This document shows, one piece after another, positions 1-60,457 of a stretch of 60,457 bases of DNA. Positions within the stretch are counted from its first letter, which is position 1; every line of letters starts with the position of its first letter. This stretch comes from Chlamydiales bacterium (GTDB taxonomy: Bacteria; Chlamydiota; Chlamydiia; Chlamydiales; CALTSX01): NCBI GenBank assembly GCA_051647685.1, contig JBOFEG010000010.1:1-60457 (forward strand), in the 5' to 3' direction. Below the pieces are notes generated by a model. The model worked only from the letters and a program-made list of their open reading frames with translations. It did no database searches and was not told where the DNA came from. The position numbers were made by a program, and so were the translations under genes.

Positions 1-31
1 TAAATCAATCCAGCTTATGCAGTGGCTGTTT

Positions 32-268
32 TTAGTGATGTTTATGATGTCGATGATGACTACAACCGCACATAGATCTGCATCGACCTAGGAAAGTTAA
101 TCCCCAAAGGCCAGCAAGTCCGATAAGACAATATACCAATCGAGCAAGCATATTCATGCTTGAACCAAACAGAAAACCAACTAGGTCAAATTGGAAAAAA
201 CCCCAAAGCCCCCAATTGATAGCGCCCAACAATATAAGAATGAGAGCTACAAAGTTTAATAATCTCAT
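32..268 (-). CDS. DUF378-family small membrane protein with Cys/His-rich tail
   Basis: LILLGAINWGLWGFFQFDLV...ARLVYCLIGLAGLW matches the DUF378 pattern; AGGAGG RBS upstream; tail CRSMCGCSHHRHHKHH. Confidence 0.8.
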   Translation of the reverse strand: MRLLNFVALILILLGAINWGLWGFFQFDLVGFLFGSSMNMLARLVYCLIGLAGLWGLTFLGRCRSMCGCSHHRHHKHH

Positions 269-415
269 ATTACCTCCTAATAAGACATAAAATTTTCTCT
301 TATAATGTAATAATAAAAAATATTTTACGTTTTGTCATTATTTTTATTTAGAAATTCTCAATTAATTAATATTAAGCAATTTAATTATAAATAAATGAAG
401 TAGTTCCTAGTAAAC

Positions 416-445
416 TTGACAAAATCATAAAATTTACTCTAAAAT
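416..445 (+). promoter_or_regulatory. sigma70/sigma66-type promoter for gatCAB
   Basis: TTGACA (416-421), 18-nt spacer, TAAAAT (440-445), 21 nt before the gatC ATG. Confidence 0.45.
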
Positions 446-466
446 GACTTCTTTTTTTAAGTTACA

Positions 467-769
467 ATGAATCCAGACAATTTAATACTAGAATTATTTG
501 ATTTGAGCAAAATATCTTGTTTTGACTCGGAAAAGCAAGAATTGCTTTCTAGCTTTTTATCCATTATGGAATATATCCGTCACATAGAATCAGTTGATAC
601 AGAAGGGGTTCCCCCTTGTCATCGAGTTTCATTAGCAACGAATGTGCTTAGAACAGATGATGTGGATATATTGGATAACGAGCAATTATTTCGAGAAAAC
701 TTTTTAGAAAATAGTCCAGGCCATATAGGAGGCATGATTAAAGTTCCTACCATAATTCAATCTGAGTAA
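467..769 (+). CDS. gatC: Asp/Glu-tRNA amidotransferase subunit C
   Basis: 100 aa, VDTEGVPP...LRTDD...IKVPTI, directly upstream of gatA. Confidence 0.9.
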   Translation: MNPDNLILELFDLSKISCFDSEKQELLSSFLSIMEYIRHIESVDTEGVPPCHRVSLATNVLRTDDVDILDNEQLFRENFLENSPGHIGGMIKVPTIIQSE

Positions 770-775
770 ATCATA

Positions 776-2245
776 ATGTATCAAAAATCTGCAAATCAAC
801 TAAAAGATGCCTTTGTTTCCCAGGAATTAAGCGCCTCGGAGATCGCTCATTATTTTATCAAGCGTATCATATCTCTGGATAAAGAAATCCGAGCTTTTAT
901 CTCTATCTTCTCTGAACAGGCTTTAATTAGAGCAGCTTATCTTGATAAAAAAAGAGATTCCGGAACTAAATTAGGTAGACTTGCTGGTATTCCAGTGGTA
1001 GTCAAAGATAATATTCATATTTCAGGAGAAAAAACTACTTGTGCATCAAAAATGTTGCAAAATTACTACGCTCCATTTGACTCTACGGTTGTACGATTGT
1101 TGCTTGAAGAAGATGCTATCATTTTAGGAAAAACCAATTTAGATGAATTTGCTATGGGATCTTCCACAGAAAATTCTCATTTTTTTCCTACAAAAAATCC
1201 TTGGGATTTAGAGTGCGTTCCTGGAGGATCTTCTGGTGGCTCTGCAGCAGCAGTTGCTGCTAGGGTATGTTCAATGGCTTTAGGCAGCGATACAGGTGGT
1301 TCTGTACGTCAGCCAGCTTCTTTCAATGGTATAGTTGGTTTTAAACCTACTTATGGGAGAATATCGCGACATGGACTCGTTACCTTTGCATCTTCGTTAG
1401 ACCATATTGGTTTATGCACTTCAAATGTAGAAGACGTTGTTTTATTTATGGAAGTATTGGCAAAACCGTGTAGATATGATGCAACCAGTATACAGAGCCC
1501 AGCTCCTTCTTATCGTAAAGAAATTAAAGAATCTATAACTGATAAAAAAATCGGCGTGCCTTGGAGTTTTCTATGCCATATCTCTCCCGAAATAAAAGAT
1601 AATTTGAAAGAATCCCTATCAATCTTTCAAGATCTGGGGGTGGAGATTGTAAATATATCTTTAGACTCTTGGCAACACTCTATTGCGATATATTGTGTTA
1701 TTGCAATGGCAGAGGCTTCTACAAACCTCGCACGATTTGATGGGATTCGTTATGGATATAGAACTAGTAATGCTACGAATTTAGATGAATTATACAAACT
1801 TACTCGTGCTGAAGGTTTTGGACCAGAAGTAAAAAGACGAATTTTACTCGGAACTTATGTTTTATCTGAAGAGTATCAAAACGCTTATTATAAAAAGGCA
1901 CAAAAAATTCGAACTCTGATGGTGCAGGAATTTGATAGGGCTTTTCAAGCCTGTGACGTTATTGCACTCCCGACGACTCCATCCTCTGCATTTAAATTGG
2001 ATTCTATACGAAACACACTTGAGATGTATTTACAAGACATTCATACGGTGGCGGCTAATTTAGCGGGATTACCTGCAATTTCTATTCCATCTGGATTTGA
2101 CAAAAATGGTAGACCCCTAGGGCTTCAATTAATTGGGCCTCAGTGTATGGATGGAAAAGTCCTTTGTTTTGCTCATCAATTCCAAAAAAAGTCCAATTAC
2201 CATAAGTCTATCCCACCTCTTTGTGACCATGAGGTACAAGAATGA
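776..2245 (+). CDS. gatA: Asp/Glu-tRNA amidotransferase subunit A
   Basis: Amidase signature GGSSGGSAAAVAA, GSDTGGSVRQPA, GFGPEVKRRILLGTYVLS. Confidence 0.97.
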   Translation: MYQKSANQLKDAFVSQELSASEIAHYFIKRIISLDKEIRAFISIFSEQALIRAAYLDKKRDSGTKLGRLAGIPVVVKDNIHISGEKTTCASKMLQNYYAPFDSTVVRLLLEEDAIILGKTNLDEFAMGSSTENSHFFPTKNPWDLECVPGGSSGGSAAAVAARVCSMALGSDTGGSVRQPASFNGIVGFKPTYGRISRHGLVTFASSLDHIGLCTSNVEDVVLFMEVLAKPCRYDATSIQSPAPSYRKEIKESITDKKIGVPWSFLCHISPEIKDNLKESLSIFQDLGVEIVNISLDSWQHSIAIYCVIAMAEASTNLARFDGIRYGYRTSNATNLDELYKLTRAEGFGPEVKRRILLGTYVLSEEYQNAYYKKAQKIRTLMVQEFDRAFQACDVIALPTTPSSAFKLDSIRNTLEMYLQDIHTVAANLAGLPAISIPSGFDKNGRPLGLQLIGPQCMDGKVLCFAHQFQKKSNYHKSIPPLCDHEVQE

Positions 2246-3705
2246 TCCATATTTCTTATGAAGACTGGGAACCAGTAATTGGACTTGAAATACACGTACA
2301 ACTCAATACACGGACTAAACTATTCAGTAGTGCACCAAACCAGTTTGGAAGTGAGCCAAATACAAACATATCCTATGTTGATACAGGTCAACCAGGAGCA
2401 TTACCAGTTCTCAATAAAGAGGCTGTAAAAAAAGCGGTTTTATTTGGACTTGCTATTGGCTCTGACATATCTACGTTCAGTAAATTTGATCGGAAATCCT
2501 ATTTTTATCCGGACAGCCCACGCAATTATCAAATTACTCAGTTTGATTACCCCATACTTAAGGGGGGTATAGTCACTATACAAATAGGTGGAAAAAAACT
2601 AGAAGTAGCTATTGATCGAGCTCATTTAGAAGATGATGCAGGTATGTTAAAACATTTTAGCCATTTTGCGGGCATAGATTTTAATCGCGCTGGCGTTCCC
2701 CTGCTTGAAATTGTTTCTATGCCTTGTATGCACTCTCCACAAGAGGCTATATCCTTTGCGACAGAGATAAAGGCTATTATGGAATATATTGGTGCATCAG
2801 ACTGCAATATGGAAGAAGGTTCTCTGCGAGTTGACGTAAACATCTCTGTTAGAAAGAGAGGAGAATCTAGTTTACGCAATAAAGTGGAAATTAAGAATCT
2901 GAATTCTTTTAATACTATGGAGCAAGCAATAGAATCTGAAATCCGAAGACAAATCGCAGCTTATTCCCTCTCTCCCCACAAAAATCCTAAAGAAGTCATC
3001 AGATCTGCTACTGTGCGATTTGATATGGAAAAAAAGACTACTGTAATTATGCGTATGAAAGAACATGCTGCAGATTATAGATATTTTCCAGAACCGGACT
3101 TGCCACCAATCATTCTAACTGATGCCTATATTCAAGAACTAAAAAACAATTTACCCGAACTACCAGAAGAGCGTAGAAATAGATATATCAATGAATTTCA
3201 CCTATCTGAATACCAAGCTTCTACTTTAGTAATCAATAAAGAGCTTTGTGATTTTTTTGAACAAGGTTTAGAGTTTTTGCCCAATCCTGTTGCATTATGT
3301 AATTGGATAACCGTAGAATTCGTAGGTCGGGTTAAAGATAGCGGGAAAACACTCCCTCGTTATGGAATTTCTATTCAACATATAATACAGCTTGTTCAAT
3401 TAATTGATGCGAAGACTATCACAGGTAAAATTGCGAAAAATATTGCCGATGTTATGGTTCTTCATCCACATAAATCTCCAAAAGAAATTATACGGGAAAA
3501 TCCAGATTTTATACCTATTCACGATACTTCAATCCTCGAGAATATGATAGATCAAGTTATCAAAGATAATCCACAATCGTGTTTAGACTATCGCAATGGT
3601 AAAGAAAAAGCCTACCATTTTCTCGTTGGACAAATTATGAAAACCTCTAGGGGTAAAGCAGATCCGAGTCTTGTACAAGATATACTACTGAAAAAAATAC
3701 AATAA
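2242..3705 (+). CDS. gatB: Asp/Glu-tRNA amidotransferase subunit B
   Basis: IGLEIHVQL, FDRKSYFYPD, HLEDDAG, DFNRAGVPLLEIV, DYRYFPEPDL. Confidence 0.97.
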   Translation: MIHISYEDWEPVIGLEIHVQLNTRTKLFSSAPNQFGSEPNTNISYVDTGQPGALPVLNKEAVKKAVLFGLAIGSDISTFSKFDRKSYFYPDSPRNYQITQFDYPILKGGIVTIQIGGKKLEVAIDRAHLEDDAGMLKHFSHFAGIDFNRAGVPLLEIVSMPCMHSPQEAISFATEIKAIMEYIGASDCNMEEGSLRVDVNISVRKRGESSLRNKVEIKNLNSFNTMEQAIESEIRRQIAAYSLSPHKNPKEVIRSATVRFDMEKKTTVIMRMKEHAADYRYFPEPDLPPIILTDAYIQELKNNLPELPEERRNRYINEFHLSEYQASTLVINKELCDFFEQGLEFLPNPVALCNWITVEFVGRVKDSGKTLPRYGISIQHIIQLVQLIDAKTITGKIAKNIADVMVLHPHKSPKEIIRENPDFIPIHDTSILENMIDQVIKDNPQSCLDYRNGKEKAYHFLVGQIMKTSRGKADPSLVQDILLKKIQ

Positions 3706-3708
3706 AAA

Positions 3709-4596
3709 TTAGAATCTAGGATGATATTTAGAAAAATTCTTATGTAATTCATTTTGAGTTATATGTAGGTATTTTTCTGTCGTTGTAATTGTTTCATGAC
3801 CTAGAAGCTCTTGAATAACGCGTATATCAGCTCCATTCTCTAGTAAGTGTGTAGCAAAAGAATGTCTAAGGGTGTGTGGTGAAACTTTTTTGTTAAGACC
3901 TACCTTTTTACTGTAATATTGTATTCTTTTCCACATAGAGCTCCGATTGATCCGAATCCCCTTTTTAGAAACAAATAATGGCGAAGTAGTTTTTGGCTGC
4001 CCGATTGGATAAAAATTGATAAGATAACGATCTAAAGCGGATAGTGCTTGTTGATAAATGGGAATAATTCGTTCTTTTCTGCCTTTACCAACAACACGTA
4101 CTGAATCGTCTCCTATGTCGTAGAAGTTAAGATTGCATAATTCTGAAATTCGCATTCCGGTTGCGTAAAGTAGTTCTAATATAACTGCATCTCTTGATCC
4201 TCTAAAATTACTGCTATCGGGAGCCTGCAGTAATAGCTTTGTTTCTTGTTGCGTTAAACAATGTGGAAGTAATTGAGATTTAATTGGAGAATGAAGCATT
4301 TTCATTAGATTGTCTTCGAGTAAAGATTCCTTTTCTAAGTAAGAAAATAAACTTCTCAGAGTCATAAATATGCGAAGATGAGTATTATTGGATAATCCAC
4401 TGTTCTTTAATTTAGCGAGAAATCCTTGGATGTTGAAGCGCGTTAATTCGTGTAAATATACAATCTTATGTTCTTCTAGGTACTCAGTAAATTTCTGTAA
4501 ATCAGTTTGATAAGCGATTTTCGTGTTCTTAGATAGTCCTTTTTCTATGATAATATATTTAATAAACTCACATATGGAATGAGTCAGAGATATCAT
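3709..4596 (-). CDS. xerD: Tyrosine recombinase XerD
   Basis: LYATGMRISEL, GKGRKERIIP, SPHTLRHSFATHLLENGADIRVIQELLGH; N-terminal EKGLSKNT..AY..DL. Confidence 0.88.
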   Translation of the reverse strand: MISLTHSICEFIKYIIIEKGLSKNTKIAYQTDLQKFTEYLEEHKIVYLHELTRFNIQGFLAKLKNSGLSNNTHLRIFMTLRSLFSYLEKESLLEDNLMKMLHSPIKSQLLPHCLTQQETKLLLQAPDSSNFRGSRDAVILELLYATGMRISELCNLNFYDIGDDSVRVVGKGRKERIIPIYQQALSALDRYLINFYPIGQPKTTSPLFVSKKGIRINRSSMWKRIQYYSKKVGLNKKVSPHTLRHSFATHLLENGADIRVIQELLGHETITTTEKYLHITQNELHKNFSKYHPRF

Positions 4597-4637
4597 ATGT
4601 ATAAAGCCTTATAAGTATAAAGCGTTATACCAAATAT

Positions 4638-6188
4638 TTATAAAGAATTCGATAGAATTTTATGTGCAGATTCACTGGCTTGCTTGTCCAGCTGACGATT
4701 GGCTTCCCATAAAATATATGTATATAAAAGAATAGGTACTATTACAATCATGGAAGCTGAGGCCAATATAGGTGCGGCAGCACCCATTGCAACACCTATA
4801 CCTACAGTAGCGGCTAAAATCAATAGAGAAGAGCCGATATGCAATCCCATACCTAATTTTTCTTTTGCTGTAAGTATATGATCTTTTAATTTAGACAAAA
4901 GATTAGTGGTATCCGAAAAGGCTACGAGAGTTAATATCCCAATAAAAATCGCTGAAGCTGCTATAGCAACGCCTCCTGTCATAATAGTTGCAGTAGCGAG
5001 GCTTAATGTAGCTAAAATTGATAAGGAAATAACTACATATTGCTTTATTTTAAAAGATTTGCTTTCTTGCAATATAGTCTCAACTAATTCTTCCTTAGAA
5101 AGCGCATTAGATTGAATATGCTGCAATGCTTTAGGACCCATATATTTTTCAAATACAGCAATTTTGTTTTCATATATAGCAACTAATTCGTTAGCAAGAG
5201 CAATTTTAAAGGGACTCTCTAGCATTTCTAGTTTGTGAAGCGGATCGTTTTCTAATCCATTGAGTAACTTATGAGAATTTTTATCATACCATTGATCTAA
5301 GATAGATAGGTATTTTTCAGCTTCAGGTAACAAATTAGGATTGGTATCTTGTTCACACGATTCTAAAGCATGCTTATATGTATTTTCTATATCTTCCGAT
5401 GTTATTGAGACTTTATCTTTTAGATACTGAGCTATTTCATCTGATTTTTCTGAAATAGATGGATTATTTAGTATGCTTGTTACTGGGCTCATAATTTTAT
5501 TATGACGGTATAGGGTAAAAGCACTTCGAATATTTAAATAAACGACAGTCAATACACCCGATAAAGCTCCAATATATGATAAGGAATTTACAGCTGCGGT
5601 ATTCGATTCAATCAGATTAACAAAGGTTAAAGAAAGAGCTTCTGCACCTAAAATCCCTTGTAGGGTTCCATATAAACCCTGAAACAGAGCAAATCTTGTA
5701 GATACGTTGTCATGAGCCTTTGATGCTGCTTTATAATTTCGAACAGCGTCTGATACTAAAGCCAGGGAAGAAGCGGAACATCCGAATTTAGCACTGGATA
5801 ATAAAGCGTTCTCAAAGGAATGTATAAATTTTAAAGAAAAGGTAACTGGAAGACTAATAGCATCAGTTAGAGGATCTATAATTTCTGCATTTCCAAGTGG
5901 CTTAGGATTAGTAAGTAACAACTGATGAGCTAATTTATTAACTTTTCTTGCTAATGTAATAGCACTCAAATCATCTAAGTCACTCATATCTACTTTCTTA
6001 TTATATATTTGTAAAAGTAGCGTAGCTTTTTCAGAAGAAATAGAAGGAATTTGATCTTTAACTAATTGATTATCAAAGGCTTGATGCTTGTTTAAAATCT
6101 TTAATAAATCGCCCTTATTTTTTTCCGATAGTACATTTCTTGATCCTATATAAGAAATATTAAGTGGCTCAATATAAATATCTTGCAA
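4638..6188 (-). CDS. Hypothetical membrane protein with bilobed hydrophobic segments (Inc-like)
   Basis: 516 aa; long hydrophobic hairpins near aa 170-220, 385-425 and 445-495; start uncertain (TTG 6188 vs out-of-frame ATG 6207). Confidence 0.6.
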   Translation of the reverse strand: MQDIYIEPLNISYIGSRNVLSEKNKGDLLKILNKHQAFDNQLVKDQIPSISSEKATLLLQIYNKKVDMSDLDDLSAITLARKVNKLAHQLLLTNPKPLGNAEIIDPLTDAISLPVTFSLKFIHSFENALLSSAKFGCSASSLALVSDAVRNYKAASKAHDNVSTRFALFQGLYGTLQGILGAEALSLTFVNLIESNTAAVNSLSYIGALSGVLTVVYLNIRSAFTLYRHNKIMSPVTSILNNPSISEKSDEIAQYLKDKVSITSEDIENTYKHALESCEQDTNPNLLPEAEKYLSILDQWYDKNSHKLLNGLENDPLHKLEMLESPFKIALANELVAIYENKIAVFEKYMGPKALQHIQSNALSKEELVETILQESKSFKIKQYVVISLSILATLSLATATIMTGGVAIAASAIFIGILTLVAFSDTTNLLSKLKDHILTAKEKLGMGLHIGSSLLILAATVGIGVAMGAAAPILASASMIVIVPILLYTYILWEANRQLDKQASESAHKILSNSL

Positions 6189-6332
6189 ATTTTTTTATAG
6201 CTCTCATAATTATATTCTTCTCTTTTATGAACAATATTATAACACATTTTTGATTAAATTTAAAAAGGACTGATAAAAAGTAAATTTTATGTTATAATAC
6301 TTAGTATAAAAGAATGAAAACAGGGACTAAAT

Positions 6333-7190
6333 ATGACTATATCTAATATAAGCGCTCCAGGACTATTTACAGGATCATATCCTACTCCACCTCATGCCTT
6401 GCAGGTTGGACAGTTAAAATTTGGAGACCATATTTATACAGTAACTGTAGAGTCTTCAGACCCACTTATTTCATCCCCTCTTCACGATACAATAGAAAAG
6501 ATACAAGATTTGGTTCAGCTACACCTCAATCATCTTGAATCAAAAGGCGCTGACCTTAGCAAAATTGTGATTCAGCAGCTAGATGAGGAAGGGTTATCCT
6601 ATGTAAATTGGTTGGAAGATAACCAATTTAAACCGAAAACGTTGCCATCTTCTGAACTCAATTTTTCCGCTTCAACTTTTTCTCCATCATTACAGGATTC
6701 ATCTATCTCTAGTATATTAGATATTTATAGATCCATTATTGATCCCTTAATGGCTAGAAAAAATAGTGAGCAGGAAAAAGGGGCTATTCCAAGAAGCATA
6801 AAGAAATTCGGCAAACGTATTATCTTTACTCAGGATCCCCAACAGACTTTGGTAAAAACTCCAGAAAATCCTAATTCTCAAAACAATCGGAAAGTCGAAA
6901 ATAATCCAAGTCAACAGACTTCTAAAACTAATTCTGAAGTAGAAGATTCATCCAAAAATGATAAATCTGAGACTGAGACTGCTAGTGAACCTGAATCAAG
7001 TAGTTTGTTGAGTAGGTTATGGAACGGTTTGACAAGATTTACACCTAGTTTTTCATGGAATAAGACAGATGAATATGAAAAACTCATCAATGTTAAAGAG
7101 ACGGTGGATAACGATCAAACCTTGTACTTAGAGAGTAACACTCAAGCACAAAGAGATAGTGAAAAATTTGGAACTTCTAGCTTTGCGTAA
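6333..7190 (+). CDS. Hypothetical Ser/Asn-rich protein (possible secreted effector)
   Basis: 285 aa ORF with RBS; S/T/P-rich N-terminus; low-complexity acidic Ser-rich C-terminal half. Confidence 0.6.
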   Translation: MTISNISAPGLFTGSYPTPPHALQVGQLKFGDHIYTVTVESSDPLISSPLHDTIEKIQDLVQLHLNHLESKGADLSKIVIQQLDEEGLSYVNWLEDNQFKPKTLPSSELNFSASTFSPSLQDSSISSILDIYRSIIDPLMARKNSEQEKGAIPRSIKKFGKRIIFTQDPQQTLVKTPENPNSQNNRKVENNPSQQTSKTNSEVEDSSKNDKSETETASEPESSSLLSRLWNGLTRFTPSFSWNKTDEYEKLINVKETVDNDQTLYLESNTQAQRDSEKFGTSSFA

Positions 7191-7196
7191 GGCTTA

Positions 7197-7754
7197 TCAG
7201 TAGGTTTGAGAATTACCGCAACCACATGATCCTTTAGCATTGGGATTGCTGATTTGAAATCCAGATTGGAGACCCTCTACATAATCAATTTCACAACCCA
7301 TTAAAAAAGGTACTCTCGCTTTATTCACGTGAATATTTATACCGTAGGAATGGAACACTTCATCATTCTCCATGGGGCTTTCAGAAAAATCTAGTACATA
7401 CTCGTATCCACTGCATCCTCCTGGACGATCGCCAAAACGCAATGCCCAACCTTCTTTACCTTCTTCTTTCAAGATTTTCTGAATATACAGAGCTGCCTTT
7501 TCTGTAAGGGTGATAGTTTCGGCTAGAAGTGGTTGCTCGAGAATCGCATTCAAGCGCTCTATGAGGTTGTCGATATCGACATCAGAAAAACCATGGCTAT
7601 ACATCCCAGCCTCCAAAGTCTCCCAAGTCGCAGCGCTACATCCAACACATTGCAATCCCATGCGATTCATTTCTTGTGCAAGTTTTTGGCTCTTGCATGA
7701 GAATTTCTGAAAAATTTCTTCAATTGTCATAGTTCGAACAATTTGCTTTGTCAT
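7197..7754 (-). CDS. A-type Fe-S carrier (HesB/IscA) with N-terminal DUF1858-like CxxC domain
   Basis: GGCSGYEY and NPNAKGSCGCGNS motifs; N-terminal GLQCVGCSAATWETLE. Confidence 0.85.
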   Translation of the reverse strand: MTKQIVRTMTIEEIFQKFSCKSQKLAQEMNRMGLQCVGCSAATWETLEAGMYSHGFSDVDIDNLIERLNAILEQPLLAETITLTEKAALYIQKILKEEGKEGWALRFGDRPGGCSGYEYVLDFSESPMENDEVFHSYGINIHVNKARVPFLMGCEIDYVEGLQSGFQISNPNAKGSCGCGNSQTY

Positions 7755-7761
7755 ATTTCTC

Positions 7762-8022
7762 CTAAAACTTTATTTTTACGCAGCCCTTTTTGATCTTGCA
7801 TTGGCAAGCAAGCCTTTCTGTATCCTGTTCTCCTAAAAAATCGAGTTCTTCTTCCGTCATTGGAGTTAAGTTTTCATTTCCCTCAGTAACTTCAATAATG
7901 CAACTGCCACAAATACCCTCTTCACAGGCAAATGGAACTCCCATTTCTTCACAAACTTCTTTAATAGCGCTACCATTCTTGAGCTCTACTTCTTCTTGGT
8001 CGTTGAAAATGAGCTTAGCCAT
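7762..8022 (-). CDS. 2Fe-2S ferredoxin
   Basis: PFACEEGICGSC ... RLACQC. Confidence 0.9.
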   Translation of the reverse strand: MAKLIFNDQEEVELKNGSAIKEVCEEMGVPFACEEGICGSCIIEVTEGNENLTPMTEEELDFLGEQDTERLACQCKIKKGCVKIKF

Positions 8023-8110
8023 TATATTCCTTATACTGGAAAATCAATCAATTTTAAGTTTGCAAGATAAAAAAATCAACTTTTATTCATGTTATATATC
8101 AAAGAATTTT

Positions 8111-9091
8111 CTACGAAATTATTTCTTTTTTAAAGATCCAAGACAGTAATACACTGTCTAGCCAACGAATACCTGTAGTTTTATTCGGTCTTGATAAGAA
8201 ACCCATATGTCCACCACCTGTAGATTTGTATACCAAAATGTTAGAAGGCAAAAAAGTATTGTCTAGTTGATCGTGCTCAACGATTGGATCATCTAAGGCA
8301 AATAGTATCTTGCACGGTATTGTTATGTTTGGAATTACGGGTAGAGAACTGCTAGCCTGATAGAATTCCTGTACCGATGAAAATCCGTCAAAGGGTGCGA
8401 GATACATTTCATCAAATTCAAGAATCCCTATCTTTTTTGATATGTTTATACTAGGGAGATCTGGAAATTGTTCATGACGAAAATACACATCGTCTACTAA
8501 CAAATCAATGAGATATTTTTCATAAAATCTATTATCTGGCCTTCCCAGTAGATAAGCGCTCTTTTCTAAGTTAATAGGAGGGCTGATTGCAATTAACTCT
8601 TGTATGAATTCATTCGCCTTTTCACCCAGCTCGCCAACCAATTTTAAAGCTATGTTACCTCCTAATGAGAAACCAATTAATACGATATATGACTTAGGAT
8701 AAGTATCTTTTAAATGTTTCAATGCACGTAAAACATCATTACTAGAATCGCTTAAGTAAATTTTCTTAGCATAACCTCTTCCACTTCCACAACCTCTTAG
8801 ATTTAAGCGCACTACCTTTACTTGCATTTTTGACAGACGATTGGCCATACGTATCATATATGAGGATTTGTGAGATCCACATAGACCATGAATCATAAGT
8901 ACTATCATTCCATCTGCCTTCCAATCGGGAGGAGAAGTAATCTCCAAAGCGATTTGATCTTCATCTGGAAGTTTAATAAATTGAGTATAGGATGGTGGTT
9001 CTTTATAAAAATTTACAAATGAGCCAATCGTAGTTTGTAAAAATTGGTTTTTTAATAATGGAAACGGTCTAAAGTTTAGTATAAGCTCCAT
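8111..9091 (-). CDS. Alpha/beta hydrolase (YheT/ABHD-like)
   Basis: HGLCGS, NLRGCG, nucleophile elbow GFSLGG, ALDDPIV, GGHMGF. Confidence 0.85.
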   Translation of the reverse strand: MELILNFRPFPLLKNQFLQTTIGSFVNFYKEPPSYTQFIKLPDEDQIALEITSPPDWKADGMIVLMIHGLCGSHKSSYMIRMANRLSKMQVKVVRLNLRGCGSGRGYAKKIYLSDSSNDVLRALKHLKDTYPKSYIVLIGFSLGGNIALKLVGELGEKANEFIQELIAISPPINLEKSAYLLGRPDNRFYEKYLIDLLVDDVYFRHEQFPDLPSINISKKIGILEFDEMYLAPFDGFSSVQEFYQASSSLPVIPNITIPCKILFALDDPIVEHDQLDNTFLPSNILVYKSTGGGHMGFLSRPNKTTGIRWLDSVLLSWIFKKEIIS

Positions 9092-9293
9092 AATATAAAA
9101 GGGTTATTATTATTGTTGTTCTATATTAACAATATTATATTTTTTATTTAATTTTCATTAATAAATTCAACTTTATTTAATTAAACAAAAACTAATTTTT
9201 AAGCCGTTTATTCTAAATAAAGTTAAGTAATAAAATTATTAAATTAATAAAAATTATTTGAAATTAATCTGATTAGCAGCCTAATTTAAAGAA

Positions 9294-9785
9294 ATGAAGA
9301 TATTGTATCTCATTTTGCTCACTTTTTTAGTGCAGCCTCTATTGTTTTCATCGAATGAAACAATTGAAATTGAACCAGATATTATCTATATTTCTATTGG
9401 AAGGTTTGACGCTACTCGTAAACGACCAAAATGGCTTGGTCAAATGGAATATAGACCGGGTTATTTATGCAGTAAGGTCAGACCGTACATTTCTATGTTT
9501 TTAACTGAGAATCAATCGATTTTCGCATCTACGGGACTAGCGTTAGATGTTTTTCTTTTCAAAAGTCTTGTTTTTACACCAAGTTTTGGGCCTGGGATAT
9601 ATTTTCAAGGAAAAGGTAAAAATTTGTATCATCCATTTTCCCTGCGCTCCAGCGTAGATTTATCTGTTGCCTTCTCAAACTTTTCGCGAATAGGAGTTCA
9701 ATTATCACATATTTCTAATGCAGGCATCACAAAAAAAAATCCTGGGTCAGAAATTTTGACCATCTTTTATGCAATTCCTCTATGA
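9294..9785 (+). CDS. Acyloxyacyl hydrolase / lipid A 3-O-deacylase (PagL-like) outer-membrane barrel
   Basis: Signal peptide; FTPSFGPG; SHISNAG...NPGSE catalytic-type motif; C-terminal YAIPL. Confidence 0.7.
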   Translation: MKILYLILLTFLVQPLLFSSNETIEIEPDIIYISIGRFDATRKRPKWLGQMEYRPGYLCSKVRPYISMFLTENQSIFASTGLALDVFLFKSLVFTPSFGPGIYFQGKGKNLYHPFSLRSSVDLSVAFSNFSRIGVQLSHISNAGITKKNPGSEILTIFYAIPL

Positions 9786-10763
9786 TAATAATATCCAAGT
9801 AGCCAGGCTTAAATAGATAGTTGTGGTAATAATATCTACAGACATTAAAACAATAGGGCCGGCTGCAACTGTTGCAGATGTCTTACGTTTGTATAGAAAT
9901 ATCGGCATACTAGCACCGATAATACCCGAGATAACTACAGAAATGATGATACCCATGGCAATAATTGGAGCTGCTTTCGTTCCATTTTGCCAAAGCATGG
10001 ATATAATCCCAACGATACAACCACAAGTAAGAGCGAGTAAGAAAAGCAATTTTGTTTCTATAAAGATGCTGTTTAAAAAAAGACGCCAAGATCCACCGTG
10101 TGTTTTCCTCTGTAGGCTTTGGGTCATAGATTGCATGGAAATAGATTCGGAAAGAGCTAGTACTAAAGGAATAAACATAGCTAACACCAAAAATTTTTCA
10201 AGAACTTCTTCAAAAAAGTAAGAAATGGCTGCACACGCGAGTCCGCTAAATATATTACAAAAAATCCATGGCATACGATTTCTATAACTAGCAAAAGAAG
10301 AGAATTTTTTCCCATCTTCTTCTAAATAAAACCCTAGCATGCGAAAAATGTCTCTACGTCTCTTTGCCTGTGCGACATCTAGTTTTTCTTCAAAATAAAT
10401 TTGCACATCGACCACTCCGAGAAACTGTCCTTTGTCATCAACTACTGGAAGGGCTAGTAAATGATGGCATTCTAAAAATTCTAAAGCCTCTTTCAATGTC
10501 TGAGACCCCTTTAAAAATACTACATCCGTATCCATTATATCTGCGATTTTAGAATGAGCCGTAGCGAGTAGTAAAGTTCGAGTTGGAACAATGCCCTCTA
10601 GACGATTTTTATGGTCAACTACGTAGATATAAACTATTTCGTCGGTGATTTTTTTCTTTCTAAGGAGTTGAACAGCTTGCTCTATTGTTTCATCGGAGCG
10701 TACAACAGTGTTTACAGGAACCACATATTCCCGTACGAGCTTTGTTAAATCTTGATTTGCCAT
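9780..10763 (-). CDS. mgtE: Magnesium transporter MgtE (CBS pair plus TM domain)
   Basis: YIYVVD..RLEGIV and LALPVVDDKGQFLGVV CBS domains; RMPW; AAGPIV...D TM motif. Confidence 0.85.
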   Translation of the reverse strand: MANQDLTKLVREYVVPVNTVVRSDETIEQAVQLLRKKKITDEIVYIYVVDHKNRLEGIVPTRTLLLATAHSKIADIMDTDVVFLKGSQTLKEALEFLECHHLLALPVVDDKGQFLGVVDVQIYFEEKLDVAQAKRRRDIFRMLGFYLEEDGKKFSSFASYRNRMPWIFCNIFSGLACAAISYFFEEVLEKFLVLAMFIPLVLALSESISMQSMTQSLQRKTHGGSWRLFLNSIFIETKLLFLLALTCGCIVGIISMLWQNGTKAAPIIAMGIIISVVISGIIGASMPIFLYKRKTSATVAAGPIVLMSVDIITTTIYLSLATWILLS

Positions 10764-10833
10764 GAATTTTTTTGTTAGAAAACCACCACTTGATTAAGAT
10801 TTAACCTACGTTATTATTTAATTAAAGCGCATT

Positions 10834-11598
10834 ATGGAAGATACGTCTTGGGAAAAAGGAGCCTCTTGGTACGATTCGCTCACTACTAGAACTGGACATT
10901 TCTATCATAGCAATCTTATCTTTCCTAAACTTAAACAACTTATACAAATAGAAAAGTCGAAAGACCCATCTGTTTTGGAGATTGGGTGTGGGCAAGGAGC
11001 TTTAGCCAGAGCTTGCTTCAGTACAGTCCCCTACCTCGGTTTGGATAACTCTGAGACTCTACTTATGCTTGCCAGCAAGCATCAAAAAAATTCCCTCCAT
11101 AAATTTGCAATTCAAGATGCTACTCAAGTCTATACTTTGAATCAGAAATTTTCTCATATCATCTTTTTGCTATCTCTACAGAATATGGATAATCAGGAAA
11201 TGGCTCTGAAACAAGCAGCAAATCATATAAGGCCCACTGGCAAATTGATCCTTATTCTCAACCACCCTTGCTTTCGTATTCCACGTCAATCTTCTTGGGA
11301 AGTAGATCTTAAACAAAAAATTCAATATCGACGTCTAAATAAATATTCATCTTCTATGCAAGTGCCGATAGAGATCCATCCCGGAAAAAAAGAAAAAAAT
11401 ATTCTTTGGGCTTTTCACTTATCTCTTGCTCGGTATTTTGAGTATTTAAATAAGGCCGGGCTCGCTGTGAGTGATCTACAAGAATGGTATTCTCCAAAGA
11501 TAAGTAGCGGAAAGAATGCAAAGATGGAAAATAATGCGCGAAAAGAATTTCCTCTATTTTTAACTATTGTAGCTAACCCTTGTCATCAAGTATGTTAG
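10834..11598 (+). CDS. Class I SAM-dependent methyltransferase
   Basis: VLEIGCGQG motif I; LNHPCFRIPRQSSW. Confidence 0.8.
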   Translation: MEDTSWEKGASWYDSLTTRTGHFYHSNLIFPKLKQLIQIEKSKDPSVLEIGCGQGALARACFSTVPYLGLDNSETLLMLASKHQKNSLHKFAIQDATQVYTLNQKFSHIIFLLSLQNMDNQEMALKQAANHIRPTGKLILILNHPCFRIPRQSSWEVDLKQKIQYRRLNKYSSSMQVPIEIHPGKKEKNILWAFHLSLARYFEYLNKAGLAVSDLQEWYSPKISSGKNAKMENNARKEFPLFLTIVANPCHQVC

Positions 11599-11623
11599 AA
11601 AAAAAACTCTTCGGGATGTCTCT

Positions 11624-13450
11624 ATGTGTGGTATTTATGGAATAATTGGAGAAACAGAAACGTGTATTGACGTTTGCTTAGACGGCTTGAAGAATTTAGA
11701 GTATAGGGGTTATGATTCAGCGGGTATTGCTGGATTTTTAGAACAAAACCTGGTCTTTTGTAAGGAAGTTGGGAGACTGGAAAATTTAAAAGAAAAGATG
11801 AGCAGACAAACGATGGGGCTTTCGACTGCTATTGGCCACACTCGCTGGGCAACTCATGGAAAGGTCTCTATTACTAATGCACATCCACATTTTGACAATA
11901 GCAATGCGATAGCTATTGTACACAATGGAATCATAGAAAATTATATTTCTTTAAAAAAAAGATTGCTCTCGCTTGGTTTTATATTTTATTCAGAAACAGA
12001 TTCAGAGGTAATCGCGAATTTAATCGCGCATTATTATAATGGAGACTTTTTATCGGCTATCCAACTTAGCCTACGCGATTTGGAAGGATCTTTTGCTATT
12101 GCTGCTATTCATAAGGATTTTACTGATGGCATAATAGCGGCAAGCCGTGCAAGCCCGCTAGTTATTGGCACAACTACCCATGGGACTTCCTATTTATCTT
12201 CAGATCTACATGCATTTATTGATAAAACGAGCGACGTTCTTTTTCTGCAAGATAATCAAATTATCGTAGCGAGAAAGAACTCGATTTCTTTATACAATAT
12301 GGAAGGAAAACAATTAACTCCCACTTTCCATACCTTGAGAAGTAAGGCACCTCTTTTATCTAAAGGATCTTATCCACATTACATGTTGAAAGAGATTTTT
12401 GATCAACCCGAGGCCATTACTACGATAATAAAATCCCATTGCAAAGGAAATTCTATACAATTCCATGAATTGCCATTTACGAGTAAAGAAATGAGGCAAT
12501 TTCAACGAATTATATTTTTGGGCTGCGGTTCTTCGTGGCATGCAGGCTGCTTGGTAGCTCCCTTTTTTGAAAAACTAACAGGAGTTCCGGTACAATCTGA
12601 AATTTCTTCAGAATTTCGCTATAGAGAAGTTTCTGTTTCCCCCACTACTCTTATTATAGCCATCAGTCAATCTGGAGAAACTGCAGATACAATTGCAGCG
12701 GTGCGCAGTGTAAAAAAACAGGGCGCCTTTATTGTCGGAGTCTGTAATGTAGCTTATTCTACATTAACCCGAGAAGTTCACACTAACTTGCTTTTGGAGG
12801 CTGGACCTGAAATTAGTGTATGTTCAACCAAGGCTTTTACAAGTCAGGTAGCTCTTCTTTTTTTACTGGCACTATATTGTAAAAGAGAAAATTCAGACTC
12901 TGATAATTTTACAGAAGAATTCATCGAGGAATTCTCTCGCGTACCAAAGATAATACTAGAGCTACTACAACAATCGAATCGCATACAAACTATTTCTAGA
13001 AAATATTCTCAGTTCGAAAAATACTTCTTTTTAGGAAGACAATATATGTTTCCAGTCGCTTTAGAGGCTGCTTTAAAATTCAAAGAAATTACCTATGTAA
13101 ATGGAGTAGCTTATCCAGCAGGTGAAATGAAACATGGTCCTTTGGCATTGATTGATAAAAATACCACAGTAATTGGACTTTGTGGAAATAACCACACCTA
13201 TGACAAAATAATCAGCAATATCATGGAAGTTAGCGCCCGAAAAGCTCATGTTCTGCTTATTGCACCTACTGGAAAAAAATTTTATCCCATAGTAGATGAT
13301 CAGTTTCTTTTCCCTAGGTATCTATTTGACGAACTAGCCATATTTCCATATATTATTGTGATGCAATTATTTGCTTATTACGTCGCAGTAGAGCGTGGTT
13401 GCGATATTGATAAACCCAGACATCTAGCTAAATCAGTAACAGTAGAATGA
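11624..13450 (+). CDS. glmS: Glutamine-fructose-6-phosphate transaminase
   Basis: MCGI N-terminus, LEYRGYDSAG, GHTRWATHG, SQSGETADT, C-terminal PRHLAKSVTVE. Confidence 0.97.
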   Translation: MCGIYGIIGETETCIDVCLDGLKNLEYRGYDSAGIAGFLEQNLVFCKEVGRLENLKEKMSRQTMGLSTAIGHTRWATHGKVSITNAHPHFDNSNAIAIVHNGIIENYISLKKRLLSLGFIFYSETDSEVIANLIAHYYNGDFLSAIQLSLRDLEGSFAIAAIHKDFTDGIIAASRASPLVIGTTTHGTSYLSSDLHAFIDKTSDVLFLQDNQIIVARKNSISLYNMEGKQLTPTFHTLRSKAPLLSKGSYPHYMLKEIFDQPEAITTIIKSHCKGNSIQFHELPFTSKEMRQFQRIIFLGCGSSWHAGCLVAPFFEKLTGVPVQSEISSEFRYREVSVSPTTLIIAISQSGETADTIAAVRSVKKQGAFIVGVCNVAYSTLTREVHTNLLLEAGPEISVCSTKAFTSQVALLFLLALYCKRENSDSDNFTEEFIEEFSRVPKIILELLQQSNRIQTISRKYSQFEKYFFLGRQYMFPVALEAALKFKEITYVNGVAYPAGEMKHGPLALIDKNTTVIGLCGNNHTYDKIISNIMEVSARKAHVLLIAPTGKKFYPIVDDQFLFPRYLFDELAIFPYIIVMQLFAYYVAVERGCDIDKPRHLAKSVTVE

Positions 13451-14031
13451 ACAACGCAGAAAAAACGAAAAAGGAACTAGAATCTTCTAATTCAAGCGTA
13501 GAAAAAATATATGACGGAGAACTTATATCTGTCGTAAAACATGTAATATCTCGCCAAAATACTTATGAAAATTCTGATCGACAAATCTATGAATGCGTTG
13601 TGCATCCACAAGCAGTCACCATGGTTCCTCTCACAAATGATGGAAAACTTATTCTTGTTAGGCAATATCGATATTGCATAGATGAAATTTTGCTCGAATT
13701 CCCAGCGGGAAATATCTCTCCCAATGAAGATCCTTTTGTTGCTGCAAATAGGGAATTACAGGAGGAAATTGGATACAAAGCAGAAACACTCATACTACTC
13801 GAAAGTATTTTTTCAAGTCCGGGATTTTCTGATGAATATTTACATATTTTTCTAGCGAAGGATTTAACGCCAAGCCAGTTTATAGCAGAAGATACGTTCG
13901 AGATCGATGTAGTTACTCTCACTCTTGATGAAATGTATAGGAAAATAAAGAACCACGAGATCATAGATGCAAAAACTTTATGTGGCGTGCTTTTATTTGA
14001 TAAGTGGAAAAAAGAGAATCAATTGCAATGA
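13447..14031 (+). CDS. nudF: NUDIX hydrolase, ADP-ribose pyrophosphatase-like
   Basis: LVRQYRY, Nudix box GNISPNEDPFVAANRELQEEIG, SPGFSDE, IIDAKT. Confidence 0.8.
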   Translation: MNNAEKTKKELESSNSSVEKIYDGELISVVKHVISRQNTYENSDRQIYECVVHPQAVTMVPLTNDGKLILVRQYRYCIDEILLEFPAGNISPNEDPFVAANRELQEEIGYKAETLILLESIFSSPGFSDEYLHIFLAKDLTPSQFIAEDTFEIDVVTLTLDEMYRKIKNHEIIDAKTLCGVLLFDKWKKENQLQ

Positions 14032-15497
14032 AAAGAATGTTTTCTATTATTATTGCTATTACAATCTTTGTTGTATTACTAATTATTTCTTTTCCTTATC
14101 TATTGAATTCTTCTATGGGAAAAGAAGCAATCTTATCTAAACTCTCCCAAAATATACACTATTCTCTGGAAGCTGATAAAACCTATTTTTCTTGGTTTGG
14201 ACCTCAGAGATTGGAAAAACTTAACGCAATTTCTTCTAGTGGTGTACAGTACAAATTCCCCGAGCTTTCTTTAGATATGTCTTTATGGGAGTTATACAAG
14301 GAAATACCATCTATTGGTATTACTCGCATTTTTAATCCCACTGTTATAATTCCTCAAGTCAATCAAAAAACTAATAAATCAGGCAAATCACTTGATTCTG
14401 TACTATCCGCTCATAAGAAATGTTCCCAAACCAATTGCTGCAAAGTTTTTGGAGAAGTTCATGTCACTGATGGTAAGGTAATCTTGAGTGAGTTAGAGAG
14501 TTCTTTTGATATACCAAAATTACAATATATATGTAATCCGGATAAAATGACTTTGTATGTAGAGGCAAAACTTCCAAATAGTACGAGTATATCACATGCG
14601 GAGATAGAATATGGTATTCACGCGCAAAATTTTAGACTACAGGCAAGAGATGTTCCATCTAGTCTATTCGACTCTTTCGCGAGTCCTTGGAATGGACTTT
14701 GTATAGAAGAAATTCTCGGCTCCACGGTAAATATTGATGCCAGTGCAGAGTTAATCAATGAATCAGGACCTATATTCGTAAACTTGCATTCTCCAAATGC
14801 ATCTTTAATACAATCGGGAACCTTACATCCCAGGCGTTACTTATTAGATAAGCCACTTTCAATATCTATGAAAGTATCGGAGAAAATAATAGGTTCCATT
14901 TTTCCTAATTCTATATTACAAATTGATGCTATACAAAGGCCAATTACAATTACTATCGGACCGCAAGAAATTTCTTTACCTCTATCCCTCTGTACTGAGA
15001 TTAAGGATGGAGTTATTCACATTGGGAAAGTCACTTGTACAAATAAAGATCTACTTTTTGAAATAGCCGCTCAAATTTTGGGTATCCATGATTCAAAAAT
15101 AGATATTTGGTTTTCTGATATTCCCGTTTGTTATGCTGATGGGATTTTGCGTATATCTCGCTTTGAAATTGTATTACAAAATAAGTATCCAATAGCCATT
15201 TGGGGGAAAATTGATTATTTTCAAAAAAAGGTAAGTCTTACCTTAGCCATTACAGAGAGCACACTTAGAAAAGTATTTGGGATCAAGTACCTTCCTCCCG
15301 ATTATATAATTACTTGTCCCATAAAAGGGAGTTTTGATGATATACAATTAGATATTGGAAAACTCGTAAAAAAATTATCAATATTGCTTGCTAAAGAAAA
15401 AACAAAAAAACAACTGTGGAAAGAAGGAACACATTTTTTTAAAAAACCAAGTACTATCCCTTCTCCTATACAATCGATCCCAGGGGATAACAAATAA
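14028..15497 (+). CDS. Hypothetical protein with N-terminal membrane anchor (AsmA-like)
   Basis: Likely start ATG 14028 overlapping the nudF TGA; N-terminal TM helix, SWFGPQ, beta-rich body. Confidence 0.55.
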   Translation: MKRMFSIIIAITIFVVLLIISFPYLLNSSMGKEAILSKLSQNIHYSLEADKTYFSWFGPQRLEKLNAISSSGVQYKFPELSLDMSLWELYKEIPSIGITRIFNPTVIIPQVNQKTNKSGKSLDSVLSAHKKCSQTNCCKVFGEVHVTDGKVILSELESSFDIPKLQYICNPDKMTLYVEAKLPNSTSISHAEIEYGIHAQNFRLQARDVPSSLFDSFASPWNGLCIEEILGSTVNIDASAELINESGPIFVNLHSPNASLIQSGTLHPRRYLLDKPLSISMKVSEKIIGSIFPNSILQIDAIQRPITITIGPQEISLPLSLCTEIKDGVIHIGKVTCTNKDLLFEIAAQILGIHDSKIDIWFSDIPVCYADGILRISRFEIVLQNKYPIAIWGKIDYFQKKVSLTLAITESTLRKVFGIKYLPPDYIITCPIKGSFDDIQLDIGKLVKKLSILLAKEKTKKQLWKEGTHFFKKPSTIPSPIQSIPGDNK

Positions 15498-15529
15498 GTA
15501 AGCCGGAATGAATTATATCGAGCGTATTT

Positions 15530-15907
15530 ATGTCCTTTTTTGATCCAAATCCCTCAAATGTCATAACAGGTCATATAGCCTGGCATGGCACGCTAAACCA
15601 ATTTATGAGTGAGTTGTTTCTACATGCTCATAAACCAATGTCTTATATATTATGGCAATCAGGGCAAGAGGCTCACTATTTCTTTTCATATGTCGTAGAC
15701 ATATTTACAATATCTCATAAATTGTTTTTGATGGACCCAGTTACTTCGCTTTGGAAATACACGTGCAAACAGACTGTTTATCAAAATAAGAATTTTCAAC
15801 AGATTTTACAATTTATTATGCAAACAAATTTACAAGGCAATTGGGAACCAATTATGCATCCTTCAAAAAAGCCTATATATCTATCGGACTATAAAGAAAT
15901 CTATTAG
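15530..15907 (+). CDS. SH2-domain-like protein (degenerate pTyr pocket)
   Basis: AWHGTLN..SE.FL...SYILWQS...YFFSYV...ISHKLF...FQQILQFIM aligns by eye to the SH2 consensus WFHG.ISR.EAE.LL...FLVRES...Y.LSV...H. Confidence 0.55.
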   Translation: MSFFDPNPSNVITGHIAWHGTLNQFMSELFLHAHKPMSYILWQSGQEAHYFFSYVVDIFTISHKLFLMDPVTSLWKYTCKQTVYQNKNFQQILQFIMQTNLQGNWEPIMHPSKKPIYLSDYKEIY

Positions 15908-15950
15908 ACATTGTTAATAAAGCGTAAACAAATTGATTTTCTAGGAAAGA

Positions 15951-15980
15951 CTCCTATCTTCCCATGGGAAAAGGAGCTTT
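15951..15980. terminator. Possible hairpin terminator between convergent genes
   Basis: CTCCT..TTCCC/GGGAA.AGGAG imperfect stem followed by CTTT. Confidence 0.35.
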
Positions 15981-16004
15981 ATCTTCTACTAAATTAGATC
16001 TTAA

Positions 16005-17402
16005 TTAGGCTACAATGGTTAAAGGAAACTTTGTTTGTTTCTTCTCTTGAGTTTTTGATAATTTCTTTACCACTTGCCCCACTAAATCATATTCTAGCGT
16101 GCCAGAGATAAAAACTTCGTAGTTAGCTCCAAGTTCATCAACAAGTCTTGTATCGTTGATAATTATTTCTCCATCTACTTCTGGTGCTTGCCCCGAGAAC
16201 CTTCCTCTCATTAAATAAGGAGAATCTGGATGATTTCCTTCAATGATTACTGGGAGTGTTAGCCCTATATATTTTTTCATAGTATCTTGCAGAACATGTT
16301 GTTGGGTCTTACTGATAATATCTCGGCGCTCGTTTTTAATTTTTTCAGGAATGTGCAAAGGTAGTTTAGAAGAATAAGAGAGTTCTTCTTTGGAATAGGT
16401 AAAAATTCCTATATGATCTAGGCGTTGCTCTTGTACAAAAGCAACGAGTTCTTGGAACTGCGCCTCTGTTTCACCGGGAAACCCTACCATCAAACTGGTT
16501 CGGATTACGATATGTGGAATAGCTGCTCGCAATTTGCGAATCGTTTGGACAATTTGTTCTTTGTTGGTCTTTCGGTGCATGGCTTTAAGAATTTGATTGT
16601 TGCAATGTTGAATCGGCATATCAATATAGGGACAAATACGTTTATCGCGTGCAATCAATGCAATTAACTCATCCGTAATTTCATCTGGATATAAGTATAG
16701 CAATCGAATCCAAAATGGCTTATCTATTAAAAGTAATTTCTCCAGTAAACTCACGAGGCCACCAGATCGATTTTGATCTTTGCCATAATCTCCTAAATCC
16801 TGAGCAATTAATATGATTTCAAAAACTCCTTGGGCAAGCAAAGCGGAGAATTCTTTTATAATAATTTCCTCTAGTTTGCTCTGTAATTTTCCTTTAATAA
16901 TTGGAATAATGCAAAAAGAGCAGCGTTTTTTGCATCCCTCAGCAATTTTTAGGTACGCGTAATGCTTTGGCGTGGATAGAGTTCTTGGTACTTCTCCAGA
17001 GTAAATATAACTGCGCATATCGCTGATCAATTCTCCCTCTTCTTTTGACTGTAGGGCTTGCAAGATTTGATCTGTATGTCCAGCACCGACAAAGTAATGT
17101 GTTTTTGGAAAATATTTTTCTAGAATATCCTTATGACTTTGTACCATACATCCAGTCACAATAATTTTTGCCCTGGATTTTTTTTGCATAGAGATCTTAG
17201 CGATTGTGTTTAAAGATTCTTCTCTAGAAGCTTGTAGGAAGCTACAGGTGTTAATAATGAAAAAGTCTGCGTGAGAAATAGAATCTATCACTTCATATCC
17301 AGCCTGTAGAACAAGTCCTAACATAATCTCTGTATCGACTAAATTTCTGGCACAACCAAGTGAAATAAAATGGACTTTATTTTGACGAAAAGTAGGTTTC
17401 AT
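16005..17402 (-). CDS. rimO: Ribosomal protein S12 methylthiotransferase
   Basis: SLGCARNLVD, INTCSF, radical SAM CKKRCSFC, WIRLLYLYP, APEVDG TRAM domain. Confidence 0.93.
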   Translation of the reverse strand: MKPTFRQNKVHFISLGCARNLVDTEIMLGLVLQAGYEVIDSISHADFFIINTCSFLQASREESLNTIAKISMQKKSRAKIIVTGCMVQSHKDILEKYFPKTHYFVGAGHTDQILQALQSKEEGELISDMRSYIYSGEVPRTLSTPKHYAYLKIAEGCKKRCSFCIIPIIKGKLQSKLEEIIIKEFSALLAQGVFEIILIAQDLGDYGKDQNRSGGLVSLLEKLLLIDKPFWIRLLYLYPDEITDELIALIARDKRICPYIDMPIQHCNNQILKAMHRKTNKEQIVQTIRKLRAAIPHIVIRTSLMVGFPGETEAQFQELVAFVQEQRLDHIGIFTYSKEELSYSSKLPLHIPEKIKNERRDIISKTQQHVLQDTMKKYIGLTLPVIIEGNHPDSPYLMRGRFSGQAPEVDGEIIINDTRLVDELGANYEVFISGTLEYDLVGQVVKKLSKTQEKKQTKFPLTIVA

Positions 17403-17488
17403 ATCTTCCTCATAAAAGGCAATCTATTGTACGAAAACCCGGAAATTTTTTATACTCAAGAACAGTTTTTTAGAAAAACGATTTCTCT

Positions 17489-18421
17489 ATGATTTCCTAC
17501 ATTCTCAAAAAATTGACTCTGTTGCTTTGTTCATTATTTATCATAGTGACGGCAACTTTCTATCTTATCAAGTCCGTCCCAGGGAATGCTTTTAGCGATA
17601 GTCAACTTTTACCTAAAGAAGTAGTGCAGGATTTAATCGCGCATTATGGCTTTGACCAACCCCTTCATAAACAATATATTCGGTATTTATATAGGCTTTG
17701 CCACTTGGATTTTGGAGCCTCTATTAAATATGAAAATAGGTCCGTTAGCCAGATTATTTTCCAAGGACTTCCAACTTCTATTTCTCTGTCGATATCTGCA
17801 CTTCTATTTGCATTATGCATCGGCATTCCTATAGGTTCTTTTGTTTCTATGTATTCAAATCCATTGAACAAGACTATTTTTCTTATATATACTATTATTG
17901 CAACCTCTCTGCCTAGTTTCATCTTAGCTTTTTTATTGCAGTACCTGTTTGCAATCTATTGGAAAATTTTTCCTGTAGCTCGTTTTGATACTATTGTACA
18001 TATGATCTTGCCAGTGCTATCCCTCGCCTCTTTCCCAGCAGCATTTATTGCCAAACTGACGCACTCCAGTATAGTGCAAACGCTACAGCAACCCTTTATT
18101 ACCACTGCAATTGCAAAAGGACTTCACCCTAAGAGAATTTTTTTATATCACGTATTAAAAAATAGTTTGCTACCCGTGATAGCCTATATTGGGCCTCTAA
18201 GCGCATCTATTTTTCCCGCTAGTTTTGTAATAGAAAGAATTTTTGCTATTCCGGGGCTTGGGAGCTGGCTAATTACCAGCATATCTCATCGGGACTATAT
18301 GGTTGTTCTTGGAATTACTATCTTTTATAGTGCATTATTACTATTCATTATATTTTTTATAGATCTCCTCTATCCACTACTTGATCCAAGGATTTGTATG
18401 CGAGAAAAGAGATATGTCTAA
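17489..18421 (+). CDS. oppB: Oligopeptide ABC transporter permease
   Basis: YGFDQPL..QY..YL, FITTAIAKGL, IERIFAIPGLG, YPLLDPRI. Confidence 0.88.
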   Translation: MISYILKKLTLLLCSLFIIVTATFYLIKSVPGNAFSDSQLLPKEVVQDLIAHYGFDQPLHKQYIRYLYRLCHLDFGASIKYENRSVSQIIFQGLPTSISLSISALLFALCIGIPIGSFVSMYSNPLNKTIFLIYTIIATSLPSFILAFLLQYLFAIYWKIFPVARFDTIVHMILPVLSLASFPAAFIAKLTHSSIVQTLQQPFITTAIAKGLHPKRIFLYHVLKNSLLPVIAYIGPLSASIFPASFVIERIFAIPGLGSWLITSISHRDYMVVLGITIFYSALLLFIIFFIDLLYPLLDPRICMREKRYV

Positions 18422-19247
18422 ACAACCAACCTTACTCTTACAAAATCGTTGCGTAGTATTGGGAGCTACTATTCTTTTTTGCCTCCTGGTAGCTTGTTGC
18501 ACAGTTCCTCTGTTACTGCCACACACCTATTCAAGTACTAATTTGTTGCAAAGAAATCTATCTCCCTCTCTTACACATCTATTTGGAACAGATAATCTCG
18601 GTAGAGATATTTGCGCGCGCGTATTTTATGGAATGAGAATCTCATTATTTATAGGAACTGTTGCGGCAATAATTGATATTACAATTGGAGTTTTATATGG
18701 AATTACTTCTGCTTTCTTGGGTGGAAAAATCGATGAATTTCTTATGCGAGTAGCAGATATCATCCAAGCTATTCCAAGCTTACTACTTGCTATTTTTATC
18801 ACCGTTATTATAGGCAGTAGTATTGGCACTATCATCGTAGCTATTACAATCACTGGATGGATTGCGATGGCTCGAATTATTCGAGGACAGATTCTCTCTT
18901 TGAAAGAACAAGATTTTATAGCAGCAACTATAGCCATTGGAGCCAGTACAACTCGCATTATCTTTCACCATCTCATTCCAAATAGCATTGGAATTATCCT
19001 GACTACTACAACGATGACGATTCCCATTGCTATTTTTACAGAGGCCTTTTTGAGTTTTTTGGGTATAGGCGTACAACTACCTATTGCAAGTCTCGGTACA
19101 ATGGCACATGAAGGAATCTCTACCTTTATTTATTACCCATGGCAACTATTTTTTCCGATGGGAATGATTGTATTAATCATTGCCTCCTTTAATCTACTAG
19201 GGACTGGGTTTAGACAAGTCTGGAATTCTTGCGAGAAGGTGTTATGA
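18414..19247 (+). CDS. oppC: Oligopeptide ABC transporter permease
   Basis: HLFGTDNLGRD, ARIIRGQ, EAFLSFLGIG; start reassigned to ATG 18414. Confidence 0.88.
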   Translation: MSKQPTLLLQNRCVVLGATILFCLLVACCTVPLLLPHTYSSTNLLQRNLSPSLTHLFGTDNLGRDICARVFYGMRISLFIGTVAAIIDITIGVLYGITSAFLGGKIDEFLMRVADIIQAIPSLLLAIFITVIIGSSIGTIIVAITITGWIAMARIIRGQILSLKEQDFIAATIAIGASTTRIIFHHLIPNSIGIILTTTTMTIPIAIFTEAFLSFLGIGVQLPIASLGTMAHEGISTFIYYPWQLFFPMGMIVLIIASFNLLGTGFRQVWNSCEKVL

Positions 19248-20053
19248 ATACCTATTTATTAGAAACGCGTGACCTAACGGTTACTATCAACGATGTAGCT
19301 ATTCTACAATCGATCTCATTTACAATAGAAGCTGGTGAATGCATAGCCTTAATTGGACCCTCTGGATCGGGAAAAAGTATAACGGCTCAAGCACTTCTGC
19401 AACTACTCCCGAGTACTACTAAGTATTCGGGAGAAATTTTATGGAAGAATCAATCAATTATGAGCTATTCAGAAAAACAATTTAGATCGATTCGAGGAAA
19501 AGAGATAGCTGTTATTTTTCAAAATTCAGGTTCTGCTTTAAACCCGACTATGAAAATCGGTTGCCAAATTGCTGAAATATTTAGAGAACATGCGCCTGTT
19601 TTGTTACAGGAACAAATACGAGAGAAAATAATAGAATTACTTGAAGAAGTGGGATTGTCAGAATTGGTATATGGACAATACCCTCACCACTTGAGTGGTG
19701 GTATGCAACAGAGAGTTTGCATAGCAATGGCACTTGCTATGTCTCCTGAACTACTCATTGCCGATGAACCCACTACTGCACTCGACCCTATTTTGCAAAA
19801 ACAAATTCTATGTCTACTCCAAGAGCTTCAAAAAAACCGGTCTATGAGTATTTTATTTATTACACACGACCTACGATTAATTACAAGATTTTGCTCTCGA
19901 GCGCTCATTATAGATAAAGGGCAAATTGTTGAGTCCTCTACCGTTGATGAGTTGTTTTCTAATCCAAGCCACCCAATTACAAAAAAACTGATTCAGTCTA
20001 TACCGACTATACTTAGAAAAACCCCGAGTGAAACTGTTACAACCAATTTATGA
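19244..20053 (+). CDS. oppD: Oligopeptide ABC transporter ATPase
   Basis: GPSGSGKS Walker A, YPHHLSGGMQQR, IADEPTTALD; start ATG 19244. Confidence 0.88.
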   Translation: MNTYLLETRDLTVTINDVAILQSISFTIEAGECIALIGPSGSGKSITAQALLQLLPSTTKYSGEILWKNQSIMSYSEKQFRSIRGKEIAVIFQNSGSALNPTMKIGCQIAEIFREHAPVLLQEQIREKIIELLEEVGLSELVYGQYPHHLSGGMQQRVCIAMALAMSPELLIADEPTTALDPILQKQILCLLQELQKNRSMSILFITHDLRLITRFCSRALIIDKGQIVESSTVDELFSNPSHPITKKLIQSIPTILRKTPSETVTTNL

Positions 20054-20814
20054 CAGAACCATTATTTGTAATCAAAGAACTATCGAAGAAATATTCCAAT
20101 GAAGGAGATGGTTTTTCTCTACAAAACATTTCTTTTTTAATTTTTTCGGGAGAAACGCTTGGAATAATTGGAGAAAGTGGCAGTGGTAAAACAACGTTTG
20201 GAAAATTGCTTATTAGGTTATATATAGCAGATTCTGGCTTTATTCTCTTTAAAAGGAAAGATATCGCCCATCTCTCTAAAAAAGATGTAATTCAATATCG
20301 AAGATCTGTACAAATGGTCTTTCAAAATCCCTCTCTAACCTGTAATCCACAGAAGAGAATCTTAGATATCATCTCAGAGCCGTTAGAAATCCATAATATA
20401 ATTCCTAAAGAACAAAGATACGACCGAGTAATAGAGCTTTTGCATCTTGTACAATTGGATGCAGATCTTATTCTAAAATACCCTTTTGAATGCAGTGGAG
20501 GCCAATTACAGAGGGTATCTATTGCAAGAGCTCTAGCTCTTAACCCCGAAGTGATTGTATGTGATGAACCACTTACTGCTCTAGATTTGCCCACTGCATT
20601 GCAAATTGTTGAACTATTGCAATCTCTTCAGGAAAAACTTAAGCTGACATACGTTTTTATTTCGCATGATTTGAGTATGATTCAGAAACTGACCCATCGC
20701 ATTTTAGTTCTTAGAAAGGGAAGCATAGTAGAACTTGGAACTACAAAAGATATTCTATTAAATCCTTCGGAGATTTATACGAAAAATTTTGTATCAGCAG
20801 CTTTCCTATTATAA
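20050..20814 (+). CDS. oppF: Oligopeptide ABC transporter ATPase
   Basis: GESGSGKT, YPFECSGGQLQR, VCDEPLTALD, ISHDL. Confidence 0.88.
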   Translation: MTEPLFVIKELSKKYSNEGDGFSLQNISFLIFSGETLGIIGESGSGKTTFGKLLIRLYIADSGFILFKRKDIAHLSKKDVIQYRRSVQMVFQNPSLTCNPQKRILDIISEPLEIHNIIPKEQRYDRVIELLHLVQLDADLILKYPFECSGGQLQRVSIARALALNPEVIVCDEPLTALDLPTALQIVELLQSLQEKLKLTYVFISHDLSMIQKLTHRILVLRKGSIVELGTTKDILLNPSEIYTKNFVSAAFLL

Positions 20815-20934
20815 TAAAAAGTATATAGCATTTATCTATAGTAAGCTAATTTTCAACAGATTGTGCAATATTTTGTGTGTACTTTACTGTAGAAAAAATT
20901 TGGTTTATATGCTATAATTACAGTAGGGAAACTT

Positions 20935-22347
20935 ATGAATTTAACTAATAATATACTATTACATACTAGTGAGTCTAAAGAACCTGAGCTCTCAGTTGAC
21001 TTTGCATCACTTAAGCTGAATCCCATTGTAGCTTATATAGTTACGATGTCCTCTCTAACTCCTTTATTAAAAAGGGGTTATGCTCAAGCCATTTCGGAAT
21101 CGGTTGGATCAGATAGCAATATAACAAATATCCTCTCTACTCCTCCCGCACATGCAGCAGCTCCTGAAAGGATCAATAAACTGCTAGAAGGGCATATGGG
21201 GAATATTAGGGATAAACTCGGAGATATTAAAAAAATTATAGATGAACTGAAAGAGAAGGCAGCCTTCTATATGGGTTTAATCTCGAAGGGTGAGAAGCAC
21301 TACATCGTGGGAAAAGAGTGGGAAGAATTTGAGAAGAAATTTATATACTCTACGAAACGAATAATGGAGACCGTAACCCTCATTAGAGAATCCATTAAAA
21401 AGCTTCGATCAATCTTATCTAAAAACGCTAAATACCCAGCATTAGATCAAATAGAGAAGTATTGTCAAAGCCTACTCGATAAGATCCCAGATCCAAGTAG
21501 TAAATGGAATCCTGAAAATGCTGAATACGACGGGTCTAAGTGGATGCATAAATCTATTAATGATGAGGAAAAAACCGTTTTTTTAGGATGGGAAACATGG
21601 TTTAAAGGAATTAAAAATCCAGTTGGTTTATTAGAGATGATCCTTGATAAAGATACGAGTAAAAAGGATGATTATCTCAAAACTATAGGTAATGGTTTAG
21701 ATTCTGTAGAAGAGCTTTTGAGAAACGTAGGAAAGTATAGCCGAATGTTAGAGAGAGAGGAAATTTTCAAACATTTAGCTAGTCTAGACACTGAAGAAGC
21801 CTATGTTTACATAATCAGTACCGTATTACCTATGTTGCAAGATGAATCGACTGCCGGTCTTGACGAAGCGGGAAAGACTATGAAAATAATTGCAGGAATT
21901 TATGACAAATGGAATGAGATACAAGATCTGATCAATAAGTCTATTAAACAAGATGCAAAAGATGCAGTAGCGGCAGACAACCTGGGCAATAAAATTAAAG
22001 AGATGGTGCAAGATATTCAATACGAATTAAAAAGAGCTAAGATCTATCTTCCATCATCAGCGCATTCATTACTCGATACAATGAAAGAGTTATCGAATAA
22101 ATTAGTGACAGAGTATCCTAAAGACTTCTTTAAGGTTGCAGGAGATTCCGATCAAACTATATTTAAGATATATATGGACAACATTGGTCAAGGAATTACA
22201 GCTTTAACCAGTATATCTAACATGGCACAGCAGCAATTGCAGATCGAAACACAGTATTATAATTCTCTGCTAGGGTTCCAGAAGTCTGCTCAAGATTCTC
22301 TTAATAAAAGTATTCAAGCAGCTTTAAATAATATGAGAGCAGTCTAA
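20935..22347 (+). CDS. Hypothetical helical protein, putative T3SS substrate
   Basis: 470 aa, coiled-coil rich, no signal peptide; C-terminal QQLQIETQYYNSLLGFQKSAQDSLNKSIQAALNNMR. Confidence 0.6.
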   Translation: MNLTNNILLHTSESKEPELSVDFASLKLNPIVAYIVTMSSLTPLLKRGYAQAISESVGSDSNITNILSTPPAHAAAPERINKLLEGHMGNIRDKLGDIKKIIDELKEKAAFYMGLISKGEKHYIVGKEWEEFEKKFIYSTKRIMETVTLIRESIKKLRSILSKNAKYPALDQIEKYCQSLLDKIPDPSSKWNPENAEYDGSKWMHKSINDEEKTVFLGWETWFKGIKNPVGLLEMILDKDTSKKDDYLKTIGNGLDSVEELLRNVGKYSRMLEREEIFKHLASLDTEEAYVYIISTVLPMLQDESTAGLDEAGKTMKIIAGIYDKWNEIQDLINKSIKQDAKDAVAADNLGNKIKEMVQDIQYELKRAKIYLPSSAHSLLDTMKELSNKLVTEYPKDFFKVAGDSDQTIFKIYMDNIGQGITALTSISNMAQQQLQIETQYYNSLLGFQKSAQDSLNKSIQAALNNMRAV

Positions 22348-22352
22348 GTTTT

Positions 22353-23555
22353 CTAGACAGCTGTCTTTCTTACACAATTAATCATAATTCCTCCTAGTAA
22401 TGCCGCTATAGAAAAGACAATCAAGGGGAGAGAAGATACGATAGTTGCCAGTAATCCACTTGCAAGAGCCGCTATTGCGGTAGCAAGAAACTGAATCACC
22501 TGATCATTCCCAGCCGCTCTTCCTTTGACGTGTCCACGCGCGGATAATAAGGCGATAGAATTACAAGCGGGAAAACAGAAAGCGATTGGAATGGATATCA
22601 TCATTAAAGTAAACCACAATACATCTGTCTGAATTGGCAATAAAACGAGAAACATAGTGATTGCCATTACAAATGGGAAGAAAGCTAAAATTCTTCTTGG
22701 CCTCCATTGTTTTTGGGACATTCTCAAAAAATAGAGATCAATAAGTAACATAGGCAATATAAACCACGATAAAAATTCGGAAAGCAAAGTTACCTTCGCT
22801 TGAAAAGCATCTACAATATACATCGAAATACTGCGAAAAAATCCGAACATAGAAAAATATAAAAGAAAATTGGCAATGTATAAGGGCTTTGTACTGTGGT
22901 TTTTCAGCATAGATAGAATGCTTTCTCGAGATAAGCCGTCCACTTTTAATTTTTTCTTAGGGATGTAAGATTCATCAAAACTGACAAGAATCCAAAGAGT
23001 TGCAATCAGTAACACGAAAAATCCACACCAAAAGGGAGTTGCATAAGTAAACATCCCTGCAATTCTTCCCCCTAACAAGGGACCTACTAGGTAAGCGAGA
23101 CTCACTACCACATAGGTAGCACTGATTAATTTATTATTATTTTTATGAAGAGCAGCTATTGCAATCACTTCGTGTGCAATTAGAACGTTAGATTCGATTA
23201 CTCCAGTAAGAAAAATGCTAATGGCCAAAATTACATAATTACTTTCTAATATCGCAAAAGCAATGACCGCATAAAATAGAGTAGCGCCCAAAAGAGATAT
23301 TGTTAAAACTGGCTTTCTTCCAAATTTGTCCGATAGTCTTTCTATATAAGGGGCCCCAATAAATTGCCCTATCGGATAAAGGAAGAGAAGAATTCCCAAA
23401 AAGAAATATCGAATTCCTATAGGATTGCCATAAAAAAAAGTACTCTCCTCGATGTGCAGTAACATCGGAGGGAATATAGAAATCATTAAGCTATGCCCCA
23501 AAACCGATGCAAAGATTACAAAGTATAAGGCAAATATACGAGAAAAACTAATCAT
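22353..23555 (-). CDS. MFS transporter (TetA/DHA1-like)
   Basis: About 12 TM segments; motif A RLSDKFGRKPVL; GPLLGG. Confidence 0.85.
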   Translation of the reverse strand: MISFSRIFALYFVIFASVLGHSLMISIFPPMLLHIEESTFFYGNPIGIRYFFLGILLFLYPIGQFIGAPYIERLSDKFGRKPVLTISLLGATLFYAVIAFAILESNYVILAISIFLTGVIESNVLIAHEVIAIAALHKNNNKLISATYVVVSLAYLVGPLLGGRIAGMFTYATPFWCGFFVLLIATLWILVSFDESYIPKKKLKVDGLSRESILSMLKNHSTKPLYIANFLLYFSMFGFFRSISMYIVDAFQAKVTLLSEFLSWFILPMLLIDLYFLRMSQKQWRPRRILAFFPFVMAITMFLVLLPIQTDVLWFTLMMISIPIAFCFPACNSIALLSARGHVKGRAAGNDQVIQFLATAIAALASGLLATIVSSLPLIVFSIAALLGGIMINCVRKTAV

Positions 23556-23588
23556 TATATTATTACTTTATATTAAACCCCGTGTATC

Positions 23589-23636
23589 AATTAGTATTAT
23601 TTATATCAATCTATATTGATATAAATAATACTAATT
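23589..23636. repeat. Perfect 22-bp inverted repeat with 4-nt loop
   Basis: AATTAGTATTATTTATATCAAT-CTAT-ATTGATATAAATAATACTAATT. Confidence 0.95.
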
Positions 23637-23722
23637 ACAATTGACTATTATTTTTGTAAATTACCTTATATTATATAAATGATTCATTTTAAAAAAAATG
23701 GAGATGTTTGATTTTAGAAAAC

Positions 23723-24088
23723 TCAATTAAGCTGAAGTAGTCTGGCCTTTCTCTCTTCTAAGGCGCGAATTTCTTGATCCAGGTTGCGAGCTTGCTGCTC
23801 GTGAAAATCAGCATTTTGCCATGAACGCCTTGCGTCAATTAGATGACCATCGCGAAATTGCAATCGATCCCCATCATCTCGTGCTCGTGTAGCCTTTCCG
23901 AGATGCATATTTTTTTCATTAATTTTTCTATGTATTTGTGATTGAATTTGATCGAGCTCTGATTGATAATTGTCTCCAAATCCGAGGCTATTGGAAATCG
24001 GAAGCGCATTGATAGTAAATGTACTGTAGTTCATTAAAAAAATAAGAAATAGACTCAGCCAAATTCGCATCATCTTGGTATAATTCAT
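23723..24088 (-). CDS. Secreted coiled-coil hypothetical protein
   Basis: Signal-peptide-like N-terminus followed by heptad-rich helix. Confidence 0.6.
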   Translation of the reverse strand: MNYTKMMRIWLSLFLIFLMNYSTFTINALPISNSLGFGDNYQSELDQIQSQIHRKINEKNMHLGKATRARDDGDRLQFRDGHLIDARRSWQNADFHEQQARNLDQEIRALEERKARLLQLN

Positions 24089-24197
24089 ATATTACCCGAT
24101 AAAATTGTATTTCCTCAAGGTATCACATAGTATTTTTTTTAAAAAATTTTTTATCGAAAAGATTCAAAGATTGGTTTAAACTATTCCTTATGTCTAT

Positions 24198-24959
24198 TTG
24201 ATTAATGTATTAATGTATTTAATAATTATATTATCTATTATTTTCACTTTTCCATTGTTCCCTAATATTCCTACATTGAATAGTCGATTGCAAAAAGCAA
24301 AGGGTGGAGAATTTATTGTCACACAGAAAAATAAAACTATTACCCTCTTAACGTATCACTTACTACGATCTAAGGATCGAATACTTCTTGAAGAGATATC
24401 AGCTCCGCGAAGCTCTATTTCCTTTCCAATTGATTGGCAGGAATGGATAAATAGGTTTGCTCCTGGACACCACTCTTGGACTTTATATGAGATTGATTTT
24501 TATACTGGTGAATTGATCTCTTGTTTTTCCCCTTCTAAGGGAGAATGGTTATCTATTCATGGAGAAGCGGGGTTTCTTCCAAAATTACTAACACTTCCCC
24601 TTCAAGAAATGTCAGATTTCAAAAAAAAACGAATAGGCCCTGCACCTCAAAAAAAATTTGATGATCATAGACCGATATGGGCACCATTATTAGTGTATCA
24701 CGGTAAAACCCACGAGAGAGCTTCTTTTGATGTTTATGAAACTTTTTGGCCAAATGACAATACCGATTTAAGTCTTGCGCACATTACTCTCTATTTTCAC
24801 AAACAAAATATTTCCTTTCCATTTCCCTATTGGATGCAAGTCGATACTGGGCTAGGCCGTGCTACAGTCCGAGTCATTGATTCTGGATCGGAACTACGAA
24901 GTATATTTGTCGACATGCCCAAACGAAATTGTAGAGGCTCGAAGGAAGCAATGCAATGA
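24198..24959 (+). CDS. Conserved chlamydial hypothetical protein (CT021-like), exported
   Basis: Signal peptide, LEEISAP, APGHHSW, FPYW...VIDSG; adjacent to lepB as recalled for Chlamydia. Confidence 0.6.
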   Translation: MINVLMYLIIILSIIFTFPLFPNIPTLNSRLQKAKGGEFIVTQKNKTITLLTYHLLRSKDRILLEEISAPRSSISFPIDWQEWINRFAPGHHSWTLYEIDFYTGELISCFSPSKGEWLSIHGEAGFLPKLLTLPLQEMSDFKKKRIGPAPQKKFDDHRPIWAPLLVYHGKTHERASFDVYETFWPNDNTDLSLAHITLYFHKQNISFPFPYWMQVDTGLGRATVRVIDSGSELRSIFVDMPKRNCRGSKEAMQ

Positions 24960-25011
24960 GTTTGCAAAAACAGCGAAAGCCTGGTATCATATACCTATAC
25001 CTTGAGGATTT

Positions 25012-26907
25012 ATGAAAAAAATATCTATTCGCAGAATGCGTGAATATCTAGTGCAAACATATTCATTATACCGCAAAAAGGAAGCGACGTTGTCAATATG
25101 CGACAAAGAAAAAATCGAATCTTCTATGCGTCAGCTACAAGGGGCTTTATCCAGCAAGGATAAGATGGCTGGCTCTAAAGCGTATTATGCTCTACAGAGC
25201 TTATCCAAAGAATATTTAAAAAAACCTAGATGGGCTAGTTGTATAGACTATATTGGAGGCTTCTTCATGGCTCTATTCATTGCGATCGCTGCTCGCGGTC
25301 TATGGTTTGAATTATACCAAATACCGACTGGTTCTATGAGACCCACATTTTGTGAAGAAGATCGGGTTATAGTTTCAAAAACTGCTTTTGGAATTAACAT
25401 GCCTCTTATGGCAAAACATCTATATTTCGATCCGGATTTAATTAATCGAAATGGAATCTTCATTTTTACTGGAGAAAATATAGATATTTCTAACGGTGAT
25501 ATGCGATATTTTTATTTATTTCCCGGGAAGAAACAATATATCAAGAGGTTGATTGGAAAACCCGGTGATATCCTCTATTTCTATGGAGGCAAAATTTATG
25601 GAATCGATAAAGAGAAAAAGGATATTACTTCGGACTTGAATCCAGAAATGTTGCAGGATATTGAACATATCCCCTATCTGTCTTTCGAAGGTAGAGTAAA
25701 GACTATGCAATCTAGGGATATGCATTCCCAGGTAACTTTGTCGCAAATGAATCTGCCTATAGCAGAATTATCGATAACTCCCTATGGAAAAGCAGAAGGA
25801 AAGCTGCTTCCAAAGTGGGAGCCAATGGAAAACTATTTTAATATATGGGGATGTAAGAACTATGGAATGGTTCGACTTCTTACTGCTGAACAAGTTTTTG
25901 AGTTTGCCCCGCAGGAATATAAGAATTTGCCAAAATCTCTTCTTTACGCAGAAATACTTCATCATCCCGATATTAAAAAGCCTTTTCTCGGTAAAGATCT
26001 CTATGGAAGAGTTCGCCCAATTCCCTCTATTAGTAAATCCTACCTCCCTCTACAGGAGATACATGTCCGGGCTTTATTCGACAAACTAAATACCTCTAGG
26101 TTTGTTGTTAAAGGAGGAAAAGGCTATCGATATGGTGCATCGATGAATTCTCTATTTGGAATTCCTCTTGTAGGTGTTCCCGATGGAATGTATGAATTTA
26201 TCGCTGGAACTCCTTATCAGATCTATTGGAAAGGAGTAACTCGTAAATTATCCGCTGATCACCCACTAGCTCAATTCAATATTTCTCAAACTCAAGCATT
26301 ATTTAATATTGGAATTGAATTTGATGCGAGATATCTTCCAAAGTATCCCGACCAAAATTGTAACCCCGCCAGGTATTGTTATTTTAAAGAGGGCGATCTA
26401 TATTTTTTAGCAGCGCCTATTCTACGGCAAAGCGATCCAGAATTGATATCATTTGTCTCTCGTGAAAAAGAAAAACAAAAAAGAGCTTTTCCAAATAGTT
26501 ATTTTGCCTTCTTAGATAGTGGTCCTCCACTCAAAGTCGATGGTTCGATAGATAAAGATTTTATCGCGCAATATGGGTTGCGCATTCCAGATGGTCATTA
26601 TTTAGCTCTTGGAGATAATCATGCTATGAGCGCTGATAGTCGAGATTTTGGATTTGTACCTCAAAATAATATCCGTGGTGCTCCTAAGCTAATTTTTTGG
26701 CCTTTTGGTGAAAGAATGGGAAAACCCATTCAAGCTCCCTATCCCATTATTAATTTTCCTCGAACGCTCATTTGGTCTATTGCCATCATAAGTTTTTTAT
26801 CGTGGAATGTATGGAAATTGATTCGCCAGAAATTCATATTCAAAAAAATTGAGAATACAAAAGTCATCTGTAATGAATCTGTAGAAAATTCGTTAGACTT
26901 GAATTAA
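25012..26907 (+). CDS. lepB: Signal peptidase I (long chlamydial type)
   Basis: IPTGSMRPT (catalytic Ser), YIKRLIGKPGD (Lys), LGDNHAMSADSRDFGFVP. Confidence 0.93.
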   Translation: MKKISIRRMREYLVQTYSLYRKKEATLSICDKEKIESSMRQLQGALSSKDKMAGSKAYYALQSLSKEYLKKPRWASCIDYIGGFFMALFIAIAARGLWFELYQIPTGSMRPTFCEEDRVIVSKTAFGINMPLMAKHLYFDPDLINRNGIFIFTGENIDISNGDMRYFYLFPGKKQYIKRLIGKPGDILYFYGGKIYGIDKEKKDITSDLNPEMLQDIEHIPYLSFEGRVKTMQSRDMHSQVTLSQMNLPIAELSITPYGKAEGKLLPKWEPMENYFNIWGCKNYGMVRLLTAEQVFEFAPQEYKNLPKSLLYAEILHHPDIKKPFLGKDLYGRVRPIPSISKSYLPLQEIHVRALFDKLNTSRFVVKGGKGYRYGASMNSLFGIPLVGVPDGMYEFIAGTPYQIYWKGVTRKLSADHPLAQFNISQTQALFNIGIEFDARYLPKYPDQNCNPARYCYFKEGDLYFLAAPILRQSDPELISFVSREKEKQKRAFPNSYFAFLDSGPPLKVDGSIDKDFIAQYGLRIPDGHYLALGDNHAMSADSRDFGFVPQNNIRGAPKLIFWPFGERMGKPIQAPYPIINFPRTLIWSIAIISFLSWNVWKLIRQKFIFKKIENTKVICNESVENSLDLN

Positions 26908-26933
26908 ATAGTTTCATTGAGGATCGTAACAGT

Positions 26934-28454
26934 ATGACTATCTTTTTTAGTAGGAATGTTTTCAAATGGTTTTTTCGATTTATTCTTCCGCTATACTTTC
27001 TTTGCATTCCTATACAACAACTCCTGCCTAGCCCTTTATCTCCAATCACTCTTCCAGAAGAGCCGAGAAAAATCACTCCAGATTCAAAAGATGCTCCTCT
27101 CGAAGTATCTGGAAAAATCGATGTGAAACCAACTACTCGCGATGACGAGATTCGAGATAGGTTAGATAAGATCTTAAAAGCAACAGGCTGGTTTACCAGT
27201 TCTTCAGTGGCTGTAGTGGATGGTGTTGTCTTCCTAAATGGTTCTACTAAAATGCAGGATTATAAAACGTGGGCGGGCAATTTAGCGAGAAACACACAAG
27301 GAACCACTGCAGTTGTTAATAAGATTGTTATATCCAAGCCACCTATTTGGAATTTCGGCCTCATTTTCGGAAAATTACAAGAAGAATTTCGTCGGGTAAT
27401 CTGGGCGCTTCCCTCTATAATTGCTGGAATGATTATTTTATTCATAGCTTATGTAATAGCTCGATTAATTACCCCTCCCATCCGACGAATGTTGCATAAA
27501 AAATTTACTCATTTAATTCTTGCAGACGTAATTGCGAAATCCATTGGCTGTTTGGTTTTTTTGATCGGAATTTATATCGTTTTTGAGCTGGTTAATCTGA
27601 CAAATATTGCTATGACAGTAGTTGGAGGGACAGGTTTAATTGGTATCATACTCGGTATTGCTTTCCGAGATATTACAGAAAACTTTCTTGCCAGTATATT
27701 TTTAAGTATTCAAAACCCATTTCGGAATGGAGACCTCATCGAAATTAATCAAAATCTCGGATATGTCCAGAGACTCACTATGCGGGTAACTGTTCTTATG
27801 GATATGAATGGCAGTCATATTCAAATCCCGAATTCTACTGTATACAAAAGCGAAATCAAAAACTATACGAGCAATCCGAATAGACGGGATTCATTTATTG
27901 TAGGAATCAGTTACGATACCTCTATTTCTACTGCGCAGGAAGCCGCTCTTATCGTGTTAAATAATCATGAAGCAGTATTAAAAGATCCAGAGCCTTTAGT
28001 CCTAGTTAGCAGTATGGATTCTTCATCCATTAATTTGCAGATTTACTTTTGGATAGATAGTACTAATTATAGCATACTTAAAGTGAGATCTTCTTTAATT
28101 CGTCTAGTAAAAGGCGCTTTTTATGAGAAGCATATTACTATACCCGATTCATCTCGAGAGCGCTTATTCCCAAAAGGTATCTCTGTGGAATTAGTTAAGA
28201 AAGAACGAACAACAGCTAAAGTAACAGGCAGTAGTCTCGCTCCGAAATCACCCCCTGTTCATAAGGAATTAAAAACTGTCGCTACTAAAGCAGAATCGGG
28301 ACTTGCTAGTGAAGCAAAGGAGATTAAGGAACTCGCCTCTCAATCAAAAATGCCAGAAAAGGGAAAAGATCTTCTTTCCAATTCAAAACAGGAAAATGCA
28401 AAGAATGATAATGATTCACATCAAGGTAATGAAACAGATGATAAAAAGGATTAA
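26934..28454 (+). CDS. Mechanosensitive channel MscS family with periplasmic BON domain
   Basis: V.DGVVFLNG BON motif; GIAFRDITENFLAS, PFRNGDLIEI, IPNS. Confidence 0.85.
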   Translation: MTIFFSRNVFKWFFRFILPLYFLCIPIQQLLPSPLSPITLPEEPRKITPDSKDAPLEVSGKIDVKPTTRDDEIRDRLDKILKATGWFTSSSVAVVDGVVFLNGSTKMQDYKTWAGNLARNTQGTTAVVNKIVISKPPIWNFGLIFGKLQEEFRRVIWALPSIIAGMIILFIAYVIARLITPPIRRMLHKKFTHLILADVIAKSIGCLVFLIGIYIVFELVNLTNIAMTVVGGTGLIGIILGIAFRDITENFLASIFLSIQNPFRNGDLIEINQNLGYVQRLTMRVTVLMDMNGSHIQIPNSTVYKSEIKNYTSNPNRRDSFIVGISYDTSISTAQEAALIVLNNHEAVLKDPEPLVLVSSMDSSSINLQIYFWIDSTNYSILKVRSSLIRLVKGAFYEKHITIPDSSRERLFPKGISVELVKKERTTAKVTGSSLAPKSPPVHKELKTVATKAESGLASEAKEIKELASQSKMPEKGKDLLSNSKQENAKNDNDSHQGNETDDKKD

Positions 28455-28567
28455 CTGTTGATTACCTAGAAGGTCTATTTTTCTTAAAAAACTTTTCTAT
28501 ATAAAATTGCCTTTACTTAAGAAGTCCTTATCCATATAGAAAACTTTTTTAGAGTGTAGAGATTGTA

Positions 28568-31500
28568 TTATCTAGAAGCTTCTGCTCGATTGAGATCAAT
28601 TGTAGCAAATTCTCCATTGAGATCTATAGGAGTTCCCTCACAAGGAGCAAAAGTGAGATCAGCAATTAAAGTCTCATTGGTGATATACTCTGCATGAGAA
28701 TAAAAAGCTTTTTTCACTCTTTCTGTTGTATCTAGAGTCACTCTGATGCGATCGGTGACTTGGAGCCCTAGCGTCTTTCTCATTGTATTAAGCCTATTTA
28801 CAAGCTCTCTTGCCATTCCTTCTTGAATTAGATCCTCGTTTAGATCGAGGTTTAATGCAACCGTAATACCACCCGATACCTGCGCAATAATGCCATCTCG
28901 AACAATAGAACCTATTAATAAATCCTCCGGGGTTATAGAGAAAATATTCCCATCAATAGCAATCGATATAGGATCTTCTTCAGTACAGGCAGAGGCTTCC
29001 TCGTAAGTTAGTGTCTGAATTTTCTCTCTCAATTTTGGGAGCCATTTCCCCACTTTTTTCCCAAGAGTTTTTAGATTGGGCTTAATACTGTGAGTGACAA
29101 ATTGAGACTCTTCATGAGAGAAGTGAATTTCTTTTACGTTTAACTCTTCTTTAATTAGGTTGTCTTGCTCCTGCAGAGATGTAATTATCCCCTCATTGGC
29201 AGAGACAATATAGGCTGTTTGTAAAGGCTGCCTGACTTTTATATGATTCTCTTTTCGCAAACTATGACCAAGATTTACAACTGCTTGAGCGAGTGCAGTT
29301 TTTTCTTCTAACTCTATATCTCGAAGTAGGGAATTATATAATGGAAAAGTAGTTAAATGAACAGAGATCGGATCTTCCGCTCTTCTCAAATTTTGGTACA
29401 TTTCCTCACTAATAAAGGGAATAAAGGGAGCGGCTATTTGTGCGAAAGCATATAAAACAGAATAGAGGGTTCCAAATGCTAATTGTTGATCTACTGGGTC
29501 AGAATCTTCCCAAAACCTACGTCGATTTCTTCGAATATACCAGTTTGTCAGCGATTCGATAAACTCTACTAGGGATTCTACAGCGCTTGATAAATGATAT
29601 TGCTCTAAGGATCCTTCTACCTCAAAGATCAACTTTTGTAGTTTTGAAATAATCCATCGATCAATTGGTAAAGCATTATGTGGAAATTCAGTATCTGTTG
29701 GTTGCCATTTATAGATATTGGCATACGTTGCAAAAAACACATAACAATTCCAAAACGGCAAAAGAAGTTGCCGGACAGAGATCTCAACATCTTTTTCAGA
29801 AAAACGCATATCTTCCCCTCTGACGGCGGCACTTCGAAGTAAATAAAATCGCAGCGCATCGGCACCATGAGTATCGATTATAGTGGAGGGTTCGGGATAA
29901 TTTTTTAATTTTTTCGACATCTTACGTCCATCTTCTGCTAGGATGAGTCCATTGACAACGACATTTTTAAAGGCAGAGGTATCAAAAAGTGCTGTACTGA
30001 GAACTGTTAATGTATAAAACCATCCGCGCGTTTGGTCGATTCCTTCCGCAATAAAATCAGCTGGAAATCTGTTTTCGATCACATCTTTATTCTCAAATGG
30101 ATAATGCATTTGTGCATAAGGCATTGAACCCGATTCAAACCAGCAGTCAAATACTTCAGGAGTACGCCTGTATTCTTTTCCTTCTTTGTGGATAACTATG
30201 TCATCGATGTGATGTCTATGGATATCGGGGATAGTTCTTTGAGATAACTTTTCAAGTTCTGACACACTGGATATAACGATATAATCATCTTCTTCACTTT
30301 TCCAAATAGGCAATGGAGTGCCCCAATATCTATTTCGACTGACGGCCCAATCTCGCGCACTCTCAAGCCATTTACCAAACCTTCCCTCTTTCATGTGCTC
30401 TGGTATCCAATGAATAGATTGATTAATTTCCACCAATCGATCTTTAATTTTTTCAACGGCGACAAACCAACTATCTACTGCCTTATAAATGAGCGGGGTG
30501 TCAGATCGCCAACAAAACGGATATCTGTGGCGAATCGTCGCTTGATGAAATAGAAGTTTTTCCCGTTTTAAATATTGAATAATCTGTTTATCTGCATCTT
30601 TTACAAATAAACCAGTGTATTCTGGAACCTCAGATGTGAACTTTCCATTGCTATCGACTGGACACACAATTTCGATATTTTCTCTGAGACAAACAAAAAA
30701 GTCCTCTTCCCCAAATGCAGGAGCTGCATGTACAATTCCAGTTCCATTATCTTCTCCAACAAAACTGTCTCCAATGACTCGGAAAGCATTGGGTCTTTCC
30801 CCTATAAAACAGGAAAAAGGAGGTGTATATTTCTCTCCTAACAAATTTTTCCCAAGACAAGTAGACTCAATTTCATAACTTCCCGGATCTTTAAAGTGAG
30901 CTGTTATACGCTTGGTTGCTAATATATAAAGGCTATCATCGACACGGCTTTTGACTTTAGCATATTCAATAACTGGGTTTACAACAAGCGCGAGATTAGA
31001 TGGCAGAGTCCAAGGAGTTGTTGTCCAAATCAAAAAGAATTCGCCTGGATTTTTTGTTGGCATTTTTACAGTAACCGCCGGATCATCTACGTCTTGGTAG
31101 TTCAAGTTCGCTTCAAAATTAGAAAGAGGGGTTCCAAGCTTAGCGGAATAAGGCATCACCTTAAATCCTTTATAAACCAAATCTTTTTTCCAAAGCTCCC
31201 CAAATACCCACCAGACTGACTCCATAAAATTGCGATCCATAGTTCGGTACGCATAGTCCATATCAATCCAACGACCCATACGCTCTATAGTGGATTTCCA
31301 TTGGTTGGTATATCGAAGTACGATAGATCGGCATTCTTCATTAAACTTGGCTATGCCAAAGTTTTGAATTTCAAAAGCACCAGATAGAGCTTGCGTCTTC
31401 TCAATTTCATTTTCTACCGGTAATCCATGACAATCCCATCCAAAGCGTCTAGGGACAAAAAATCCCTTCATTGTTTTATAACGTGGAATTACATCTTTGA

Positions 31501-31684
31501 TGGTACCTGCCATGAGGTGACCATAGTGAGGAAGACCCGTTGCAAAAGGAGGCCCGTCATAAAAACAAAAGGCAGGAGAACCCTCTCTTTGTTGCAGAGA
31601 TCTGTTAAAGATATCCATCTCTTTCCAAAAATTTAGAATTCGCTCTTCTTTTTCTGGAAATTTTTCTTTTTTAATTTCGAACAT
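28568..31684 (-). CDS. ileS: Isoleucine--tRNA ligase, type 2
   Basis: DGPPFATGLPHYGH, WTTTPWTLP, EGIDQTRGWF, KMSKK. Confidence 0.97.
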   Translation of the reverse strand: MFEIKKEKFPEKEERILNFWKEMDIFNRSLQQREGSPAFCFYDGPPFATGLPHYGHLMAGTIKDVIPRYKTMKGFFVPRRFGWDCHGLPVENEIEKTQALSGAFEIQNFGIAKFNEECRSIVLRYTNQWKSTIERMGRWIDMDYAYRTMDRNFMESVWWVFGELWKKDLVYKGFKVMPYSAKLGTPLSNFEANLNYQDVDDPAVTVKMPTKNPGEFFLIWTTTPWTLPSNLALVVNPVIEYAKVKSRVDDSLYILATKRITAHFKDPGSYEIESTCLGKNLLGEKYTPPFSCFIGERPNAFRVIGDSFVGEDNGTGIVHAAPAFGEEDFFVCLRENIEIVCPVDSNGKFTSEVPEYTGLFVKDADKQIIQYLKREKLLFHQATIRHRYPFCWRSDTPLIYKAVDSWFVAVEKIKDRLVEINQSIHWIPEHMKEGRFGKWLESARDWAVSRNRYWGTPLPIWKSEEDDYIVISSVSELEKLSQRTIPDIHRHHIDDIVIHKEGKEYRRTPEVFDCWFESGSMPYAQMHYPFENKDVIENRFPADFIAEGIDQTRGWFYTLTVLSTALFDTSAFKNVVVNGLILAEDGRKMSKKLKNYPEPSTIIDTHGADALRFYLLRSAAVRGEDMRFSEKDVEISVRQLLLPFWNCYVFFATYANIYKWQPTDTEFPHNALPIDRWIISKLQKLIFEVEGSLEQYHLSSAVESLVEFIESLTNWYIRRNRRRFWEDSDPVDQQLAFGTLYSVLYAFAQIAAPFIPFISEEMYQNLRRAEDPISVHLTTFPLYNSLLRDIELEEKTALAQAVVNLGHSLRKENHIKVRQPLQTAYIVSANEGIITSLQEQDNLIKEELNVKEIHFSHEESQFVTHSIKPNLKTLGKKVGKWLPKLREKIQTLTYEEASACTEEDPISIAIDGNIFSITPEDLLIGSIVRDGIIAQVSGGITVALNLDLNEDLIQEGMARELVNRLNTMRKTLGLQVTDRIRVTLDTTERVKKAFYSHAEYITNETLIADLTFAPCEGTPIDLNGEFATIDLNRAEASR

Positions 31685-31868
31685 AATTATTATTTAATGA
31701 ATCAGCAATGCCATCTATAGTAACCAAAAATAGGTATTCAAGAAAAGCTCTCCTTGCAAATATCTTTTAAATAGAGAATAATCAAGCAGTAATTTATTTA
31801 ATTTAAGCCCTTTACTATCAAAGAGACCTGGTTTTCACCTCTTCTACTGGAAAAAAGCAAGCCTCCTA

Positions 31869-31877
31869 TGGTATAAT
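31869..31877 (+). promoter_or_regulatory. Extended -10 promoter of ssrA
   Basis: TG-G-TATAAT ending 6 nt before the tmRNA 5' end. Confidence 0.6.
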
Positions 31878-31883
31878 ATGTTC

Positions 31884-32274
31884 GGGGGTGTACAGGTTTC
31901 GACTCAGAAGCGAGACTTATGTGGCATGCAGAGGACGTCGGTTGGCCTCTTAAAAAATCCGATAGACAATCAAATGTCAACAAAATCCAAAAAGTTGATT
32001 TCAGCCCTAAGGCTGAACAGCTTGCTGCTTAATTCTTAACCGAATTAGATAGCCGGTAGCTCAAAATGCGATCAGGAGTTTTGAAATCTACCGTCATATA
32101 CCTGATATGATTATAGGTTTGGGTCTATAAGGGCCTATAATCGAGATTTACTTACAGACTAGAGAGTTGAAGTGGGGGCGGCTGCCAGCAAACTTTCGAA
32201 TGAATTAGCCGATAAGCATGTAGTCATATAAATTGAGTTGGCTGAGGACGAGAGTTCGATTCTCTCCACCTCCA
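31884..32274 (+). ncRNA. ssrA: tmRNA
   Basis: 5' GGGGGTGTACAGGTTTCGAC; 3' T-arm GAGAGTTCGATTCTCTC and acceptor CACCTCC-A with G.U pair; internal tag ORF ending LAA*. Confidence 0.95.
31976..32032 (+). other. tmRNA proteolysis tag frame (A)VNKIQKVDFSPKAEQLAA*
   Basis: GTC resume codon after AATCAAAT; ends GCT GCT TAA. Confidence 0.8.
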
Positions 32275-33015
32275 ATTCTTTGTACAAAGTTTGTAATCCA
32301 TCATCTGTTGGAAGGGATTATGCACTTGTATTGAGAGAGTTATGTCATTCAATTCTAAGTTCTGAAATACCAAACGGAGAAGTTGTCTCTTTTCTTCCAC
32401 TTCAGAACTCTCGAATAATTTTCTGGCCTGAGCGGCTAATTTGAGCACTATGTTGGCTGTAACATAAAAGTTATGATCCGCTCTTTGATGGCTTTCCATA
32501 GCCTTTATTCCTTCGGCTTGCTTCTCTTTATATTCCTTTATCTTTTCCAAGTACATCTTCTCGTCGATGATACCGTCTAATTTATCCTCATAGATCTGAC
32601 TGATTCGTTTTTGGAGTTTCTCTTGTTCTTTGCGCAGCGCATCCATGCTCTCTTTATAGAATTGTTCCTCCGATTGGTGAATTTCTCGCAAATAGTGAGT
32701 AATGGTTACAATTTGTTCTTCAGTGAGAGAAATTTGATCAAAATAGGATACTAAAGGCTTCAGCAGTTCTTCCTCGCGAACATAGGTTCGTTTGCATATT
32801 CCCTTTCCATTCGTACAACTATAGTAAATATGTTTATTTTTTTTGATTTCTGGAGTCACGATACATCCACAATGCGCGCACGTTATCAACCCGTGTAAAA
32901 TAAAGGATTTTATCTTGGTTTTATGGGGTTTGGATAGATATCTATCGATCACTTGTTGGACTTGTTGAAAAGTTTCTACGGAAATAAGTTTTGGATCTAG
33001 AAGCAAAAAAAACAA
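32224..33015 (-). pseudogene. 5'-truncated large serine recombinase (zinc ribbon plus coiled coil)
   Basis: LISVETFQQVQ (end of recombinase domain), GLITCAHCG...YYSC...C zinc ribbon, YEDKLDGIID; catalytic N-terminal domain absent; 3' end overlaps ssrA. Confidence 0.85.
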
Positions 33016-33084
33016 TGTAAAGATATAAAATTTTTTCGATTAATAGAAAAAGATGTATTAGTATTTGTTTTTATAATTAGAGGA

Positions 33085-33303
33085 GTGTTTGTTCCTATAG
33101 AAGAAATAAAATACTATTTAAAAATAGAGAAATATATTCATAAAACATCACAAGCAATAGGACTATTCATAAAAATTGTAGATAATGTTTACAAGCTAGA
33201 AAACGCTTTTTATGAAGAAGAAAAGTATGAATATAAAGAACAGCTGGAGCATATAAAGAAGCAGTATCAAGAAGGTTTAAAAAATACTTTTATTCAATTT
33301 TGA
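33085..33303 (+). CDS. Hypothetical protein
   Basis: 72 aa, GTG start with AGAGGA RBS. Confidence 0.45.
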   Translation: MFVPIEEIKYYLKIEKYIHKTSQAIGLFIKIVDNVYKLENAFYEEEKYEYKEQLEHIKKQYQEGLKNTFIQF

Positions 33304-33337
33304 ATATTTATATTTTCCGCTCCCTTATTGAATAGAC

Positions 33338-34189
33338 ATGCATATGATCAAAACTCCCGCATCTTTACTGAATAGACGTTTTATAGAAATAATATTAGCT
33401 GATAAAACCTATGATCCTTTGTATGATTTAATCGCTCTTAATCCATTGCAAATAGCTGGCAATACTGTAGTTTCTCCACTCTCTTGCTATTGTAAAAGCA
33501 AATTGTGGTTACTTAAGCATACAGTAAACTTACAAAGTAGAAACAACTCTAGAGAACTCATTTATTGTATCAATAAAGAGGCTGAAGAAGCTGGAAGAAC
33601 CTTATCAATAGAAAAGACAAAAAGTTTAATGAATCGACTTTCAAACACATTGTCTTCCGTATACGCGGTATATGGGAATAATCAATTAAATCCCACTGAA
33701 TTTACAGAAAGAGATCACGATCAAGTTAGAGGATTTCTAAAAATGAATAAAGCATCACCCTATTTTTCTTCGGATTTTTTAGTTGATCTCTCTTTCAACT
33801 TTTGTCAAGGTGCGTATTTAGTTATAGCTCATAATGATCTCTATAGGGATATTCAAAGAGTATTTGGAAATAAATTTAAACCAGTGTATATTCCTTTGCC
33901 CTATCCTTTCGAAAATTATTATCCCGAAGAACAAATTGGTTATGCAAAACAAGCAATCTTTGTCCTAACGCCCAATGCTCCGAAATGGAACGATGAGGAT
34001 GGAAACACTTTGTATAAAATGATCTATATTGGAAAAGAAGCCTTTGGGGTTCTAAGGCATCGAGATTATCCACCAGAAATCTGCTTAATGGAAAATGCGA
34101 AATACTTTTCTTGGCGTGCTAAATTGGGATATCTTACCTTGCGAGAAGAACACGTTGTAAATCATATAGTTACCTTACAAGAACAATAG
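33338..34189 (+). CDS. Hypothetical protein
   Basis: 283-aa open frame in AT-rich DNA; no motif recognised. Confidence 0.6.
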   Translation: MHMIKTPASLLNRRFIEIILADKTYDPLYDLIALNPLQIAGNTVVSPLSCYCKSKLWLLKHTVNLQSRNNSRELIYCINKEAEEAGRTLSIEKTKSLMNRLSNTLSSVYAVYGNNQLNPTEFTERDHDQVRGFLKMNKASPYFSSDFLVDLSFNFCQGAYLVIAHNDLYRDIQRVFGNKFKPVYIPLPYPFENYYPEEQIGYAKQAIFVLTPNAPKWNDEDGNTLYKMIYIGKEAFGVLRHRDYPPEICLMENAKYFSWRAKLGYLTLREEHVVNHIVTLQEQ

Positions 34190-34267
34190 TTGCTATTAGA
34201 TTTGCTAATCTAAGATTAATCTTGAAGAGTTCAAAATAGAAAAATGTGTGTAAAAAATAAATAAAAA

Positions 34268-34296
34268 TTGACGAAAGAATTCTTTGTCTTTACAGT
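34268..34296 (+). promoter_or_regulatory. sigma66-type promoter for the TPR/toxin gene
   Basis: TTGACG-N17-TACAGT, favouring ATG 34323 as start. Confidence 0.4.
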
Positions 34297-34322
34297 TTTT
34301 GCTTACCATAACTCCTTCTACC

Positions 34323-36377
34323 ATGCGAAAACTCAAACTTCTTCTTCATTGTTATCTATTAATTGCAACGACTACCCTTCTTGCACTGCCCAATAATAGT
34401 TTTCATTGCGTTAATCTAAAACCAGTAAACTTGTGTAGTCAATCTGCTGTACCAACTGATATTCAATCTATAACTTACGACCAAATTATCCACCTACTCC
34501 AAGAGATAGAGGAAGGAGATCTTGAAAACAAATGTTCGCCAGAACAATTAGAGCAAATCAATCAATTCCTTGCACTTCTAGCTGTCGAAGGAATTCTTCC
34601 CAATGATGATGAGGAAGAGGCAAGTATTACGGAAGATGTACAAGAGTTATTAGAGCATCGAGAAAATCCCCTACAACAAGCATTTTTATCAGGAGAGTAT
34701 GAACAAGGCACTTTTATTCCTACTATTTTGAACATAGATAGTTATGGCACTGTTATTCCTTGCGGATGGATCAAGAAGAGCTGGAAAAGCACAAAAGCCT
34801 TTGTTAAAAAACACAAGAAAGTCATCATTATCGGCGCTATTATTGTGGTAACCGTTTCCGCTGTTACTATTGTAGCCATTGCCTCTTCCTCAGGAGCTGC
34901 TTCTACTTTAGCTGGCTCTGCTGCAGCCATAGCGGCGTCTAATTCCTCAGATTCTGATTGGGAAGAAGAAGAGAGCTCTACTACTTCTTCTCCCTTTGAA
35001 TCTACGTTAAAAGAGGAAATTGAGTCTTTTAAGGGAAAAGTAGCGGAAGAAAATCTTCTTGAACCTTCTTTTTCTGAGGAAGATCTTTCGATGGAATCTA
35101 CAGGAAAAACTCTAGGTAACATCTGGGCTCATCAAACGTTGGAAGAAATTCATAATAATTTTGAAAGTTTATCGAGTAATAAAGGTTGTATAGAATTAGG
35201 GCACCGAGAAATTGATAAGAAATTCCCTATAGAAAATGATTATCCTTATAAACACCTTGCACTCGACTCTAACAACAAAATTTCACTACATCAAATCCAA
35301 GCAGAAAAAGCTTTTGAACTCGGATATTATCCGGAAGCCATTCGTAACCTAAATCAAGCTATAGATATTGAACCGAACAATTCCACACTGTATTTAGAAA
35401 GAGCTGCCTCTCAATTTCACATGGGAGAGTATCAACAAGCACTGCAGGATTTTGAGAAGTTTACTACGCATTCTCATGCTATCACTGAACAAAACCCCCT
35501 TTCTATTTCCGAATTTAGTGTAGGTTTTACCAAAGGGCTTCCTCAAGGAGTCTATGAATCGGGTAAGGGAATTATGACCTTTCTCTCCGACTTTGTGACG
35601 CATCCCGTTCATACTTCTGCTCAAGTAATGCAATCGCTCTCTACGTTAGCGGAACTCGTTTTTGAAAAAGAATGGGAAATGATAGGGAAAGCAATGGCTC
35701 CTGAAGTTTGTGAACTTGTGAAGGAGTGGGATACTCTATCTTCTGATAAAAAAGGAGAACTCGCTGGATACGCTATTGGGAAACATGGCACAGATATTCT
35801 CGCGCCTGGAACCATTGCTAAGGTTGCTAGTAAGAGTGTGAAAAACGCTAAGAAATTGGCTACGGTTTGTAAGAATATTAAGTTGGCTGAGGAAACTTTA
35901 GTTTTAGAAACTGCATCAGGGATTGGAAATGTTGCCAAAGTAGGAGAAATAGTCACATCAGGCAAAAGTATCTTTTCTATTGGCAAGTCTTTAGGCTTTA
36001 CAGAGAGCGAAATGTCTCATCTCAAAAACGCCGGAGTGTTAGAGAAAAATATTAGTGTGAGTTTAGAAAATCTGAGTTCACAGTTCCAAAGTGAGGTGAT
36101 TAAAGATTCAATTAAACAACATAGACATATTAAAATGATAAAAGAAAGCTTGACAAAACCCATAAAGGAAGTTGAAAAAAGCATTCGTAGTTATGAAAAG
36201 CTTATTATTGATCATAAAGACAAAATTAAAAATCCTCAAAATCATTGTTTGGGCTGGGAAGATTTACATGCAAAAAGGAAATCTCATTTAATTAATGAGC
36301 ATTGGCCTCAGGAAATTAGATTATATGAATGTAAGAAAAAAATTCTTCAGGATCTTTTAAAAGAGAGAGGAAATTGA
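34323..36377 (+). CDS. Secreted TPR protein with putative C-terminal toxin domain (polymorphic toxin-like)
   Basis: Signal peptide, amphipathic GWIKKSWK helix plus TM, TPR (YPEAIRNLNQAIDIEPNNSTLYLERA), pre-toxin-like linker, C-terminal KSIRSYEKLI.DHKDKIKNP...HWPQEI domain. Confidence 0.65.
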   Translation: MRKLKLLLHCYLLIATTTLLALPNNSFHCVNLKPVNLCSQSAVPTDIQSITYDQIIHLLQEIEEGDLENKCSPEQLEQINQFLALLAVEGILPNDDEEEASITEDVQELLEHRENPLQQAFLSGEYEQGTFIPTILNIDSYGTVIPCGWIKKSWKSTKAFVKKHKKVIIIGAIIVVTVSAVTIVAIASSSGAASTLAGSAAAIAASNSSDSDWEEEESSTTSSPFESTLKEEIESFKGKVAEENLLEPSFSEEDLSMESTGKTLGNIWAHQTLEEIHNNFESLSSNKGCIELGHREIDKKFPIENDYPYKHLALDSNNKISLHQIQAEKAFELGYYPEAIRNLNQAIDIEPNNSTLYLERAASQFHMGEYQQALQDFEKFTTHSHAITEQNPLSISEFSVGFTKGLPQGVYESGKGIMTFLSDFVTHPVHTSAQVMQSLSTLAELVFEKEWEMIGKAMAPEVCELVKEWDTLSSDKKGELAGYAIGKHGTDILAPGTIAKVASKSVKNAKKLATVCKNIKLAEETLVLETASGIGNVAKVGEIVTSGKSIFSIGKSLGFTESEMSHLKNAGVLEKNISVSLENLSSQFQSEVIKDSIKQHRHIKMIKESLTKPIKEVEKSIRSYEKLIIDHKDKIKNPQNHCLGWEDLHAKRKSHLINEHWPQEIRLYECKKKILQDLLKERGN

Positions 36378-36380
36378 AAT

Positions 36381-36653
36381 ATGGATGATGAAAAATATAA
36401 GGGTTACCTCCAAGATTCTATAGCAATCTTAAAAAAATGGGCTATGGAATCGAAAAAGAAAGCCGATGACTTAAATGATGACAATGATGATTTTAATCAA
36501 GGCCATCTAATGGCATATTTTTCAGTATTTTCTCTATTGAAACATCAAGCTTGGTCTTTAGATATTGATCAGAAAGAAATTGGTTTAGAAGACATAGATC
36601 CAGAAATTGATTTGTTGGGGCTTACTAAAAAAGAGGATATAGAACCAAAATAA
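36381..36653 (+). CDS. Putative cognate immunity protein
   Basis: 90 aa, acidic, starts 3 nt after the toxin-like gene stop; FNQGHLMAY...LLKHQA...IGLEDIDPE.DLL. Confidence 0.55.
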   Translation: MDDEKYKGYLQDSIAILKKWAMESKKKADDLNDDNDDFNQGHLMAYFSVFSLLKHQAWSLDIDQKEIGLEDIDPEIDLLGLTKKEDIEPK

Positions 36654-36699
36654 ATTATTTTGATATTCTTTTATATAAAATAGAGAGATTCATCAATAA

Positions 36700-37026
36700 A
36701 TGAACAAAAAAAAGGATATACAAAAAGACATTTCTCTTTTAGAACTAATTTTATTAAAAATTGAAAGATATTTTGATAATAAACTGCCTATTTCCAGTCT
36801 AATTTATGACTTAGAAAATTATTTAAATCAAATTACAACCATAGACAGATCGTGGAAAAAAAAATTTAGACTAATATGGTTAGATATTGAAGTTGCTTAT
36901 TCATTAGCTCTAGATAGTGGATTAGAAGAACCAACTGGTGAAGAAAAAATTATTGCTGAAGACTCAATATTGTCTCTAAAAAAAATGGCTCAAGATAAAC
37001 TAACTAACTTGAAGATAGAAATGTAA
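36700..37026 (+). CDS. Putative second (orphan) immunity protein
   Basis: 108 aa helical; LI.DLE.......W...F...W..IEVAY..ALD pattern. Confidence 0.5.
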   Translation: MNKKKDIQKDISLLELILLKIERYFDNKLPISSLIYDLENYLNQITTIDRSWKKKFRLIWLDIEVAYSLALDSGLEEPTGEEKIIAEDSILSLKKMAQDKLTNLKIEM

Positions 37027-37175
37027 GAACTTCACTTATCCTCTAAAGCGGATTTCTCCTAATAGTGATGAATTAGAAACCTATGCTATGCTACTGATGA
37101 ATTCAACTATTACGAACACGTCAACCCTTATTCTAAGAGCAAACAACTAAATTAACTCCTAATCAGACCCCTAAG

Positions 37176-37724
37176 ATGAGTTCTCAATCAAATCTACAAA
37201 ATCGCCATAGGATTAATAAAAAATACTACAAATCTGCAGAAGAGTACGATAAGAAAAAAGTTCTACAAAATACCTCTGACTATCTTAAAAACTACCTAAC
37301 TCCAAATAAAAATTGGAATAAACGGATATCACCAAAAGAGCGAATTAATCAGATAAGGTACTCTAACGTTAACTGGAAAACTGTATCTACCCATATCAGA
37401 AAGATGCAGTATCAAGATTTTTTGCAGACACCTTATTGGAAAGCGATCTCTGCCCATTCTAAGTTTAAGGCTCGGCATAGGTGTCAAATATGCAACAGCG
37501 CTTATAATTTAGCCACTCATCATAGAAATTATGCGATTCATGGTTTTGAACATGCTCATATCCATGAGTTAGTCGTTCTTTGTGATGATTGTCACAGTAA
37601 ATTTCATAATAAAATCCCAAAGTCGAAGTACAAAAGAAAAGCAGAATTTATAGTTTTCATTATAAACTTAATGGTGTTATCTGGATTTATAGCGCATTTT
37701 TTGATTAAGGAATATCTTAGCTAA
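37176..37724 (+). CDS. HNH endonuclease-like protein with C-terminal TM helix
   Basis: YQDFLQTPYW, RCQICN, THHRNY, VVLCDDCHSKFH. Confidence 0.75.
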   Translation: MSSQSNLQNRHRINKKYYKSAEEYDKKKVLQNTSDYLKNYLTPNKNWNKRISPKERINQIRYSNVNWKTVSTHIRKMQYQDFLQTPYWKAISAHSKFKARHRCQICNSAYNLATHHRNYAIHGFEHAHIHELVVLCDDCHSKFHNKIPKSKYKRKAEFIVFIINLMVLSGFIAHFLIKEYLS

Positions 37725-37939
37725 AATAACGTCGCATTGAAACAATATCTAAAAAATAATTTCTTTTCTTAGGCAAATTCCTATTTTTGTTTCTAGTTTA
37801 TACCAATCAATAGTTCTGAATACGTCCAATGACTTCCATTATTTCTTTAATTCTATTCATAATCAATATTTAGTTAAATTATATATATAAAAAATCATTT
37901 TTATGATATAATAGTTTCATTATTAAATAAGTTAAAATT

Positions 37940-39027
37940 ATGATATTACAAAAATGGGCAACATTAGAACCGAATTACTTTTTTAATAATGAATTAGAAA
38001 TTACAAATAACAACTCGGAAAAACCATCCTTACCCGAACTCTTTGAAAAAACTATTGGTGAACTTGAAAACAGTGAACTAGATGTTTCGTTAGATACTGT
38101 TATTCCAGCATTTCAAAAAATAGACAAATATTATAAAGAAAAAAATATCAATAAAGAATCTTCCGCTCTAACCTCTTCTTATGAGAAAATAAATGACCTT
38201 TTAGTTTCCAAAATATCAAAAAAGTATGAAGGTAATTATAGAGAATTTGTAGATAGTGGTATTACTCTTAAAAAGAATAATCAAACAGCGGAAGCAGGGT
38301 TTATAGATAAATGTTTGGAATGTAGTGTAAGTGTTTTAGACAAGTATTCAATGCCAAAAGGCATAGTTTATGAAATAATAAATGAAAAGGGATGTACTGG
38401 ATATTTGATTGGAATCCTTCACATTCTTACATTCTCTTATCTCGAAACCAATGCGCCTTGGTTGCTGCAAAAAATAAAGATTCCGATGAATTAATTACTG
38501 AAATTGGAACTAGCTATCAAAATGCTTCCAACCATGAATTAGAATTTATGCGAACTACAATGGATATAGGACTATCTGAACTTGCCATAAACAATAAAGT
38601 AAATGTATTAGGGTTCGAAACATTAGAGTGGCAAAAAAAATTCTTTCCTGAAGCACAACAATTAACACAATCTAAAGACTATCTCGAAAAGTTTTCTCCA
38701 TACTTGTTAAATAGATATGAGCACTCTCCAGTTCACCAAATTTATGAATCAGTTGAAGCTTGGCAACATGGCAATATCGAAGAGCAAAAGTTAATAACTA
38801 CTAAATTGATTGGAGCAAAAGCTAAAGAAGTCGCTTTTAAAGAGAGAAACAAAAAATAGCTTTCATGCCCCTCTATTAATTTAATAGACAGATTAGAAAA
38901 AATGGATAAACCTATTTGTATAGCAGTAGGGACAGGTCATCTTGTAGGTAAAACCGGATTTATTAAAGCTTTAGAGAATACCCAAAAATTTCAAATCAAT
39001 AAAATTGATAAATTAATTAATTTTTAG
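37940..39027 (+). pseudogene. TraB/GumN (Tiki-like) family protein, disrupted
   Basis: GYLIGILH in frame 1; frameshift near 38450; GFETLEWQ and ERNKK*; after TAG 38857-38859 the frame continues IAVGTGHLVGKTGFIKAL to TAG 39027. Confidence 0.75.
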
Positions 39028-39164
39028 CTCTCTAAAATAAGGTACTTAAATCAAATATACCATTTGGATTCAAAGATAAGATGTTTTATTAAAATATAAA
39101 ATTGACATAACAATTCCTTTTAAATAAGAGATAGAGTAAATATAGCTTTCTCGGAGGAAAATTT

Positions 39165-40100
39165 ATGAAAAAAATTGTCTATTTGCTATGTGCACTTATG
39201 CCTATTTTTACAAGTGCATTAGAAATCGATATTATTGCTAATTTTGATATAGATGAACTCCCGGCCAAACTACTGCCTATAAAAGAGAATTTCGATTTCA
39301 AAGTTGTATCTTTGTCGGATTATTTTGTGTGTAAATGCTCTAATGATCCTAATTTGAGTAAAATTCTTATCTTCAATCCTTATTTTGATTCCACCCTTAT
39401 ATCCAAGCTTCCGAAAGAAAAATTGATATTATTTGTATGGGAGCCTGAAACCTCTTTGCCAACTTCATTCTACAATGACTATTCAAGAGTGTATACGTGG
39501 GATGATACTTTAATAGATAATCAAAAGTTCTTTCGTTTTGATAACCCGTATCTTATGCCTATGGAAGAAAATACGATTCCATTTGAAGAAAGAACCCTGT
39601 GTACAATGGTTGTCGGAAATTGGACGCAAAAGCGTCTTGATATTCTTGAGTTTTTTGAATCTAATTACCCTAAAGACTTAGATTGTTATGGAAGACGACA
39701 ACCTAGAGAAACCCGTCTTTGGAAAGGATCAATTGCTGGACTGCATTCGGGTAGGGAAAAAATTTACACTCTTCAGAAATATAAATTTTGCATTTGTTTT
39801 GAAAACACAATCGGACTGTCTGGATACATTACTGAGAAAATTTTTGGTTGTTTTGCGGCTGGATGCATACCTATTTATTGGGGATCTGAAAATATAGAAC
39901 ATTATATCCCAAAGTCTTGCTTTATTGACTATCGAGATTTCAAAAGTGATGAACAGCTCCATCAATTCCTAGTTAACATGTCTTTGGAAAGATATCAAGA
40001 GTACATAGAAGCAATTCAAAATTATCTAAATAGCGAGCAGGCTCAGATTTTTTCTCCAGCATTCTTTGATAATCTGGTATATGAAGCAATTACTCATTAG
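39165..40100 (+). CDS. Glycosyltransferase family 10 (alpha-1,3-fucosyltransferase-like) with signal peptide
   Basis: YKFCICFENT...YITEKIFGCFAAGCIPIYWG motif; GGAGG RBS. Confidence 0.85.
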   Translation: MKKIVYLLCALMPIFTSALEIDIIANFDIDELPAKLLPIKENFDFKVVSLSDYFVCKCSNDPNLSKILIFNPYFDSTLISKLPKEKLILFVWEPETSLPTSFYNDYSRVYTWDDTLIDNQKFFRFDNPYLMPMEENTIPFEERTLCTMVVGNWTQKRLDILEFFESNYPKDLDCYGRRQPRETRLWKGSIAGLHSGREKIYTLQKYKFCICFENTIGLSGYITEKIFGCFAAGCIPIYWGSENIEHYIPKSCFIDYRDFKSDEQLHQFLVNMSLERYQEYIEAIQNYLNSEQAQIFSPAFFDNLVYEAITH

Positions 40101-40263
40101 TCTCGGAAAAAAATCCTAAAAACCCCTGTAATTATATATTACATAAAATTATAAAAAAAAATCATAAGGACCTGTCATCAATTAAAATAATTTTTGGTAA
40201 TTATAAAAAAAGTGAATACATGAGATAAAAACGCTTTTAGTTTAATCATCAAAGGAATGATTA

Positions 40264-41320
40264 ATGGCAAAAGCTTTTATATTTGTATTAATAATTACTA
40301 ATATTGCCTTCACTAATCCATTTCTGATTGATGTTGACAAGAAAAAAAATTTCCTAGCTGATGACTATATCAACATGCAGTCTCAACTTAGATCTATAGA
40401 TGTTTCATCCTTAATATCGAGTTATTATGAAGAATTTATTAAATTAGGCGAAGCGGACCCAAATCGTTTCTCTTACGATTCTTTTTATCGCAGATGTTCT
40501 GTGGGCACTAATTGGACTTTTATCGATCCAAAACAGGGAACACTTCCCGAAAAAAAACTCTGCAAAATTAATAATGGCGGAGATTGTTGTATTGTCTGTG
40601 TTTCCTCTTACAATAAATTTTATCCAGAACTTATGCTTTCGAATATTTTTTGGGAGAATATCCAAACCCGACTGGAAAAGAGATACAATATATTGGTGTG
40701 CCCTATGCATTTAAAATTTTTGCTATGCTAGAAGCGGAACAACTTGGTTTTAACAAAGTTATTTGGTTAGATGCATCCATGAAAGTGCTAAAGGATCCAA
40801 CTCCTTTGTTTGAAATACTAGATAGCACTGGTTCTTTTTTTACTACAGCAAATTCACTTTTCCCTTGGTGAGAAATGCAAGACCAACAAAAAAAATCCTT
40901 CCACAAACCAGATATAAATTATATGAATTAACAGGGATAGATGTTGCAAATAGCAAATATTACGTACCAGGCGGCGTTTTCGGATTTAGAATGGATCATC
41001 CACTTACTAAAAAATTTATAAATAAATACCACGAAATAGTTAGTGAAGGTTATGGTTTCATATCGAATGCTCCAGAAGAATATGTTTTTTCGTCTATACT
41101 TTCCCAAGATGGATTTAAAGAATGGAAACCTACAACGTATTTTAAGCTACTTTCTAATAGAAAAGATAAAATTACTAAATCAACTTCAAAAATAAAATTA
41201 TTCCCTATAAAACGTTTATTGACAAAAATACTGGGAAAAAAGTCTGTTACTACAATAATAAGAGAAGATCACAAAAGAGCCGAGCAAGAGGGCTATTTCT
41301 TTTACTACAGGGAGCATTAA
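40264..41320 (+). pseudogene. Glycosyltransferase-like gene split by two frameshifts
   Basis: Three overlapping ORFs in three frames (40264, 40650, 40865); YAFKIFAMLEA..LGFNKVIWLDAS; PEEYVFSSIL. Confidence 0.65.
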
Positions 41321-41328
41321 AATTTACT

Positions 41329-42135
41329 GTGATGAAAACACGTATTAAGATTTGTTTTTCTTTTATTATTTCTATCCTTCACTTTTATTCTATACTCTAT
41401 TCTATTTCTATCGATGAAATACTTCTAGAATCCCCTTTACGGGACTATCTGAGAGAAATTGAAATAACAGAATTACATACAGGCATGGAACTTATTGATT
41501 GCATTTATGCTATCAATTTGGATGAAAGAATAAATCGATGGAACCAATTACGGGATTCATGGGAAAAAAATGGACTTTCTGTGAATAGAGTTCAAGCAGT
41601 TAATGGATGGAATTTAAGTAAAGATTGTATAAAAACTCTGAGTTTCCCACATGATAGTATGCCAGGAGGAGTTCTTGGATGTTTTTTAAGCCATATTTCT
41701 GTGTTGAAAAATGCATATGAAAACCAATTTAATGTTATTTGGGTGTTGGAGGATGATGCAGGCTTTTTTGGAGATCCTCAAAAAATTACAGAACTTGTAG
41801 CAGCTCTTTCTAAGTTAGATCCACAGTGGGATATCTTGTATACAGATGTTAGAAATATTGGAATTACGCAGGGAAGTTTTGGAGTTTTACCAGTTAATAA
41901 TGAAGACTATCTCGATAAAAATTTTATGCGAGTAGGTAACAGATTTGGCTTCTATTCAGTTTTTATTTCAAAGTCTGATATAGAAAAACTTCTGCATTAT
42001 TTTATTTCTCATTCTCTTTCCACACCTATTGATGTAGAAATACATCGCATTCCAAATATTCGGAAATATTCTGTACGTCAAAATATAGTATCTTATACTC
42101 AAATAACTGATTCTACAACTCAATTCCCCCTTTAA
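41329..42135 (+). CDS. Glycosyltransferase family 25 with signal peptide
   Basis: YAINLDERINRW, RVQAVNG, GCFLSHISV, VLEDDA. Confidence 0.85.
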   Translation: MMKTRIKICFSFIISILHFYSILYSISIDEILLESPLRDYLREIEITELHTGMELIDCIYAINLDERINRWNQLRDSWEKNGLSVNRVQAVNGWNLSKDCIKTLSFPHDSMPGGVLGCFLSHISVLKNAYENQFNVIWVLEDDAGFFGDPQKITELVAALSKLDPQWDILYTDVRNIGITQGSFGVLPVNNEDYLDKNFMRVGNRFGFYSVFISKSDIEKLLHYFISHSLSTPIDVEIHRIPNIRKYSVRQNIVSYTQITDSTTQFPL

Positions 42136-42148
42136 GTTTTAGCTGAAT

Positions 42149-42424
42149 TCAAGGAGTTGGAGTAAATCCCAACAGAACACAAAATTCCATGCATTTTGCC
42201 CACCAAGTAGCAGCAACTGGATGTACTAGTGCAGCTGCCGAACAAGCTACCATACATCCAATTTCTACTGCAGGACCAGCAGATGCTGTAGGTAATGAGC
42301 AAGTGGATAAGATAGCGAGAGCTAAAGCTGTGATTTTAGGGTTTGCAAGTGCGGAAGTGCTGACTAACTTGATTGTTTCAGTGCTGTAATTTCTTAACGT
42401 GGAAAGTGTTCCATTAACCGACAT
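42149..42424 (-). CDS. Small cysteine-rich secreted-type peptide (GP...C..C...PTP)
   Basis: AGGAGG RBS; hydrophobic segment ending ASA|GP; CMVAC and CMEFC motifs; C-terminal FTPTP. Confidence 0.7.
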   Translation of the reverse strand: MSVNGTLSTLRNYSTETIKLVSTSALANPKITALALAILSTCSLPTASAGPAVEIGCMVACSAAALVHPVAATWWAKCMEFCVLLGFTPTP

Positions 42425-42506
42425 CTAAACCTCCTGTAAGAGAACTTTGTGAGAAAAAAAATTCTTACAAACAAAAAATATAAAATCAATAATATTTTAT
42501 ATGCCT

Positions 42507-42698
42507 CTAGAAAGACGCTTTTTGGTATAGAAACAGAAGAATCACAGAAATAACACCTATAATAAAAAAAGTAGCCCTATTGGGTTTTTCTTTGAATTTT
42601 TTTCTTATAGATTCTGGAAGACAAGAAATACAGAGAATGGCAAGTCCAGGAACTACCATGAGTACCAGAATAAGGAAGATATATTGCATAGTTGTCAT
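42507..42698 (-). CDS. Small two-TM membrane protein
   Basis: Likely start ATG 42698 (MTTMQYIFLILV) with AGGT upstream; two hydrophobic helices. Confidence 0.45.
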   Translation of the reverse strand: MTTMQYIFLILVLMVVPGLAILCISCLPESIRKKFKEKPNRATFFIIGVISVILLFLYQKASF

Positions 42699-42792
42699 AA
42701 TGTACCTATAAGAAATTCTGTCAATTTTTAGTGTAACACTTATATTAAAATAATAAATACAATATTTTAGTTCTGAATTAGAGTAAACTGCA

Positions 42793-44364
42793 GTGATTTC
42801 TACCATTACACATTTTCATAATCGAATTTGGTCTGATATAGAAAGTCGTCTCATCCCCTCTTCTGATGGATCTTATTATTGGGAAATTTTTCACGCTGTA
42901 CCATTAATTATAGAATTTCCAGTAGCTATTGCGGTCAGTTGTGTACAGACTGTTAATAAAATCCTATTTTGTATTCCCGATCTCTTTAGACATCCAGTGT
43001 CTAATGAAGATTTTTCGCATGTGCTTCAGGATGCAAGAGCATGGGGAAAACTTGCTAACATCGAGAGTCAAATTACTTTAGGAAGAGAAAATCCAGACTT
43101 TCTATTTGGCGTTGCAACGTGTACTTATCAAGATTCAGGATCAGTTCACTGTCCGAGTTCACAATGGGCTTTTTGGGAGAAAAGCCTCCCTGAGCATAAC
43201 CGTTCTGGAAAAAGTGCGGATCTTTTCGAATACTATAAAACAGAGCGGGGTTGTAAAAAAATTACCAATGCACTTCGCGAACTCGGCGTCAATTCTTATC
43301 GTTTTTCGATAGAATGGAGTCAAATTGAACCTCAAGAAGGAGTATGGGATGAAGCTGTATTGCAAGTGTATTTGAATTTTTGTTTGCACTTGCGAAACCA
43401 ACAAATTACTCCCATGATTACTCTCCATCATTTTTCTGAACCCCTTTGGTTTCACAAAAAGGGAAGCTTTGAAAAAGAAGAAAACCACGAAGCTTTTGTT
43501 CGCTTTTCTGAAAAGATATTCCTTCTTTTCACAAAATCAGACCAGGGTAGACCACTAGTGGAATACTTTTGTACGATTAATGAGCCGGCTATCGATTCTT
43601 TTTCTCGTTTTGTTCGAGGTTCTTTCTCTCCTGGAATTATATTGAACTTTAGTAGAGCAGCAAGGTTTCTTAAAGGAGCTTTAAAAGCACATGTATTGAC
43701 TTATGAAAGACTCAAAAAACAAGCTCCAGAAAGTGTTAAGATTGGTCTTGTACATCAATATCTGAGATTTATTCCATCTAATCTATGGATTTTCCCTATT
43801 ACATATTACCTTACCCGCCTTGTAAATGAAGTTGCACTCGATTTTTTTCGTACAGGAACATTTGTCTTCAAAATGCCCTTTGTACATGTTCGGGGTTCAA
43901 TGCCTCCTCCAAAAACTGACTTTTGCGGACTTCAATATTATACCCGTCCCTACATTGGAATATTCGGATCTACAAGTCCCAGCTCCCCAATGACACAAAT
44001 GCCTTTCCGTGAAGATCCAGAGGGAATCTATGAGGCGAGTGTCCAAGTGTATCAATCTTTTAAGGTACCTATTATTGTTACAGAAAATGGAATTTCTACT
44101 CACAATGAAGAGCAACGATCTCGTTACCTTATTCGATCTCTTTATGCATTAAATAAGTCTACTGCAGAAATCGGAATAGAAAATCTACTTGGATATTATT
44201 TGTGGTCTTTTTCTGATAATTTTGAATGGGATATGGGACTGACTCCACAGGCTTTTGGGGCTTTCACTATTGATAAAAAATTAAAAGAAGGAGCTCGAGT
44301 CTATACTCGGATCATTCGGACATGGGAAAGAAATATACAAACTACTCCAGCAAGTATTTCATAA
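42793..44364 (+). CDS. Glycoside hydrolase family 1 (beta-glucosidase-like) with N-terminal extension
   Basis: FLFGVATCTYQ, YRFSIEWSQIEP, TLHHF, acid/base TINEP, nucleophile VTENG, DNFEW. Confidence 0.9.
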   Translation: MISTITHFHNRIWSDIESRLIPSSDGSYYWEIFHAVPLIIEFPVAIAVSCVQTVNKILFCIPDLFRHPVSNEDFSHVLQDARAWGKLANIESQITLGRENPDFLFGVATCTYQDSGSVHCPSSQWAFWEKSLPEHNRSGKSADLFEYYKTERGCKKITNALRELGVNSYRFSIEWSQIEPQEGVWDEAVLQVYLNFCLHLRNQQITPMITLHHFSEPLWFHKKGSFEKEENHEAFVRFSEKIFLLFTKSDQGRPLVEYFCTINEPAIDSFSRFVRGSFSPGIILNFSRAARFLKGALKAHVLTYERLKKQAPESVKIGLVHQYLRFIPSNLWIFPITYYLTRLVNEVALDFFRTGTFVFKMPFVHVRGSMPPPKTDFCGLQYYTRPYIGIFGSTSPSSPMTQMPFREDPEGIYEASVQVYQSFKVPIIVTENGISTHNEEQRSRYLIRSLYALNKSTAEIGIENLLGYYLWSFSDNFEWDMGLTPQAFGAFTIDKKLKEGARVYTRIIRTWERNIQTTPASIS

Positions 44365-44463
44365 AAGTATTGCGCTTGCAACAACGCGAGTAGGTTTTGT
44401 TTTATTGAAAAAAAATAATTGAAAAAATATTCTTATATCTGGTTTTTACAACGAGGTTTTATT

Positions 44464-44916
44464 ATGAAAAAATTTATATGTGCATTTTTGTTTTGTATAC
44501 TTCCCACTTTGAGTTATAGCGGTGAGCTTTTACAATTTAAGGAAGATTATTTCTCAGAATTTACAAACAATTATAGAGAAATAGAAATAGCTGATATGGC
44601 TTGGAAAGAAGGTTCCTTAGAAAAAGCATGGTCTATATATTCCTGTATTTCTGATGTTGCAGAGCACCCTTTATTCCAGAGTGGAATTTTCTTAAAAAAA
44701 GCCTTACTCGCTCATGAAATGGGACTCGATGAGGAAGCTAAAGAAAATACTCTTGCTTTTATGCAACCCTTCATTACAGAGTCCGGTTTGGAAATAAGCG
44801 AAGACGATCTTGACAAAATTATAGAATCTGCAAAAAATTCCATCATGAAAAATGCAGAGAAATTTAAAGAGTTATTCTTCACTATTTATGAAAGCACAGA
44901 GGAAGAAGAGGAATAA
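44464..44916 (+). CDS. Secreted acidic hypothetical protein
   Basis: MKKFICAFLFCILPTLSYS signal peptide; GAGGT RBS before ATG 44464. Confidence 0.6.
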   Translation: MKKFICAFLFCILPTLSYSGELLQFKEDYFSEFTNNYREIEIADMAWKEGSLEKAWSIYSCISDVAEHPLFQSGIFLKKALLAHEMGLDEEAKENTLAFMQPFITESGLEISEDDLDKIIESAKNSIMKNAEKFKELFFTIYESTEEEEE

Positions 44917-44931
44917 GAAAATTTTTCCAAT

Positions 44932-45568
44932 CTATCTGCAGAAGTCAAGGAGTTTAGAAATAGTCACTATCAGAATGAACTTGAATTCCAAGTGATTTTA
45001 AATACTGTTTCCCTCCTTCTTCTCTATCTACAAATACAATTGCATCACTTACAATAAGACCCTGAGACCGCAGAATTTCCGCTATCTTTGCAATGCTCTC
45101 TCCAGTCGTAACGACATCTTCTACAATTAACACCCTATGATTATCCCGGTATACACCTTCTATAATCTGACCCATTCCATGATTTTTCCTCTCCTTTCTT
45201 ATCAAAATCATGGGTATGTTGTAACGCATAGAAATTCCTACAGTTATAGCAAGAGCTGCATAAGGTACTCCACAAAGGGTATCAAACGAAAGATTCATTA
45301 TTTTTTTATGTATAAGTTCACTTATTTGAATGAGCAGTTTGGGGTACGAAATAGCACACCGTAAATCCACATAATAGGGTGACAGTAAACTATTCTTCAG
45401 CGTAAATGATCCAGAATGAATAATTCCAATAGCGAAAAGTTTTTCAATAACGCTTTGTAAGTCTGTTTCTTCTATAGAAATTTTTTTGGATAATGGAGAT
45501 GATGGTTGCAACTGATTAGTATACAATGATCCGATACATAACAACATCCCGATAATAACATATTTCAT
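44932..45568 (-). pseudogene. pyrE: Orotate phosphoribosyltransferase (UMPS-type) with signal-peptide-like N-terminus and 3' frameshift
   Basis: GSFTLK, SPYYVDLR, CGVPYAAL, PRPP motif LIVEDVVTTGES, DREEGG; removing one base near 44971 restores HS-IVTISKLLDFCR*. Confidence 0.8.
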
Positions 45569-45701
45569 CCTGTGATACCTTCTCTATACTAATTCAAAAA
45601 TAATAGGAAAATTATTTTTAGAATACTTTTTCTATTACCTTTAAAATTGATTTTTTCTTATCCTAAATTTTTAATTCAATGGCGTTTTCTAAAGGAATTC
45701 T

Positions 45702-46445
45702 ATGAAACATTTATGTATTGGTCTCTTTGTGTGGTTTAATACCATTTTATCACAAGAACTACCAATGTTATATAATAAAAATTATGAAATCCCCCTTTCT
45801 CCTTATGAAATACAACTCGTAAATCATGCAAAAACAAGCATAGATAAGGCGCTTAATTTTCAATCTAAACTGAACGAAACTGGTTTTGCAAGCGATACTA
45901 ACATGAATGTTCTACCATCAGACTGCCCTTCAGATCACTTGTTAAATAATCTATGTGATTTACCAGGGACTTCGCATTTACATGTAGGATTACTAAAGGG
46001 TGGATCTTTTGTTGGAGCGCTGTACGGCAACCAAGATCTTTTAGTTGAGGCTATTGGAGTAGATTGGTTTGAGGAGTATCCCTACGATAAATTTTATTCA
46101 AATTGTTCTACTTACCTAGATATGGATAAAATCAAAATTATTAATAATTCGTGCTTTGATTTGGATAAATCTCTGTTTACGTCTCCGATTGATATTTATT
46201 TTTATGATGCTGATCACAGTATGTTGGGACATCAAAGAGCATTTACTTATTATGACGATGTTTTTTCTGATGTATTTATTGCAGTAGTCGACGATTGGAA
46301 ATGCCCTTGGGTACGCAGGCCCACTTTTAAAGCTTTTGAGAAGTTAAACTATCATATACTATATGAGACTTATATTCCTGATAGCAAAGCTTACGGTCAT
46401 GGGCAATATGTCGTTGTCATAAAAAAATCAATTCTTCCTAAATAA
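45702..46445 (+). CDS. Class I SAM methyltransferase-like (Methyltransf_24-like) with signal peptide
   Basis: LLNNLC, LHVGLLKGGSF, IDIYFYDADHS, VVDDW. Confidence 0.65.
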   Translation: MKHLCIGLFVWFNTILSQELPMLYNKNYEIPLSPYEIQLVNHAKTSIDKALNFQSKLNETGFASDTNMNVLPSDCPSDHLLNNLCDLPGTSHLHVGLLKGGSFVGALYGNQDLLVEAIGVDWFEEYPYDKFYSNCSTYLDMDKIKIINNSCFDLDKSLFTSPIDIYFYDADHSMLGHQRAFTYYDDVFSDVFIAVVDDWKCPWVRRPTFKAFEKLNYHILYETYIPDSKAYGHGQYVVVIKKSILPK

Positions 46446-47198
46446 AGCTGTATTATTATCTATCTCGCAAATAATTTCACACTCATCAAATAATCGCCAC
46501 ATACTCGACATCTTGGTTAATTTGTTATCTATTACTTGAAACAAGTTAGAAAAGAGAACATATCCACCTGGTTTAACCTTTGGTAAAAAAAGCTCTACAT
46601 CTATAAGTGCGCCTTCTTCACAAAAATTTCCATCTAAATGAAGAAAATCAATTTCTGGTATTTGATTGATAGCCATTTCTGATGTAGCGTGAATTACCGA
46701 ACAATAGGAATTCAGATTCCACTGATTGATAAGAGTAGTAAATCTATTTTTTATCTCTTTCATATTGACATGTGTCCACCAATTATAATTTGGATCATTG
46801 TTTGACATATGTTTTATAGCATCAACATTTGACCAAGCATCGATTGCATAGATGCATCCCGTTCTAAGATAATTAAGAGTAGCTGCCACGGGCAAAACTG
46901 AAGAGCCACTAAATACTCCTATTTCCACACAAACTTCTGGACGAATGGCAAAAATTAAATCCATTATCAACTCGGCCTTTTTTGCAGAACACCAACTGTT
47001 CTCAAGATATTTAATCACTCGATTTTTAAGCGATTGAAATTGAACATCTGGCAAAGTTGATCTATTCGATTCCATAACAAAACTGTATTCGTTTGCATCG
47101 CTATATAGATTGATTGTCTGTACAAATAAAAGAAATAAACCCAATCCATATATTATTTTTAGAATGTACGGTGTATATTTTTGGAAGTTGTTTAACAT
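46428..47198 (-). CDS. Class I SAM methyltransferase (Methyltransf_24-like) with signal/anchor
   Basis: VCVEIGVFSGSS, YAIDAW, IDFLHLDGN, VKPGG; start ATG 47198 with GGGGAGGA RBS. Confidence 0.75.
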   Translation of the reverse strand: MLNNFQKYTPYILKIIYGLGLFLLFVQTINLYSDANEYSFVMESNRSTLPDVQFQSLKNRVIKYLENSWCSAKKAELIMDLIFAIRPEVCVEIGVFSGSSVLPVAATLNYLRTGCIYAIDAWSNVDAIKHMSNNDPNYNWWTHVNMKEIKNRFTTLINQWNLNSYCSVIHATSEMAINQIPEIDFLHLDGNFCEEGALIDVELFLPKVKPGGYVLFSNLFQVIDNKLTKMSSMWRLFDECEIICEIDNNTALFRKN

Positions 47199-47267
47199 GT
47201 TCCTCCCCACTAGTTGTAAATAAAAAAATATTTTTAACGAAAATATCACCCATCTTAGATCTAGAAT

Positions 47268-48041
47268 TTAATTTCTTCCAATGAAAATTCTTTTATAGGG
47301 TATCGCGATCAAAAAATTAGTGTCTAACAAATTATAAGAAGCAATAGGGGACGTAGGACTTATTTCTGAGACATAACTTCTACAGTGATATTTCTCTCCA
47401 TAGGACCTATCTCCAGCATCTCCAAGACCTGAAACAATACATCCCTGGTCGTTTATATCGGGATCTATGGCTGCCGTAAAAATTGTCACATTTGGATGCT
47501 CTTTTGCGACTCGAGAAAGTCCAGGTCTCGATGCAAGTGCAGTAATTACAAATATTTTTTTTGGAATATAATTTTGAATTACTCGAATAGCATTAAGGAT
47601 AGACCCGCCAGTTGCTAGCATAGTATCTGATAGGATAACATACCTATCCTTCAGCTTAGGAAGAGAGGTATATTGTATCTTTGACTCAAGTGTTTCTTCA
47701 TTGCGAGAAATAGCAAAAAACCCCACCTCTGAGTTAGGAAATATTTTTTGTATTCCTGTGTGTAATGGCAATCCAGCTCGAAGAATGGTTACGAGTACGG
47801 GGATTTCATCGCATAAAAAATGAGTAGAATTTTCTCCAATCGTTGTTTGTACAGAGACTTCTTTCGTAGGTAGAGCTCTCAAAGCATCTAAAGCCAAGTA
47901 TTCACCAATGCTTTCTAGGGAGGCTCGAAATTTTTTTTGATCTGTTTTTGGATCGCGAATGGTAAAAAGAAGTTGATCTGCTACTATAGAAAATAGTAAA
48001 TTATTAAATAGTAATAAAAAAATTATATCATAATTACGAAT
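47268..48041 (-). CDS. upp: Uracil phosphoribosyltransferase (likely degenerate; ATG start missing)
   Basis: ILRAGL, DTMLATGGS, GLGDAGDR; frame stays open upstream of 47897 through RDPKTDQKKFRASLESIG to an ATT at 48041. Confidence 0.75.
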   Translation of the reverse strand: MRNYDIIFLLLFNNLLFSIVADQLLFTIRDPKTDQKKFRASLESIGEYLALDALRALPTKEVSVQTTIGENSTHFLCDEIPVLVTILRAGLPLHTGIQKIFPNSEVGFFAISRNEETLESKIQYTSLPKLKDRYVILSDTMLATGGSILNAIRVIQNYIPKKIFVITALASRPGLSRVAKEHPNVTIFTAAIDPDINDQGCIVSGLGDAGDRSYGEKYHCRSYVSEISPTSPIASYNLLDTNFLIAIPYKRIFIGRN

Positions 48042-48066
48042 GTATTCCTAATTAATTTGAAATTAA

Positions 48067-48096
48067 GGCGAGAATTAATTAAAAAGTTATCTCGCC
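48067..48096. terminator. Hairpin, possible terminator of 48105-48344 gene
   Basis: GGCGAGA ... TCTCGCC inverted repeat. Confidence 0.35.
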
Positions 48097-48104
48097 ATTT
48101 CCAT

Positions 48105-48344
48105 CTATTTGTTTTTATTAGAAGAATTACTAGAAGAATTGGATGAACTTGAAGATCCCAAAGAACCCGCTTTTACAGGCTCACTCTTATCATCTTTTAA
48201 TTCATAGCCTTTAGAAGGACCACAGCCATTCTTCTCATCGTCAGCTCCATAGATCGGATATCCTTTCATGCAAAGAAAAGTACAGAAGATCATCAGTAAT
48301 GATATTTTTAACGTTTTCATTTTTACTCCTATTTTTAATACCAA
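48105..48344 (-). CDS. Small secreted Ser-rich hypothetical protein
   Basis: Probable start MKTLKISLLMIFC with AGGAG RBS; Ser/Asn tail. Confidence 0.5.
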   Translation of the reverse strand: MVLKIGVKMKTLKISLLMIFCTFLCMKGYPIYGADDEKNGCGPSKGYELKDDKSEPVKAGSLGSSSSSNSSSNSSNKNK

Positions 48345-48741
48345 TACACAATTATCGGGTTGTGAAATTCAGAAAAATTTATCAATTCTAAATTTTATTT
48401 GATATAAAATTATGGAAAATTTCGCTAAAAAATTCCTTGTAAAAATTTAAAATATTTACTATTCATTATAATAAAATTATGTTTTCCTATAGGGTACGGC
48501 TTCTCAGTAATTCTCATGATTTCTACATATTCTTGAAAAATATTCTTCTTACTAATACGTAACTATGGTATAAATTAATGGTTATGTTATGGAATGAATT
48601 CTGTTTTTAGATAAACTAAATAAGTTCTATGACAATAAGATTGTTAGCGAGGATGAGACATTGCAATCAACTCTTCAAAATAATCAAATTTTATAAATAC
48701 ATATTTGAATAAATATGTGAAACGTATACTAGGAGAATAAC

Positions 48742-49071
48742 GTGTCTAAGAAACTATATGTTGGGAATTTATCCCATGATCTAAATAATAATGATTTACA
48801 ACAATTGTTTGAAACACATGGCAATGTCGTATCTGCACAAATTATCATGGATCGAGAAACAGGAAGATCTAAAGGCTTTGGCTTTGTCGAAATGGGCAGT
48901 GCTACAGAAGCTAAAGAAGCTATTGATGCTCTTAATGGAAAAGAAGTCCATGGAAGACCATTGACAGTTAACGAAGCTAGACCTCCAGCTGAAAGAGGTT
49001 CCCGAAGAGATGGCAACCGAAGTGGCGGCGGCGGATTCCGCGGCGGTCATGGTGGCGGAAGACGGTATTAA
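48742..49071 (+). CDS. RRM RNA-binding protein with Gly/Arg-rich tail
   Basis: RNP2 LYVGNL, RNP1 KGFGFVEM, LTVNEARP; AGGAG RBS, GTG start. Confidence 0.93.
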   Translation: MSKKLYVGNLSHDLNNNDLQQLFETHGNVVSAQIIMDRETGRSKGFGFVEMGSATEAKEAIDALNGKEVHGRPLTVNEARPPAERGSRRDGNRSGGGGFRGGHGGGRRY

Positions 49072-49090
49072 TTAAACCGTTTTTTTGATC

Positions 49091-49125
49091 AGCCCTTATC
49101 CTAAAAGGATAAGGGCTTCTTTTTT
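49091..49125 (+). terminator. Rho-independent terminator
   Basis: AGCCCTTATCCT-AAA-AGGATAAGGGCT followed by TCTTTTTT. Confidence 0.85.
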
Positions 49126-49138
49126 GCCCTTATTCAAT

Positions 49139-49984
49139 TTAAAATAATGTATTCTTTCTCATGCATCCAGGTGCATGTCCATGCTTTTCATAATAATTTT
49201 GATGTTCCTCTTCAGCCAGATAAAAAGTCGAAGCAGGTCTCACTTTTGTTCGTACTCGTGTTCCATGCTTTATAAGTATTGCTATAAGACTATCTATTGT
49301 GTCTCTTTGCGCCTCCGTTACATAAAAAACACAAGATTCATACTGCTCGCCTTGATCAACTCCTTGGTTTAATGGATCGTGGTTATTAAAAAAAAACTTG
49401 GCTAAATCCTCGTAAGATAATACTTGTGTATCAAAAACAACTTTTACTGCTTCTAAATGCCCTGTTTTTCCCATGCAGACTTCTTTATAGGTTGGATCGA
49501 CTACATGACCTCCCATAAACCCGACAGAGGTAGATGTAACGCCTTGTAAGGTTTTAAAGGATGACTCTATTCCCCAGAAACAACCACCCGCAAAAAAAGC
49601 AATTTCAAATCCCTCTTTTGTATTAGCGGGAATAAAGAGCATAGATAAAGAATTTACGCAGTGACGTACATTAGCTTTCGTAAGATTTTCGCCAATAAAA
49701 ACATGTCCAAGATGCCCATTACAATGTGAGCATATAATCTCTATTCGTCTACCATCCGGATCCGGACGATTTTCTACTGCTCCGGGAATTTCTTCTTCAA
49801 AGCTCGGCCAACCACAATGAGACAGGAACTTCTTAGAAGAAAGATAGAGTGGAGAGTCGCATTGTTTACAGGCATAGATTCCTAATGCTTTGGAGTTGTT
49901 ATAAGAACCACTATGGGCGAGTTCTGTATGCTGGTGAAGAATAATCTCACTTTCTTCGGGAGTTAATTTTCGATACCTAAACAT
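49139..49984 (-). CDS. msrAB: Bifunctional methionine sulfoxide reductase MsrB-MsrA
   Basis: GWPSF, HLGHVF, RHCVNS (MsrB); AGGCFWG, GHLEAV, AEEEHQNY (MsrA). Confidence 0.92.
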   Translation of the reverse strand: MFRYRKLTPEESEIILHQHTELAHSGSYNNSKALGIYACKQCDSPLYLSSKKFLSHCGWPSFEEEIPGAVENRPDPDGRRIEIICSHCNGHLGHVFIGENLTKANVRHCVNSLSMLFIPANTKEGFEIAFFAGGCFWGIESSFKTLQGVTSTSVGFMGGHVVDPTYKEVCMGKTGHLEAVKVVFDTQVLSYEDLAKFFFNNHDPLNQGVDQGEQYESCVFYVTEAQRDTIDSLIAILIKHGTRVRTKVRPASTFYLAEEEHQNYYEKHGHAPGCMRKNTLF

Positions 49985-50141
49985 AACTACGGTTCGTCCT
50001 ATTTAGAAAATGTATACTATATACCTATATCAAAAGAGGAATTTTATTGTTGCAAATAGGAAGGTATAAGCGATCTATGTCGTTATAACTTGGGATTACA
50101 AATGGGTCAATCACCCTCTAATACTCGCAGGCTCTTTCGAC

Positions 50142-50912
50142 TTAGAACTGTAGATCAAAGAGAAATCTAAAGCCGTAGACATTTTGTTTTTCAGAAAAAC
50201 TAATACATAGGAAAAAGGGCTCGAACTGCAGACCCCATTGCCTAATGATGCCTATGCACCAAGTAAAGGGAAAAGCAATTTCTCCACCCCAATCTGTTCG
50301 GTCAATAGTATATGTCTTATATTTATGTTGTGTATATCTTTGCCTGGTATAAAACGATTTAAAAACTTTGGCGTAAATGCCAAAGTTAAACAACTGATTG
50401 AAATCATATTTTATACGAACGCCACCTGAGAGGTAGGAAATGCATTCTGTAAAGGTATTTCGATGAAATATATGGGAGTTAAAGTGATATCCTCCAATTC
50501 CAAGATAGGGCGAATAAATCCATCTATCTGAATCCATGGTGTAACCCGCTCGAACTTCATAGCCATTGAAGTGAGCATCATCCCCTTTTTTGGGTATAGA
50601 TTTCCCCTTTTTTGATACTTGAAAGTTATTATTTCCAATAGAAAGAAATCCATCTGCGCCAGCGTAAATGGATCTCGGATAGATATAGTCATACCCAAGA
50701 TATAGACCACCAAAGAATTTTTGTCCGTGAATACACAGATCCTCTACATGATTATTGAGAGAAAATGCAAAAAATATGGGTCCAAAATAGAGATGGTGCG
50801 GACATTCATCTAACACCATGATTTCTTCTTTGGGACATTGTTGAAATAGACCATCTGCATGCAAGGATTGCACGCCAAATAATAACAACAGGATCCATGT
50901 ACACTGTTTCAT
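50142..50912 (-). CDS. Outer-membrane beta-barrel protein
   Basis: Signal peptide ending LHA, alternating aromatic beta strands, C-terminal Phe. Confidence 0.65.
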   Translation of the reverse strand: MKQCTWILLLLFGVQSLHADGLFQQCPKEEIMVLDECPHHLYFGPIFFAFSLNNHVEDLCIHGQKFFGGLYLGYDYIYPRSIYAGADGFLSIGNNNFQVSKKGKSIPKKGDDAHFNGYEVRAGYTMDSDRWIYSPYLGIGGYHFNSHIFHRNTFTECISYLSGGVRIKYDFNQLFNFGIYAKVFKSFYTRQRYTQHKYKTYTIDRTDWGGEIAFPFTWCIGIIRQWGLQFEPFFLCISFSEKQNVYGFRFLFDLQF

Positions 50913-50977
50913 AGAAAGTTCCTTATATAAAATTACGATGTATTGTATTGAATAAAATATTTTCTTATCAATAGAAC

Positions 50978-52288
50978 CTATAATAAAATTTCTGCGGCGA
51001 GCGATGCGAGTTCAGAGCGCTCTGTTTTCTCTAAAAAGATGTGTCCATAAATTGGATAATCTTTAAACCTCTGTACGAGGTACGTCAACGCGTTAGAATC
51101 TTTACTCAAATAAGGATTGTCAATTTGCGTTGGGTCTCCGGTAAGTATTACCTTTGTTCCACGTCCGGCCCTCGAAATGATAGTTTTTACCTCATGTGGA
51201 GTTAGGTTTTGGGCTTCATCGATAATAATATACATCTTGGGCAAAGTTCTTCCTCGAATATAAGTGACTGCTTCCATTTCGAATTTTTTGCTCTCTGTGA
51301 TCCATCTTTTTGTTTCATTTCCATTGTCCTTTCCACAAGTAAATTCGCATAGGAATTCTAAATTGTCATAGATCGGCTGCATCCAGTGATATAATTTTTC
51401 CTCTTTTGATCCCGGTAAATATCCGATATCCCTGCCGAGTGGCATAATAGGTCTGCTAATCAAAATTTTTCTGTATCGATCTTCATCAAAAACCATTTTA
51501 AGACCACATGCGAGCGCGAGAAGAGTTTTTCCAGTACCTGCTGGACCAATGAGTGTCACCAAATGAACATCTTCTCGTAAAAGTAGGTCAATAGCGCATC
51601 TCTGTTCTATATTTAATGGCGTAACCCCCCAAATATTTTTCTCTAGTGGCATCAGATGTTCCAGTCTCTTTGTTCTTCCATTGAACCGACTGAGGGATTC
51701 TTCTTTTGTCTCCTGCGATCGTAATATACAATAGGCATTGGGACTGCATTTATGATGTGTACCTAACGTACCTTTAGTGAGAAATTGATCAAATTCTTGC
51801 TTTGAAATGACAATCTCTTGAATCCCCTTGTAAATGTGATCGTAATCTTGACGAAATCCACCGTAATCTTGAGCAGTAATTCCCACTGCCTCCGCTTTTA
51901 CTCGCATGAAAAAGTCTTTCGATACAATCACTACTTCTTTTTCTATATGAGTCAATTGATAAGCGGATAAAAGGATGCGATTGGGTGGTGTATCTAAAGG
52001 CAATAAGAAATCCTTTTTTCCCATACTCTTTAGTTCTACGAAAATCCGGAACTTAGTATCTTTTCCAATGATGATTCCTTCGTGGAGATTCTTTCTTTGC
52101 GCTAGTTGATCTACATATCGCAAAACAAATCGAGAACTTTTTCCTAAATCATCTGCAAATTGTTTTAACTTATCTAATTCTTCCAAAACCGCCAGGGGGA
52201 TCACTACATCGTGTCCTGGAAATTTCTCCATGGCAAGTGGATCGTGCAGGAATACACTGGTATCCAAAATATAGGTTTTTCGCGTCAT
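50978..52288 (-). CDS. phoH: PIN-PhoH ATPase (PhoH2, CT015-like)
   Basis: PIN motif ILDTSVFLHDP...EELD; GPAGTGKT, YIRGRT, IDEAQN, TGDPTQID. Confidence 0.9.
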   Translation of the reverse strand: MTRKTYILDTSVFLHDPLAMEKFPGHDVVIPLAVLEELDKLKQFADDLGKSSRFVLRYVDQLAQRKNLHEGIIIGKDTKFRIFVELKSMGKKDFLLPLDTPPNRILLSAYQLTHIEKEVVIVSKDFFMRVKAEAVGITAQDYGGFRQDYDHIYKGIQEIVISKQEFDQFLTKGTLGTHHKCSPNAYCILRSQETKEESLSRFNGRTKRLEHLMPLEKNIWGVTPLNIEQRCAIDLLLREDVHLVTLIGPAGTGKTLLALACGLKMVFDEDRYRKILISRPIMPLGRDIGYLPGSKEEKLYHWMQPIYDNLEFLCEFTCGKDNGNETKRWITESKKFEMEAVTYIRGRTLPKMYIIIDEAQNLTPHEVKTIISRAGRGTKVILTGDPTQIDNPYLSKDSNALTYLVQRFKDYPIYGHIFLEKTERSELASLAAEILL

Positions 52289-52401
52289 TTATCTCCCAAT
52301 AATTGGCTAGAGGATCCTATGATTGATTCTTTCTGCAGTATACTGAATTTCTCTTTCTATAAAAGCGTGTGTATAATTTTTTTTAAATTCTCTGAAATAA
52401 C

Positions 52402-52428
52402 TTAGCACTTAAAGAGTGTAAGTGCTAA
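52402..52428. promoter_or_regulatory. CIRCE-like HrcA operator
   Basis: TTAGCACTT-N9-AAGTGCTAA, perfect inverted repeat; consensus TTAGCACTC-N9-GAGTGCTAA. Confidence 0.85.
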
Positions 52429-52433
52429 ATTTA

Positions 52434-52462
52434 TTGACAATCTGAGTTCCATCTACTATAAT
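52434..52462 (+). promoter_or_regulatory. Consensus sigma66 promoter for CT016-like gene
   Basis: TTGACA-N17-TATAAT, 5 nt downstream of the CIRCE. Confidence 0.85.
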
Positions 52463-52500
52463 TTTAAGTAAAACAGAACCTATACCTTGGGTGGAAAATT

Positions 52501-53172
52501 ATGAAAAAAATTAATAATCAAATACTTAGCATACCTCCCTACATATCTACTTCTTGGCAGAATGTAGCTACTCTCCATATGTCCAAAGAGGGTGATAATC
52601 TTGTATTAATTATATCACTGCTAACTAACCAAATGATCCGAGTTCCCAATCTTACGGAAGCAGAAATTCATTATATTTTTCAAACTCATAGTAAAGTCTT
52701 AGAAAAACAATCACAGTCCAAAGAGATGATGGGGGCGACTTTTGGTTTTCCCATAAAAATGGGATACGAAATCCTCGATGGAGCAGGGTCTTTCCTCCAA
52801 CATAATAGTAAACAAGCGAATGCAAAAGATTTACCGAAAGAATTCTTAGAAAAAATCGCTGGACTTGCAAAAGCAATCGATTTTGATGGATCGGCAGAAA
52901 CTTTTATGAAAGCAGAACCGCACTGTAATTGCCCTTATTGCCAAATTGCGCGCGCGCTCGATGGCAAAACGTTAGAAGTACAAGAGGAAGAGGTTGCTAC
53001 AGAGGATTTGCAATTTCGCGAGTGGGACATCGAACAGATTAATGAAAAGGTGTATATAGTAACCAACCCACTAGACCAACAAGAAAAATACCAAATCTAT
53101 TTAGGGAAACCTATTGGTTGTACTTGTGGAAATTCTCATTGCGATCATATTCGCGCAGTACTCGAGAGTTAA
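52501..53172 (+). CDS. Conserved chlamydial protein (CT016-like) with Cys/His zinc motifs
   Basis: ILSIPPYISTSW, LQHN, EPHCNCPYCQI, SWIM-like GCTCG...CDHI. Confidence 0.75.
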   Translation: MKKINNQILSIPPYISTSWQNVATLHMSKEGDNLVLIISLLTNQMIRVPNLTEAEIHYIFQTHSKVLEKQSQSKEMMGATFGFPIKMGYEILDGAGSFLQHNSKQANAKDLPKEFLEKIAGLAKAIDFDGSAETFMKAEPHCNCPYCQIARALDGKTLEVQEEEVATEDLQFREWDIEQINEKVYIVTNPLDQQEKYQIYLGKPIGCTCGNSHCDHIRAVLES

Positions 53173-53222
53173 TCTCTTTACTCACTAAAAAAACCGTGGT
53201 ATTTAAAAATATGAATCCCTAG

Positions 53223-53246
53223 AATTCAGTATTAACTGAATTTTTT
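53223..53246 (+). terminator. Possible hairpin/terminator
   Basis: AATTCAGT-ATTA-ACTGAATT followed by T run. Confidence 0.3.
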
Positions 53247-53264
53247 ACTAGAAGGGGTAATCAT

Positions 53265-54470
53265 ATGATTCAATCTAAAACATTATGGTCATTTTATGTA
53301 GTCTCTGTACTTATCCCTTATAATCTGATGGCAACAGAAGGTGTAGCGACTCCCCATACACCCACTCCACCTCAAACAAGTACTGCGCAAGTGAAGGCCA
53401 CTCCAAGCCCTAAATTAGCTGCGAATTTTAGACCTTTTACAGGTAGAGTGGTTGGAAAAAAAGTAAGAATGAGACTCCATCCGGATGTGGATAGTCCGAT
53501 TGTTAAAGAGTGTAAAAAAGATGATCTATTACTGGTAGTTGCAGAAAAAAATGGATTTTATGTCATACAACCTCCTTCCGATATTAAAGCCTATATTTTC
53601 CGCAGTTTCATTTTAGATGGTATTGTCGAAGGCGATCACGTAAATGTACGAATTGCGCCAGATCGCGATGCACCAGCGATTGGTCATCTAAGCACGGGAA
53701 CTCGCGTGAATGGTCGAATCAGTGAACTGAACAATAAATGGCTTGAGATTGTGCCACCAGGTTCGACTAACTTTTTTGTGGCAAAAGAATTCATAGAATA
53801 TGCGGGTGATTCAAATTTAAAAGCGACTTACGAACAGAGACTCAGCGCTCTCACACAAGCCTTAGATTCCATTAATCTCTTCAGCCAAGCGGAAATGCAT
53901 AAGCCTTACGATAAAATCGACTTTCATAAAATTGAAAGTCGATATCAAGAAATACTGCAAAATTATTCAGATTTTAAAGAAGAAGTAGAAATCGCTAGAA
54001 AAAATCTTATGCAATGTCAAGAGAAATATTTATATAAAAAGATTGCTTTCTTAGAAAGACGAGCTTCCCAAGTAGGTTGTCAAAAACCTAGTGAAACAGC
54101 GGGAATTAGTTCGAGTGATAAAGAAACTACCTCTCTTGAAAAAATGCGCATGTGGGAACCTCTCGAAGAGTCTATGTACCTCAGTTGGTCTTCTATGCAC
54201 CACGCTAAGACAATGGAGGATTTTTATACTGATCAAAAATTAAAAGCATCCATGCTATCGGGAGTGGTCGAGGGATACCGAGAAGCAGTGAAAAACAAAC
54301 CGGGCGATTTCCTCTTAACGCAAGATAGCGGTCTTCCCGTGGCCTTTTTATATAGCACACAGATTAATTTAGAAGAGTATATCGGAAAAAGAGTGAACTT
54401 GTCCGTATCAGAAAGACCGTGCAATAACTTTGCTTTTCCAGCCTATTATGTGCACGACATAGAAGAGTAA
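53265..54470 (+). CDS. Secreted tandem SH3b-domain protein (CT017/Ctad1-like)
   Basis: FTGRVVGKKVRMR, VNVRIAPD, C-terminal AFLYST...RPCNNFAFPAYYV. Confidence 0.75.
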   Translation: MIQSKTLWSFYVVSVLIPYNLMATEGVATPHTPTPPQTSTAQVKATPSPKLAANFRPFTGRVVGKKVRMRLHPDVDSPIVKECKKDDLLLVVAEKNGFYVIQPPSDIKAYIFRSFILDGIVEGDHVNVRIAPDRDAPAIGHLSTGTRVNGRISELNNKWLEIVPPGSTNFFVAKEFIEYAGDSNLKATYEQRLSALTQALDSINLFSQAEMHKPYDKIDFHKIESRYQEILQNYSDFKEEVEIARKNLMQCQEKYLYKKIAFLERRASQVGCQKPSETAGISSSDKETTSLEKMRMWEPLEESMYLSWSSMHHAKTMEDFYTDQKLKASMLSGVVEGYREAVKNKPGDFLLTQDSGLPVAFLYSTQINLEEYIGKRVNLSVSERPCNNFAFPAYYVHDIEE

Positions 54471-54474
54471 ACTT

Positions 54475-55812
54475 TTACGGAAGATCTGTTGCTTTGCATT
54501 TACGGGGCATCTCCTCTATGACTTTGCTAGGAATTACTTTTGCATTGGATGAGGATCCCTGTACTTCTTGTAATCGTTTAGCACTCGGAAATACTCGAGA
54601 CTCTAAAGATCCCACTGCATCGTTATACGCATGCACAGAAGAATGGAGATTCTGCCCTATCTTTGCCATGTGTTTAGTAAATATAATTAATCGATCTTGC
54701 AGCTCTTTCCCCAGTTCTTGGATTCGTTTGGTGTTTTGTGCGAGAGTTTCTTGTTGCCACCCGTAAGCGATAATGCGAAGAAGTCCAATAAGTGTAGCTG
54801 GAGTGGCAAATACGACGCCAATTTTAGCCCCTAGTTCAATGAGACCTGGATCTACTTGCAAAGCGCTATGAAACAATACCTCAGAGGGTAAAAATAAGAC
54901 GACGAATTCGGGACTGGGGGTAATTTTTTTCCAATATTCTTTCTTTCCCAAAGCATCGATATGGCGACGCAAAGATTTGGCGTGTTCCTGAAGTTTTGCG
55001 TGTTCAATTACAGCATCGTCTGTTTCAATTGCTTCCATATAGGCGCCCAGTGGAACTTTTGCGTCTATGATAACGGATCTATTATCGGGTAGTCGAATAA
55101 TTACGTCGGGACGAGATATGTCAAATTCTCCGCGTAGGCTGGTTTGTTCTTCAAAATCACAATAGGGACGCATACCTACAATTTCGAGTACTCTTTTCAA
55201 TTGAATTTCTCCCCATCGGCCCCTGAGATTCGGAGAGCGAAATACTTTTTTTAAGTTTGAGGTTTCTTTTTGCAGTTCGCGTTCTGATTCGATCATATTG
55301 GATAGCTGCGTTTGTATCTTCGTATGATCTATTTTTCGCTCGAATTCTAATTTTTTCATTTCCTCTTGCATTTTTTCGAGTTGTTCGCAAATGGGAAGAA
55401 ACAAACTTTTTACTGTGTTTTCATTGTGAGAGGATTTCATTTGGATTTCTTTTTGGTATTTTTCCAGTTTTGCACTGGCAAGTTCTAAGAAAGCCTGGTT
55501 ATTTTTCGATAAGGTTTCTATAGAAAGCGCGCGAAAGCTTTCTTTACAAAAGGTAGTAACATTGCCAATTTCTGCAATTTTTTTCTGGTAAAAATCTTCT
55601 CGTTCCCGAAGAGTGGTTTCGATTGCAGCATATCGAACTCTCCACTCTACGAGTTCTTGTTGCAAAGCAGCGCATTGCCTCTCTTTTTTATCAAGCAAAG
55701 CTACTTTTTCTCGAGCGGCATTCTTCTCTGCGAGAAGCAGGTGATATTTTTTTTTATCTATAATAAAAAATATTATAGAAATGACAAAGCTAATCAGTAA
55801 AAACATTTCCAT
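54475..55812 (-). CDS. rmuC: DNA recombination protein RmuC
   Basis: RGRWGEIQL, RPDVIIRLP, IIDAKVPL, PEFVVLFLPSE, ATPATL. Confidence 0.93.
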   Translation of the reverse strand: MEMFLLISFVISIIFFIIDKKKYHLLLAEKNAAREKVALLDKKERQCAALQQELVEWRVRYAAIETTLREREDFYQKKIAEIGNVTTFCKESFRALSIETLSKNNQAFLELASAKLEKYQKEIQMKSSHNENTVKSLFLPICEQLEKMQEEMKKLEFERKIDHTKIQTQLSNMIESERELQKETSNLKKVFRSPNLRGRWGEIQLKRVLEIVGMRPYCDFEEQTSLRGEFDISRPDVIIRLPDNRSVIIDAKVPLGAYMEAIETDDAVIEHAKLQEHAKSLRRHIDALGKKEYWKKITPSPEFVVLFLPSEVLFHSALQVDPGLIELGAKIGVVFATPATLIGLLRIIAYGWQQETLAQNTKRIQELGKELQDRLIIFTKHMAKIGQNLHSSVHAYNDAVGSLESRVFPSAKRLQEVQGSSSNAKVIPSKVIEEMPRKCKATDLP

Positions 55813-55864
55813 CTATTCGATGAGTATGCCTAAATAAGAGTTTTTTTGTATAAAACCTTTACTG

Positions 55865-55893
55865 TTGCTAGATAAAAAATTTCACACTATAAT
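55865..55893 (+). promoter_or_regulatory. sigma66-type promoter for typA
   Basis: TTGCTA-N17-TATAAT. Confidence 0.55.
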
Positions 55894-55939
55894 TATCGGT
55901 ATATAATAAAAAAAACTTTTACTTTTAATAAAATACCCT

Positions 55940-57763
55940 ATGCATACTCCAAAACACATTCGAAATGTTGCAATTATTGCTCATATTGATCATGGTAAAA
56001 CTACTTTAATCGATAGTTTATTACAATATAGCCACGCCTTCCAACAGCACGAGGAAGCGCCTGAACGAGTCCTTGATTCCTTCGAACTCGAGAAAGAGCG
56101 CGGCATTACTATTTTTGCCAAACATACCTCGCTTGAATTTGAAGATTATAAGATTAATTTGATAGATACCCCGGGGCACGCCGACTTTTCTGGAGAAGTA
56201 GAGCGGGTACTTGGAATGGTAAACGGAGTACTCCTGCTCGTAGATGCAAAAGAGGGGCCTATGCCGCAAACCCGCTTTGTGCTCGCCCAAGCCCTTCGCA
56301 AAAAATTACCCATTGTCGTCGTTTTAAATAAAATTGATCGCCCTCACGCTGACCCAGATCACGCTTTGAATCGAACTTTTGATTTATTTATAGAACTCGG
56401 TGCCGATGATGCTCAACTCGATTTTCCCTATTGCTACAGCTCCGCTTTGTCTGGATACGCTATGCAGTCGCTAGAGGACCCAAGAACCGATATGAAACCT
56501 CTGTTCGAGTTAATCATTAGTAAGGTACCCCAACCTCCTGGAGATCCAGCACTCCCCTTTCTTATGCAAGTGAGTACGCTTACCTATGACGATTATCTCG
56601 GTAGAGGCGCCACGGGAAGAATTATTGAGGGGTCTATTAACAAAGGCGACGCAGCTTTGTGTATTGCTTCGGATGGAACAAGCCACAATTTCCGAGTGAC
56701 AAAAATTGAAGGTAGAAGCGGAATCCACAAAAAAGAATTAGAGAGTAGTACTGCTGGCGATATTGCCACTTTGTTTGGAATTGAATCGGTAATGATTGGA
56801 GATACTTTTTGTAGTCCGTCGCAAGTAGTACAACTGCCCCCAATTACACTCAGCGATCCCACTATCTCTATTGAAATTACTGTCAATTCTAGTCCCTTTG
56901 TTGGCAAAGAGGGAAAGCATGTGACAATGAATAAAATTAAAGAGAGGCTCATGCGCGAGAAAAGAGCTAACGTGTCACTGCGAATCGAAGAACTCGATAA
57001 ACAAGAAGAGGCAATTTCTGTCGCGGGAAAAGGAGAACTCCACCTTGCTATTCTGCTAGAGACAATGCGCAGAGAGGGATATGAATTTTCCGTTTCTAAA
57101 CCCAAGGTGATAACGAAGAAAGAGGCGGACGGAATCTATGAGCCTTATGACTCGGTACATATTGAAGTGCCGGAGGCTAGCAGTGGCGCAGTGATTGATG
57201 GGTTAAATCAGCGAAAAGCAGAACTCAAGACTCTCAATACTAATGAACACGGCGTGACAATGATGCAATTCTATATTCCAACGAGAGGTATCATTGGTTA
57301 TCGAAATGAGTTCTTAACAGTTACCAAGGGTCAGGGAATCATGACTTCTAGTTTTGATAGTTACGGACCTTGGAAAGGCGATATCCCAGGGAGAAAAAAA
57401 GGTGTACTCATTAGCGGTAATCGCGGTGCGGTAACTCCTTATGCTGCTTTTAACTTACAGAGTCGGGGCGATCTCTTTGTTTCACCAAGTGATCAAGTGT
57501 ATGAGGGAATGATTGTTGGAGAACACAATCGCGAAAATGATTTAGTAGTAAATATTATACGAGAAAAACATTTAACCAATGTGCGAGCATCCGGTAGCGA
57601 TGAGAACATCGTCTTAGTTCCTGTTTCTAAACTGACTTTAGAGAGAGCGATTACTTATATCGAAGAGGATGAGCTCATTGAAATTACCCCGAAAAATATT
57701 AGACTTCGCAAAGCTCTTCTCACCGAAAATGAAAGAAAAAGGCCTAGCGTAAAAACTTTTTAA
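55940..57763 (+). CDS. typA: Translational GTPase TypA/BipA
   Basis: [50 protein letters not shown]. Confidence 0.96.
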
Positions 57764-57836
57764 AAAACGATAGTTCTTTTAGAGGTCGATCTGCTATTCT
57801 GGAATTAAGTACATAAAAACTCGGCCAGAACTTCCC

Positions 57837-58553
57837 ATGCAGGCGTCCCAATCACCTTCTCGAAAGACAATTTCAGAAATGTTTGATGCGATCTCTCCAA
57901 CTTATGATCGCGCAAACCGCATTTTATCTCTTGGACTCGATTTGTACTGGAGACGCACTCTATCGCATCAATTACCGGCGCGAGAAATCTCTCACGTTCT
58001 CGATATAGCAACGGGTACTGGTGACCAAATACTTTCTATTCTTAAAGAATTTCCACGAGCTAAATTTAAGATCACCGGTATTGATATGTCTCCGGATATG
58101 TTGGAACTTGCTCGAGAAAAAATTAAGAGTGTAACGGATTCTGAAAGAACAGAGTTTCTGCTATGCGATGCTGGAACTTTGCCGCTGGAGGATGGAGTAA
58201 TTGATTGCATTACTGTCTCTTTTGGCGTGCGCAATTTTATCAATCTGCACCACTGTTTGAATGAGATGTTTCGCGTTCTTACAAAAAATGGTAGAATGCT
58301 TATTTTAGAATTTGCTATGCCAGAGAATCTTATTATTCGAAATATTCATTTGCAATACTTGCGCCACGTCGTTCCCTTGCTCGGCAAATCTATTTCGAGA
58401 CACCCCACTGCCTACCGCTACCTCAATCAAACCATCGAAGTATTTCCCTATGGAAAATCTTTTGCATCTCTCCTGCAACATATTGGTTTTAGCGATGTCC
58501 GAATAATTCCTCTTACCTTTGGTATTGTCAATGTTTATGTGGCTCAAAAATAG
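57837..58553 (+). CDS. ubiE: Demethylmenaquinone methyltransferase UbiE/MenG
   Basis: MFDAISPTYDRANRILSLG, LDIATGTGD, SFGVRN, AYRYLNQTI. Confidence 0.9.
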   Translation: MQASQSPSRKTISEMFDAISPTYDRANRILSLGLDLYWRRTLSHQLPAREISHVLDIATGTGDQILSILKEFPRAKFKITGIDMSPDMLELAREKIKSVTDSERTEFLLCDAGTLPLEDGVIDCITVSFGVRNFINLHHCLNEMFRVLTKNGRMLILEFAMPENLIIRNIHLQYLRHVVPLLGKSISRHPTAYRYLNQTIEVFPYGKSFASLLQHIGFSDVRIIPLTFGIVNVYVAQK

Positions 58554-59838
58554 TCTTCTCCGAGATTTAATCACAGATTTATCGTCTCATCCAAATCCAT
58601 TGGAACTATCTATCAATGGTACATCTTTTCGTCTCTGGCGAGCCTCGGCAAAAATAACCATTAAACAACCCATAAGCGATTGGTTTGCTCAGCAAAATTA
58701 TTTGCCCAAAATCTATCTCCAGTACGGCTGTAGTAAGAATTTTGACATAGCTTTAGGCTCGCTTTTGGAAGTAAAGGAATTTCCACAAATCACTATCCTT
58801 AAGAATCCATATCGTTTTAATCCAAAATTATATGGCGGAATCAGTAACATACCTGCCACTGGACAGTTTTCTATCTGGCAAAACTTTCCGAAAACGATTT
58901 TTTTTCTGCCACAAATCGAAATTGAAACAATAAGTGGAGAAAGTTTTCTTAATCTCTATTTTTTAAATCGTGCAGAAGTACATAAAAAGGGAATTATACA
59001 AAGCTTATCAAAACTGCAAAAATGTATCGATACAGAAGAATCTATTACTCTCACAATGATCAGCAAAAAAGATTTTCCAACGAGACTCGATTGGAATGAT
59101 ACAATAGAAAATGTTTTAAAAGATATTTCTCTAGGAAAAATAGAAAAAGCAGTTGTGGCGCGACAAAGCTCTTTTACTTATAAAGAACCTCTATCAATTT
59201 CTTATCTCTTGCGTCAGTTACAAAAAATTACATATGGTACTTTGTTTTGTATTCAATTTTCCCCTCTTGAAAACTTTATAGGTGTTACTCCGGAACTTTT
59301 GTATTCTCGTACAGAAAATACAATCGAAATTATGGCGCTCGCAGGAACTGCTTCTCTCTTGCAAAGTCGATATCTCCAAAGAGAAAAAGAACAAAAAGAA
59401 TTTGGTCTTGTGAAAGAATTTGTCTACAAAACAATGAAAACTCTTTGTAGAACGATTGATTTTTCTCCTGATATTACTTACCCAATAGTATCTCTTGTCC
59501 ATTTGCGCCGAATCTATCGAGGAAAGCTTCGTCCCTTTATAAACGACCAAGAAATCCTCAAAACATTACACCCAACTCCCGCTATATCCGGTTTTCCACA
59601 ACAAGTTGCTGCCGATTTGTTACAAAAAATAGAACCTTTTGATCGCGGCTGGTATGCCTCTCCCATTGGATATATTTCAGAAAAAGAAACTCGTATGTAT
59701 ATTGCCATTCGATCCGCTTTTATTACCGAAAACATATTACATCTTTTTTCCGGAGCCGGCATTGTAAAAGGTTCCACCCCGGAGAAAGAATGGGAAGAAT
59801 TAAATAATAAAATAGAACACTTTAGTTATATAGTATAA
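58537..59838 (+). CDS. menF: Isochorismate synthase (MenF-like)
   Basis: TPELL, ALAGT, LHPTPAISGFP, FDRGWYA, IAIRSA, GAGIVKGS..EKEWEE; exact start uncertain (58519-58537). Confidence 0.8.
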   Translation: MWLKNSLLRDLITDLSSHPNPLELSINGTSFRLWRASAKITIKQPISDWFAQQNYLPKIYLQYGCSKNFDIALGSLLEVKEFPQITILKNPYRFNPKLYGGISNIPATGQFSIWQNFPKTIFFLPQIEIETISGESFLNLYFLNRAEVHKKGIIQSLSKLQKCIDTEESITLTMISKKDFPTRLDWNDTIENVLKDISLGKIEKAVVARQSSFTYKEPLSISYLLRQLQKITYGTLFCIQFSPLENFIGVTPELLYSRTENTIEIMALAGTASLLQSRYLQREKEQKEFGLVKEFVYKTMKTLCRTIDFSPDITYPIVSLVHLRRIYRGKLRPFINDQEILKTLHPTPAISGFPQQVAADLLQKIEPFDRGWYASPIGYISEKETRMYIAIRSAFITENILHLFSGAGIVKGSTPEKEWEELNNKIEHFSYIV

Positions 59839-59885
59839 TAATTTTTGTTATATAAAAAACTAAATTAAATGACAGGTATTTATTT

Positions 59886-60457
59886 ATGATCAAACAAGTA
59901 TACTGCATAGTTATTTTCTTATTTTCTTATAATTTTTCTATATATGGCAATATTTCTTTAGAAAACTCTACTTTTCACCTCCGTCGATGTTGTAAACCAG
60001 CCAAACCGTGTCGAGGGCCTCCTGGGGTTCAGGGAAAACAAGGATCAACAGGGCCCCCAGGTTCTAGCGGAAGCGGATCTGGGATAACCGGGGCAACTGG
60101 TGCGACAGGAGCCACCGGCAGCACGGGTGCACGTGGAATAACCGGATCTACAGGTGCACGTGGAACTACAGGAACAACCGGATCTACAGGTGCTACAGGT
60201 AATGCAGGAACTACAGGTGCTACAGGTGCACGTGGAACTACAGGAACAACCGGATCTACAGGTGCTACAGGTAATGCAGGAACTACAGGTGCACGTGGAA
60301 CTACAGGAACCACAGGAACTACAGGTGCTACAGGTAATGCAGGTGCTACAGGAACAACCGGATCTACAGGTGCTACAGGTAATGCAGGAACTACAGGAAC
60401 TACAGGAACTACAGGAACAACCGGATCTACAGGTGCTACAGGTAATGCAGGAACTAC
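59886..60457 (+). CDS. Secreted collagen-like protein (Gly-X-Thr), truncated by window end
   Basis: ATG 59886: [21 protein letters not shown]...[27 protein letters not shown]...[16 protein letters not shown]...; no stop before the end, so absent from the ORF track. Confidence 0.88.
60084..60457 (+). repeat. Tandem 9-nt collagen codon repeats with higher-order duplicated blocks
   Basis: Recurrent GGAACTACA/GGTGCTACA/GGATCTACA units; block GGAACAACCGGATCTACAGGTGCTACAGGTAATGCA repeated. Confidence 0.9.

Follow-up and report, generated by a model that had tools for sequence, protein, structure and literature searches.

A probable polymorphic toxin and its cognate immunity gene on a scaffold family of environmental chlamydiae

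Polymorphic toxins are well known from free-living bacteria. As systems they were defined by Zhang, de Souza, Anantharaman, Iyer and Aravind (Zhang et al. 2012, PMC3482391), whose Table 1 includes a Sec/T2SS-dependent class with TPR among its repeats. Chlamydiae are listed for Ntox50 and other domains in the tables of that paper, and in its main text toxin genes with cognate immunity genes are regarded as rare exceptions in obligate intracellular bacteria, the Simkania URI toxins with their immunity genes being such rare endosymbiont cases. Among the literature found, chlamydial polymorphic toxin domains are touched on only in the main text and tables of Zhang et al. 2012 and in one sentence of PMC6520448.

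Here we describe positions 34323-36653 of the window (the whole stretch of DNA that was analysed, 60,457 nucleotides), which very probably consist of a polymorphic toxin gene (P0001) plus its cognate immunity gene (P0002). The locus shares with the Sec/T2SS-dependent class a signal N-terminus, exchangeable C-terminal toxins, a downstream immunity gene and extra immunity/tip cassettes. It differs in that the chlamydial scaffold is not described in the portion of the main text of Zhang et al. 2012 that was examined, though the supplements may list architectures, and in that the tip and the immunity family of the window are both without a Pfam model. In the literature searched, we found no paper describing the scaffold, the tip or the Simkania homologue SNE_A04460.

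Table 1. Positions of the genes and predicted protein segments in and near the toxin locus.
Feature	Position	Strand	Description and evidence
tmRNA gene	31884-32274	+	ARAGORN
Recombinase/integrase remnant	32224-33015	-	truncated, overlaps tmRNA gene; Pfam, PHROGs
Probable polymorphic toxin gene P0001	34323..36377	+	684 aa plus TGA stop; ORF translation, 77 homologues
Predicted Sec-type signal peptide, aa 1-24	34323..34394	+	MRKLK plus hydrophobic run; hydropathy window aa 4-22
Acidic helical N-domain, aa 25-146	34395..34760	+	net charge -20; charge, full-length model
Lysine-rich helix, aa 147-166, plus uncharged hydrophobic stretch, aa 167-206	34761..34940	+	charge, hydropathy, model
Acidic serine-rich linker, aa 207-310	34941..35252	+	net charge -16; partly low model confidence
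TPR pair, aa 311-395	35253..35507	+	Pfam
Family-defining helical core, aa 396-585	35508..36077	+	best conserved part; 76/77 homologues
Putative toxin tip, C-terminal, all-helical, aa 586-684	36078..36374	+	net charge +7; family without model; AF2 pLDDT 92.2
Replaced segment within tip, aa 643-683	36249..36370	+	no DNA match in C2 locus (blastn C10 vs C2)
Probable cognate immunity gene P0002	36381..36653	+	90 aa, net charge -10, without signal peptide

All the features that the sequence-only reading had described are present in the sequence where it had placed them. The toxin stop TGA (36375-36377) is followed by AAT and then, in the translation, by the ATG at 36381 of the small acidic ORF, which is what had been claimed for an ORF 3 nt past the toxin stop; directly 5' of this ATG lies the stretch GAGAGAGGAA. 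The toxin ORF has an alternative TTG start at 34284, which would give 697 aa. Because a basic stretch plus hydrophobic run (MRKLK or MKIF kind, by eye) opens 30 of 34 homologue N-termini, the ATG at 34323 is the likely start, and the same comparison speaks for the Sec-type signal that had been proposed. Upstream, the truncated integrase remnant matches Zn_ribbon_recom of Pfam (35.9 bits) and the integrase profile phrog_95 (E 5.7e-23), covering positions 340-561 of the 651 profile positions only, and the toxin pair lies in an apparent decayed integrated element.

Behind the signal, the acidic N-domain, kept in 59 of the 77 homologues, has three helices in the full-length model (aa 52-64, 73-89 and 96-111), in agreement with the acidic helical domain noticed earlier. 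The lysine-rich helix and hydrophobic stretch are likewise as claimed: aa 147-166 carry eight lysines and no acidic residue (net +8), the following uncharged stretch is 40 aa long with the hydropathy threshold passed at aa 164-193 only, and the model draws one long helix through aa 149-188 (pLDDT 84-89). An internal hydrophobic segment was present in 68/77 homologues. The TPR pair was also recovered, with TPR_2 at 30.4 bits (cut-off 27) at aa 326-353 and 357-379 and TPR_11 at 26.8 bits (cut-off 26.8). A fold search with the whole-protein model returned TPR proteins only (best E 0.17) and gave no fold assignment for the core. This core shows 48-95% identity across 76 of the 77 homologues, up to a tail junction at about aa 558-580, and no Pfam family matched it at E <= 10 (hmmscan, aa 380-586).

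When P0001 was scanned at E <= 1 against Pfam and NCBIfam, we found TPR-type and chance matches only, and no RHS, LXG, haemagglutinin, MafB, VgrG or PAAR family; the trafficking domains reported as absent by the first inspection (Rhs, FHA, LXG, MafB and VgrG) are indeed absent at this threshold. The proposed pre-toxin-like linker held in part. Its motif (GFTKG..YESGKG..HPV..GELAGY..GK.G) is present and falls on conserved columns, but a match to PT-TG is lacking. A PT-TG (PF14449) reading of the core was rejected after hmmscan of aa 380-586 gave no match at E <= 10; hhalign, run with a profile built from 30 cores on a PT-TG-bearing protein, gave a probability of 1.1%, a weak test, since the template was one sequence. 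The tip motif (KSIRSYEK..HKDKIKNP..HWPQEI..ILQDLL) is in the protein as quoted, too. The motifs quoted for core and tip are more than chance, because they form conserved columns in the homologues.

Judged by homology, many environmental chlamydiae share the scaffold formed by the first about 575 residues, and the last about 100 are one of several exchangeable modules, putative toxins. Among the 77 homologues, aa 401-560 of the core were matched in 76 and aa 606-684 of the tip in 24, so that close homologues carry alternative, unrelated C-termini. The relatives P0006 and P0007, 74-79% identical overall, change tail near aa 558. On a tree of the TPR and core part (71 rows; 6 of the 77 homologues, with tails under 60 aa, were omitted) explaining the six tail classes takes 20 or more switches, where 5 would be the minimum, which upholds the variable C-termini expected for a polymorphic toxin. 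Contigs from three other runs match 34200-35930 and then all continue with the same differing sequence. The scaffold family has at least nine tail classes, each with its own downstream-gene class. It was found in Chlamydiota only, in environmental chlamydiae: 111 of 301 chlamydial genomes sampled contain it, with up to seven matches per genome, and it was not found in the 30 genomes in this sample of one chlamydial family with genomes of about 1.1 Mb.

Six paralogous loci exist within the genome of the window. The tail of the paralogue on contig C1 matches Ntox50 (49.8 bits, cut-off 22.2), and the ORF behind the paralogue on contig C41 matches Colicin_immun (28.3 bits, cut-off 22). In four of ten homologues scanned, DUF4258 reached 19-23 bits, short of its cut-off of 25. 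Two of the six paralogues are broken, C2 by two in-frame stops and C21 by a split over three frames. No dedicated secretion partner gene was seen beside any of the six loci.

The downstream genes vary with the tails, as had been predicted. When 41 tails and the 37 ORFs adjacent to them were clustered by blast, tail class equalled downstream-ORF class in 36/37 loci, a set that includes two duplicates (L014=L022, L019=L024); different tails with one downstream class were seen in 0 pairs of loci, and 557 pairs differed in both. The P0002 family stood behind all eight type-A tips with an adjacent ORF. Across metagenome loci collected with the closer tip alignment A4, the ORF adjoining the tip matched the P0002-family HMM in 49 of 61 testable cases, and the HMM had 55 matches among 1760 metagenome ORFs, 49 of them adjacent to a tip. 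Through hhalign, the P0002 family was also related to an ORF of a Leptospira weilii plasmid (96%) and to one of the Simkania plasmid pSn (99.9%). Each putative toxin module is seen, over the loci compared, to move with its own downstream gene. Orphan cassettes occur in relatives: C2 has a second immunity gene (94% identical to P0002), L033 an orphan tip with an immunity gene, and L014 orphan immunity genes that follow a toxin of another class. In the window, positions 36600-40200 showed neither orphan tips nor other immunity classes. A P0002 copy of 91% identity was found in other samples.

The tip is, by its sequence matches, a widespread candidate toxin domain without a family model and is not peculiar to chlamydiae. 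Its profile found 1319 cluster representatives at E <= 1e-3, of which 527 also passed E <= 1e-10, on scaffolds that belong to other secretion routes: the carriers are RHS, SpvB+TcdB_mid+RHS (Tc-like), eCIS_core, PT-TG, MuF+ART, phage portal, HINT and LXG proteins. In 146 of 150 tip carriers the domain ends at most 9 residues from the C-terminus. On RHS, MuF and HINT carriers of other phyla the tip is accompanied by a P0002-like gene, a putative immunity gene (the RHS example L068, the MuF example L115 and the HINT example of the Leptospira weilii plasmid have it behind the tip); the Tc-like, eCIS, LXG and PT-TG carriers have the tip module alone. The PT-TG toxin of Bacillus paralicheniformis and the LXG effector of the type VII secretion system of Bacillus safensis carry C-terminal tips of this family (E 1e-37 to 1e-40 against a consensus-type tip), but differ in their N-terminal trafficking domains, the chlamydial core being without a PT-TG match. 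Rhs/YD-repeat, Tc-like, MuF and HINT toxins likewise share the tip at the extreme C-terminus, whereas their shell, repeat and processing domains are absent from P0001. The resemblance to Rhs/CDI-type toxin tips proposed earlier was right for the RHS, Tc-like, MuF, HINT, LXG and PT-TG carriers, but among the tip carriers scanned no CdiA/FHA carrier was seen. For the undescribed chlamydial toxin class that had been suggested, the scaffold fits, as no description of it was found in the literature, but the tip is not confined to chlamydiae.

In the AF2 model the tip is a helical hairpin with generic matches only. Foldseek against the PDB gave a best E of 0.85 and nothing at E <= 0.001; the best VIA hit was a ribosomal-protein chain with Z 8.2 over 68 residues, within the background for unrelated helical models. 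The tip sequence matched no solved structure below E 0.28, Pfam at E <= 10 gave nothing consistent on sets of 19 and 20 tips, and NCBIfam had no match for tips or immunity proteins. P0002 and P0003 had no match in Pfam or PHROGs, and a consensus-type tip had no tblastn match in the phage collection. Ntox28 (PF15605) was considered for the tip and rejected: its atlas score was only 0.75, and it was absent from the Pfam lists at E <= 10 for the 19 and 20 tips. A plain hairpin without an enzyme-like fold match, in a family for which neither Pfam nor NCBIfam assigns an activity to any member, might suggest that the tip is no toxin and serves as an adaptor or oligomerisation module, with the small ORF as its chaperone or partner. 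We consider this highly improbable, as the place of the tip in RHS, Tc-like, MuF, HINT, LXG and PT-TG proteins, their extreme C-terminus, is exactly that of toxin domains, and as Ntox50 and DUF4258-like modules take its place on other copies of the chlamydial scaffold.

For the toxin reading, column conservation shows H602, S623, H631, K634, N637-P638 and W661-P662 kept in the tip of the window. A nuclease activity is possible, and we put it forward tentatively. The tip of the window is also unusual. E670, conserved at 93%, is C, and Q671, conserved at 90%, is K; D649 and K660 are altered as well. Over its last 41 residues, its identity to 18 other type-A tips is 32-44%; those tips are 64% identical to one another. 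At the DNA level, blastn of C10 against C2 showed 87% identity up to 36248, none over 36249-36370 and 94.7% over the immunity gene.

The predicted complex of tip and P0002 supported the pairing. Its ipSAE was 0.66 (median of three runs), against 0.01 for the best control, and the ipSAE mark is one reached by 58/80 solved complexes and 2/110 mismatched pairs; this calibration holds only roughly for the custom alignments with which the model was fed. The runs shared at least 84% of contacts, with a partner pLDDT of at least 84. The complex expected between the tip and the small ORF therefore passed its controls (0.66 vs 0.01). Of the 19 tip residues that would contact the immunity protein, 15 lie in the replaced segment, and the altered residues 649, 651, 660 and 671 are among those contacts in the model, as expected of a specificity switch.

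The same changes might be read as damage. As E670 and Q671 are replaced and the last 41 residues diverge, the tip of the window may be weakened or dead, so that the scaffold would be a toxin family, this allele would have lost its activity, and the immunity gene would still be useful against toxins of relatives. The changes at D649 and K660, the visible decay of two of the six paralogues (C2 and C21) and the position within an apparently decayed integrated element point the same way. However, the 684-codon frame is unbroken, the conserved set from H602 to W661-P662 is retained, the altered residues lie at the predicted immunity contacts, and immunity copies of 94% and 91% identity are kept on C2 and in other samples. 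We regard a disarmed allele as quite unlikely.

A close comparison is Simkania negevensis Z, where the chromosomal SNE_A04460 and an origin-spanning gene of pSn, followed by WP_013935110.1, have the same scaffold, tip class and immunity family. These homologues differ from P0001 in keeping E670, Q671 and the common last helix, which is replaced in the window. The Simkania toxin homologues are annotated as hypothetical proteins only. Colicin/immunity and barnase/barstar pairs are alike in joining a basic toxin domain to a small acidic neutraliser encoded downstream (here predicted), and the Colicin_immun match behind one paralogue is a further likeness to the colicin pairs; but the tip and P0002 have no sequence or fold relation to either, and the likeness is one of logic only.

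We propose that Sec would export the toxin and that the lysine-rich and hydrophobic segment would hold it in the membrane or later insert it there, while the TPR and core part would present the tip. The basic tip would act in the cytoplasm of a neighbouring bacterium without the matching immunity protein, its likeliest activity being that of a metal-independent nuclease that draws on the conserved His602/His631/Lys634 set. P0002, which is acidic and has no signal, would bind the last helix of the tip and the preceding loop, and would block the tip in the producer and in cells of its kin. The locus itself may have arisen when the 3' end of the tip and the immunity gene were replaced together. 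We infer the delivery role of the TPR pair, and likewise a co-infecting bacterium as the target. One topology issue is that the lysines of aa 147-166 would lie on the predicted periplasmic side; with a cleaved signal and a single membrane span, moreover, the toxin half would stay in the producer cytoplasm, a topology that does not account for export.

Chlamydial Inc proteins are marked by a type III secretion signal and by a bilobed hydrophobic domain some 40-60 aa long. The organism comes from an obligately intracellular phylum, and the uncharged stretch of P0001 is about as long as an Inc bilobed domain, so we also considered a host-directed membrane protein of this kind: exported by type III or Sec, it would insert the stretch into the inclusion or host membrane with the tip facing the host cytosol, where it would attack host nucleic acids or proteins, and the small ORF would only guard the producer before export. 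In P0001, however, only the first lobe of the stretch is strongly hydrophobic, the N-terminus is Sec-like, as in most of the 34 homologues printed, and by eye the C1 and C20 paralogues have no internal hydrophobic segment. In the main text of Zhang et al. 2012 (PMC3482391) many intracellular toxin-like proteins, some with TPR/Sel1, are held to be host-aimed, and adjacent immunity genes are read as a sign of inter-bacterial conflict. Such genes here vary strictly with the tips and also exist without their toxin, as on C2 and behind the other-class toxin in L014. We hold the host effector to be unlikely; on the question of the target alone, we lean slightly toward another bacterium rather than the host.

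We might further speculate, though as a whole it is rather doubtful, that the signal, acidic domain, lysine-rich anchor, TPR pair and core form a self-contained, Chlamydiota-specific delivery device and thereby a trafficking class of polymorphic toxins that would be new. With this device, obligate intracellular bacteria could intoxicate rival chlamydiae living in the same host cell or inclusion, with the anchor inserting into the membrane of the rival (or of the inclusion), the TPR-core part presenting exchangeable tips, and the tip representing a new family of helical nucleases in which immunity specificity is set by the last helix. The locus defines a large putative toxin/immunity pair, with the 1319 cluster representatives found for its tip, that has no Pfam or NCBIfam model and no fold match. 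The scaffold family offers a handle on the export route, and it makes testable whether environmental chlamydiae fight one another in shared hosts.

Searching 5.8 billion protein clusters, we found 77 homologues of the window protein (P0001), a candidate polymorphic toxin; the named ones were from Parachlamydiales, Simkania, Rhabdochlamydia and two MAGs labelled 'Verrucomicrobia'. The helical core (aa 401-560) was matched in 76 of the 77 and the last 79 residues in just 24. Comparing the sequences after the core, we found that several unrelated tails start past a common linker, at about aa 558-580, and that the homologues P0006 and P0007 carry a different tail despite 79% and 74% overall identity to the window protein. 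A maximum likelihood tree was made from the TPR+core part for 71 rows, omitting the six homologues whose tails are shorter than 60 residues; on it, the six tail classes defined by blast clustering needed at least 20 changes, the smallest possible number being 5. The window's class alone accounted for 12 changes, nine of them forced by well-supported branches.

The tail junction is also visible at population level. Public contigs from three other runs, belonging to three studies, fit window positions 34200-35930 with 96-97 differences in two contigs and 40 over the last 514 bases in one; past 35930 all three share their next 30 letters, which differ from the window's. The commonest tail of the scaffold (32 of the 71 rows; loci L014-L043, proteins P0030-P0076) is a module of about 110 aa with the motifs GIPENF..YVHP..IRVMPGKPHSP..QQKPYV..EAHIP, and its partner is an ORF of about 120 aa (..DKEYQKRVWI..PEW..). 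Pfam listed no family for this tail in the three carriers scanned whole.

Judged by eye, 30 of 34 homologue N-termini have a basic stretch plus a hydrophobic run at their very start (MRKLK../MKIF.. type); for this reason the ATG was preferred to an upstream TTG as start, and a Sec-type signal was marked. The TPR pair was the sole Pfam finding in the window protein (aa 326-379, TPR_2, 30.4 bits, cut-off 27). The Pfam scan detected none of RHS, LXG, haemagglutinin, MafB, VgrG and PAAR, and NCBIfam gave nothing beyond the Pfam result. The AlphaFold2 model of the whole protein, built on an alignment of 55 sequences, is all-helical (mean pLDDT 73), and it is confident in the N-domain, the K-rich/anchor helix, the TPRs, the core and the tip and not confident in the linkers. 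A cleaved signal plus a single span would leave the toxin half cytoplasmic, a topology for which the lysines are on the wrong side. By eye, the internal hydrophobic segment is absent from the printed sequences of the paralogues on contigs C1 and C20.

Features of the window, of the window protein and of two paralogues in the same genome (G000)
Feature	Position	Strand	Remark
tmRNA gene	31884-32274		tag peptide GSSKCDQEF
283-aa ORF flanking the toxin pair	33338-34189		weak, sub-threshold likeness to phage major head protein
Toxin ORF	34323-36377	+	684 residues counted from ATG
182-aa HNH endonuclease-like ORF flanking the toxin pair	37176-37724		phrog_119, E 3.5e-8
Hydrophobic segment, window protein	aa 4-22		hydropathy
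Acidic domain, window protein	aa 25-146		net charge -20
Lysine stretch, window protein	aa 147-166		eight Lys, zero acidic residues
Uncharged 40-residue segment, window protein	aa 167-206		hydropathy peak at 164-193
Acidic, Ser-rich linker, window protein	after the uncharged segment		net charge -16
Broken paralogue (L009)	C2 31081-34032		81% identical to window gene; two in-frame stops
Paralogue split across three frames (L011)	C21 53846-56884		tail end ..NAWVVTE

The window's genome (1.2 Mb, 42 contigs) has six loci of the scaffold family. Ntox50 forms the end of the C1 copy (49.8 bits, against a cut-off of 22.2) and, in truncated form, that of the C20 copy. Downstream of the C41 copy, the ORF scores 28.3 bits with Colicin_immun (cut-off 22), and DUF4258 fell slightly under threshold in four of ten homologues scanned. 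From such matches, the alternative ends of the scaffold appear to be known toxin modules, each with its own immunity genes. The broken C2 paralogue adjoins tRNA-Tyr and tRNA-Thr. Behind the split C21 paralogue lie two tandem 193-aa genes; its tail and downstream classes were seen again in loci L039, L040 and L048, and Pfam gave no family for either class.

For the tails and, independently, for the first ORF adjoining each of them downstream, blast clusters were formed with loci from the window's genome, seven species genomes and a 151-genome sample of the order. Nine tail clusters corresponded one-to-one to downstream clusters, with 36 of 37 loci concordant (two loci were retrieved twice, by different tools: L014=L022 and L019=L024), and no pair among the 37 combined different tails with the same downstream class. 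In L044, the sole discordant locus, an overlapping spurious ORF was taken first; the next ORF resembles the expected class and is interrupted by the locus end. Type-A tips, the class of the window's tip, were followed by relatives of the 90-aa protein P0002 in 8 of 8 cases, and a ninth was truncated, without an adjacent ORF. Orphan elements also occur: in L033 a lone tip is accompanied by an immunity gene of its own, L014 contains orphan immunity genes of two other classes, and C2 has a second immunity gene.

The tip appears to be a widespread toxin domain without an existing family model. Its profile, made from 19 chlamydial tails and searched against 1.84 billion cluster representatives, matched 1319 proteins at E <= 1e-3 and 527 at E <= 1e-10, and the domain ended at most nine residues from the C-terminus in 146 of 150. 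Pfam and NCBIfam models matched the tip in none of 19 chlamydial and 20 diverse members. The scanned carriers had RHS repeats, SpvB+FG-GAP+TcdB_mid+RHS, eCIS_core, PT-TG, MuF with ADP-ribosyltransferase, or phage portal domains, and many shorter ones gave no family. Named carriers included a 'pre-toxin TG domain-containing protein' of Bacillus paralicheniformis, a 'T7SS effector LXG polymorphic toxin' of Bacillus safensis, a 'polymorphic toxin-type HINT domain-containing protein' on Leptospira weilii plasmids, one RHS protein and one with the PAAR motif (PF05488). In metagenome locus L115 the tip stands behind MuF and ADP-ribosyltransferase domains of one protein, and in L103 it forms a fusion with an entire phage portal protein.

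The confident tip model (pLDDT 92.2) starts with two short helices and continues into a long helical hairpin, and searches against solved structures by sequence and fold found no specific structural relative. The polar positions that the family conserves are H602 (GGKH motif), S623, K626, H631, K634 and N637-P638, together with D649, R651, W661-P662, E670 and Q671. Since the tip is basic, its partner acidic and a His/His/Lys set conserved, we might speculate that the tip is a nuclease. The core motif WDTLS....GELAGY..GKHG.DI (aa 469-491) resembles the tip motif W.DL.....L...HWP.EI (aa 645-665; consensus WDKLDPRQQ.ALINKKWP.DI); hhalign aligned the two stretches with a probability of only 1.1%, and the likeness is a curiosity.

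Three bases, AAT, separate the toxin stop TGA (36375-36377) from the ATG of the 90-residue P0002, and a purine-rich stretch lies immediately upstream of this ATG. P0002 has a net charge of -10 and no signal peptide. Scanning metagenome contigs with consensus-type tips as queries, we found 71 loci, 61 of them testable (tip ORF ending inside the locus, followed by 240 bases or more). We made an HMM of the small chlamydial ORFs of the P0002 family; it matched the adjacent ORF in 49 of these 61 (45 at E <= 1e-3), and 49 of its 55 hits among the 1760 ORFs of the metagenome loci adjoin a tip; several of the 12 misses have similar-looking small acidic ORFs out of HMM reach. The P0002-family profile gave 96% for the ORF behind the Leptospira plasmid toxin and 99.9% for the Simkania plasmid one. 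Judged from these matches, P0002 is probably a member of a cognate immunity family present in other phyla too. The predicted complex of tip and P0002 scored 0.66, the best of three controls 0.01; the 0.66 mark was attained by 58 of 80 solved complexes vs 2 of 110 mismatched pairs. Three runs of the model had at least 84% of contacts in common, with partner pLDDT of at least 84. The predicted complex thus favours tip-P0002 binding and does not demonstrate it. Directly behind the P0002 gene lies a 108-aa ORF (P0003, 36700-37026) without a match in Pfam, NCBIfam or PHROGs and unlike the immunity classes collected here; it could be one more orphan immunity gene or have no significance.

The window's copy and the broken C2 paralogue share 87% DNA identity over 34234-36248. 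Positions 36249-36370 (codons 643-683) have no DNA match in that paralogue, and from 36371 onward the window matches the second of two C2 immunity genes at 94.7%. These two tandem genes belong to the P0002 family, the first being 39% and the second 94% identical to P0002. Identity of the replaced segment to 18 other type-A tips is 32-44%, as against 64% among those tips themselves, and 15 of the 19 tip residues predicted in contact with P0002 fall within this segment. Decay of the window's tip is compatible with the same data, since the conserved E670 and Q671 are missing from it; we read the data as a cassette replacement that would have switched immunity specificity in the window copy.

The toxin pair lies just downstream of the tmRNA gene. 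A truncated recombinase/integrase ORF of the opposite strand extends over the 3' end of this gene (region 31884-33015), which suggests an old integration event at ssrA. The flanking 283-aa ORF matched phrog_1357 (E 2.9e-5) and TIGR04387 (23 bits, cut-off 60), and the HNH endonuclease-like ORF has a hydrophobic C-terminus. The DNA around the toxin pair and the remnants has 29-31% G+C, vs about 35% elsewhere in the window; the fall begins at the toxin gene end, with 0.29-0.31 across 36001-42000. Because of the tmRNA position, truncated integrase, head remnant, HNH gene and low G+C, the toxin pair looks to be seated in a decayed integrated element. At 37940-38859 an ORF of 184 aa overlaps a second one of 155 aa; the second has a sub-threshold TraB/PrgY/GumN match (E 4e-4), and a frameshift may have divided a single gene here.

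The core was found in 41 of 151 sampled genomes of the order and in 111 of 301 of the phylum, with up to seven matches per genome, and in none of the 30 genomes of one family with genomes of about 1.1 Mb. In Simkania negevensis Z, members of the family are encoded both chromosomally (SNE_A04460) and on the conjugative plasmid, under the annotation 'hypothetical'. In the survey of Zhang et al. 2012 (PMC3482391), Ntox50 and other domains are listed for chlamydiae, TPR is among the repeats of Sec-dependent toxins, and Simkania URI toxins with immunity genes are given as rare endosymbiont cases; no description of the scaffold was found in the portion of its main text consulted, nor through literature searches. 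Our choice between a rival chlamydia and the host as the presumed victim is based on how strictly tips pair with immunity genes and on the orphan immunity genes.
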